From: an uncultured Bacilli bacterium
GTDB taxonomy: Bacteria > Bacillota_I > Bacilli_A > RF39 > UBA660
Direction: 5' to 3'
NCBI GenBank assembly: GCA_944331955.1
Contig: CALVIY010000003.1
Span: 4,412 to 68,411 of the forward strand
Length of the DNA stretch: 64,000 bases
Position 1 is the stretch's first letter. Every line of letters starts with the position of its first letter. Both the position numbers and the translations under genes were made by a program. Below, in pieces: positions 1-64,000 of this stretch. The notes under the pieces are model-generated. The model was not told the origin of the DNA, ran no database searches, and saw only the letters and a list, made by a program, of their open reading frames with translations.

Positions 1-1
1 A

Positions 2-1087
2 ATAGTAGGAGATAGACACAGTGTAATTGAATATGCAGTTAATTCTAAAGTTAAAATGATTGTTTTAGCAGGATATAGTGAAATAAAAGATAAACATATA
101 GAACTTGCTAAAGAAAATGGAGTTAATATTATTAGAAGTAACTATGATACATATCATATCGCTAAGTTAATAGGGCTTTCTAACTACATCAGAACAATGA
201 AAAGATCTACTAAAGATGCTGTTTATTTTGATGAAAATAGTTATGTAGATGATATATTAGATGTTAATAAAAAATTAAGACATACTAATTATCCTGTTAT
301 TAATGGAAGAACTGGTAAGTGTTTAGGACTTTTAAGAATTACAGATTTAGATTCTAAAAATCCTAAGAAAGTAATACTAGTTGACCATAACGAAGAAAAA
401 CAAAGTGCTGAAGGTCTTGATGAAGCAGAAATTATTGAAATAGTAGATCATCATAATCTAAGTAGCCTATCAACACCTAGTCCAATTAACTTTAGAAATA
501 TGGCCGTAGGTTCTAGTAATACAATTATCTATTCATTATATAAAGAAAAAAATATAGATATACCTAAAGAAATAGCAGGACTTATGTTATCAGGAATTTT
601 ATCAGATACTTTAATCCTTAAGTCACCTACAACTACAGATTTAGATAGAAAAGCAGTTAAAGAGTTATCTAGTATAGCAGAAGTTAATTATGAAGAATAT
701 GGCTTAAATTTAATTAAAGCAGGTACATCACTAGATGGTATGACTCATGAAGATGTATTATATAATGACTTTAAATTATATACAGTAGATGATAAGACTC
801 TTGGAATAGGACAATTCTTTACTACTAATTTTGATGAAATTAAAAAAGAAATGGATTCATATCTTGATACTTTAGATAGAGAAGCAGAAGGTAATAATTA
901 TTCACTAATCGCTTTATATATAACAGATATTATTAAGAATGGTTCTTATGTTCTATTCAATAGAAAAGCTAAAGATATAATGGATAATGCTTACGATAAA
1001 GAAATGAGTGAAGGAGAGTACTTACAAGACTGTGTTTCACGTAAGAAAAATGTTGTCCCAGTAATTATGGCAAGTTTTGAAAAATAG
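2..1087 (+). CDS. ppaC: CBS-domain family II (DHH/DHHA2) manganese-dependent inorganic pyrophosphatase; 5' end cut by window edge
   Basis: The frame is open from base 2 (IVGDRHSVIEYAV...), upstream of the first Met of ORF 56..1087. A CBS-like segment is followed by LVDHNE, IVDHHNL (DHH motif) and a DHHA2-like C-terminus. Confidence 0.85.
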   Translation: MVGDRHSVIEYAVNSKVKMIVLAGYSEIKDKHIELAKENGVNIIRSNYDTYHIAKLIGLSNYIRTMKRSTKDAVYFDENSYVDDILDVNKKLRHTNYPVINGRTGKCLGLLRITDLDSKNPKKVILVDHNEEKQSAEGLDEAEIIEIVDHHNLSSLSTPSPINFRNMAVGSSNTIIYSLYKEKNIDIPKEIAGLMLSGILSDTLILKSPTTTDLDRKAVKELSSIAEVNYEEYGLNLIKAGTSLDGMTHEDVLYNDFKLYTVDDKTLGIGQFFTTNFDEIKKEMDSYLDTLDREAEGNNYSLIALYITDIIKNGSYVLFNRKAKDIMDNAYDKEMSEGEYLQDCVSRKKNVVPVIMASFEK

Positions 1088-1112
1088 TATAGTTTAATCT
1101 ATACTTTTTTTC
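1086..1112 (+). terminator. Rho-independent terminator after ppaC
   Basis: AGTATAG/CTATACT stem with a 6-nt loop, followed by a T-run. Confidence 0.7.
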
Positions 1113-1157
1113 TTTTAAATTACATGTTATAATTATTAAAGAATAGGAAGTGGTTTT

Positions 1158-3044
1158 ATGGCATATAATTTTGAACTATTAAAAGAAAAACTTGATAATA
1201 AAGAAGAGTTAGAAAATTTTATTAAGATAAACAATCATAATATTCTAGAAGAAGAGATAAATTCTAAAATAACTTTAGTAAAGCAATTATTAGGCTATTA
1301 CAATCAAACTCTTGTAAGAAGCCAAGACCTTTTAACAGATAGTGATTTTAATGAGGAACTAAATATAAAAAATGAAATATCTTTAAGCTTTGGAGAAATA
1401 GAAAAATTAGAAAATTCTTCTATGAAACTAGAAAAACTTAATAATATTTATCTAAAATTATATAATAATTATTTTTCTTTTTCTAATAAAGTCTTAGATG
1501 CTATAAAAACTAGTGCCTTAATAACTGACTATAACAATACTATTTCTAAAGCTAACAACATAATTCTTAATCTTAATAAATCTATTTTACCAAAAAGTAT
1601 AATAGATGAAGTTATTCCTTTTTATAGTGAGGCTAAAACTAGTACTGACATTAATAAGATTACAGCATTTATAAATATAGCAACTACTAAATTAAACTCT
1701 AATGAAAACATAGATGTAAATGTTAAACAAGGAAGAGAAAATGAGCGTATCTTTTCTTTGTTCGCTAAAATAAATGACCAAATAATATATGCTAATTATT
1801 TAACAGTTAATAACTTAGTTTATGCCTTATACACATTAGAAGATAATAGTAAGTATTATGCTATTATAAAAGATGAAAAAGAAATAGAAATATTAAATCA
1901 AAGTTTTAATAATCTTCCTAATTTAGTTTTAACTAAAGATAATATTATTGAAACATGTAAGCTTATTATTAAAAATGCTGGTATTTATTATGATATTAAT
2001 GAATATATGCGTTATGTTGAGAAAAGTTATAAGACAAAAATGACTAAAGAAATAGATGACTTAATTTTAAAATATAAAACAAGATTACAAGAGTTAGAAA
2101 CATTTATTAAAGCTCAATTAGACTTTATTGATGATATAGCACTCATAGTAAATCATAAACCTTGTCCTAAATATCCTAATATTACTTATAATGATATAGA
2201 TATAAATAATTATTTTCCTAATTACTTAAAAGAAAATGATTCAAAATTAAATGAAATAGAAAGACTAATTATAGAAGTATTATTAAACCCTACAATTAAA
2301 AGTGAATTTAATACTAAAAGCATTCTAAATACTTTATATGATGAGTCTATAATTAATTCTCTTTTAACTAGTAATTATAATGTAATAGAAGAAACTCCTA
2401 ATGTTAATACTAATGATAATATTGTAAATAGACTAGAAGTAACTAATAATATTAAAACTAATTATGAAAAGATTAAAGACTATTTAAAAGATAGAGTAGA
2501 AGAGTTAAAACTATTAGAAAGTAGTCCTAAAATTAATGTAACTATCACTAAAGATGATAATAATATCTTTAAAGACATTAATACAGTACTAGATCTTAAT
2601 ACTGCTATCATAATATGTGATAAAGTCTATAAAAAAGGCCAAGGTAATTATGCCGTTATAGATTATTTAAAAACAGGTAATACCTTAAAGTTTACTTCTA
2701 AATATAAAGCTAGAGATTTAGCAAGTAATACTAATAGATGTGATTACTTAAAATTATTACTTGAAAATATATTTAAGAGATATTTATATAATAATAATTT
2801 AAATACTTTTATAGATAATATTATATCTAAAGATAATATAACAGTTAAAAGCATTGTTATAGACTTATTAAATAACGAAGAAGTATTAACAGATGCGATT
2901 AATAATTTTGATTATGAATACTTAGATCTTCTTTCAGAAAAGTCTAAAAGAATTGATATAATACTAAATAATAAAAACGATTTAAAAATAGAAAAAATTA
3001 ATATTATTCTAGAAAATATCAAAAAAGAAGAACAAATAATATAA
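1158..3044 (+). CDS. hypothetical Asn/Ile/Lys-rich protein (628 aa)
   Basis: Long uninterrupted ORF. An AGGAAG SD lies 7 nt upstream and a TGtTATAAT extended -10 at 1125-1133. No motif recognised. Confidence 0.6.
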   Translation: MAYNFELLKEKLDNKEELENFIKINNHNILEEEINSKITLVKQLLGYYNQTLVRSQDLLTDSDFNEELNIKNEISLSFGEIEKLENSSMKLEKLNNIYLKLYNNYFSFSNKVLDAIKTSALITDYNNTISKANNIILNLNKSILPKSIIDEVIPFYSEAKTSTDINKITAFINIATTKLNSNENIDVNVKQGRENERIFSLFAKINDQIIYANYLTVNNLVYALYTLEDNSKYYAIIKDEKEIEILNQSFNNLPNLVLTKDNIIETCKLIIKNAGIYYDINEYMRYVEKSYKTKMTKEIDDLILKYKTRLQELETFIKAQLDFIDDIALIVNHKPCPKYPNITYNDIDINNYFPNYLKENDSKLNEIERLIIEVLLNPTIKSEFNTKSILNTLYDESIINSLLTSNYNVIEETPNVNTNDNIVNRLEVTNNIKTNYEKIKDYLKDRVEELKLLESSPKINVTITKDDNNIFKDINTVLDLNTAIIICDKVYKKGQGNYAVIDYLKTGNTLKFTSKYKARDLASNTNRCDYLKLLLENIFKRYLYNNNLNTFIDNIISKDNITVKSIVIDLLNNEEVLTDAINNFDYEYLDLLSEKSKRIDIILNNKNDLKIEKINIILENIKKEEQII

Positions 3045-3256
3045 TAAATTTAAAAAAATATATGTAAATTTTTGTTGATATTAAAGGTTTTCCTTGAGTT
3101 TACGAAAACTCGTACTTGTAACTTTTCGACTTTTATTATATATTGTTATTGGGAATGAATTTTCCTAGTCATCTAACTCTCTTTACCATCTTATTTTTTG
3201 TTTTAAAGTCGCCCAATTAAACAAAAAAAGAAGAGTTTAGATGACTCTTTTATTTT

Positions 3257-4042
3257 TTAGACTAATTTATGTATTTTTCTATACATTTTTGCACTTTCAA
3301 CTTTTATTCTTTCTTCATCTTTTAGACTATCTATTAAAACATCAAAGTAAGGTTTAGAACAATCAGTACTTAAATAACTATATAAAAGATTATATATTTC
3401 TTTATTACGTTTAAAAAGGCTAAAAAGACTATTAACATCATTTGTCCTATCATCGATAATATTTTCAAAATTTATGCCATATATTAAAGATAAATTAGTT
3501 AAAGCATGTTTTAATTTGTCAATATTAGAGTTTGGTCTTAGTATTTTACCATTTAAAGCTAGTTCATAATGCGATTCTGCTTTCTTGGGATAATTTTTAG
3601 TTACAGCATCAAAGTCTATTAAATGACCACCATCTTTATCCATAAGACTATTAGATAAAGCGATATCGTTTAACAAAAATCCTTTATTATGTATTTCTTT
3701 TAATTGTTTAGTACAATCAAGTACCGCCTTTACTCTTTCTTCATGCGTAAACATATCTCTATTAATAATATAATCAAAAGCATAAGAATTAGGAAAATAA
3801 GACATAATAAAACCTTGTAATTTATCATCTACTTTATACTCCTCAATAGGGTAACCACTACCTTCAATCTTTTTCTCACCCAATAACTCCATTATAGTAG
3901 ATTCTTTTTCTAAACTTATATTTCTAATAACTTTAATAACAGTACCGTCTTTTAATGCTTTATGAGTGGCAAGAAAACCAAAACCACCTTCTTTATTAGG
4001 TATCTTTTCAATAAAACAAGATTCTCTAAAACTTATATTCAT
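3257..4042 (-). CDS. protein-kinase-like fold protein (atypical Ser/Thr or small-molecule kinase)
   Basis: Has a GGFGF glycine-loop-like segment, VIKV Lys, a catalytic-loop-like NDIALSN (DxxxxN) and DFD in place of DFG. A bidirectional hairpin lies at 3231-3247. Confidence 0.5.
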   Translation of the reverse strand: MNISFRESCFIEKIPNKEGGFGFLATHKALKDGTVIKVIRNISLEKESTIMELLGEKKIEGSGYPIEEYKVDDKLQGFIMSYFPNSYAFDYIINRDMFTHEERVKAVLDCTKQLKEIHNKGFLLNDIALSNSLMDKDGGHLIDFDAVTKNYPKKAESHYELALNGKILRPNSNIDKLKHALTNLSLIYGINFENIIDDRTNDVNSLFSLFKRNKEIYNLLYSYLSTDCSKPYFDVLIDSLKDEERIKVESAKMYRKIHKLV

Positions 4043-4104
4043 AATATCCCCCTTAAAAGTACTATATAAAATACCACAAAATTAATAAAAAAGCAAGTTA
4101 TACT

Positions 4105-4132
4105 TTGCTAAATAAAAAAATTACTGTATAAT
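4105..4132 (+). promoter_or_regulatory. sigma-A type promoter of hisS
   Basis: TTGCTA, 16-nt spacer, TGtATAAT. The leader is only ~25 nt, so there is no room for a T-box. Confidence 0.6.
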
Positions 4133-4157
4133 ATCAGGTAGAAAGAAAGGGATTAAT

Positions 4158-5468
4158 ATGATTAATAAACCAAAAGGAACAGTTGATTTAACTGATAAGA
4201 AAGCAAGAATTTGGAAATATGTAGAAGAAGTAATTGATTCATGTATGGAAAAGTATAACTATAATTATATTAGAACACCTATATTTGAATCTAGTGAATT
4301 ATTTCATAGAGGAATAGGAGATTCTACTGATATAGTTACTAAAGAAACATATGACTTTAAAGATAGGGGAGATAGACCTATTACCTTAAGACCAGAAGGA
4401 ACAGCAGGAGTAGTTAGAAGTTATATAGAAAATAAAATGTATGGTACTCATAATTTACCTGTAAAAGTTTATTATAATGGAACAATGTATCGTTATGAAA
4501 GACCTCAAAAGGGAAGATTACGAGAACTTAGCCAATATGGAGTAGAAGTAATGGGTAGTAGTGATCCAATGATGGATGCAGAAGTTATTTCACTTGCATA
4601 CAACATTAATAAAATGTTAGGACTAACTGATACAGTAGTACATATTAATAGTCTAGGAGATAAAGAATCTCGTGATAAATATAGAGAAGCCCTAAAAAGC
4701 TATTTTAAGCCTCATTTAGACGATTTATGTGATGATTGTAAGGAAAGATTCGATAAGAACCCTTTAAGGATTATAGACTGTAAAATAGATAGTAATAAAG
4801 ACTACTTTAAAGATGCTCCTAAAATATTAGATTATCTTAATGATGAGAGTAAAGAGCACTTTGAAAAGGTGTGTGAGTATCTTGATTTATTAGAAGTTAA
4901 ATATGAAATAGATCCTAAAATAGTAAGAGGACTTGACTATTATAATCATACTGTTTTTGAATTAATGACAGAAAATAATAACCTTGCCTTAGGTGGAGGA
5001 GGAAGATATGATAATCTAGTTAGTATGCTAGATGGACCGGAAACACCATGTGTAGGTTATGCAGTTGGACTTGATAGATTAGTTGATGAGATAATAGAAA
5101 GAGATATAGATAATGTTAGATCCGATATAGATGCTTTCATTATGTATGTTAATGAAGATGAAAAAAGAAATGCAATTTATCTTGCTAATGAACTTAGAAT
5201 GTCAGGTTTTGTAGTAGAAACAGAATATACTAAAAGAAGTTTAAAGAGCCAGTTTAAAAGAGCAGATTACTTTAATAGTAAATACTTAATACTACTAAAC
5301 AGTGATGATTTAAATGAAGGTTTAATTACTATTAAAAATAATAAAACTAAAGAAGAAGAAAAGATTATGATGGAATATATCATTTACTACTTTGATGAAC
5401 ATATAAGTGATGATAACCTACCTGTAGATGAAGAATGTACTTGCCATGAACATAATCATGACGAATAA
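4158..5468 (+). CDS. hisS: histidine--tRNA ligase
   Basis: Class II HisRS motifs are present (RPEGTAGVVR, YRYERPQKGRLRE, GGGGRYD, GYAVGLDRL). There is an unusual Cys/His-rich C-terminal tail. Confidence 0.95.
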   Translation: MINKPKGTVDLTDKKARIWKYVEEVIDSCMEKYNYNYIRTPIFESSELFHRGIGDSTDIVTKETYDFKDRGDRPITLRPEGTAGVVRSYIENKMYGTHNLPVKVYYNGTMYRYERPQKGRLRELSQYGVEVMGSSDPMMDAEVISLAYNINKMLGLTDTVVHINSLGDKESRDKYREALKSYFKPHLDDLCDDCKERFDKNPLRIIDCKIDSNKDYFKDAPKILDYLNDESKEHFEKVCEYLDLLEVKYEIDPKIVRGLDYYNHTVFELMTENNNLALGGGGRYDNLVSMLDGPETPCVGYAVGLDRLVDEIIERDIDNVRSDIDAFIMYVNEDEKRNAIYLANELRMSGFVVETEYTKRSLKSQFKRADYFNSKYLILLNSDDLNEGLITIKNNKTKEEEKIMMEYIIYYFDEHISDDNLPVDEECTCHEHNHDE

Positions 5469-6360
5469 ACCAATAATAGAATTAAAAGAGGAACTTAATC
5501 CTTATGGAAAACCGTATTTATTTTTAATAAAACAAGAGGATACTAAAGTACAGATAACCTCATCTTATGATAAAGAGTTTTATAAAGAATTTATGAAATT
5601 AAAAGAAGATTATTTTAATGATGTAATAGAATGTTCTAAAAAAACAAAAGATTTGTTAGAAAAAGATATTTCTTATCTTTTAGATAATTACCGATTCGAT
5701 GAAGAAGTTTTAAAAGAAGGTAAAGACTTATATAGATATGAACAGTTTATGGAAATTGAAAAAGATACTAACTATATAAGAGAAAATGCTTTATATAATT
5801 GGTCATTATTTAAAGATGGATATAGTTATCGTGAAAATTATATAGACAGCATACATTATTTTACTGATGAAGGCAATAAGTTATTTTTAAGTTTTATAAG
5901 AAAAGATAGTGATGGTATAAGAATATGCACTAATACTTGGTTAAAACATCAATATAAAATTTATTATGAAGTTAATTCTTATATTACCTCTTTACAGTTT
6001 AAAAGAATTAATAAAATAATTAACTATTGTATTATTAAACAAGGTAAAGAAGATTTCATTGTAGATGAAGACGGCATAACATTAAAAACAAAAGAGTTTG
6101 AACCAAAAATTATAAAAGTTAGTAGGCATTTACTATTACCATATGATGAAATGATAAGGTTAGTAGAAAAAAGTAATACTAGTGATATATATGAATTATT
6201 AGATTGTATAGAGAATAAGATATATGATTATTATCCAAGAGAAGAGATAAAAGAACATTTATTAGATTGTATATTTATTAAAGAGTATGAAGAAAAACTA
6301 AAAGAAGGAGTAAAAACATATGAAAAAAATATATTTCAAAGATTTAGAAAATTATTTTGA
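5428..6360 (+). CDS. hypothetical protein wedged between hisS and aspS (start uncertain: 5428/5446/5458)
   Basis: ~300-aa ORF that overlaps the hisS stop and, by 41 nt, the aspS start. No SD precedes any candidate start and no motif was recognised. Confidence 0.55.
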   Translation: MKNVLAMNIIMTNKPIIELKEELNPYGKPYLFLIKQEDTKVQITSSYDKEFYKEFMKLKEDYFNDVIECSKKTKDLLEKDISYLLDNYRFDEEVLKEGKDLYRYEQFMEIEKDTNYIRENALYNWSLFKDGYSYRENYIDSIHYFTDEGNKLFLSFIRKDSDGIRICTNTWLKHQYKIYYEVNSYITSLQFKRINKIINYCIIKQGKEDFIVDEDGITLKTKEFEPKIIKVSRHLLLPYDEMIRLVEKSNTSDIYELLDCIENKIYDYYPREEIKEHLLDCIFIKEYEEKLKEGVKTYEKNIFQRFRKLF

Positions 6361-7633
6361 TAAAGAAATAGAAATTAGTGGTTTTGTTGAAAATATTAGA
6401 AATATTAAATGGGTACAATTTTTAGTACTTAGAGACTCTACTGGTAAAGTTCAAGTAACTATTGAGAAAAGTGATGAAAATAATGCTGAAATGGTAGAAT
6501 TAGTTAATAATTTAACTATAGAATCTACTATTAAAGTAACAGGTACCCTAAAGAAAAATGAAAACGTTAGGCTAAGAGGAATGGAGTTTATTCCAACTAA
6601 AATAGAAGTTACTAGCGAAAGTGATGCCGAACTTCCTATTAATATTCATGATAAAGATGCTCAACTTTTAGACCAAAGACTAGATTATAGATGGCTAGAC
6701 CTTAGAAATGAATATAACTTTAATATTTTTAAGATCCAAAGTGATATGACAAGATTTATGAGAGAATTTATGTATTCAAAAGACTTTACAGAAATACATA
6801 CACCTAAGTTAATAGGTGCAGCAAGTGAAAGTGGTTCTGAAGTGTTTGAAGTAAAATACTTTGACCGTAAAGCTTATCTTGCTCAGTCACCTCAATTTTA
6901 TAAACAAATGGCTATCGCTAGTGGTTATGATAAAGTCTTTGAAGTAGCACCCGTATTCCGTGCAGAAAACTCTAATACCAGTAGACATACTACAGAATTT
7001 ACTGGTTTTGATGTAGAATTTGCCTATATTGATTCTTACCAGGATGTTATGGACTTTGAAGAAGAATTATTAACTTATACATTAGAAAAGTTACACGATA
7101 AATATAATGATTTAGTAAAAAAGCTTTATAATGAGGAAATAGTTGTACCAAAAAATAAATTCCCAAGAATTAAACTAAGTGATTTATATGATGAACTTGA
7201 AAAAAGATATGACTATAAAGTAGAGGAATCAGAGAAAAACGATTTAACTACAGAAGGAGAAAAACTTGCGTATCGTTATGCAATGGATGAATTTAACTCA
7301 GAATTTATCTTTGTTACAGACTTTCCAAAAGATAAACGTGCTTTCTATCATATGAGAAAAGATGATATTCCAGAAGGTTATGACTTAATCTATAAAGGAG
7401 TAGAAATAACAACAGGTGCAGAGCGTGAACATAGATATGATGTCTTAGTTAAACAAGCGAAAGAAAAAGGACTTGATAAAGATGTAGAGTTCTACTTAGA
7501 ATTCTTTAAATATGGTTGTCCTCCTCATGGTGGTTTTGGACTTGGTATCGATAGACTTACAATGCTAATATTAGGAATATCTATTAAAGAAGCGATGCTA
7601 TTATTTAGAGGACCTAATAGATTAAACCCATAA
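6320..7633 (+). CDS. aspS: aspartate--tRNA ligase, archaeal/type-2 (possibly non-discriminating)
   Basis: Motifs FRAENSNTSRHTTEF, GGFGLGIDRL and a C-terminal RGPNRLNP; 437 aa. AAGGAG SD. Classic hisS-aspS context. Confidence 0.9.
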   Translation: MKKIYFKDLENYFDKEIEISGFVENIRNIKWVQFLVLRDSTGKVQVTIEKSDENNAEMVELVNNLTIESTIKVTGTLKKNENVRLRGMEFIPTKIEVTSESDAELPINIHDKDAQLLDQRLDYRWLDLRNEYNFNIFKIQSDMTRFMREFMYSKDFTEIHTPKLIGAASESGSEVFEVKYFDRKAYLAQSPQFYKQMAIASGYDKVFEVAPVFRAENSNTSRHTTEFTGFDVEFAYIDSYQDVMDFEEELLTYTLEKLHDKYNDLVKKLYNEEIVVPKNKFPRIKLSDLYDELEKRYDYKVEESEKNDLTTEGEKLAYRYAMDEFNSEFIFVTDFPKDKRAFYHMRKDDIPEGYDLIYKGVEITTGAEREHRYDVLVKQAKEKGLDKDVEFYLEFFKYGCPPHGGFGLGIDRLTMLILGISIKEAMLLFRGPNRLNP

Positions 7634-7726
7634 GATGTGTAAATTTACATGTCTTTTTCTTTTTATAGTAGAATAATTTTTCTTCTTCCGATATACTCTT
7701 AAGTAAGAAAAGAAAATTGGAAAGCA

Positions 7727-8545
7727 GTGATGCATATGGAGAATGTAAGAAGAGTAGGAATGCTTTTTATCGCTTTAATAACTTTATTACTAGTAGCATC
7801 TATCATATTTATTGTTAATGTTAATCTAAAAGATGAAAGTAGTGAAACATTCAATGAAAATACTAATACCTTAACTAATAAAGAAATAGATTCTTTAATG
7901 AATCTTATTGATATATATGATAGTTATATAATTACTTTTGATGGCATGAAAAACTTAAGGACATTGTCTAATAAAGAAAAGATTAATTTTATTGATAGAC
8001 TACCTAGTGATATTAAAAAAGAACTTAACTTAGACTTTAATATAGGTGTTAGTCTAAAACAAGTAGAATCTACTTTAAAAAAATATTTTGGTCCTACAAC
8101 AACCTTTTCCCCAGTTAATTCTACTTGCTTTCTAGATGATGGAGATTATTTAATATATGATAGCAATACTAAGATGTATAAAGCAGATAATGATTATCAT
8201 GCTCATGGCTCATATGAATCCCCATCTATAGAAAATTATTATGTAGAAGGAGAAAGAAAGGTAGAAGGAGATAAGTTAATCTATTCGATAACTTTAAAAA
8301 AAGCTTTTGCCTATCCAAACTCATCATCATATTTTAGTAGTTATAGTGATTTAATAAATAATAATAATTTAATAGTAGATTTATATGAAGAATATAAAGA
8401 TTATGAAGAAAGTGATGTTAATAGTCTATTAAAACCTTATAAAGATGAATTAACTAGTTATACTTATATTTTTGAAACAAAAGATAGTATAGAAAATAGT
8501 TACTTAATAGAACTTGCCAACCTTAATAGTCAAAGTGAATTTTAA
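7727..8545 (+). CDS. hypothetical N-terminally membrane-anchored protein
   Basis: One N-terminal TM segment (MLFIALITLLLVASIIFIV) followed by a soluble domain. No motif recognised. Confidence 0.55.
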   Translation: MMHMENVRRVGMLFIALITLLLVASIIFIVNVNLKDESSETFNENTNTLTNKEIDSLMNLIDIYDSYIITFDGMKNLRTLSNKEKINFIDRLPSDIKKELNLDFNIGVSLKQVESTLKKYFGPTTTFSPVNSTCFLDDGDYLIYDSNTKMYKADNDYHAHGSYESPSIENYYVEGERKVEGDKLIYSITLKKAFAYPNSSSYFSSYSDLINNNNLIVDLYEEYKDYEESDVNSLLKPYKDELTSYTYIFETKDSIENSYLIELANLNSQSEF

Positions 8546-8551
8546 AAGACC

Positions 8552-9016
8552 TTAACTCTTTTTAGTTAAAGTCTTTTGTTTTTGATAACCATCTTTATAA
8601 CTTTTAGATTCCATAAAAGTATCTATAGTTTTATGGAAATTCTTATTACTATTATCACTTCTAAAATTTAGAAAATCAAGTTCATACTCTTTAACACTTT
8701 GATAATGAGCACTTAACTGAAATATATTTTCTTTGATAAAATTCTCTTCTGTTATTATGAATCCTTCTTTTAAATCACTAATTAATGTTAAACCATTATT
8801 AATAGTTATATAGTCTTTAGAAGTATTAGTTGAATCCATTCTTACCGCTTTAAATTCTTCTTCTAAATAATTAATACCATGATCAACTGCCTTTAAAAAT
8901 ATTGTTTGTTCTTTTAAAGATAAATCTCTATTAAGAGATAACTTTAACATTTCAAAGAAATTCTTTTCTTGCTTTAAAACTTTCCTTTCTTTTAAAAACT
9001 CCCACATTATAATCAT
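8552..9016 (-). CDS. hypothetical protein
   Basis: 154-aa ORF convergent with the previous gene. No motif recognised. Confidence 0.5.
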   Translation of the reverse strand: MIIMWEFLKERKVLKQEKNFFEMLKLSLNRDLSLKEQTIFLKAVDHGINYLEEEFKAVRMDSTNTSKDYITINNGLTLISDLKEGFIITEENFIKENIFQLSAHYQSVKEYELDFLNFRSDNSNKNFHKTIDTFMESKSYKDGYQKQKTLTKKS

Positions 9017-9070
9017 TTCCTTTCTTATGGCTACTTATTATACCATTTAAATTAACAAAAAATCAAAAAG

Positions 9071-9140
9071 TATTTACTAAAACAAATTGTTGTGATACAA
9101 TAAAGATGTATTAAATGAAAGAGATTTCATATAATATTAA
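9071..9140 (+). repeat. copy 1 of the duplicated ~70-nt promoter/leader module (mate at 9908-9977)
   Basis: Near-identical to 9908-9977. Contains TTTACT (9073-78), a 17-nt spacer, TGaTACAAT (-10 at 9096-9101) and the leader hairpin ATGAAAgagaTTTCAT. Confidence 0.85.
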
Positions 9141-9168
9141 AGTAAGTTATTTACTTACACATATGAAA

Positions 9169-9270
9169 ATGTTTCTCGCTTCTGGGTGGCTGGCGAGTAA
9201 TAAATGATCCCAATAGGCAATGTTTCTCGCTTCTGGGTGGCTGGCGAGTAATAAGTAATCCCAGTGGAAA
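9169..9270 (+). ncRNA. type III antitoxin-like RNA: 2 tandem 51-nt repeats
   Basis: Unit ATGTTTCTCGCTTCTGGGTGGCTGGCGAGTAATAAaTGATCCCAaTaGG occurs twice head-to-tail (period 51). It is locally GC-rich, with CTCGC/GCGAG and CTGGG/CCCAG pairing potential. It sits between a promoter and a terminator, upstream of a toxin-sized ORF. Confidence 0.75.
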
Positions 9271-9276
9271 ATAACT

Positions 9277-9310
9277 AGAAAATTCTATCGTTTGATAGAA
9301 TTTTCTTTTT
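9277..9310 (+). terminator. Rho-independent terminator between the antitoxin repeats and toxin 1
   Basis: Perfect 13-bp stem AGAAAATTCTATC/GATAGAATTTTCT, 4-nt loop, then TTTT. Confidence 0.85.
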
Positions 9311-9385
9311 AAAAAAAACATTGACGAACATATTTTTAGTGTGGTACACTTAAGTTACAGTTTATATTTTTGGGGGTATAGAAAC

Positions 9386-9880
9386 ATGAAAATAAAAACA
9401 GGATACTTATATCATATTAAAGATGAATTTTTTGATATTGCTAATGATGAGAATTTAATGACTAACCATGAGCGAGGAAAAGCAAGGCCCACTTATTTTA
9501 CAATTAAAGATAAAAATATATTATGGTTTATACCTTTAAGTAGCAAGGTAGAAAAATATAAAAAGATAGTAGATAAGAAGACGAAAAAATATGGTTTTTG
9601 CAATACGATTTTAATTAAAAAGATTTTTGATGAGGAAAGTGCGATATTGTTACAAAACGCTTTTCCTGCTATAGAAAAATATATTAATCATGTCCACATG
9701 CGAAATGGTAAACCGGCAAAAGTTCCTCCAAAAATAGAAAAAGAGATAGAATCAAAATTTCGTGAATTAATGTTATTAAAAAAACGTGGAATAAATCTCT
9801 TCTTTGCTAATATAGATAAAATTAAAGAACAAATGTTAAAAGAACTTAATAATACTTGCTTAGAAAATTCTAGTATTTAA
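9386..9880 (+). CDS. type III TA toxin candidate (distant ToxN/AbiQ-superfamily-like endoribonuclease, possibly CptN-like)
   Basis: The ATG at 9386 follows a GGGGG SD. The upstream GTG extension in the ORF track is unlikely. 164 aa, with a WFIPLSSKVEKYKK segment reminiscent of the ToxN/AbiQ PLSS-K motif. The call relies on position after the repeats plus terminator. Confidence 0.6.
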   Translation: MKIKTGYLYHIKDEFFDIANDENLMTNHERGKARPTYFTIKDKNILWFIPLSSKVEKYKKIVDKKTKKYGFCNTILIKKIFDEESAILLQNAFPAIEKYINHVHMRNGKPAKVPPKIEKEIESKFRELMLLKKRGINLFFANIDKIKEQMLKELNNTCLENSSI

Positions 9881-9907
9881 ATCAATAAAAATCAAAAAAT
9901 CAAAAAA

Positions 9908-19434: not shown

Positions 19435-21240
19435 TTATAATGTCTTTTTATATTCTTTAACTTCTTCAAGCAAAGTACCATTTATATATCTTTTTAAAGC
19501 TTGTTTATATACTTTAGTATAAAGAGGTATTTCTTTTTCCCTAAGGAAATCAAGTGTTTTTTCTTTTTCCTCTTTACTAACTTCATAAGGTGACCCATCA
19601 ATCATAAATATAGTAGTACCATTAAGTTCTTTATCAACATCCATTTTAGGCATTCTATTATTTATAACTATATTATCAGATAAAAATTTTTTTAAAGTTG
19701 CAAGAGAAGTTTTATTGCATTTATCACTGTTTATATAAGTACTAATAAATTCATCTAAACTTAATTTAGTACTAAGATAATAATCCAATAATTCAAACTT
19801 TCTAATATTTCCCTCATTATCTTCAATACCATTTTCAATTTTTTTAACAACTTGAGCGACATTTTCGCCATTTTCATCTATATTAATTTTTATTCTACTA
19901 TGTATTTTACGATTTTGTAATTTCTCTTTAATTTTTAAATATAAAGAATTATTAGTTATTTCTAATACTTTTAAATATTTATAAAATTTACTTTTACTAA
20001 TAGATACTAATTCACAAAACTGATTCAATGATTTGATATTATCATCAAGAAATAGAGTAAAATCAATATTATCTACTATAGGCTTAATATTTTTAATTTT
20101 TTTCTGTTCTCTAATTTTACTTTCTTTTTCTTTAATTCTTTCTTTAGATTTATTAATTTTAAGTTGTAAATCTTCTTTTAGTTTTTCTTTTTCTTCATTT
20201 GTATAATTAAGTCTATAAATGGAAATAAAATTTCCAACTTCTATTTCTCTAAAACTTGCTAGATTATTTTTAACAATCTCATCTATTGTATCTTCATCTG
20301 TCTCTTTTTCTAACATACTTAACGAAACTGAATAATGAATATATTTATGATTATTACACATATTATTTAAAATATGTTCTGCTTTACTAGATATTTCTTT
20401 ATAAAACTCTTTATCAAGATATCCTTTTTCATATAGATAATCAATTAAATCTAAAGATATATGATTAGAACCAACTAATTCTTCTAATTCAGTTTCATTT
20501 GTAATAACATTAATTTTATTAAGAATACAGACTAGCTTTTTATCGGTAGGAGTACTATTATCTCTATTTAAAGTATTAATTACTCTAAGTCTTCTTTGAA
20601 CTTGATTATAATCTAGATTTAAATAGAGTAGGCCATATGTTATTACATAGTCTTTAAGTGTATCTTTACTAACATTATACTTTTTCATAAAAGAATCCAC
20701 TCTTTTAAAATAAGCAGCTTTATCAGAATAATTATCAATTGTTAAATATGTATAATATGCTTCCTTCAGAAGGTCTTTATCAACTTTTAAACTTATAATT
20801 TTCTTTCTAAGTTCAGTCTCTTTTCTATATGTATTAAGTTTAGAAAGAAGAGCTTCCTCATTTGTTAAAAATTCCCTAACAATAGATCTATATCTTGCAA
20901 AACTAAAGTTAAAGACAGTAACCCCATTATAGCTTTTGCTTTTATTAACTTTAAAAATATCTAAATCTTTCATTCCATATAACGAATAAATGTAAAAAGA
21001 AAGTCTATCCGCTCTATATACATTTAAATTTTCACTTTCACGAACAGGATAAGTATCTATATCTTTTTTTATATAATTATCAAAATAATACTTAACTGCA
21101 CCTTTAAAATTAGAAAGAAACTTTTTCTTTTCTTCTTCATCGTTAATAGCAAAAAAGTATTCTAGAGATCTTTTTATATCATTTTCATTAATATTTTCAT
21201 AATCTTGATTAATTATTTTATCAAAACTTTTTTTGTTCAT
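19435..21240 (-). CDS. hypothetical 601-aa protein, paralogue of 21247..23010
   Basis: Collinear similarity to the upstream gene, with a near-identical C-terminus (NGTTIFMI...PYEVSKEEKEKT...PLYTKVYKQALKR). HTH-like segment SLNQFCELVSISKSKFYKYLK. Confidence 0.6.
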   Translation of the reverse strand: MNKKSFDKIINQDYENINENDIKRSLEYFFAINDEEEKKKFLSNFKGAVKYYFDNYIKKDIDTYPVRESENLNVYRADRLSFYIYSLYGMKDLDIFKVNKSKSYNGVTVFNFSFARYRSIVREFLTNEEALLSKLNTYRKETELRKKIISLKVDKDLLKEAYYTYLTIDNYSDKAAYFKRVDSFMKKYNVSKDTLKDYVITYGLLYLNLDYNQVQRRLRVINTLNRDNSTPTDKKLVCILNKINVITNETELEELVGSNHISLDLIDYLYEKGYLDKEFYKEISSKAEHILNNMCNNHKYIHYSVSLSMLEKETDEDTIDEIVKNNLASFREIEVGNFISIYRLNYTNEEKEKLKEDLQLKINKSKERIKEKESKIREQKKIKNIKPIVDNIDFTLFLDDNIKSLNQFCELVSISKSKFYKYLKVLEITNNSLYLKIKEKLQNRKIHSRIKINIDENGENVAQVVKKIENGIEDNEGNIRKFELLDYYLSTKLSLDEFISTYINSDKCNKTSLATLKKFLSDNIVINNRMPKMDVDKELNGTTIFMIDGSPYEVSKEEKEKTLDFLREKEIPLYTKVYKQALKRYINGTLLEEVKEYKKTL

Positions 21241-21246
21241 CCATAA

Positions 21247-23010
21247 TCATCCTCTCTTAACATTTTTAAATTCTTTAACTTCTTCAAACAAAGTACCATT
21301 TACACATCTTTTTAAAGCTTGTTTATATACTTTTGTGTAAAGAGGAATCGTTTTTTTATTAAGATAATTAATTGTTTTTTCTTTTTCTTCTTTACTAACT
21401 TCATATGGTGCATCACCAATCATAAATATAGTTGTACCATTAAGTTCTTGACGAGGTATTATCTTATTAGTTAGTTTATTCTTTTTAAAGAATTGTCTAA
21501 GCTTTCTTAAAGATTCTATATCAACATTATTATTTTCAGTATATATATCCATAAACTCTTTAAAATCGAGCTTAGTTTTAAGAAAATAATCTAGTATTTC
21601 AAAGTTTCTTGTCGCTTCATTATCTTCTTTTATACCATTAATAATCTCATCAGCAATTGTATTTGTTTTATTAACTATAACAGAATATCTTTGTGATCTT
21701 TCTTTTCTTATTTTTTCTTTTACTTTTAAATATAATTCTTTATTATTTGTTTCAATATAAGAAAGATAAGTATAAAAACTATTTTTTGAAATATTAAAAG
21801 CATTACAATATTCATCAACGGTTTTAATATCATCACTAAAAAAAGGAGTAATGTCAAAACTTTCAATAAAATCTTTTAAGTCTTGTTCTTTTTTTAAGGT
21901 ATTATTCATATCTTTATCTGCTTTAACCTTTTCTTTAATATCTTTTATTTTTTTTAATAATTCTTCAGTTAATCTTTCTTTTTCTAGTGAATTTAAATTA
22001 GTTTTATAATTTTTAACGAATAAATTTATATTTGTCTTGTTTAAGTCTCTCATATTATTTTTAACTATATCCTCTAACTCTTTTTTATCATTACAATTAA
22101 TTAATTTTTGAAGTGTTATAGAATAATGAATAAATTTCTTTTCAGCATGAAGTAATTCTATTACTTTATTTACTTTATTAATAATAGAATCTATATCTTT
22201 ACCATATTTTCTATTATAACTATTATTGCTTTGAATAATCTTTTTTACAATGTATGGAGAAATATGGTGAGTATAAATTAATTCTTTAAGAACATTGATA
22301 TCATAACTTTCTATAATTTTTTCTATAACATTTTCTAAGGCTAGTTCATCATTATAAGTATTATACATAAGATTAAGTGTATCAGAAACCCTCTTTTTCA
22401 TTTGAATCGATGCTAGATTTAAATATCTATATCCATATAGTAAAACATAATCTATAAAGGTATTATAATCAATATTATTCTTTTTTATGAACTCTTGTTT
22501 TCTATCATTATATGAATCAATATCTAAAATATCAGTAAGACTAAAAAAGATAGAATATGCTTGTTCTAAAGTGTTTTTATTAATACCTTTATATTTTTTA
22601 TCTAAACTCAATTCTTTATTATATGCTTTTAAATTGTTTATTAAATCTCTATCATAAAAAATATTTCTACTTACATTTTCATTATATCTTTCATAAGAAC
22701 TAGAATAGTTTATTTCATCATCTTGTAGATTTATATTTTTTTGAAATATTGGTAAAAGTTCATCACCATATAAACTCTTGGCTAAGAATAGTAATCTATC
22801 TATTTCAAAAACATTTTTATTGTATGAAATTGGAGTAGGGTATCTCTTAACACTTTCAAGTAATTCATTTACTAAAGATATTATTATACTTTTACAATTA
22901 GTTAAAAATATTTCTCTTGCCTCAATATCTTTATTATAAACTATATACTCTAAGGCTTTTTTGATGTCATTAAATGTTCCATTAGATTTCAATAATATTC
23001 TATCTTCCAT
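21247..23010 (-). CDS. hypothetical 587-aa protein, paralogue of 19435..21240
   Basis: See the paralogue. HTH-like segment TVDEYCNAFNISKNSFYTYLS. Confidence 0.6.
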   Translation of the reverse strand: MEDRILLKSNGTFNDIKKALEYIVYNKDIEAREIFLTNCKSIIISLVNELLESVKRYPTPISYNKNVFEIDRLLFLAKSLYGDELLPIFQKNINLQDDEINYSSSYERYNENVSRNIFYDRDLINNLKAYNKELSLDKKYKGINKNTLEQAYSIFFSLTDILDIDSYNDRKQEFIKKNNIDYNTFIDYVLLYGYRYLNLASIQMKKRVSDTLNLMYNTYNDELALENVIEKIIESYDINVLKELIYTHHISPYIVKKIIQSNNSYNRKYGKDIDSIINKVNKVIELLHAEKKFIHYSITLQKLINCNDKKELEDIVKNNMRDLNKTNINLFVKNYKTNLNSLEKERLTEELLKKIKDIKEKVKADKDMNNTLKKEQDLKDFIESFDITPFFSDDIKTVDEYCNAFNISKNSFYTYLSYIETNNKELYLKVKEKIRKERSQRYSVIVNKTNTIADEIINGIKEDNEATRNFEILDYFLKTKLDFKEFMDIYTENNNVDIESLRKLRQFFKKNKLTNKIIPRQELNGTTIFMIGDAPYEVSKEEKEKTINYLNKKTIPLYTKVYKQALKRCVNGTLFEEVKEFKNVKRG

Positions 23011-23057
23011 AGTTTTAATCCCTTTCCCTAAGTATCACATATTATATCGCATTATTA

Positions 23058-23086
23058 TTGAAAATACAAGGAAAATATTGTATAAT
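23058..23086 (+). promoter_or_regulatory. sigma-A type promoter of mnmA
   Basis: TTGAAA, 17-nt spacer, TATAAT with an upstream TG. Confidence 0.65.
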
Positions 23087-23116
23087 TAGTTGAAATCAAA
23101 AGGAAGTGTGATATTT

Positions 23117-24226
23117 ATGAGTAAAGTTGTTGTAGGGATATCTGGTGGTGTAGACTCATCTGTCGCTGCCATTCTTTTAAAAGAACAGGGCTATGAAGTT
23201 ATAGGATTATTTATGAGAAACTGGGATAGTTCAATTAATAATGATTTTTTAGGTAATCCTAATTTAAATAATAATATCTGCCCTCAAGAAGAAGATTATA
23301 ATGATGCTCTTTCGGTATGTGACAAATTAGGTATTCCTTTACATAGAGTTGATTTTATCAAAGAATATTGGGATGATGTTTTTACTTACTTTTTAGACGA
23401 ATTAAAAAAAGGAAGAACTCCTAACCCTGATATCATGTGTAATAAATATATTAAATTTGATTTATTTGTTAAAGAAGCTAAGAAATTAGGCGCTGACTAT
23501 ATTGCCACAGGTCATTATGCAAAAATAGAAAATGGTAGACTTATGAGAAGCCATGAACACAATAAAGATCAAACTTACTTTTTATCTCAGGTTAGTAAAG
23601 AACAACTTAAAAATGTTTTATTTCCTTTAGGAGACATTAAAGATAAAAAAGAAGTACGTGAAATAGCAGAACAATATGGATTAGTTACTGCTAAAAAGAA
23701 AGATTCTACAGGTATATGTTTTATAGGTGAAAGAAATTTTAAAAACTTCTTAAAAAACTATCTACCTAATAAAAAAGGTAATATTGTTAATATAGATACT
23801 AATGAAGTACTAGGTGAACATATTGGGTTAATGTATTATACAATAGGACAGAGAAAAGGACTTGATATTGGAGGTAGTAAAGATAAATTATTTGTTGTAG
23901 GAAAAGACTTGAATAAAAATGTTTTATATGTTGCAGAAGGGGAGAATAACAAGTATCTTTATTCAGATAGCGCTCTTTTAGAAACGATTAACTTTAACTG
24001 TGATGAAAGACCAGTAGAATGTACTGCAAAATTTAGATATAGAGCCCCTGATGTTAAAGTAAAATTAGAATATTTAGATAACGGAGAAATACTAGTTAAA
24101 TATGATAATGTTAAAGCCGTAACTCCTGGACAAGCTTGTGTTTTTTATAACGGAGAATACTGTCTTGGAGGGGGAATAGTAAAAGAAGTTAGAAAGAACA
24201 ATGAGAAGCTATGGTATTTACTATAG
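23117..24226 (+). CDS. mnmA: tRNA-specific 2-thiouridylase
   Basis: PP-loop [15 protein letters not shown], followed by NPDIMCN, DQTYFL and GICFIGE. Confidence 0.95.
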
Positions 24227-24309
24227 TTTCTTTTCTATGTAAACATTTTACATAAATTTTACTTGACTAAACTTGTCAAACTATTTAAAATGTATTATAG
24301 GTGGTTAGC

Positions 24310-25077
24310 ATGAAAGATTTAAACGAATTATTAAGTGAACTTGGAATATCAAAAGTAAGACTAGCTAAATATTTAGGAGTATCAAGACAAATGCTATACA
24401 ACTATTTAGCTTTAGATAGTTTATCCTTATGGCCAAAAGAAAAAGCTGTAAGATTACTTGCTTTATTAAATATAGAAGATGAAGATGGAGTAAGTGGAGT
24501 TAATGTAACTAGTGATTATATTATAGAAGTTGAAAATAGACTTAATGAAGGAGTAAAAGATTCATCTAATAGAGAAGTATTAGCAGACCTTAAAAGTTTT
24601 AATAAAAAAGAACAAGAAATACTTGCTGACATTATTAATTTACTTAAAGAAAAATTATTAGAGGATAAGACAAAAAATACTTATAATACTTATGTATATC
24701 TATATCATTATTTACAATCAATGGAAACTAATGAAGAATTAAGGTATATTTTAGGATACATGTCAAAATCAATGGGATTTACTAATCCAATGGAATTTGC
24801 TTTTGATAAAGATAGACAATTTGTTTTTGAAAGTATTTTATTTTCTGCTATGACTTTATATCATAATGGAGGAGCATCTAAGAATAAGATAGCAGAAACT
24901 CATAAGAGATTCGTTCAAGATATTGAAGCAAAAAAAGAAGAGAAACTTAGTCGTACACAAGAGTTAAATACTGCAAAAGTTCAAGCTTTAAGAGAACTTG
25001 GATATAGTGAAATTAATGAAACAAATGCCAAAGAAGTTCTTGAAAAAATTGCTGAAATTCAATCAAGAAAGGTATAG
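24310..25077 (+). CDS. XRE-like HTH domain protein
   Basis: N-terminal HTH (ISKVRLAKYLGVSRQMLYNY). The rest is helical and unrecognised. A TTGAC-N7-GTCAA inverted repeat lies upstream at 24263-24279. Confidence 0.6.
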   Translation: MKDLNELLSELGISKVRLAKYLGVSRQMLYNYLALDSLSLWPKEKAVRLLALLNIEDEDGVSGVNVTSDYIIEVENRLNEGVKDSSNREVLADLKSFNKKEQEILADIINLLKEKLLEDKTKNTYNTYVYLYHYLQSMETNEELRYILGYMSKSMGFTNPMEFAFDKDRQFVFESILFSAMTLYHNGGASKNKIAETHKRFVQDIEAKKEEKLSRTQELNTAKVQALRELGYSEINETNAKEVLEKIAEIQSRKV

Positions 25078-25083
25078 AATATT

Positions 25084-25587
25084 ATGTATACCTTTTTAAT
25101 TTTAATTGCTACTTTAATAATTATAAGGGCATTAACCAATTTAATTGATAATTTATTATATAATAATAATTTTAATGATGAAAAAAAGTTAAAAACAATT
25201 TACAAGAAGAAAAGATTTATGACTGATACTGAATATGAGTTTTATAATAAACTTAAAAATTTAGAACCAGAATATAAAGTTATACCTCAACTAAATTTAG
25301 CATCTATAATAAGCAAAGAAAACAACAATAAATATTATACAGATCTATTTAGAAATATAGACTTTGCTATTTTCGATAATAATTTAAGAAATATATTATT
25401 ATTAATAGAATTAAACGATGGAACACATCAACTAAAGCAAAGAAAAGTAAGAGATGCAAAAGTTAATAAAATATGTAATGCTTCAGGAATACCGTTAATA
25501 TATTTTTATACAAAATATCCAAACGAAAAAGAATATGTTATTAACAGAATAAAAGATGCTATTAATAAAACAAAAGAAAAGATTTAA
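25084..25587 (+). CDS. membrane-anchored DUF2726-like (nuclease-related) protein
   Basis: N-terminal TM segment. TDTEYEFYNKL...IDFAIFD...LLIELNDGTH resembles DUF2726/Vsr-like endonuclease-fold proteins. Confidence 0.55.
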   Translation: MYTFLILIATLIIIRALTNLIDNLLYNNNFNDEKKLKTIYKKKRFMTDTEYEFYNKLKNLEPEYKVIPQLNLASIISKENNNKYYTDLFRNIDFAIFDNNLRNILLLIELNDGTHQLKQRKVRDAKVNKICNASGIPLIYFYTKYPNEKEYVINRIKDAINKTKEKI

Positions 25588-25634
25588 TTGAAAAAATAAC
25601 TAGATTTAAGGTCTAATTTTATTCATATACTGTA

Positions 25635-25700
25635 TGTAAACTAAGTGTAAAGTACAAATTAAAGTAGGGGAGTAGTACTCAATATTTGATATAATTAAAG
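25635..25700 (+). repeat. left copy of the prophage-flanking direct repeat (mate at 32048-32112)
   Basis: TGTAAACTAAgTGTAAAGTaCAAAttAAAGTAGGGgAGTAGTAcTCaATATTTGATATAATTAAA. Includes a TGaTATAAT extended -10. Confidence 0.85.
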
Positions 25701-25721
25701 TCAAAAGAGGTGCCATATTTT

Positions 25722-26018
25722 ATGGATAGTAATAGTGTTTATAATTTTATTTCTTATAATTCTTATTATGCTTTATTTTTAACATATGTTTTTCCTGTGC
25801 TTTTATTAATATTAATAAGTTTAGCTATTGGATATTTAGCAAGTATTAATCATAAATTAAAAGAAATATTTGCTAATGATAACAAAATAGCATCTATTAA
25901 GGCTAATGTAGAACAAACTAGTAAGAAGACATTATATGATATTGCCTTAATACCAGCAATAATTGTATCAGTGCTAATTGTATTCTTACTTATTATCTCC
26001 TTATTATTTTCTTTTTAA
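25722..26018 (+). CDS. prophage small two-TM membrane protein (98 aa)
   Basis: AAGAGGTG SD, then the ATG at 25722. Two hydrophobic segments. Confidence 0.55.
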   Translation: MDSNSVYNFISYNSYYALFLTYVFPVLLLILISLAIGYLASINHKLKEIFANDNKIASIKANVEQTSKKTLYDIALIPAIIVSVLIVFLLIISLLFSF

Positions 26019-26094
26019 TTTTTTATACTAGTTAACATAACATATACTATCGGAGTTGATATATCTTTTAGTAAATAGTTAACATAATATCTTA

Positions 26095-26122
26095 CCCGAA
26101 AACACTTCGGGTTTTCTCTTTT
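26095..26122 (+). terminator. Rho-independent terminator
   Basis: CCCGAA/TTCGGG stem followed by TTTTCTCTTTT. A 20-nt perfect AT palindrome TTCTAAAAATATTTTTAGAA follows. Confidence 0.65.
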
Positions 26123-26153
26123 CTAAAAATATTTTTAGAAAAGAGGTTATAAT

Positions 26154-26459
26154 ATGGATAATAAATTTCCGATTATTACGCAAAAGATTAAACTTATCTC
26201 TATTCAAAAACTAGATTTTGCTACAAAAGATGGTGATAAGATTCAGGGTGTTAAATTGTTTTATTTAACTGAACCTGATGAAAATTTAAAAGATAGTTAC
26301 ATTGGTGGTGTTGTTCAAAATTCTTTTATATCTGGAGTTGATTCATTAAAGATTTTTGATTCTAATAAAAATGTTTCACTTCCTAAAAATGCTACTTTAA
26401 GTTTAGAAATATATTCTACTTCTAAGCCTCCACGTGCTATTGGTGTTAAAATAGATTAG
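26154..26459 (+). CDS. prophage protein, ssDNA-binding (gene V-like) by position and size only
   Basis: 101 aa. It is the first ORF after the intergenic module, where inoviruses place the ssDNA-binding protein. No motif-level support. Confidence 0.35.
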   Translation: MDNKFPIITQKIKLISIQKLDFATKDGDKIQGVKLFYLTEPDENLKDSYIGGVVQNSFISGVDSLKIFDSNKNVSLPKNATLSLEIYSTSKPPRAIGVKID

Positions 26460-26471
26460 CATTAAAAGGGG

Positions 26472-26780
26472 GTGTTGGTTGTGATTGTTGAAGAACACGA
26501 TACTAAATTTCTATCTTATCGTGAAAGATCTTTAAAAATTTATACTTGTGAAGAATTATGTCAATTAGCTTTTGATTTTAAACCTTATTATAATTCTTAT
26601 AGTCCACCTATTGTTAAAGAGTGTCATTCTGTTTATAGAAAAGAAGATGGTTCTTTAATTGTTAGGAAAACAAAGCATAGACCTATTCAAGATTCTGAAC
26701 ATTGGTGTTCACCTGGTTATGTTAATGGTTATGGTCATAAAATGGTTGATTATTATGAACAGTATAAATTTGATTTTTAA
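26472..26780 (+). CDS. prophage hypothetical protein (~100 aa)
   Basis: AAAGGGGG SD with a GTG start at 26472 or 26481. Several Cys/His residues. Confidence 0.5.
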   Translation: MLVVIVEEHDTKFLSYRERSLKIYTCEELCQLAFDFKPYYNSYSPPIVKECHSVYRKEDGSLIVRKTKHRPIQDSEHWCSPGYVNGYGHKMVDYYEQYKFDF

Positions 26781-26789
26781 TTATTAAGT

Positions 26790-26841
26790 ATTTGAGGTGT
26801 TAGCTTTAATAATATAGGTTGAGCATTTGAGGTGTTAGCTT
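26790..26841 (+). repeat. two direct 17-nt repeats ATTTGAGGTGTTAGCTT (26790-26806, 26825-26841)
   Basis: Exact 17-mers spaced 35 nt apart, immediately upstream of the coat-like genes. Confidence 0.8.
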
Positions 26842-26867
26842 AATCACAAAAAAAACTTAAGAAAGGA

Positions 26868-27074
26868 GTGATTACTATACTTCAAATTCTTACTGATGTT
26901 TCATCTACAATGAGTTTATCTACTTATTTAGAAACTTTAGGTACTATTGTAAGTTCGGTAACTGGTTGGGCTGTTAGTTTTTTAGGAGTTATGACTTCTA
27001 ATTCAATTCTTCTAGTTCCATTTGGAGTTATTGCTGTTTTCACTGCTATAAAAGTTTTGAAAAAAATTTTTTAG
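26868..27074 (+). CDS. inovirus major-coat-like protein, copy 1 (start uncertain; conserved core begins at ATG 26913)
   Basis: MSLSTYLETLGTIVSSVTGWAVSFLGVMTSNSILLVPFGVIAVFTAIKVLKKIF: acidic/polar N-part, hydrophobic core, basic tail. Paralogue of the next ORF. Confidence 0.6.
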   Translation: MITILQILTDVSSTMSLSTYLETLGTIVSSVTGWAVSFLGVMTSNSILLVPFGVIAVFTAIKVLKKIF

Positions 27075-27091
27075 TGAAAGGAGTTTAAAAT

Positions 27092-27277
27092 ATGCCACAA
27101 ATTGCTGCTGTTATGGATTTAAGTACATATTTAACAACTTTAGGGCAAATTATTACTGCGGTGACTGGTTGGGCAGTTGACTTCTTAGAAGTTATGACTA
27201 CTAATCCAATTCTTCTAGTTCCATTTGGTGTAATTGCTGTATTTACTGCTATTAAAGTGCTTAAAAAGATATTTTAA
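27092..27277 (+). CDS. inovirus major-coat-like protein, copy 2
   Basis: 61 aa with the same LLVPFGVIAVFTAIKVLKKIF C-terminus. AAAGGAG SD. Followed by a terminator, as after gene VIII in Ff phages. Confidence 0.65.
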   Translation: MPQIAAVMDLSTYLTTLGQIITAVTGWAVDFLEVMTTNPILLVPFGVIAVFTAIKVLKKIF

Positions 27278-27281
27278 TTTA

Positions 27282-27313
27282 AGAGAGTAGGTAACTTATC
27301 TGCTCTCTTTTCT
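27282..27313 (+). terminator. Rho-independent terminator after the coat genes
   Basis: AGAGAGTAG/CTGCTCTCT stem followed by a T-run. Confidence 0.7.
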
Positions 27314-27443
27314 TATAAAAAAAAGAAAGGGATGATATTTATTTATAAAGTAGAGCTAATTGTAGCTGATAATTGTTTATTGCTTAAATTATTAGAAAAA
27401 TTAAACTTTATTGAAGTTTTAAAGAAAGAGAGGTTAGAGTTAT

Positions 27444-27539
27444 ATGATTAATTTTTTAGTAATTGCTTTTTCTATTGCATTAGCTATTTATTTACTTAAG
27501 AAAAATAATATCATAGGTAATAAAGATGACAAAAAATAG
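27444..27539 (+). CDS. small hydrophobic virion/assembly-like protein (31 aa), below ORF-track cut-off
   Basis: GAGAGG SD. MINFLVIAFSIALAIYLLKKNNIIGNKDDKK. Overlaps the start of the next gene. Comparable in size to the small minor coat proteins pVII/pIX. Confidence 0.45.
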   Translation: MINFLVIAFSIALAIYLLKKNNIIGNKDDKK

Positions 27540-35188: not shown

Positions 35189-35962
35189 ATGACTAAAAAA
35201 ATTGATGAAATATTGCAGTTAACTATAGAAGAATTTGTTATTAAAGGATGCACTGAAGGATTAAAAACAAGAGATTACTTTAAGATTAAAAATACTTTAT
35301 TAAAGTATGAAGAATATGAGGACAATCAGTACTATAAAAAATTAAAACGTATTGTTAATGATAATTATTTCTTACAAGATTTATTTGATGAAGAATATAT
35401 TTATTATGTTATGCTTAACTCTAGTTTGTTGCCGTTTGTCCTTGTCAATAATACTCATGATGAAATAAAACTATATTCAAATGATAGTTTTATGTTCTTA
35501 TGTCAATTTCATACTGAAAAAACACCATCATTAGGAGTAACTAATCATGTGAATCTAATGTATTGTTTTGGTTGTGGTTATGGTGGTAATGTATTTGATT
35601 ACGTAAAAGACTATGAAAATATATCTTTTAAAGAAGCTTTAAGTTTAGTTGCCGAAGTATATAATCTAGAGAAAACAGGTATTAAAGTTAATAAAGATTT
35701 AGTAGATAAATATAAACGAAGTATTATGAGTGATAAATATTTAGAATTGATTGAACAAGGAATGAAAAGAATAATAGATAGAAGTAAAAAAGACATTAAT
35801 AAATACGGCTACGATGCCTATCGTGTCATAGAAGCTTATAATAAAAATTTAAATCAAATATATGCCGTAATGAATAATATAACTCCTGGCATACCTCCAG
35901 TATCTTATCCTAAAGAAAAAATATATACCAAAGCTCACTTAGATACTAGCTATTTAGAGTGA
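35189..35962 (+). CDS. stand-alone CHC2 (primase-type) zinc-finger protein
   Basis: CQFHTEKTPSLGV...CFGCGYGGNVFDYV matches the DnaG zinc-binding domain. There is no TOPRIM domain. TTGAAA-16-TATAAT promoter upstream. Confidence 0.65.
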   Translation: MTKKIDEILQLTIEEFVIKGCTEGLKTRDYFKIKNTLLKYEEYEDNQYYKKLKRIVNDNYFLQDLFDEEYIYYVMLNSSLLPFVLVNNTHDEIKLYSNDSFMFLCQFHTEKTPSLGVTNHVNLMYCFGCGYGGNVFDYVKDYENISFKEALSLVAEVYNLEKTGIKVNKDLVDKYKRSIMSDKYLELIEQGMKRIIDRSKKDINKYGYDAYRVIEAYNKNLNQIYAVMNNITPGIPPVSYPKEKIYTKAHLDTSYLE

Positions 35963-36015
35963 TATTGATTTACTACTAAAACAGTGTTATAATTAGTAAA
36001 CAAATTAAGAAAGGG

Positions 36016-37188
36016 GTGTTAGTCTTGTCTAAACATATAGTTGGTATTATCGCTGAATATAATCCTTTTCATAATGGGCATTTATATCATATAGAAAAGG
36101 TTAAAGAAATGTTTCCTAATAGTCCTATTATATTAGTACTTGGAGGAGAATTTACGCAAAGAGGAGATATTTCTATTTTAGATAAATGGGAAAAGACTGA
36201 AATTGCCATTAAAAATGGTATAGATTTAGTAGTAGAACTACCCTTTCCTTTCTCTTGTGCTTCTGCAGATATTTTTGCAAAAGGTTCTATTGATATTTTA
36301 AACTATTTAGGAGTTACTGATTTAGTCTTTGGTAGTGAATCTGATGATATAGAAGGTATAAAAAAACTAGTAGAAACTGAACTTTCTAATCCTGATTTTG
36401 ATAACCTAGTCCAAGTTTATTTAAGAATGGGCTATAACTACCCTACTTCTTTATCTAAAGCCTTAGAAGATATAACAGGAGATTGTTTTAAACTACCTAA
36501 TGATATTTTAGGTATAAGTTATGTTAAAATGATTTACTCTAATAATTATAAAATAACTCCTCATACTATTAAAAGAACTAATGATTATCATAGTAAAGAA
36601 TTAAATAATATGAGTATAAGCAGTGCAACTAGTATAAGAGAAGCTTTACTAAATAATAAAGACATTAAAGAAAGTGTACCTTCTATCACTTATAGTTATT
36701 TAAAAGATAAGAAAATACCTAAGTTAGATGATTATTTTAATCTCTTAAAGTATAAAATAATAAGTTGTAATGACTTAACTATCTATAATCTAGTAGATAG
36801 TGGTATTGCTACTAAACTAAAAAAAGAAATACATAATAGTTATAGTTTTGATGAACTTATTAATAAAGTTAAAAGTAAAAATCTAACCTACTCTAGACTT
36901 TCTAGGACTTTAATTTATATATTATGTGATTATACAAAGGTGCAAGCTAGGGAGTTTAAGGAAGTTGAATATATTAGATTATTAGGATTTTCTAATAAAG
37001 GAAGAGATTATTTAAATAAAGTAAAAAAAGATGTAGATATACCTATTATTAGTAAATTTACAAGAGAAAAAGATAAAATGTTAGAATATGAATACAAAAT
37101 CACAAAGATATATTCTTTAGTATTTGATAAAGATAAGGCTAAAAGCTTAATAGAAGCTGAATATAAGATGAAACCTATAAGGGAGTGA
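36016..37188 (+). CDS. tmcAL: tRNA(Met) cytidine acetate ligase (YlbM/UPF0348)
   Basis: GIIAEYNPFHNGHLYHI N-terminus. The start is possibly the TTG at 36025. TTGATT-17-TATAAT promoter at ~35966-35994. Confidence 0.8.
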   Translation: MLVLSKHIVGIIAEYNPFHNGHLYHIEKVKEMFPNSPIILVLGGEFTQRGDISILDKWEKTEIAIKNGIDLVVELPFPFSCASADIFAKGSIDILNYLGVTDLVFGSESDDIEGIKKLVETELSNPDFDNLVQVYLRMGYNYPTSLSKALEDITGDCFKLPNDILGISYVKMIYSNNYKITPHTIKRTNDYHSKELNNMSISSATSIREALLNNKDIKESVPSITYSYLKDKKIPKLDDYFNLLKYKIISCNDLTIYNLVDSGIATKLKKEIHNSYSFDELINKVKSKNLTYSRLSRTLIYILCDYTKVQAREFKEVEYIRLLGFSNKGRDYLNKVKKDVDIPIISKFTREKDKMLEYEYKITKIYSLVFDKDKAKSLIEAEYKMKPIRE

Positions 37189-37193
37189 TTGTT

Positions 37194-37883
37194 ATGGATA
37201 ATATGGTTAAAACAAAGAAACAAGGGCTTTTAATTGTTATTTCAGGGCCTTCTGGTTGTGGTAAGAATAGTATAATTAACGAATTATTAAAAATAAGAAA
37301 GAATACTTGGGTATCTATATCATGTACTAGTAGAGAACCAAGAGGTGAAGAGAAAAATGGTATTAACTATTATTTCTTGTCTAGAGAAGAGTTTGAAGAA
37401 GATATTAATAATGATGAGTTCTTAGAATATGCAGAATACTCTGGTAATTACTATGGTACTCCTAAAAAATATATTAAAGAACATTTAGATAAGGGTGAAG
37501 ATGTAATACTAGAAATAGAGATTCAAGGAGCTTTAAAGATTAAAGAAAAGTTAGATGAGACTGTCTTTATCTTTATAATGCCACCTACTATGAAGGAGTT
37601 AAAAAGACGTCTTATTAATAGAAAAACTGATAGTTTAGATAAAATAGAAAAAAGGTTTAAAAGAGCCTATGAAGAGATAAATGAAATACCTAAATATAAC
37701 TATGTAGTTGTTAATGATGATTTAGATAAAGCTGTTAAAAAGGTTGATGCTATATTAGAAGCGGAAAAGTGTAGAGTTGATAGAATTGAAGAAGTTTATC
37801 TAGATAGTAAAGAAGAGAAAATTCATGAAGCTTTACTTGATGATGTTAAAGACTTTGATAATTCTAAGATAGAAATAAAATAA
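37194..37883 (+). CDS. gmk: guanylate kinase
   Basis: P-loop ISGPSGCGKNS, followed by TSREPRGEE and YYGT. Confidence 0.92.
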   Translation: MDNMVKTKKQGLLIVISGPSGCGKNSIINELLKIRKNTWVSISCTSREPRGEEKNGINYYFLSREEFEEDINNDEFLEYAEYSGNYYGTPKKYIKEHLDKGEDVILEIEIQGALKIKEKLDETVFIFIMPPTMKELKRRLINRKTDSLDKIEKRFKRAYEEINEIPKYNYVVVNDDLDKAVKKVDAILEAEKCRVDRIEEVYLDSKEEKIHEALLDDVKDFDNSKIEIK

Positions 37884-37919
37884 GAGATGATATTTGTTTA
37901 TTAATCATCTCTTTTTGTA

Positions 37920-38654
37920 TTAATTTTTTATACAAAAACTTTTTCCTTCATCACATATCTCTTTAATTAAACCATCTTTTATTAAATAGGATTTTCCATA
38001 AACAGTAATAGTTCCACCAACTTCTAGTATATGAGATCCATCACATAAAGCATAAATTGTTCTTTTTTTAGACTCGTTTATTATATGATTTCTTTGATAT
38101 AATTGCATTTCATCAAAATCTTTAGTATCTAAAACAAAATGTGGTTCAATATTAATATTACTTAATCCTAATCCCTCAAAATAAATAGGTTCAGAATTTT
38201 CTCCTTCTTCTGGACTATTATAAACGGAATTAGCCATATTTATAGAACCAGCACTTTGACCAATAATAATGCCATTATAATTATGTAACAATTCTTTTAA
38301 TTTTATTTCTTCAAAGAATTTATTCTCTATAAAAGTGTCTCCACCACTTAAAAAGATAACATTAACTTTACTTATATATTCACTTGCTTTATCTTTTGTT
38401 CTATTATCTAGAACTAAATAGTCAGAAAAGGTAATATTAGATAGTTTAAAAGCTTCAAATATCAATGATGAATAACTATCTATTTTTTCATAGTCATTTG
38501 GATCTGATGCTATGTATAATATTGAATGATTCTTATTTATTAATTTTTTAATTTGATCTACTATTCCATTAGTATTATCTATTTCTTTAGGTAACTTCAT
38601 GTCATTATCTTTATAATAATGTTTTGTATTACTAGTAAAAAATAACTTTTTCAT
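37920..38654 (-). CDS. peptidase S51 (dipeptidase E-like)
   Basis: FLSGGDTF and GQSAGS motifs. Confidence 0.7.
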   Translation of the reverse strand: MKKLFFTSNTKHYYKDNDMKLPKEIDNTNGIVDQIKKLINKNHSILYIASDPNDYEKIDSYSSLIFEAFKLSNITFSDYLVLDNRTKDKASEYISKVNVIFLSGGDTFIENKFFEEIKLKELLHNYNGIIIGQSAGSINMANSVYNSPEEGENSEPIYFEGLGLSNINIEPHFVLDTKDFDEMQLYQRNHIINESKKRTIYALCDGSHILEVGGTITVYGKSYLIKDGLIKEICDEGKSFCIKN

Positions 38655-38728
38655 AGCGGCCTCCTCATATTTATTATAATTATATAATTCTTATAAAGGA
38701 AAAGCAAGGAATAAATCCTCGCTTATTT

Positions 38729-40138
38729 TTATATTTCTTCAATCTTCATTAAGTTAGTAATTCTCTTAGTTTCAGTGTTAGGAAATCCTCCAGTAATTAC
38801 GATTAAATCTCCTTCATTAAGTTCCATAAACTCTTTAGCTTTCTCAACACTCTTAGTTAATACTTCATCAGTTGTATCTAAGAATGGTAATGTATCTGCA
38901 TAAACACCCCAGTTTAAAGCTAAACGTCTACCAGTCTTCTCATCAGTACATAAAGCAAGTATTGGAGCATCTGGTTTTAAATTACTAATAACTCTTGCAG
39001 TTCTACCACTAATTGTAGCGGCACAAATTAATTTAGCACCTAAAGCATCTGTACTAAGTACAACATTAGAAGCAATAGATTTAGTAATATTATCTAAGCT
39101 TTCAATATCAAAAGCATAATCAAAACTTGCATATTTTTCTGTAGTTTCACAAATATTAGCCATAGCAGCAACTGTTTCTATTGGATGCTTTCCTACAGTA
39201 GTTTCACCACTTAACATAACAGCATCAGTACCATCTAATACTGCATTAGCAATATCACTAGTTTCTGCTCTTTTTGGACGAATATTATCCATCATTGTCT
39301 CTAACATTTCAGTAGCAACAATAGATATTTTTCCAAGTCTTCTGCAAGTATTAATCATTTGTTTTTGATAGATTGGAACCATTTCACTAGGTACTTCAGT
39401 ACCAAGATCACCACGTGCTACCATAACACCATCACTAACACTTAAAATATCTTCTAAGTTTTCAATACCTAAAGCACTTTCAATCTTACAGATAATTTGT
39501 AAGTCTTCTCTATTATGTTCTTTTAAGATTTCTTTAACTTCTAAAACATCTTCTTTGCTAGATACAAAAGATAAAGCAAGGAATTCTCCACCATGTTCAC
39601 AAGCATAAATGATATCTTCACGATCAACATCACTTATATATGGAATATTAAGTTTAATACCAGGAACGCTCATACTCTTACGATTTCCTAATACTCCTCC
39701 ACTAATAATCTTACATGTAACTCTATCCTCATACTTGTGGGTAACTTCAAGTTTCATCTTAGCATTCTCTAATAAGATAATATCACCAACATTAAGAGAA
39801 TCAATTGCACTTGGATGATTAACAGAAAATCTTTCTTTAGTACCAGTAACAGTTTCTTTAACTATATCAATAGTCTCTCCTCTTACAAGTTCAATAGAAT
39901 CATTTTCCATAATTCCACATCTAAACTCTGGACCTTTAGTATCCCAAAGAATAGCTACATTCATACCAGTTCTTTTTCTAACTTCACGAACTGATGCACA
40001 AGCTTTTTTCCTTTCTTCTATAGTAGCATGAGAAAAGTTAATTCTTGCTACATTCATTCCTGCTAATACCATTTTTTCCATTACATCTACTTCATTACTA
40101 GCAGGACCTATACTACAAACTATTTTTGTCTTCTTCAT
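38729..40138 (-). CDS. pyk: pyruvate kinase
   Basis: TKIVCSIGPA, MNVARINFSH, MVARGDLG and GETTVGK motifs. Own TGcTATAAT -10 at 40172-40180 on the minus strand. Confidence 0.95.
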   Translation of the reverse strand: MKKTKIVCSIGPASNEVDVMEKMVLAGMNVARINFSHATIEERKKACASVREVRKRTGMNVAILWDTKGPEFRCGIMENDSIELVRGETIDIVKETVTGTKERFSVNHPSAIDSLNVGDIILLENAKMKLEVTHKYEDRVTCKIISGGVLGNRKSMSVPGIKLNIPYISDVDREDIIYACEHGGEFLALSFVSSKEDVLEVKEILKEHNREDLQIICKIESALGIENLEDILSVSDGVMVARGDLGTEVPSEMVPIYQKQMINTCRRLGKISIVATEMLETMMDNIRPKRAETSDIANAVLDGTDAVMLSGETTVGKHPIETVAAMANICETTEKYASFDYAFDIESLDNITKSIASNVVLSTDALGAKLICAATISGRTARVISNLKPDAPILALCTDEKTGRRLALNWGVYADTLPFLDTTDEVLTKSVEKAKEFMELNEGDLIVITGGFPNTETKRITNLMKIEEI

Positions 40139-40337
40139 TTTTTACTTCACTCCTTCTAATCAAGCTATATAATTATAGCATAGTTTGATTAAAATTAAAA
40201 GAGTATTTTTCTTAAATCACATTACGAAAATCCGTAACTAATTTATTACATTTCTCTTACTATACATAAATCAATATGATACTATTTATATAGAGAACAT
40301 TTGATGGTTGGGTGGGCCTCAGAAAGGAGGCTAATAT

Positions 40338-40430
40338 ATGAACAAGAAAGATTGCTTAATTTCTTCCTTAATCATCATATTATTTCTTCAAAATCTCATA
40401 CTTTTATTCATGATACTTGCTTTAATATAG
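40338..40430 (+). CDS. candidate type I toxin: 30-aa hydrophobic peptide, below ORF-track cut-off
   Basis: MNKKDCLISSLIIILFLQNLILLFMILALI. AAAGGAGG SD 7 nt upstream, sequesterable by GCCTC/GAGGC. TGaTACTAT -10 at 40277-40285. Long 5'-3' fold-back pairing (40293-40320 with 40488-40523). Confidence 0.6.
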   Translation: MNKKDCLISSLIIILFLQNLILLFMILALI

Positions 40431-40551
40431 AAGAAACCACCTAGCTCAGCAATGATTTAGGTGGTTCTTAACATAATTTTATTATTCGAGGCCACTCAAC
40501 ATGCCATTATTAAGTGTTCTCTCTTTTTTAGTTTATGTAAATTCCTTTTAC
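40428..40551 (-). ncRNA. candidate antisense antitoxin sRNA (sRNA1)
   Basis: Near-consensus minus-strand promoter: TTGACA (40586-81), 17-nt spacer with TG, TACTAT (40563-58). 5' hairpin ATGTAAA/TTTACAT. Ends at the shared hairpin 40434-40468 followed by a T-rich run. Homologous promoter and RNA at 52809-52963. Confidence 0.6.
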
Positions 40552-40590
40552 ATATTCATAGTATCATAAATATTAACTTTTGTCAAAAAA

Positions 40591-41409
40591 TTATTTTTGA
40601 CATTTAGGACAATAGTAAGTTCCTCTTCCGCCTACTTTAGTAACAATAAGTTTCTCTCCACAATTAGGACAAATACCATCTTTTTTACCGTGAACAGATA
40701 GTTCATTTTGAAATAAGCCATGTACTCCTTCTGCAGATGTAAAACTTTTAATAGTAGTTCCACCCATAGTAACAGCTTTATCAAGTATTATTTTTGTATT
40801 TTTAATGATAGCATCCGCTTCCTCTATACTAATACTATCTGCTTTCCTTAAAGGATTAATATGACTTGCAAAAAGTATCTCATCATCATAAATATTACCA
40901 ATACCAGTAATAATAGATTGATCAAGTAAAGCTGTTTTAATAGGCACTTTCTTCATTCTTAAAGCTTCTAATAAATAATTAGGGGTTAAACTCTTATCAT
41001 AATACTCCAATCCTAAAAGAGAAAGTGGCTTTAAATTATAAACTTCTTCTTTTGGTAAGCAAGACATTTTCCCAAACTTTCTAACATCATTAAATCTCAT
41101 ATCAGTATTATCATCAAAAGTAATAATAACATGTTCATGCTTTTCTTTAGGTACACTAGGATTTCTAAAAAAGAACTTTCCTTCCATCCTTAAATGACAT
41201 ATTAAAGCTTTAGTAGTAAGAAATATTACTATCCATTTACCTCTTGTAGTAATAGACTCTATCTCTTCACCAACTAAATCCTTCTTAAACTTATCTATAT
41301 CACCAATAATTATATTATCCCAGTACACATCTACTTTCTTAATAGTTTTACCTATAATAATATGTTCTAATGTCTTACTAACTGTAATTACTTCTGGTTT
41401 TTCAGGCAT
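40591..41409 (-). CDS. mutM: formamidopyrimidine-DNA glycosylase
   Basis: N-terminal MPEKPEV. C-terminal zinc finger CPNCG...CPKCQ. Confidence 0.92.
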   Translation of the reverse strand: MPEKPEVITVSKTLEHIIIGKTIKKVDVYWDNIIIGDIDKFKKDLVGEEIESITTRGKWIVIFLTTKALICHLRMEGKFFFRNPSVPKEKHEHVIITFDDNTDMRFNDVRKFGKMSCLPKEEVYNLKPLSLLGLEYYDKSLTPNYLLEALRMKKVPIKTALLDQSIITGIGNIYDDEILFASHINPLRKADSISIEEADAIIKNTKIILDKAVTMGGTTIKSFTSAEGVHGLFQNELSVHGKKDGICPNCGEKLIVTKVGGRGTYYCPKCQK

Positions 41410-41423
41410 ATTATCACTCCTTA

Positions 41424-44048
41424 CTACTTAGCTTCATACCAATCATTACCTATTTCAATATCCACTTTTAAAGGAACATCCAACTTAATAACATTTTCCA
41501 TATTATCTCTAACTAACTCTTTAACTTCATCTAACTCATCTTTATAAACATTTAAAACAAGTTCATCGTGTACTTGAATAAGTATTTTACTCTTTAAGTT
41601 CCTTTTAGTCATCTCACCATATAAATCTACCATCGCTTTTTTAAGAATATCAGCAGCACTACCTTGAATAGGAGTATTAAGAGCCATTCTCTCTCCTCCA
41701 CTTCTTACCATATAGTTACTACTCTTTAACTCATTAATAATTCTTCTTCTATTCATAATAGTAGTAACATATCCATTCTTATAAGCTTCCTTCTTTTCTT
41801 TATCCATATACTCTTTAATACCAGGATAAGTCTCTAAATAATTATCAATAAACTTCTTAGCACTACCTACATCTATCTTTAAATCTTCAGATAGACCAAA
41901 ACTACTAATACCATAAAGAATACCAAAATTAACCGCTTTAGCAGTTCTTCTCATAGATCTATCTACATCTTTAATATCTACTTTAAAGATATCACTAGCA
42001 GTCTTAGCATGAATATCTTTATCTTCCTTAAAAGCTTCTATTAAATTAGATGCTTTTGAAAGTGATGCAAAGACTCTTAACTCTATTTGAGAATAATCAG
42101 AACTCATAATAATAGAATTTTCTTCAGGTATAAAAGCTTTTCTAATTAATCTTGAATAATCACTTCTAATAGGAATATTTTGTAAATTAGGCTCATTAGA
42201 TGAAAGTCTTCCTGTCTTTGTTAAACATTGATTAAATACAGTATGAATCTTACCATCTTCTTTAATCTTTTCAAGTATTCCTACTACATAATTAGCATAA
42301 AGCTTTGTAAGCATTCTATATTCTAATACTTTATTTACTATTACATGTTTATCTGCAATTTTATCTAAAATATCTCTACTAGTAGAATAACCCTTACTAT
42401 CTTTCTTTAACTTTTTAGGATAAGTAATACCTAACTTATCAAACAGAATTTCTCCAAGTTGTTTAGGAGAACTAATATTAAACTCACATCCAGCATCATT
42501 ATAAATGTCTTTTTCCATATCTTTTATTTTAACTTCTAATTCATCTTTAAGTTTTAATAAGTAATCTCTATCTACTCTAATACCAGTTAACTCAATATCT
42601 GTTAAAACGAAAGCAAGAGGCATCTCTACTTCACTAAACAATAATGTTTCTCCAAACTCATCTATTGTTAATAAGAAATCACTCTTAGTTTTATAAACAA
42701 AACTACTTTTTATATTACACTGTTCTATAGTTTCATCTAACTCTACATTCTTTCTTCTTTTTAATGTTCCATAAGTATCTTCAAAAGATTTAATAGGATA
42801 ACCCCAATCATTTATTAAAGTAGTAATATCATCATTCATTTTATAATCTAAAAGATATGATGCAATCATAGAATCATAGTTACAATTATTTAATTTTATA
42901 CCTAATTTATTTAATAAAATAAAGCATTTCTTAACATCATAAGTAGACTTAGGAGTATCATTTTCAAAAAGTTCTCTATAAGTAATAACATCTTCTCCCT
43001 TTATAAAACATGTACCACTTTCGTTTGTAAAACTAACTCCCACAATAATAGAATCATTATAATTATAGCCATCCATTTCTATATAAAAGGAATATTCTTT
43101 ACTACTATCAAAGTCTTTTATATCTATTTTTTTTACTTCTATAGTTTTATTATCTTTATCATCATCATTTGTATTATTAAAATCAATTGTATTAATTTTC
43201 TTTAATAATGATTTAAACTCTAACTCTTCTAAAATTTTGATATATTGTTCTCTATTAAATCCCATATATTTACAATCTTCTAAACTAAAAGGTATATCTA
43301 CATCTCTATATATAGTTGCAAGATCATAACTCATATAAGCATTATCTTTATCATTTATTAACTTTTCTTTAGTCTTAGGAGTAAGTTCATCAACATGCTC
43401 ATATAAATTATCTAAAGTCTTATATTTTTCTAATAAATTGATAGCAGTTCTCTCACCAATCCCTCTAACTCCAGGTATATGGTCAGAGGCATCCCCCATC
43501 AAAGCTTTAAGGTCAATCATATTAATTGGTTCTACTTTATAAGTATTTTTAAAGACATTTCTAGTAAATCTAATAGAACCTTTAGTCTTAAGTAGTTTAA
43601 CATCAACTTCATCACTAATTAACTGAAGTAGGTCTTTATCACTAGAAATAATTGTAGCGATAAACTCATCTTCTAAATCAACTTCTTTAGCAAGAGTTCC
43701 AATTATATCATCTGCTTCATAATTATCAATTTCAAAATGTTTAATTCCCATCGCATCAAGTACTTCTTTAGCTTTAGGAAACTGAAGTCTTAAATCATCA
43801 GGCATTTCCCTACGTCCTGCTTTATAAGAATCATATTTTTCATGTCTAAAGGTCTTCCCTTTATCAAAGGCTACCATAATATAACTAGGTTTTTCTTCTT
43901 CAATAATTTTATTCATCATATTAATAAAACCATATAAGCCATTAGTAGGAAAGCCTTTAGAATTTCTCATGATAACACCACTATAACTAGTAGCATAGTA
44001 ACTTCTAAATAAAAGATTATTTCCATCAACTAATATTATTTTTTTCAT
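41424..44048 (-). CDS. polA: DNA polymerase I
   Basis: 5' nuclease N-terminus. Pol A motifs DYSQIELRV, RRTAKAVNFGILYG and QVHDELV. Confidence 0.97.
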   Translation of the reverse strand: MKKIILVDGNNLLFRSYYATSYSGVIMRNSKGFPTNGLYGFINMMNKIIEEEKPSYIMVAFDKGKTFRHEKYDSYKAGRREMPDDLRLQFPKAKEVLDAMGIKHFEIDNYEADDIIGTLAKEVDLEDEFIATIISSDKDLLQLISDEVDVKLLKTKGSIRFTRNVFKNTYKVEPINMIDLKALMGDASDHIPGVRGIGERTAINLLEKYKTLDNLYEHVDELTPKTKEKLINDKDNAYMSYDLATIYRDVDIPFSLEDCKYMGFNREQYIKILEELEFKSLLKKINTIDFNNTNDDDKDNKTIEVKKIDIKDFDSSKEYSFYIEMDGYNYNDSIIVGVSFTNESGTCFIKGEDVITYRELFENDTPKSTYDVKKCFILLNKLGIKLNNCNYDSMIASYLLDYKMNDDITTLINDWGYPIKSFEDTYGTLKRRKNVELDETIEQCNIKSSFVYKTKSDFLLTIDEFGETLLFSEVEMPLAFVLTDIELTGIRVDRDYLLKLKDELEVKIKDMEKDIYNDAGCEFNISSPKQLGEILFDKLGITYPKKLKKDSKGYSTSRDILDKIADKHVIVNKVLEYRMLTKLYANYVVGILEKIKEDGKIHTVFNQCLTKTGRLSSNEPNLQNIPIRSDYSRLIRKAFIPEENSIIMSSDYSQIELRVFASLSKASNLIEAFKEDKDIHAKTASDIFKVDIKDVDRSMRRTAKAVNFGILYGISSFGLSEDLKIDVGSAKKFIDNYLETYPGIKEYMDKEKKEAYKNGYVTTIMNRRRIINELKSSNYMVRSGGERMALNTPIQGSAADILKKAMVDLYGEMTKRNLKSKILIQVHDELVLNVYKDELDEVKELVRDNMENVIKLDVPLKVDIEIGNDWYEAK

Positions 44049-44103
44049 ATCTAACCACTCTTTCTTTATTTATTGTAACACACTACTAGTAAGTTTTAAA
44101 AAT

Positions 44104-44262
44104 TTATTTTAAATTTAGTGCAACATTACTATTAATAATCTCTTTCTCATTACTTTCAAGTTCATTAACTCTATCACACATAAATAAAGTAAGGATAACA
44201 GCCATCATATAGATAAGACTAACTCCTACAGCAGTTTTTAAAATATTTTTTAGATTTAACAT
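44104..44262 (-). CDS. SOS-box-controlled small membrane peptide (52 aa), below ORF-track cut-off; YneA/SosA-like by context
   Basis: GGAGTG SD. MLNLKNILKTAVGVSLIYMMAVILTLFMCDRVNELESNEKEIINSNVALNLK. Divergent from lexA. Its TTGACA-17-TAAAAT promoter has a Cheo-like box in the spacer. Confidence 0.55.
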   Translation of the reverse strand: MLNLKNILKTAVGVSLIYMMAVILTLFMCDRVNELESNEKEIINSNVALNLK

Positions 44263-44296
44263 ATTATCACTCCTTCTTTCTGATATTATTTTATAT

Positions 44297-44310
44297 CGAA
44301 CAGTTGTTTA
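44297..44310. promoter_or_regulatory. LexA (Cheo-type) box 1
   Basis: CGAACAGTTGTTTA versus the consensus CGAACnnnnGTTCG. Lies within the spacer of the minus-strand promoter. Confidence 0.6.
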
Positions 44311-44324
44311 TGTCAATTATTTTT

Positions 44325-44338
44325 CGAAGATTTGTTTG
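44325..44338. promoter_or_regulatory. LexA (Cheo-type) box 2
   Basis: CGAAGATTTGTTTG. Overlaps the -35 (TTGACA 44336-41) of the lexA promoter, whose -10 TAAAAT is at 44359-64. Confidence 0.6.
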
Positions 44339-44385
44339 ACATTTTACACCTATTATGCTAAAATAGTTACAAACAAAGGAAGGAA

Positions 44386-45012
44386 GTGTGTAAAGTGGAA
44401 AAATTAACGGATAGACAGTATGATATATTACAAATTATTAAAAAATTAATTGCCAAAAACGGATACCCACCTACTGTAAGAGAAATAGGAGATGAGGCAA
44501 AACTATCAAGTCCTGCTACTATTCATTTTCATATCAAACAACTTGTAAAGAAAGGATATATTAAGAAAGGTGCTGGAACTAATAGAACTATTGAGGTATT
44601 AGTTGATAATGAATACCTTGATAATGACGATGAAGTAGTAAAAGTACCACTTCTTGGTAAAGTAACAGCAGGAACACCTATTGAAGCGATAGAACGTCCT
44701 GATGAAACATTCTCACTACCAACAGAACTTTTTGGAAATAAAAAAGAGATATTTACTTTAAAAGTTAGTGGTGAATCTATGATTAATGTAGGTATATATG
44801 ATGGAGATATATTAATAGTTGAAAGACAAAATACAGCGAAAAACGGTGACACCGTAGTTGCAATGAATAAAGAAAATGAAGCGACAGTTAAAACATTTTA
44901 TAAGGAAAATGGATATTTTAGATTACAACCAGAAAATGATACAATGGATCCAATAATATTAGATGAAGTAACAATACTAGGTAAAGTTGTAGGACTATAT
45001 AGAAGATTTTAA
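44386..45012 (+). CDS. lexA: LexA repressor
   Basis: LTDRQYDILQ winged HTH, cleavage region VTAGTPIEA, and SGESM...K protease residues. The start may be the GTG at 44395. Confidence 0.95.
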   Translation: MCKVEKLTDRQYDILQIIKKLIAKNGYPPTVREIGDEAKLSSPATIHFHIKQLVKKGYIKKGAGTNRTIEVLVDNEYLDNDDEVVKVPLLGKVTAGTPIEAIERPDETFSLPTELFGNKKEIFTLKVSGESMINVGIYDGDILIVERQNTAKNGDTVVAMNKENEATVKTFYKENGYFRLQPENDTMDPIILDEVTILGKVVGLYRRF

Positions 45013-45028
45013 AAACGAGACTAAAAAA

Positions 45029-46693
45029 TTAGTCTCGTTTTTTCATATAATATCTTTTTACTAAGTCATTATTTTTATCAATATATTTACCAAGAAAGTT
45101 TTGTTCATTTAAATGTGCTATTATTTCATCAAAATTATTCTCTAAATATCTAAAATCATCTTTATTAAAGTGTTGTAAATTTTCTTGTTCTAAAAATATA
45201 GCAAGATTTATATCATCAGCATAACGTCTTAGAGGAGCCCCTGCTCTTATATATAGATCATTATGTACTTCTTTTTTATATAAACCATCTTCATAATATA
45301 TACCATATTCTAAGTTTTCTGCAAGATAACAATTTATAAGTATAGATGGGAAAGCAATCATACTTCCAATCTTACCATCTTTTAAGTATTGAAAACTTGG
45401 CTTATTACTTGCTTTAGATACTAATTTAGTCAATTCTTGTAATAAAAACACAGACTCTTCTACTGGTGTTAGAGGTGCGTTCTTACACAAGATATTTAAT
45501 CCATCCTCTTTAAATAAATTATAATCAACAATCACTTTATTTCTACTAACTTTACACTCTTCTAATGTACCATCATCTTTAAAAATAAACTTAAAACATA
45601 TAGCATTTTTAGGCCTTTGTCCAATACTATTTTGTAACATACTTAAATAGTCATGTGAAAGAACTTCAGGTAACATGTCCAAGTTAATATTCTTTTTATT
45701 ATGTCTAAGATAAAATGAGGTTCCCTGTTTATAAGCATTTATACTTAGATCTTTATTTTTTCCTAAAAATGACGGTGTATCAGTGACATAGACATTAAAG
45801 AAATATAAATCGTTTTCTTTTCTAATAGAAAAAGCACTATCTAAATCAGGAGAAACAATTCCATCTAGGGTTATAATTGGAACTTTCTTTTCAAAAAATG
45901 CTAAATTATCATCATCATAGCAAAGGGGATCAATATATAATTTCCCTGTTTCTAAATTAATCTCATCATTAATTATTTTGCTAGTAGTATTATATATAGG
46001 ATCAGATTTTATAATGTCTTCTATAGTATCTAATATATTTACTATTTCTTCATCATTTAATTTATCGGAATATTTTTTCAATACTACAATAATATCTTTA
46101 ACTGAATTAGGATTTAATGAAATTAGAGTTAATATATTTAATAGTTCTCTAAATTTATTTAATAAATCACTAGTCATTTTTATATTTTTTCTTGTTTTAA
46201 TGTTTTTTGTTATTTTTTTTACTCTTTTCTCTCCTAAACTGTCAAACCACTTATCATCATCAATAAAATCTTTAATAGCATTTATAGTTTTAGTACTATA
46301 AGAAAAAAGATTAATATTTTTTTCAATAATATTTCTAAATATTAAATTATATTCTTTATCTTTAGGTGAGGTTAATGCTAATAACATATCTTCTTCTAAA
46401 ATACATGTTTCACTATAAAATAAAATTTCAATTAACTTGTAATACTCTTCACTACTATTTTCTTTTAATAAAATAAATTCTATATTTATCTTTATGTTAT
46501 TAACTATTTTTGTCCAATTAATGTTTTGTTTATTTTTCTCAAGCATTTTATTAACTTTGTCAAAATAATAAATTTCAATATCAAAAAATTTACGACCTTC
46601 ATTTATTCTATCTTCGATATAAGAATTAATTAAAGACAAATTTGCCAAAAAATATGGTACATCTGCAAATTTATCTAGTTTAATACGCCTCAT
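45029..46693 (-). CDS. RNB-domain (RNase II/R-like) protein with degenerate catalytic motif
   Basis: PDLDSAFSI aligns to the D-x-DDA motif with the last Asp replaced by Ser. APLRRYADDIN aligns to SPIRRYxDL. The start at 46693 follows GGGAGAG. Confidence 0.6.
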   Translation of the reverse strand: MRRIKLDKFADVPYFLANLSLINSYIEDRINEGRKFFDIEIYYFDKVNKMLEKNKQNINWTKIVNNIKINIEFILLKENSSEEYYKLIEILFYSETCILEEDMLLALTSPKDKEYNLIFRNIIEKNINLFSYSTKTINAIKDFIDDDKWFDSLGEKRVKKITKNIKTRKNIKMTSDLLNKFRELLNILTLISLNPNSVKDIIVVLKKYSDKLNDEEIVNILDTIEDIIKSDPIYNTTSKIINDEINLETGKLYIDPLCYDDDNLAFFEKKVPIITLDGIVSPDLDSAFSIRKENDLYFFNVYVTDTPSFLGKNKDLSINAYKQGTSFYLRHNKKNINLDMLPEVLSHDYLSMLQNSIGQRPKNAICFKFIFKDDGTLEECKVSRNKVIVDYNLFKEDGLNILCKNAPLTPVEESVFLLQELTKLVSKASNKPSFQYLKDGKIGSMIAFPSILINCYLAENLEYGIYYEDGLYKKEVHNDLYIRAGAPLRRYADDINLAIFLEQENLQHFNKDDFRYLENNFDEIIAHLNEQNFLGKYIDKNNDLVKRYYMKKRD

Positions 46694-46708
46694 CTGTGTC
46701 TCTCCCAT

Positions 46709-47386
46709 CTATTGTATTATCTGTCTAATTATATAACTTGCAATTAATAGCCCTGCACTACTTGGTACAAAAGCATTAGAACCTATAACAGTTTTATCTT
46801 TAACCTCGCTAGGTAGTTCTAATGAAGTACAAACAGTTATCTTCTTTTGTATCTTTTTATCAAACTTTCTTCTCATAATTCTTGCAAGAGGATCATTATA
46901 AGTCTTATCAAGTGTTGTTATAGTTAATTTACTAGGATCTAATCTATTACCAGTACCCATTGAACTAATAAAATTTATTTTATTTTCTAAACAGTAATTA
47001 ACTATACTCACCTTTGCCCCTAAATCATCAACGGCATCAACTACAAAATCTATTTTAGTATTAAAAATATCTTTAATATTATCATTATCTATTTTTAAAT
47101 TATAAGTAACAACATTACAATATTCATTAATTTTTTCTGTTCTTTCTTTAAAACAATCAACTTTATATTTACCTACATTATCATCAAGAGCGATTATCTG
47201 TCTATTAAAATTAGTAATATCTACTTTATCAAAGTCTACTAATATCAAATTACCAACACCACTTCTTGCAAGTGCTTCAACAACATAACCTCCTACTCCT
47301 CCAAGACCAATAACTAGCACAGTAGAATCTTTCATTTTTTCTAAAGAAAAAGAACCAATTAAGTTCTCTAATCTATTAAACTTCAT
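46709..47386 (-). CDS. tcdA: tRNA threonylcarbamoyladenosine dehydratase (ThiF/E1-like)
   Basis: VIGLGGVGGYVVEALARSGVGNLILVDFD Rossmann motif. ~225 aa TcdA/CsdL layout. Confidence 0.8.
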   Translation of the reverse strand: MKFNRLENLIGSFSLEKMKDSTVLVIGLGGVGGYVVEALARSGVGNLILVDFDKVDITNFNRQIIALDDNVGKYKVDCFKERTEKINEYCNVVTYNLKIDNDNIKDIFNTKIDFVVDAVDDLGAKVSIVNYCLENKINFISSMGTGNRLDPSKLTITTLDKTYNDPLARIMRRKFDKKIQKKITVCTSLELPSEVKDKTVIGSNAFVPSSAGLLIASYIIRQIIQ

Positions 47387-47388
47387 AA

Positions 47389-48213
47389 TTAAGCTACCTT
47401 TTTATTAGAATTAATTTTGCGAATAAGAATTTTTTGTTGTTCTTCTGAAAGTGTAGGCCAATCTAAATTCTTACCATATACTAAATTATTTAAAGCTGCT
47501 AAATTCATATAACTTTCATAATTATTTATAGCCATATCTTTATAACTATCTAGAAAATTATTAATCTTTTTAGTATCTTTAAAGAATTTATTCACAGTAT
47601 CAAATTCATTAGTTAAAATAACATCGCTTATTTCACTAATCTCATAATCTAGTTCATTAAAGAAATCTAATACTTCTAATTGTTTTTCATATCCTTGATT
47701 TATTAAACTATTTCTAACATAAATAGAATTAGGATTATTAGTTTTAATACCTGTTAGTTTATTATAAAAATCTCCATTAAATAGTTCATCAAACCCTAAG
47801 TTAGCAAGTGATAAATTTACTTTTTTAATATTATCTGGATTACTATATCTAATACTATTAACTAAAAGTCCATATATATAGTCATTAACTGGATTAGGCT
47901 TATAACTAGGCACTGGAACAATATAAGTATCATAGAAATCTCTATCTTTATATTTTTTAGTATTAATTTCTATATAACTAGGACCATTATTAGTATAATT
48001 AGTATTTCTTCTAATAAAATCTGTAACATCTCTAGGATTATTAATAGTTTTATTATCTTCATAAGCTTTTATATGTGTTTTACCAACAACTACATCACAA
48101 TCTCTTATATCCTTTGCACCAGAATCTAATCTATCTTTTTTTACCTCTAAATTTTTAAAATTAATAGTAACTTTTAATATTACATCATTTATCATTAATG
48201 GTAAGCTTATCAT
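47389..48213 (-). CDS. hypothetical protein (274 aa), first gene of the tcdA/RNB operon
   Basis: TTGTCA-17-TGaTATAAT promoter upstream on the minus strand. No motif recognised. Confidence 0.55.
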   Translation of the reverse strand: MISLPLMINDVILKVTINFKNLEVKKDRLDSGAKDIRDCDVVVGKTHIKAYEDNKTINNPRDVTDFIRRNTNYTNNGPSYIEINTKKYKDRDFYDTYIVPVPSYKPNPVNDYIYGLLVNSIRYSNPDNIKKVNLSLANLGFDELFNGDFYNKLTGIKTNNPNSIYVRNSLINQGYEKQLEVLDFFNELDYEISEISDVILTNEFDTVNKFFKDTKKINNFLDSYKDMAINNYESYMNLAALNNLVYGKNLDWPTLSEEQQKILIRKINSNKKVA

Positions 48214-48322
48214 TAAATCACCGCCTTTTCCCGTAGGAAGAGTATTATATCATATAATTTTTTCATTGACAAGTATTGCATGTTTTATTTTTTTATGATA
48301 TTCTTTATTAGTAACTTGTTAT

Positions 48323-48399
48323 GGCCTGTTGGTGAAGTGGTTTAACACGCGCGCCTCTCAAGCTCGTATTCACGGGTTCGAACCCCGTACAGGCTACCA
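48323..48399 (+). tRNA. tRNA-Glu (anticodon CUC)
   Basis: Cloverleaf very similar to Bacillus tRNA-Glu (GGCC.GTTGGT.AAG.GGTT...ACGGGTTCGAA.CCCGTAC.GG..ACCA). Anticodon loop CTCTCAA. One C-U mismatch in the anticodon stem and a G1-U72 pair. Terminator at 48411-48440. Confidence 0.75.
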
Positions 48400-48490
48400 A
48401 TATTGAAATTAAAACAACCATTGTAGGTTGTTTTTTCTTATCTTAAAGATTTATAAAGAATTTGGTTGAGCACAGGTTTACCACAAAGCA

Positions 48491-48994
48491 CTACCTCACT
48501 TTAACCTTCTTCTTTACTTGTTCAATATTCTCATGCTTATTAAGCCTTTGTTGATATATTTCTATTTTCTCTATATATTTTCTTTGCCTATCAGCATATG
48601 TTTCAATAGGTTCTGTTGGTAATATGAAATTAACATTACCAAATACTTTCTCTTTTATTTTCTCATCTCTTACTTTAATAGCCTCTTCATAATCTAAAGT
48701 AACAAAATCAACTTTTAAAGAGTTAACGCACTCATTATCAAAGTTAATTTGTGGTTCATCAGCTTTAGAAATACTAAAAAGATTATTACATACGGTAGCA
48801 ACATCTCTTGGAAACACTACTTCATATGTCTTTTTACTTTCACCATCACTATTATAATTAATAGACTCACTTACTAAATAACATGGAGAAACCAAATAAC
48901 CACTTATTTCATTAAAACTAACACCACGATACCACGCTTTTTCTTTCATCTCTAATAAAGCATAAACTTTAGGATATTTTAATTCATCTACCAT
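48491..48994 (-). CDS. hypothetical protein (167 aa)
   Basis: ORF with an SD-like GGAAGGAA upstream. No motif recognised. Confidence 0.5.
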   Translation of the reverse strand: MVDELKYPKVYALLEMKEKAWYRGVSFNEISGYLVSPCYLVSESINYNSDGESKKTYEVVFPRDVATVCNNLFSISKADEPQINFDNECVNSLKVDFVTLDYEEAIKVRDEKIKEKVFGNVNFILPTEPIETYADRQRKYIEKIEIYQQRLNKHENIEQVKKKVKVR

Positions 48995-49045
48995 ATTCCT
49001 TCCTTCTTTCTTATTTACTAATATAACACAAATTAATGAAATAAT

Positions 49046-50353
49046 CTATGCAAGTGTTCCTAAAGGATCCCATGGTTTTAACTCTATTGGTTCAAGTTTC
49101 AACTCTTCTAACTGTTCTTGAGACAAATATTTCTTATTAATAACAACTTGATATGCATATTTATCAAACCAAGTATCACTAGCGACAAAATAACCTTTAT
49201 TTCCTACTTTATCACCAAAACTATTTTCTATTTTCCATTTAGTGGTTCTATCACCATCTAAATTAACCCCTGTAATAACTACTGTATGATTAATAGTACT
49301 CTCATAATTATCTAATACTTCTTCTTTAGTCATAAAAAAGTCTGTTTTAAAAGTATCATAATAATTAAAACTCATATCATCAAACACTCCATCAACTTCA
49401 TCCATCGCTTTCTCAATATCACACCCAAGAAAAACTACTTCTTTCGCTTGTAACTGTTTAATAACTAGCTTTTTTAAATCATCAATAGAAAGATTTAAAT
49501 ATAAAACTTTATTTCCTTCTATAACATTACCTAAATATTTAACAGTATAAGTCTTATTAAGTGGTTTATCTTTTGTTGGGGCATTTATAATACATACATA
49601 ATCATTAACATCTATATCAGTATATTCTAAATAAAATTGTAAAGGAGTTATATCTTTAATAATATGATATTTTTTATCTTTATCAGTATATTCAAAATCA
49701 AACTGTTTAGGAGGTAGTCCATAACAACTAGCAAGTATTCTATAAATTTCATCTAAATATAAACTCTTTAAAAATTGTAAATTATCTTTATTAGATAAAA
49801 TTTTCGCATTAAATTGTCTTAATTTCCTATTAAGAAGATGATTAACCTCACTAGGATTATAACTCTGATAAGTATCACTCATTACAGTTTTAGGAACTAT
49901 ACCATATTTATTTATAATATTAACAAAAAGATCCCATTGTCCACCATCTTGTACTCCTTTTGTTAAAAGATGATATCTTTCTCTATCATCTATATCTATA
50001 TCTTTAAGTTGAACTAAACACTCCATAATATAATTACATTTCTCTAATTTATCATAAAAAGATATAAAACTCTGTGAAAGTTCAAAGTCTTCTAAATTAT
50101 ATTTTTTACAAATTGATTCCCTTAATACATTACATCCTGCATATATAAAAGAATTACCAGAATTTTTTTGATCAACTACTCTTAAAGTATCAAGATTAAG
50201 AGAAAAATTAAATAAAAGTTTCCCCTCTTTTTCTTTATTTCTCATAATATTCCTAATTTTATTATTAACAAGAGCACATCTTACAGTTTTATTTTCTATA
50301 CCTTGTATATAGTTATTATTAATTTCTTCAAGTATTTCTTTTTTTATTTCCAT
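49046..50353 (-). CDS. pepC: aminopeptidase C / bleomycin-hydrolase-like (C1B) protein with Ser in place of the catalytic Cys
   Basis: QKNSGNSFIYAG aligns to QxxSGRCWxFA. The His block (HTVVITG), ENSFG and the C-terminal WDPLGTLA are conserved. Confidence 0.75.
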   Translation of the reverse strand: MEIKKEILEEINNNYIQGIENKTVRCALVNNKIRNIMRNKEKEGKLLFNFSLNLDTLRVVDQKNSGNSFIYAGCNVLRESICKKYNLEDFELSQSFISFYDKLEKCNYIMECLVQLKDIDIDDRERYHLLTKGVQDGGQWDLFVNIINKYGIVPKTVMSDTYQSYNPSEVNHLLNRKLRQFNAKILSNKDNLQFLKSLYLDEIYRILASCYGLPPKQFDFEYTDKDKKYHIIKDITPLQFYLEYTDIDVNDYVCIINAPTKDKPLNKTYTVKYLGNVIEGNKVLYLNLSIDDLKKLVIKQLQAKEVVFLGCDIEKAMDEVDGVFDDMSFNYYDTFKTDFFMTKEEVLDNYESTINHTVVITGVNLDGDRTTKWKIENSFGDKVGNKGYFVASDTWFDKYAYQVVINKKYLSQEQLEELKLEPIELKPWDPLGTLA

Positions 50354-50448
50354 ATCATCACCATCCTTTAATAGTATATCTATTATAAAGATTTTAATAC
50401 TGCTTTTAACCTGACAAATTTAATGATAAAATGATTATAGGTGATATA

Positions 50449-51009
50449 ATGAAGATAGTTAATTTAGATAAACAAATTGATAAAGAAAAGCTAGTACCTA
50501 ATTTTAAAGGTAGTCATAATATATATAATTTTAAAATTGATAACGATATATATTACTTTAAAGAAGTACCTAATAGAGAACTAGTAATGGAAATGATTTC
50601 TAAGTCTATCGCTTTTCTCTTAGGAATACCTTATCTTAAAGAATCAATTGCCATATTAAATGATAAATATGGTCTACTTAGTAAAAGTTATTTAAAAGAA
50701 AATGATAAGAGTTATAACTTACATAACTTAATGCAAAACTATTTTTATGAATATAATGATGAACTACTTGATTACAAGAAACTAGCTAGTTTAAATAATT
50801 TAGAAGATACATGGTTTGCCCTAGAAGATAGATATGAAGATGAAGATATAGTTAAAAGTCTAATGGATGATATTACTAATATATTTATGTTTGATTTATT
50901 AATAGGAGAATCTGATAGAACATTAAGAAATGATGAAATAATTACTAAATTTAATAAGAGAATAAATATGTTTAAAGAATATGAAAAAAGAACTAGTATT
51001 TCTAAATAA
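50449..51009 (+). CDS. hypothetical protein, possibly a truncated/degenerate HipA-like kinase fragment
   Basis: FDLLIGESDRTLRN loosely resembles the HipA D-x-H-x-x-N loop (His replaced by Thr). The ORF ends soon after this segment. Weak call. Confidence 0.35.
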   Translation: MKIVNLDKQIDKEKLVPNFKGSHNIYNFKIDNDIYYFKEVPNRELVMEMISKSIAFLLGIPYLKESIAILNDKYGLLSKSYLKENDKSYNLHNLMQNYFYEYNDELLDYKKLASLNNLEDTWFALEDRYEDEDIVKSLMDDITNIFMFDLLIGESDRTLRNDEIITKFNKRINMFKEYEKRTSISK

Positions 51010-51018
51010 ACTAGTTCT

Positions 51019-52650
51019 TTAATTTTTATAAAACTCTACTCTATTTTTAAATTCATCTATACCAATAATTCTTAATAATTGATATAAATTAGGAGTTTTA
51101 ACTCTACCAGTAAGTAAATGTCTAATCATCTCACAAACATCTCCTATATGTCCTTTATATAAAGTTGGATCTTCTTTATACATCTTAACACTAGGAGCAT
51201 ATCCCATCTCTTCTGCTAAAATTTTAATCCCGTTATACCATTCATCTTCACTATCAAAGTCCCTGTATATCTCTATATATTTATTAATAACATCATAATC
51301 TATTTTCTCATCTATATCTTTATAAGTTTCATTTCTATCTTTATAGAATAAATCGTTAAATATATAGGCACTTTCAGTTTTAATATCTTTATATGTTGCA
51401 ATATCCTTTCTTGGTCTTTTACTATCACGTTCTATATTTAAGAAAGAAATTAATTTATCTTTATCTTTTACCATTAAATCATAAAACTCTTTATCATACT
51501 TTTTATAATACTCTAAAGCATCATTATAAATAGTTTCGGCACTAATTCTTGAAAAATAAGTTCTACAGATATTATTTAACTTCTCCATATCAAATAAAGT
51601 TCCACCTGTAGGCATCTTCTTAAATGAGAATTTAAAGTCTTCTATAGATTTATCTTTATTTTGTAAATACCACTCTTCAAAGTTAGTGTTAGCAAGTGTT
51701 GCAAGATAAAGTCTAACACCTTCTTTAGGTATACCTGCTTCTTCATAATAACTAACAGCAAATTCTGGATCTTTTCTCTTACTAAACTTACGAATTTTAC
51801 CGTCTTCTTTTTTAGTAAGTGGTGCAATATGTGCATATTTACATGGTTTAAATCCTAAAACTTGATTAAGTTGTAAATGTTTAGGAAAACTAGGAACCCA
51901 TTCATCTCCTCTTAATACATGAGTTGTATGCATTAAATGATCATCTATAACATGAGCGAAGTGATATGTTGGTATACCATCTTTTTTTAGTATTACTTCA
52001 TCTATATCATTTTCAGGTAAACTAATATCACCCTTAATTAAATCATGTAATATTATCTCATTATGAGAATCTCCTGGTGATTTTAAACGAATAACATAAC
52101 TATCACCATTATCTAAATGAGCTTTAACTTCATCAAGTGATAAATCCCTATCAACAGCATAACTTCCATAAATACCAATTTTTTCTTTTCTTAGTTCTTG
52201 TCCACTTCTAATATCAGCAATCTCTTCTTCACTCATAAAACATGGATATGCCTTACCTTCACTGACTAACTTTTTAGCATAAGCTTGATATATCTCTACT
52301 CTTTCACTTTGTAAATAAGGACCATATTGTCCATCTTTACCATATCCTTCATCATAATCTATATCAAAGGCTTTAAGACCATTAAGAATAGCATCTAAGG
52401 CACCTTCTTTTTCTCTTTTACTATCAGTATCTTCAACTCTAAGATAAAAAATACCTCCAGTTTGTTTTGCAAGCATTGAACTAATAAAAGCTCCATATAA
52501 ATTACCTACATGCATAAAACCTGTAGGAGAAGGTCCAAACCTTGTAACGTAAGCTCCATCAACTAAATCTCTAAGAGGATACTTTGCTTCTATCTCATCA
52601 ACAGTTATCTTGATATTAGGAAATAATAAATCTGCAAGTTCTTTATACAT
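51019..52650 (-). CDS. gltX: glutamate--tRNA ligase
   Basis: PSPTGFMHVGN (HIGH) and KFSKR (KMSKS) motifs. The start at 52650 lies 8 nt after GGAG. The ORF-track extension to 52788 runs through a tRNA gene. Confidence 0.92.
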   Translation of the reverse strand: MYKELADLLFPNIKITVDEIEAKYPLRDLVDGAYVTRFGPSPTGFMHVGNLYGAFISSMLAKQTGGIFYLRVEDTDSKREKEGALDAILNGLKAFDIDYDEGYGKDGQYGPYLQSERVEIYQAYAKKLVSEGKAYPCFMSEEEIADIRSGQELRKEKIGIYGSYAVDRDLSLDEVKAHLDNGDSYVIRLKSPGDSHNEIILHDLIKGDISLPENDIDEVILKKDGIPTYHFAHVIDDHLMHTTHVLRGDEWVPSFPKHLQLNQVLGFKPCKYAHIAPLTKKEDGKIRKFSKRKDPEFAVSYYEEAGIPKEGVRLYLATLANTNFEEWYLQNKDKSIEDFKFSFKKMPTGGTLFDMEKLNNICRTYFSRISAETIYNDALEYYKKYDKEFYDLMVKDKDKLISFLNIERDSKRPRKDIATYKDIKTESAYIFNDLFYKDRNETYKDIDEKIDYDVINKYIEIYRDFDSEDEWYNGIKILAEEMGYAPSVKMYKEDPTLYKGHIGDVCEMIRHLLTGRVKTPNLYQLLRIIGIDEFKNRVEFYKN

Positions 52651-52688
52651 AGTCATCACTCCATCTATTAAAAAATAATTATCTAATT

Positions 52689-52763
52689 TGGTTGCCCCAG
52701 TTAGATTCGAACTAACGCGTAATGCGGTCAGAGCGCACTGCCTTACCACTTGGCTATGGGGCA
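52689..52763 (-). tRNA. tRNA-Gln (anticodon CUG)
   Basis: U1-A72 acceptor TGCCCCA/TGGGGCA, anticodon loop CTCTGAC, T-arm GTTAG-TTCGAAT-CTAAC, CCA encoded. TTGTAA-17-TGaTAGAAT promoter at 52807-52779. Confidence 0.85.
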
Positions 52764-52843
52764 ATAAATAACAATTAAATTCTATCACAAAAAGGCCTAC
52801 TTTACAACTTGAAAAAAAGATATTTTTATGATAATATGAATAT

Positions 52844-52963
52844 GTAAGGAAAACTTACATATAAATAAAAATGAGGAATACTTAGTTTTGCAGATGGGTA
52901 TTAGCCTCAAATATTTATTCGAGTAAACACCCTATTTACAAAGTTGTAATAGGGTGTTTTTCT
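52844..52963 (+). ncRNA. sRNA2, paralogue of the 40.5-kb antisense RNA
   Basis: TTGAAA (52809-14), 17-nt spacer, TGaTAATAT (-10 at 52832-37). The promoter, the 5' hairpin ATGTAAGgaaaaCTTACAT and the body align with sRNA1. 12-bp-stem terminator at 52925-52963. Confidence 0.6.
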
Positions 52964-53110
52964 ATCTATAAATAATCAACAATATGATAATAATTAATAA
53001 TATAACTATTAAGAAGTCTTTCTTACAAGATAGACCTTTCCCCTTTCTACCCCCTGAAATCAAGTCAGATAGAAAGAGGCAAAGGCACTGTTTTTACTAA
53101 GTATTTCAAC
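52964..53110 (-). pseudogene. decayed homologue of the type I toxin mRNA
   Basis: The minus strand reads ...AGAAAGGGGAAAGGTCTATCTTGTAAGAAAGACTTCTTAAT..., which aligns with AGAAAGGAGGCTAATATATGAACAAGAAAGATTGCTTAAT of locus 1. The ATG is replaced by TTG followed directly by TAA. The 5' arm (GAAATACTTAGT...GCCTC) is retained. Confidence 0.5.
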
Positions 53111-53196
53111 AATACAATATCATAAACATATCTATAAAACAAGCGAACAAAAGCAGTTTTATAGATTTTTTATTAAAATAAAAATCAATGCAAAAA

Positions 53197-53406
53197 CTAC
53201 ATATATTTTTGCATTGATTTCATCATTTGATTAATTTGTTTTTGATTAGGTTTTCTACCCATCTGCATCATTAAAGCTTTAATCATTTCTTCATTAATAG
53301 GTGGATTCTTCTTCATATATCTTTTAGTAACATATCTTGCTATAAAAAATCCAATAATCGCTCCTATTACTAAACCTATTAAAATCATTAATATATCGTG
53401 TAACAT
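53197..53406 (-). CDS. yneF: UPF0154 (YneF) small membrane protein
   Basis: N-terminal TM segment followed by a [28 protein letters not shown]-type tail. tkt-sirA-yneF synteny. 15-bp-stem terminator overlaps the stop codon. Confidence 0.75.
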
Positions 53407-53450
53407 AATAACACTCTCCTTACAACAATATATTACCTTAAATTAGAAAA

Positions 53451-64000: not shown

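Follow-up and report, generated by a model that had tools for sequence, protein, structure and literature searches.

The spacer between pyk and fpg in the window (the whole stretch of 64,000 nucleotides analysed here, from an uncultured Bacilli bacterium) holds a cassette of about 300 bases, and the question is whether this is a genetic unit of its own or an appendage of its neighbours. The original prediction read it as a type I toxin-antitoxin (TA) locus, and this reading is supported by a conserved ORF, covariation, position-fixed convergent promoters and a strand-specific antisense hairpin and terminator. We consider it probable that the cassette is an autonomous type I toxin-antitoxin-like unit of a family not described before, for which we infer that both strands are transcribed, that the peptide is toxic and that events follow the order proposed below. 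The features are listed in Table 1. Those from which the prediction had started, i.e. the 30-codon ORF with its strong Shine-Dalgarno sequence (SD), the complementarity of GCCTC to GAGGC, the complementarity of the 5' segment to a 3' segment followed by a T-run, and the extended -10 box, are all present at the positions given, within 40257-40590 of the window.

Table 1. Features of the cassette, with positions in the window.
Feature	Position	Strand	Description
ORF of 30 codons	40338..40430	+	encodes MNKKDCLISSLIIILFLQNLILLFMILALI; polar N-terminus (KKD), then a single hydrophobic helix
Shine-Dalgarno AAAGGAGG	40323-40330	+	40323..40331 with the flanking C; GAGGC at 40327-31 can pair with the anti-SD
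CU-rich stretch TTTCTTC within the ORF	40383..40389	+	candidate internal anti-SD when the full-length mRNA is closed; of low certainty
Promoter of the peptide mRNA	40257..40285	+	-35 TTACTA, 40257-62; 17-nt spacer; extended -10 TGaTACTAT, 40277-85 (TGATACTAT); predicted start ~40292
Peptide (putative toxin) mRNA, ~238 nt	40292..40529	+	predicted; begins with the 5' arm and extends to the T-run
Clamp 5' arm (helices H1, H2, H3)	40293..40320	+	last bases GCCTC, 40316-20, form the anti-SD
Clamp 3' arm GAGGCCACTCAACATGCCATTATTAAGTGTTCTCT	40488..40523	+	unpaired bulge at ~40499-40508 separates H2 and H1
mRNA-ending T-run (six T)	40524..40529	+	directly after the clamp
Promoter of the antisense RNA	40558..40586	-	TTGACA, 40586-81; 17-nt spacer; TGaTACTAT, 40566-58; predicted start ~40551
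Predicted antisense (antitoxin) RNA, ~125 nt	40426..40551	-	deduced from promoter and terminator positions
Mid hairpin AACCACCTA...TAGGTGGTT, antisense intrinsic terminator	40435..40467	-	minus-strand U-run at ~40434 to 40424 overlaps the ORF stop codon
Antisense-specific local hairpin	40494..40519	-	loop matches the bulge left unpaired in the closed mRNA; candidate first-contact site

Sixteen orthologous pyk-fpg spacers were found, and 92 metagenome stretches contained the cassette; extra family copies were found with nhmmer. The spacers and stretches gave 78 distinct elements with lengths of 217–271 nt, all from metagenome-assembled genomes (MAGs) and metagenome contigs of uncultured low-GC gut Bacilli (relatives of Candidatus Onthousia) and gut metagenomes. 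The element L137 is a chance pattern match and was excluded from analyses such as the duplex energies and the strand-specific hairpin counts, yet it is still a row of alignment A1 used for the pairing and covariation counts. Searches with the element (blastn) gave zero matches in plasmids and phages, and a pattern scan of viral contigs gave none either. The recurrence in about 90 sequences with compensating changes makes the cassette look like an unrecognised type I TA family.

The surroundings of the copies bear on a simpler explanation, in which the minus strand is the 3' untranslated region or terminator of fpg, or a long leader of pyk, and the plus-strand ORF is incidental. In the window, fpg indeed ends 5 nt before the minus-strand -35 box, and the mid hairpin is the first minus-strand terminator after fpg, so that read-through from fpg would cover the same region. 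However, only about 13 of 76 members adjoin pyk and about 9 adjoin fpg; the gene neighbourhoods across the family are diverse and mostly unrelated, with no constant partner gene. Moreover, pyk has a conserved promoter of its own (TGCTATAAT, minus strand 40180-40172), as had been noted from the window when a mere pyk leader was argued against. A feature of the neighbouring genes was rejected on account of these diverse contexts, and we regard it as very improbable. Two further observations, the coding character of the ORF and the strand on which the clamp can pair, disagree with it as well and are given below.

The ORF is kept in 72 of the 76 family members, in 62 peptide variants, which answers the test of conservation in homologous loci that the original prediction had set; four copies lack an intact SD or ORF. 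The SD and ATG are both conserved in the family alignment with correct spacing. Frame 0 was open in 68 of 68 members and frame +1 in 0 of 68. Pairwise differences at codon positions 1, 2 and 3 were 0.317, 0.139 and 0.428, respectively, and 40% of the differing codons were synonymous. Codon position 2 carries a near-invariant T with a period of 3. As judged from these alignments, the substitution pattern of the family ORFs is of the coding type, and the period-3 conservation, synonymous changes and correctly placed SD and ATG argue against an incidental ORF. The residues K3, K4, D5, L7, L11 and L21 are at least 90% conserved. The peptide has 30 residues in the window and 25–31 in the family, of which about 70% are L, I, F or V; most family peptides end in hydrophobic residues. 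The window peptide contains zero Pro and zero Gly, and these make up 0.1% and 0.2% of the family residues. A small hydrophobic, membrane-type peptide encoded by a short mRNA is characteristic of the type I class, for which ranges of 20–60 residues and 150–400 nt are given (T1TAdb paper).

On the plus strand, a strict TG-extended promoter was found in 54 of 74 members (opposite-strand control, 4; shuffles, 1.3). The end of the -10 box lies 7–10 nt upstream of GAACATTT, so that the predicted transcript would begin with the clamp itself, at its first base. At the 5' end of the mRNA, ~28 nt are complementary to the last ~36 nt, and alignment columns 305–315, where the transcript would end, are T-rich in most of the 78 elements. 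The minimum free energy (MFE) of RNA 40291-40531 was −67.9 kcal/mol, against −43.3±4.3 kcal/mol for shuffled sequences (z = −5.76; equalled by 0 of 200 shuffles), and the 5'-3' helix was found in the MFE and centroid structures alike. Fold statistics exclude elements with a picked ORF of more than 32 residues, among them two with a wrong upstream ORF. Pairing across the family was 98.0% for H1, 99.1% for H2 and 81.3% for H3, the last being an underestimate because MAFFT places the H3 arms of type A and type C in different columns. The H3 region was assessed instead from duplex energies; cognate variable arms gave −6.14 kcal/mol and non-cognate arms −4.38 kcal/mol (p = 6e-10). Changes in the clamp include G-C to A-U and G-U to A-U, and its G-U pairs exist on the plus strand alone, which is hard to reconcile with a minus-strand leader or 3' untranslated region. 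The sequences of H1 and H2 are highly conserved, and the support for these helices comes mostly from one-sided G-U/A-U changes.

Compensatory changes in homologous loci had been named as a second test, and they were found in the fold-back, the leader hairpin by the SD and the mid hairpin, well above shuffled and slid controls. The 40 pairs of these three structures were 94.9% paired, compared to 35–46% for slid controls, and 19 of them had changes on both sides. The covariation score was 0.216 (0.05–0.09 for controls) and was reached by 0 of 500 shuffles, a significance that such controls overstate because the family members are related. The same 5' nucleotides have two alternative partners. 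Column 36 paired with column 76 in the SD flank as AU 25, GC 24 and GU 16 times (other, 7), and with column 272 in the 3' arm as GC 31, AU 11 and GU 7 times. This three-way covariation of the 5' nucleotides with the SD flank and the 3' arm, seen in the alignment, indicates a conformational switch.

Predicted energies for opening the SD point in the same direction: 4.24 kcal/mol for the free mRNA, 6.71 kcal/mol with the 3' arm blocked and 6.28 kcal/mol for the nascent transcript. The SD was harder to open in 57 of 68 members, and the effect was specific for the SD (+2.48 kcal/mol, compared to +0.05 kcal/mol for control windows; p = 2e-10). A lowering of the mean per-nucleotide accessibility of the SD by antisense binding was unsupported; the mean unpaired probability moves the opposite way, from 0.15 in the free mRNA to 0.26 with the 3' arm blocked. 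The proposed switch thus rests on the joint opening energy and the covariation. The covariation of the clamp and leader hairpin and the SD opening energies of 4.2–6.7 kcal/mol agree with a trait of the type I class, in which the toxin mRNA is structured and its ribosome-binding site (RBS) sequestered.

The minus-strand promoter of the window, predicted as near-consensus, has 10 of 12 consensus matches and the TG. In the family, 53 of 76 members carry a strict TG-extended promoter on this strand (same-strand control, 0; shuffles, 0.9), and in 65 of 76 the -10 box ends 32–38 nt past the clamp 3' arm. Only some 70% of the members had a strict promoter. The predicted antisense RNA folds with −33.5 kcal/mol (z = −4.81) and is fully complementary to the 3' untranslated region of the mRNA, including the clamp 3' arm. 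The mid hairpin comprises 11 pairs, 9 of them changed on both sides, and is 95% paired across the family. It had been taken for a shared bidirectional terminator, and this part of the original prediction had to be dropped: only the minus strand has the U-run, with 7.4 U per 10 nt behind the hairpin, compared to 3.1 T per 10 nt for the plus strand. This skew suggests that the mid hairpin terminates the antisense RNA and that the mRNA must read through it to reach the 3' arm. Read on the minus strand, the local hairpin of the antisense RNA, which depends on G-U pairs, is 95.7% paired, compared to 75.2% for the plus-strand reading; its pair 283/293 is, on the minus strand, U-G in 73, C-G in 3 and U-A in 1 of the members, and the plus-strand bases can pair in only 4 of 77. 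At the level of sequence, a putative antisense gene is thus present that carries a promoter and a terminator of its own and is complementary to the mRNA, as in the type I class.

Promoter-like and hairpin-like sequences may also arise by chance in AT-rich DNA; the genome has a G+C content of about 25%, and the 1-kb region contains 4 promoter-like matches against a shuffled expectation of 6.1, i.e. no excess. However, the fold z-scores of −5.8 and −4.8, and the covariation and position-fixed promoters of 78 homologous copies, which are far above controls, refute a fortuitous arrangement, and we give it hardly any credence.

These data suggest the following sequence of events. During synthesis of the mRNA, the anti-SD (GCCUC) would close the SD. 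In the finished free mRNA, the 3' arm would capture the anti-SD, leaving the SD loosely held in what may be the most translatable form. The antisense RNA would make its first contact probably through the hairpin loop that matches the clamp bulge and/or through the complementary mid-hairpin loops. Its binding would remove the 3' arm, and the released anti-SD would re-lock the SD. The long sense/antisense duplex would be a likely substrate for RNase III, and the membrane would presumably be damaged by an excess of the peptide.

The original prediction had placed the peptide outside the recognised families, and database searches agree. A Pfam scan of 36 family peptides (E≤10) returned only scattered, unrelated transmembrane families and neither Fst nor Ldr; Hok, Ibs, TisB, Ldr, ShoB and other Pfam-modelled families gave no profile match. 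NCBIfam and PADLOC gave zero matches, the PDB no relevant match, and Rfam zero matches for the window (E≤10) and six other members (E≤1). A phmmer search of 1.84 billion representative proteins gave zero matches, and exact look-up of six family peptides, including that of the window, showed them to be absent from about 15 billion predicted proteins.

The nearest known system is bsrG/SR4 of Bacillus subtilis (SPbeta prophage; relatives txpA/RatA, bsrE/SR5 and yonT/SR6), which the predicted architecture of the cassette matches; the original prediction had named it among several systems without preferring any. Shared are a small hydrophobic peptide, a highly structured mRNA of which the 5' ~35 nt form a long helix (P1) with a 3' segment, an SD in a short helix and, as in the BsrG/SR4-TxpA/RatA group, a convergent antisense RNA overlapping the 3' end of the mRNA. 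In bsrG, nt 1–35 pair with nt 232–262, and SR4 overlaps the 3' end and opens that helix (PMC3834814). SR4 binding also lengthens the SD helix, which grows from 4 bp to 8 bp, so that the antitoxin can block translation besides triggering decay (PMC3834814). The same logic is predicted in the cassette from the three-way covariation and an increase in SD opening energy of 2.5 kcal/mol. Sequence homology to this group was not detected (hhalign probability of A2 with BsrG, 0.07%, the BsrG sequence being entered by hand; no Pfam or Rfam match). The cassette differs in its peptide (25–31 residues, compared to 38 for BsrG, with the KKD N-terminus and no C-terminal lysine tail) and in its shorter RNAs (mRNA of ~235 nt, compared to 296 nt for bsrG; antisense RNA of ~110–125 nt, compared to 183 nt for SR4). 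Moreover, it has no separate terminator stem-loop for the mRNA, the U-run directly following the clamp, and the antisense terminator lies inside the 3' untranslated region of the mRNA, right behind the stop codon. Finally, the cassette is chromosomal in uncultured gut Bacilli, whereas bsrG/SR4 resides in a prophage.

In hok/sok (plasmid R1) and aapA1/IsoA1 (Helicobacter pylori), a 5'-3' long-distance interaction compacts the full-length toxin mRNA and keeps it inert until the 3' end is trimmed, and SD-sequestering hairpins are predicted to arise during transcription. The latter is paralleled by the SD opening energy predicted here for the nascent transcript. However, the antisense RNAs of hok and aapA1 do not reach beyond the mRNA, that of hok lying 5' of the ORF and that of aapA1 overlapping it, whereas the antisense RNA of the cassette would be directed at the 3' strand of the clamp itself. 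Moreover, the clamp of the cassette is predicted to make the SD looser, not tighter. These systems have Gram-negative hosts, and their peptides are unrelated to those of the cassette. With Fst/RNAII (par, Enterococcus faecalis pAD1) and the Fst/Ldr superfamily (Lpt, SprA1) the cassette shares a Gram-positive host, convergent RNAs (predicted for the cassette) whose overlap contains a terminator hairpin, a toxin, here putative, of about 30 residues and an SD sequestered by an upstream helix. The motif (A)PxxxG(C) of the Fst/Ldr peptides (PMC8309996) and their charged C-terminus are absent from the cassette family, and hhalign gave a probability of 0.12% with an Fst sequence entered by hand. In par the RNAs interact at 5' direct repeats outside the overlap, whereas in the cassette the overlap is the predicted region of interaction. 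ShoB/OhsC (Escherichia coli) resembles the cassette in peptide style only: ShoB has 26 residues, a polar/charged N-terminus and an uncharged hydrophobic C-terminus, and the hhalign probability of 7% (ShoB sequence entered by hand) derives from just 7 hydrophobic columns.

A more serious alternative is that the cassette encodes a harmless small membrane protein (e.g. one that regulates a membrane complex or is an accessory subunit of it) whose expression is adjusted by a cis-antisense RNA, and is not a TA pair. Conservation of the ORF, mRNA structure and antisense RNA says nothing on toxicity, and the peptide lacks the positively charged C-terminal tail that is usual in characterised Gram-positive type I toxins (PMC8309996). 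On the other hand, the toxins IbsC, ShoB and DinQ have no positively charged residues at the C-terminus (PMC8309996). Many unrelated neighbourhoods and the missing constant partner are type I-like and not what is expected of a subunit gene. Tandem copies (L155, L095, L098, L143 and L106), decayed 3' remnants and the swapping of variant types at one locus are typical of type I TA systems; multicopy or tandem intergenic occurrence is a common, though not strictly defining, trait of the class. Expression also appears multiply locked, by SD sequestration, the 5'-3' clamp and a constitutive-looking antisense promoter. A harmless protein is therefore an unlikely explanation, and we prefer a type I TA-like cassette.

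Type I TA systems are hard to find because toxins and RNAs evolve fast and the ORFs fall below the length limits of gene callers; the class is still described as confined to Proteobacteria, Firmicutes and Tenericutes and has been found largely via similarity to known loci (PMC12390103). Here, 78 divergent sequences yield a covariation-supported model of a putative toxin mRNA, and this family model provides a search pattern for annotating such loci in gut MAGs. Three-way covariation, with one anti-SD and two alternative partners, is rare, and with the cassette it can be tested directly whether the dual-action mechanism, for which bsrG/SR4 is the only experimental case, holds more generally. The cassette also supplies compact sense/antisense parts, of a kind now being reused as RNA devices (PMC12721322). 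A wider picture can be drawn tentatively, to which we would give slightly less than an even chance: the cassette would be the first known case of a type I TA family that is widespread in gut Bacilli with reduced genomes (often binned as 'Tenericutes') but has never been annotated, with a strand-displacement antitoxin that takes away the 3' strand of the 5'-3' clamp and frees a shared anti-SD to re-lock the RBS, and with a toxin/recognition core exchanged between strains as a cassette within conserved promoter/clamp flanks. Such core exchange, if true, implies selection for diversified toxin-antitoxin specificity.

The free mRNA may, in addition, hold its SD through the coding region. In the MFE structure of the window mRNA, GGAGG is paired to UCUUC; 49 of 68 members have a CU-rich motif at ORF positions +36 to +40, and the partner of the SD lies in the coding region in 34 of 68 MFE folds.

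The 452-bp spacer between pyk and fpg in the window (G+C content ~25%) contains the candidate cassette. The sequence features that had led to the original prediction of an unrecognised type I toxin-antitoxin locus, i.e. the ORF, its Shine-Dalgarno (SD) sequence, the GCCTC/GAGGC complementarity, the two arms and both promoters, were all recovered at the positions originally given, and the two extended −10 boxes form an inverted repeat of each other (I1). The free energy of the RNA from 40291 to 40531 was −67.9 kcal/mol, versus −43.3±4.3 kcal/mol in shuffles (z = −5.76), and the MFE and centroid structures both contain the 5′-3′ helix. The fold z-score of the minus-strand RNA (40551-40425) was −4.81.

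Positions of the genes, the ORF and the predicted signals of the cassette.
Feature	Position	Strand	Remark
pyk	38729-40138	minus	
fpg	40591-41409	minus	
ORF	40338-40430	plus	30 aa
SD AAAGGAGG	40323-30	plus	
GCCTC (anti-SD)/GAGGC	40316-20/40327-31	plus	mutually complementary
5′ arm/3′ arm	40293-40320/40488-40523	plus	complementary; six-T run after 3′ arm
extended −10 TGATACTAT	40277-85	plus	TTACTA 17 nt upstream
TTGACA-17-(TG)TACTAT	40586-40558	minus	promoter-like

Relatives were sought with Fpg as handle, taking one genome per species. This yielded 80 loci, all from uncultured gut 'Bacilli/Tenericutes' MAGs, among them Candidatus Onthousia from chicken gut, with Fpg identities of up to 96%; the element adjoins pyk in 16 of these. 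Scanning metagenomes for the conserved 5′ arm GAACATTTRATRGTTRRGTG gave 92 stretches; filtering reduced these to 78 distinct elements of full length (217-271 nt), one of which, L137, is a chance match. The majority lie away from pyk and fpg, on either strand and next to leuS-like, radical-SAM and permease genes, among others. With nhmmer, extra tandem or nearby copies were found in the stretches L095, L098, L143, L106 and L115, besides L155, and 3′-half remnants adjoin fpg in five loci. The possibility that the element is a feature of pyk or fpg was ruled out by these copies and remnants and by the location of most elements elsewhere. Because of the varied neighbours, tandem copies and remnants, the element is, on comparative grounds, an autonomous module that is mobile or duplicating. 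In the tandem or adjacent copies (L155 6867-7527, where 429 nt separate the two; L095 2811-3372; L098 11519-11971; L143 3674-4202) the peptides and arms have diverged.

An SD-preceded ORF was present in 72/76 elements, encoding 62 distinct peptides of 25-31 aa (mode 27), in which K3, K4, D5, L7, L11 and L21 show ≥90% conservation. In the peptide a polar N-terminus precedes a single hydrophobic helix, and the C-terminus usually carries no charge. When 37 different ORFs of 27 codons were compared in pairs, codon positions 1/2/3 differed by 0.317/0.139/0.428, and 40% of the differing codons were synonymous. Frame 0 was open in 68/68 elements and frame +1 in 0/68; a near-invariant T at every third base corresponds to NTN codons for hydrophobic residues. 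Conservation of the ORF in homologous loci, a test named with the original prediction, was thus found together with a coding-type substitution pattern, which identifies the ORF as a gene. Four copies (L018 2449-2719, L127, L150 and L171) carry a damaged SD (GGAAT, GGATG or GGAAG) or start codon (ATA) with clamps and antisense promoters still intact; these may be decaying putative toxin genes in which the antisense side has been kept.

RNAalifold, applied to the unedited MAFFT alignment, gave the long-range 5′-3′ helix of the peptide mRNA (the clamp, with parts H1, H2 and H3) as the sole consensus structure. Covariation was counted over 40 pairs from H1, H2, H3, the leader hairpin adjoining the SD and the mid hairpin just past the stop codon (40435-40467). 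Here 94.9% of cells were paired, versus 35-46% with partners slid by 1-3 columns, both-sided changes occurred in 19 pairs, and the covariation score was 0.216 (0.05-0.09 in the slid controls); none of 500 shuffles matched the observed pairing or covariation values. Examples are alignment columns 3/304 (GC 59, AU 14, GU 3), 42/68 (CG 25, UA 15, GU 9, AU 8) and 209/243 (CG 22, UA 20, GC 19). The compensatory pairs also named as a test are therefore present above slid and shuffled controls, and the alignment indicates that the mRNA structure is conserved across the family. H1 and H2 are highly conserved in sequence and vary chiefly from G-U to A-U (columns 9/298: UG 45, UA 32; 28/278: GU 58, AU 13, GC 7). 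Read from the minus strand, these G-U pairs would become C-A mismatches, which assigns the clamp to the plus-strand RNA.

The window segment 40139-40590 was aligned with 16 orthologous pyk spacers (L001-L028). Across Onthousia-like species, identity is ~95-100% in the two promoter regions and the outer clamp, whereas the core, which comprises the inner clamp, leader, ORF and mid hairpin, occurs as three types that look unrelated, each with its own peptide: A, MNKKDCLISSLIIILFLQNLI(L/F)LFMILALI; B, MSRKDLLIVSLIIIILLLIKLLFLAI; and C, MSKKDFLVSTLLFIIILLIVLLFVVIIILI. The clamp arms match inside each type, e.g. GGGTGGGCCTC with GAGGCCACTC versus GAGTGTTATCTCC with GGAGAAACACTT, and the variable arms pair better with cognate than with non-cognate partners (−6.14 versus −4.38 kcal/mol; Mann-Whitney p = 6e-10). 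This mosaic pattern in the alignment suggests cassette exchange or diversifying selection inside conserved flanks.

Convergent promoters, as originally predicted, were far more frequent than in controls and lie at near-constant distance. In a strict TG-extended test, a candidate sense promoter was found in 54/74 elements (4 in the opposite-strand control, 1.3 in shuffles) and an opposite-strand one downstream of the 3′ arm in 53/76 (same-strand 0, shuffles 0.9). The sense −10 ends 7-10 nt upstream of GAACATTT, so that transcription is predicted to begin at the clamp's first base, and a U-run directly follows its last base. The antisense −10 ends 32-38 nt past the 3′ arm in 65/76 elements. The mid hairpin, originally read as a shared bidirectional hairpin, has a U-rich tract on the minus strand only (7.4 U in the next 10 nt, versus 3.1 T on the plus strand); this rules out a bidirectional terminator and leaves a predicted antisense terminator acting on one strand.

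The complement of the two 3′-arm halves forms a local hairpin on the minus strand; read there it is 95.7% paired, against 75.2% for the plus-strand reading. For pair 283/293 the minus strand has U-G 73, C-G 3 and U-A 1, whereas plus-strand pairing is possible in just 4/77; for pair 279/296 the minus strand pairs in 77/77 and the plus strand in 30/77. This strand bias implies that selection has kept a structure existing only in a minus-strand transcript. The closed mRNA has an unpaired bulge between H1 and H2 to which the hairpin loop is complementary, so that the loop would be a natural first-contact site. In the window, fpg ends 5 nt ahead of the antisense −35 box (40551-40591, minus strand), with no terminator before the mid hairpin. 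Read-through from fpg would therefore contain the antisense sequence and share its terminator, so that antitoxin-like RNA could also come from a housekeeping operon.

Two mutually exclusive partners, the 3′ arm and the SD flank, show covariation with the 5′-arm nucleotides xGCC (columns 35-38). Columns 36/272 (3′ arm) contained GC 31, AU 11, GU 7 and 19 other cells, many of the latter being misaligned type C rows; columns 36/76 (SD flank) contained AU 25, GC 24, GU 16 and 7 others. The predicted free-energy cost of opening the SD (ViennaRNA) was 4.24 kcal/mol in the free full-length mRNA, 6.71 kcal/mol with the 3′ arm unavailable, mimicking bound antisense RNA, and 6.28 kcal/mol in a nascent transcript that extends to the stop codon. 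Blocking the 3′ arm raised this cost in 57/68 elements and lowered it in 6. The SD changed by +2.48 kcal/mol and control windows in the ORF by +0.05 kcal/mol (the SD change being the larger in 59/68, p = 2e-10), making the modelled rise specific to the SD. By the mean per-nucleotide unpaired probability of the SD, which is a cruder measure, no tightening was seen (0.15 free versus 0.26 with the 3′ arm blocked). The SD partner in the closed form was the leader anti-SD in 32/68 MFE folds and a CU-rich ORF stretch in 34/68.

We propose that in the nascent mRNA the anti-SD would close the SD. In the finished mRNA the 3′ arm would capture the anti-SD, forming the clamp and leaving the SD loosely held; this would be the form best able to be translated. 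The antisense RNA would pair with the entire 3′ UTR and free the 5′ arm, whose anti-SD could re-lock the SD, and the ~100-bp sense/antisense duplex would be a likely RNase III substrate.

The closest known system is bsrG/SR4 of B. subtilis, which the new family resembles in its working on paper, without being a member. Helix P1 of bsrG mRNA joins nt 1-35 to nt 232-262, and the SD lies within a helix of 4 bp; SR4, which overlaps the mRNA at its 3′ end, opens P1, the SD helix extends to 8 bp, translation is blocked and decay is promoted (PMC3834814). The family differs from hok/sok and aapA1/IsoA1 in the site of action of the antisense RNA and the role of the clamp, and from Fst/Ldr in having neither the PxxxG motif nor the charged tail. 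The 3′-overlap of the antisense RNA fits the Gram-positive families, to which the T1TAdb paper assigns such RNAs. The peptide lies outside the recognised families, as had been proposed: the window peptide had no match in Pfam, NCBIfam or, by phmmer, among 1.84 billion representative proteins; no Pfam toxin family matched 36 family peptides; and none of six family peptides looked up, including that of the window, occurred in a 15-billion-protein collection. Family peptides showed no similarity to BsrG, Fst or ShoB. No Rfam family matched in the window at E ≤ 10, and no Rfam antitoxin family in the window or the other members scanned. A literature search found no link of type I systems with Erysipelotrichaceae. 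Overall, the cassette is almost certainly a real conserved sense/antisense small-ORF module. Sequence comparison also supports the type I interpretation, and the cassette is probably a true toxin-antitoxin system with a putative toxin and an antitoxin RNA; both transcripts, the toxicity and the antitoxin action are predicted.

Several further features were observed around the element. The pyk promoter TGCTATAAT (minus strand, 40180-40172) lies within a palindrome, GCTATATAATTATAGC (40154-40194; inverted repeats I4 and I10), that is near-invariant in 14/16 aligned orthologous spacers (exceptions L005 and L001) and could be an operator for a pyk regulator. In L001 (~3100-5030) a group II intron-like reverse-transcriptase ORF (RVT_1, E = 2e-40) is inserted between the sense promoter region and pyk. 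A pepC-like gene (Peptidase_C1_2, E = 3e-113) separates the element from fpg in several species (L019 4820-6405; L005 4820-7434, where a DDE transposase splits the gene; also L017, L004, L003 and L020), and fpg is adjoined by a 3′-half remnant of another element type (hairpin, 3′ arm, T-run and antisense promoter). Finally, tRNA genes neighbour the element's 3′ end in L110 (335-405, minus strand, ~100 nt away) and L092 (49-122, plus strand, ~1 kb away), which may hint at a route by which the cassette spreads.
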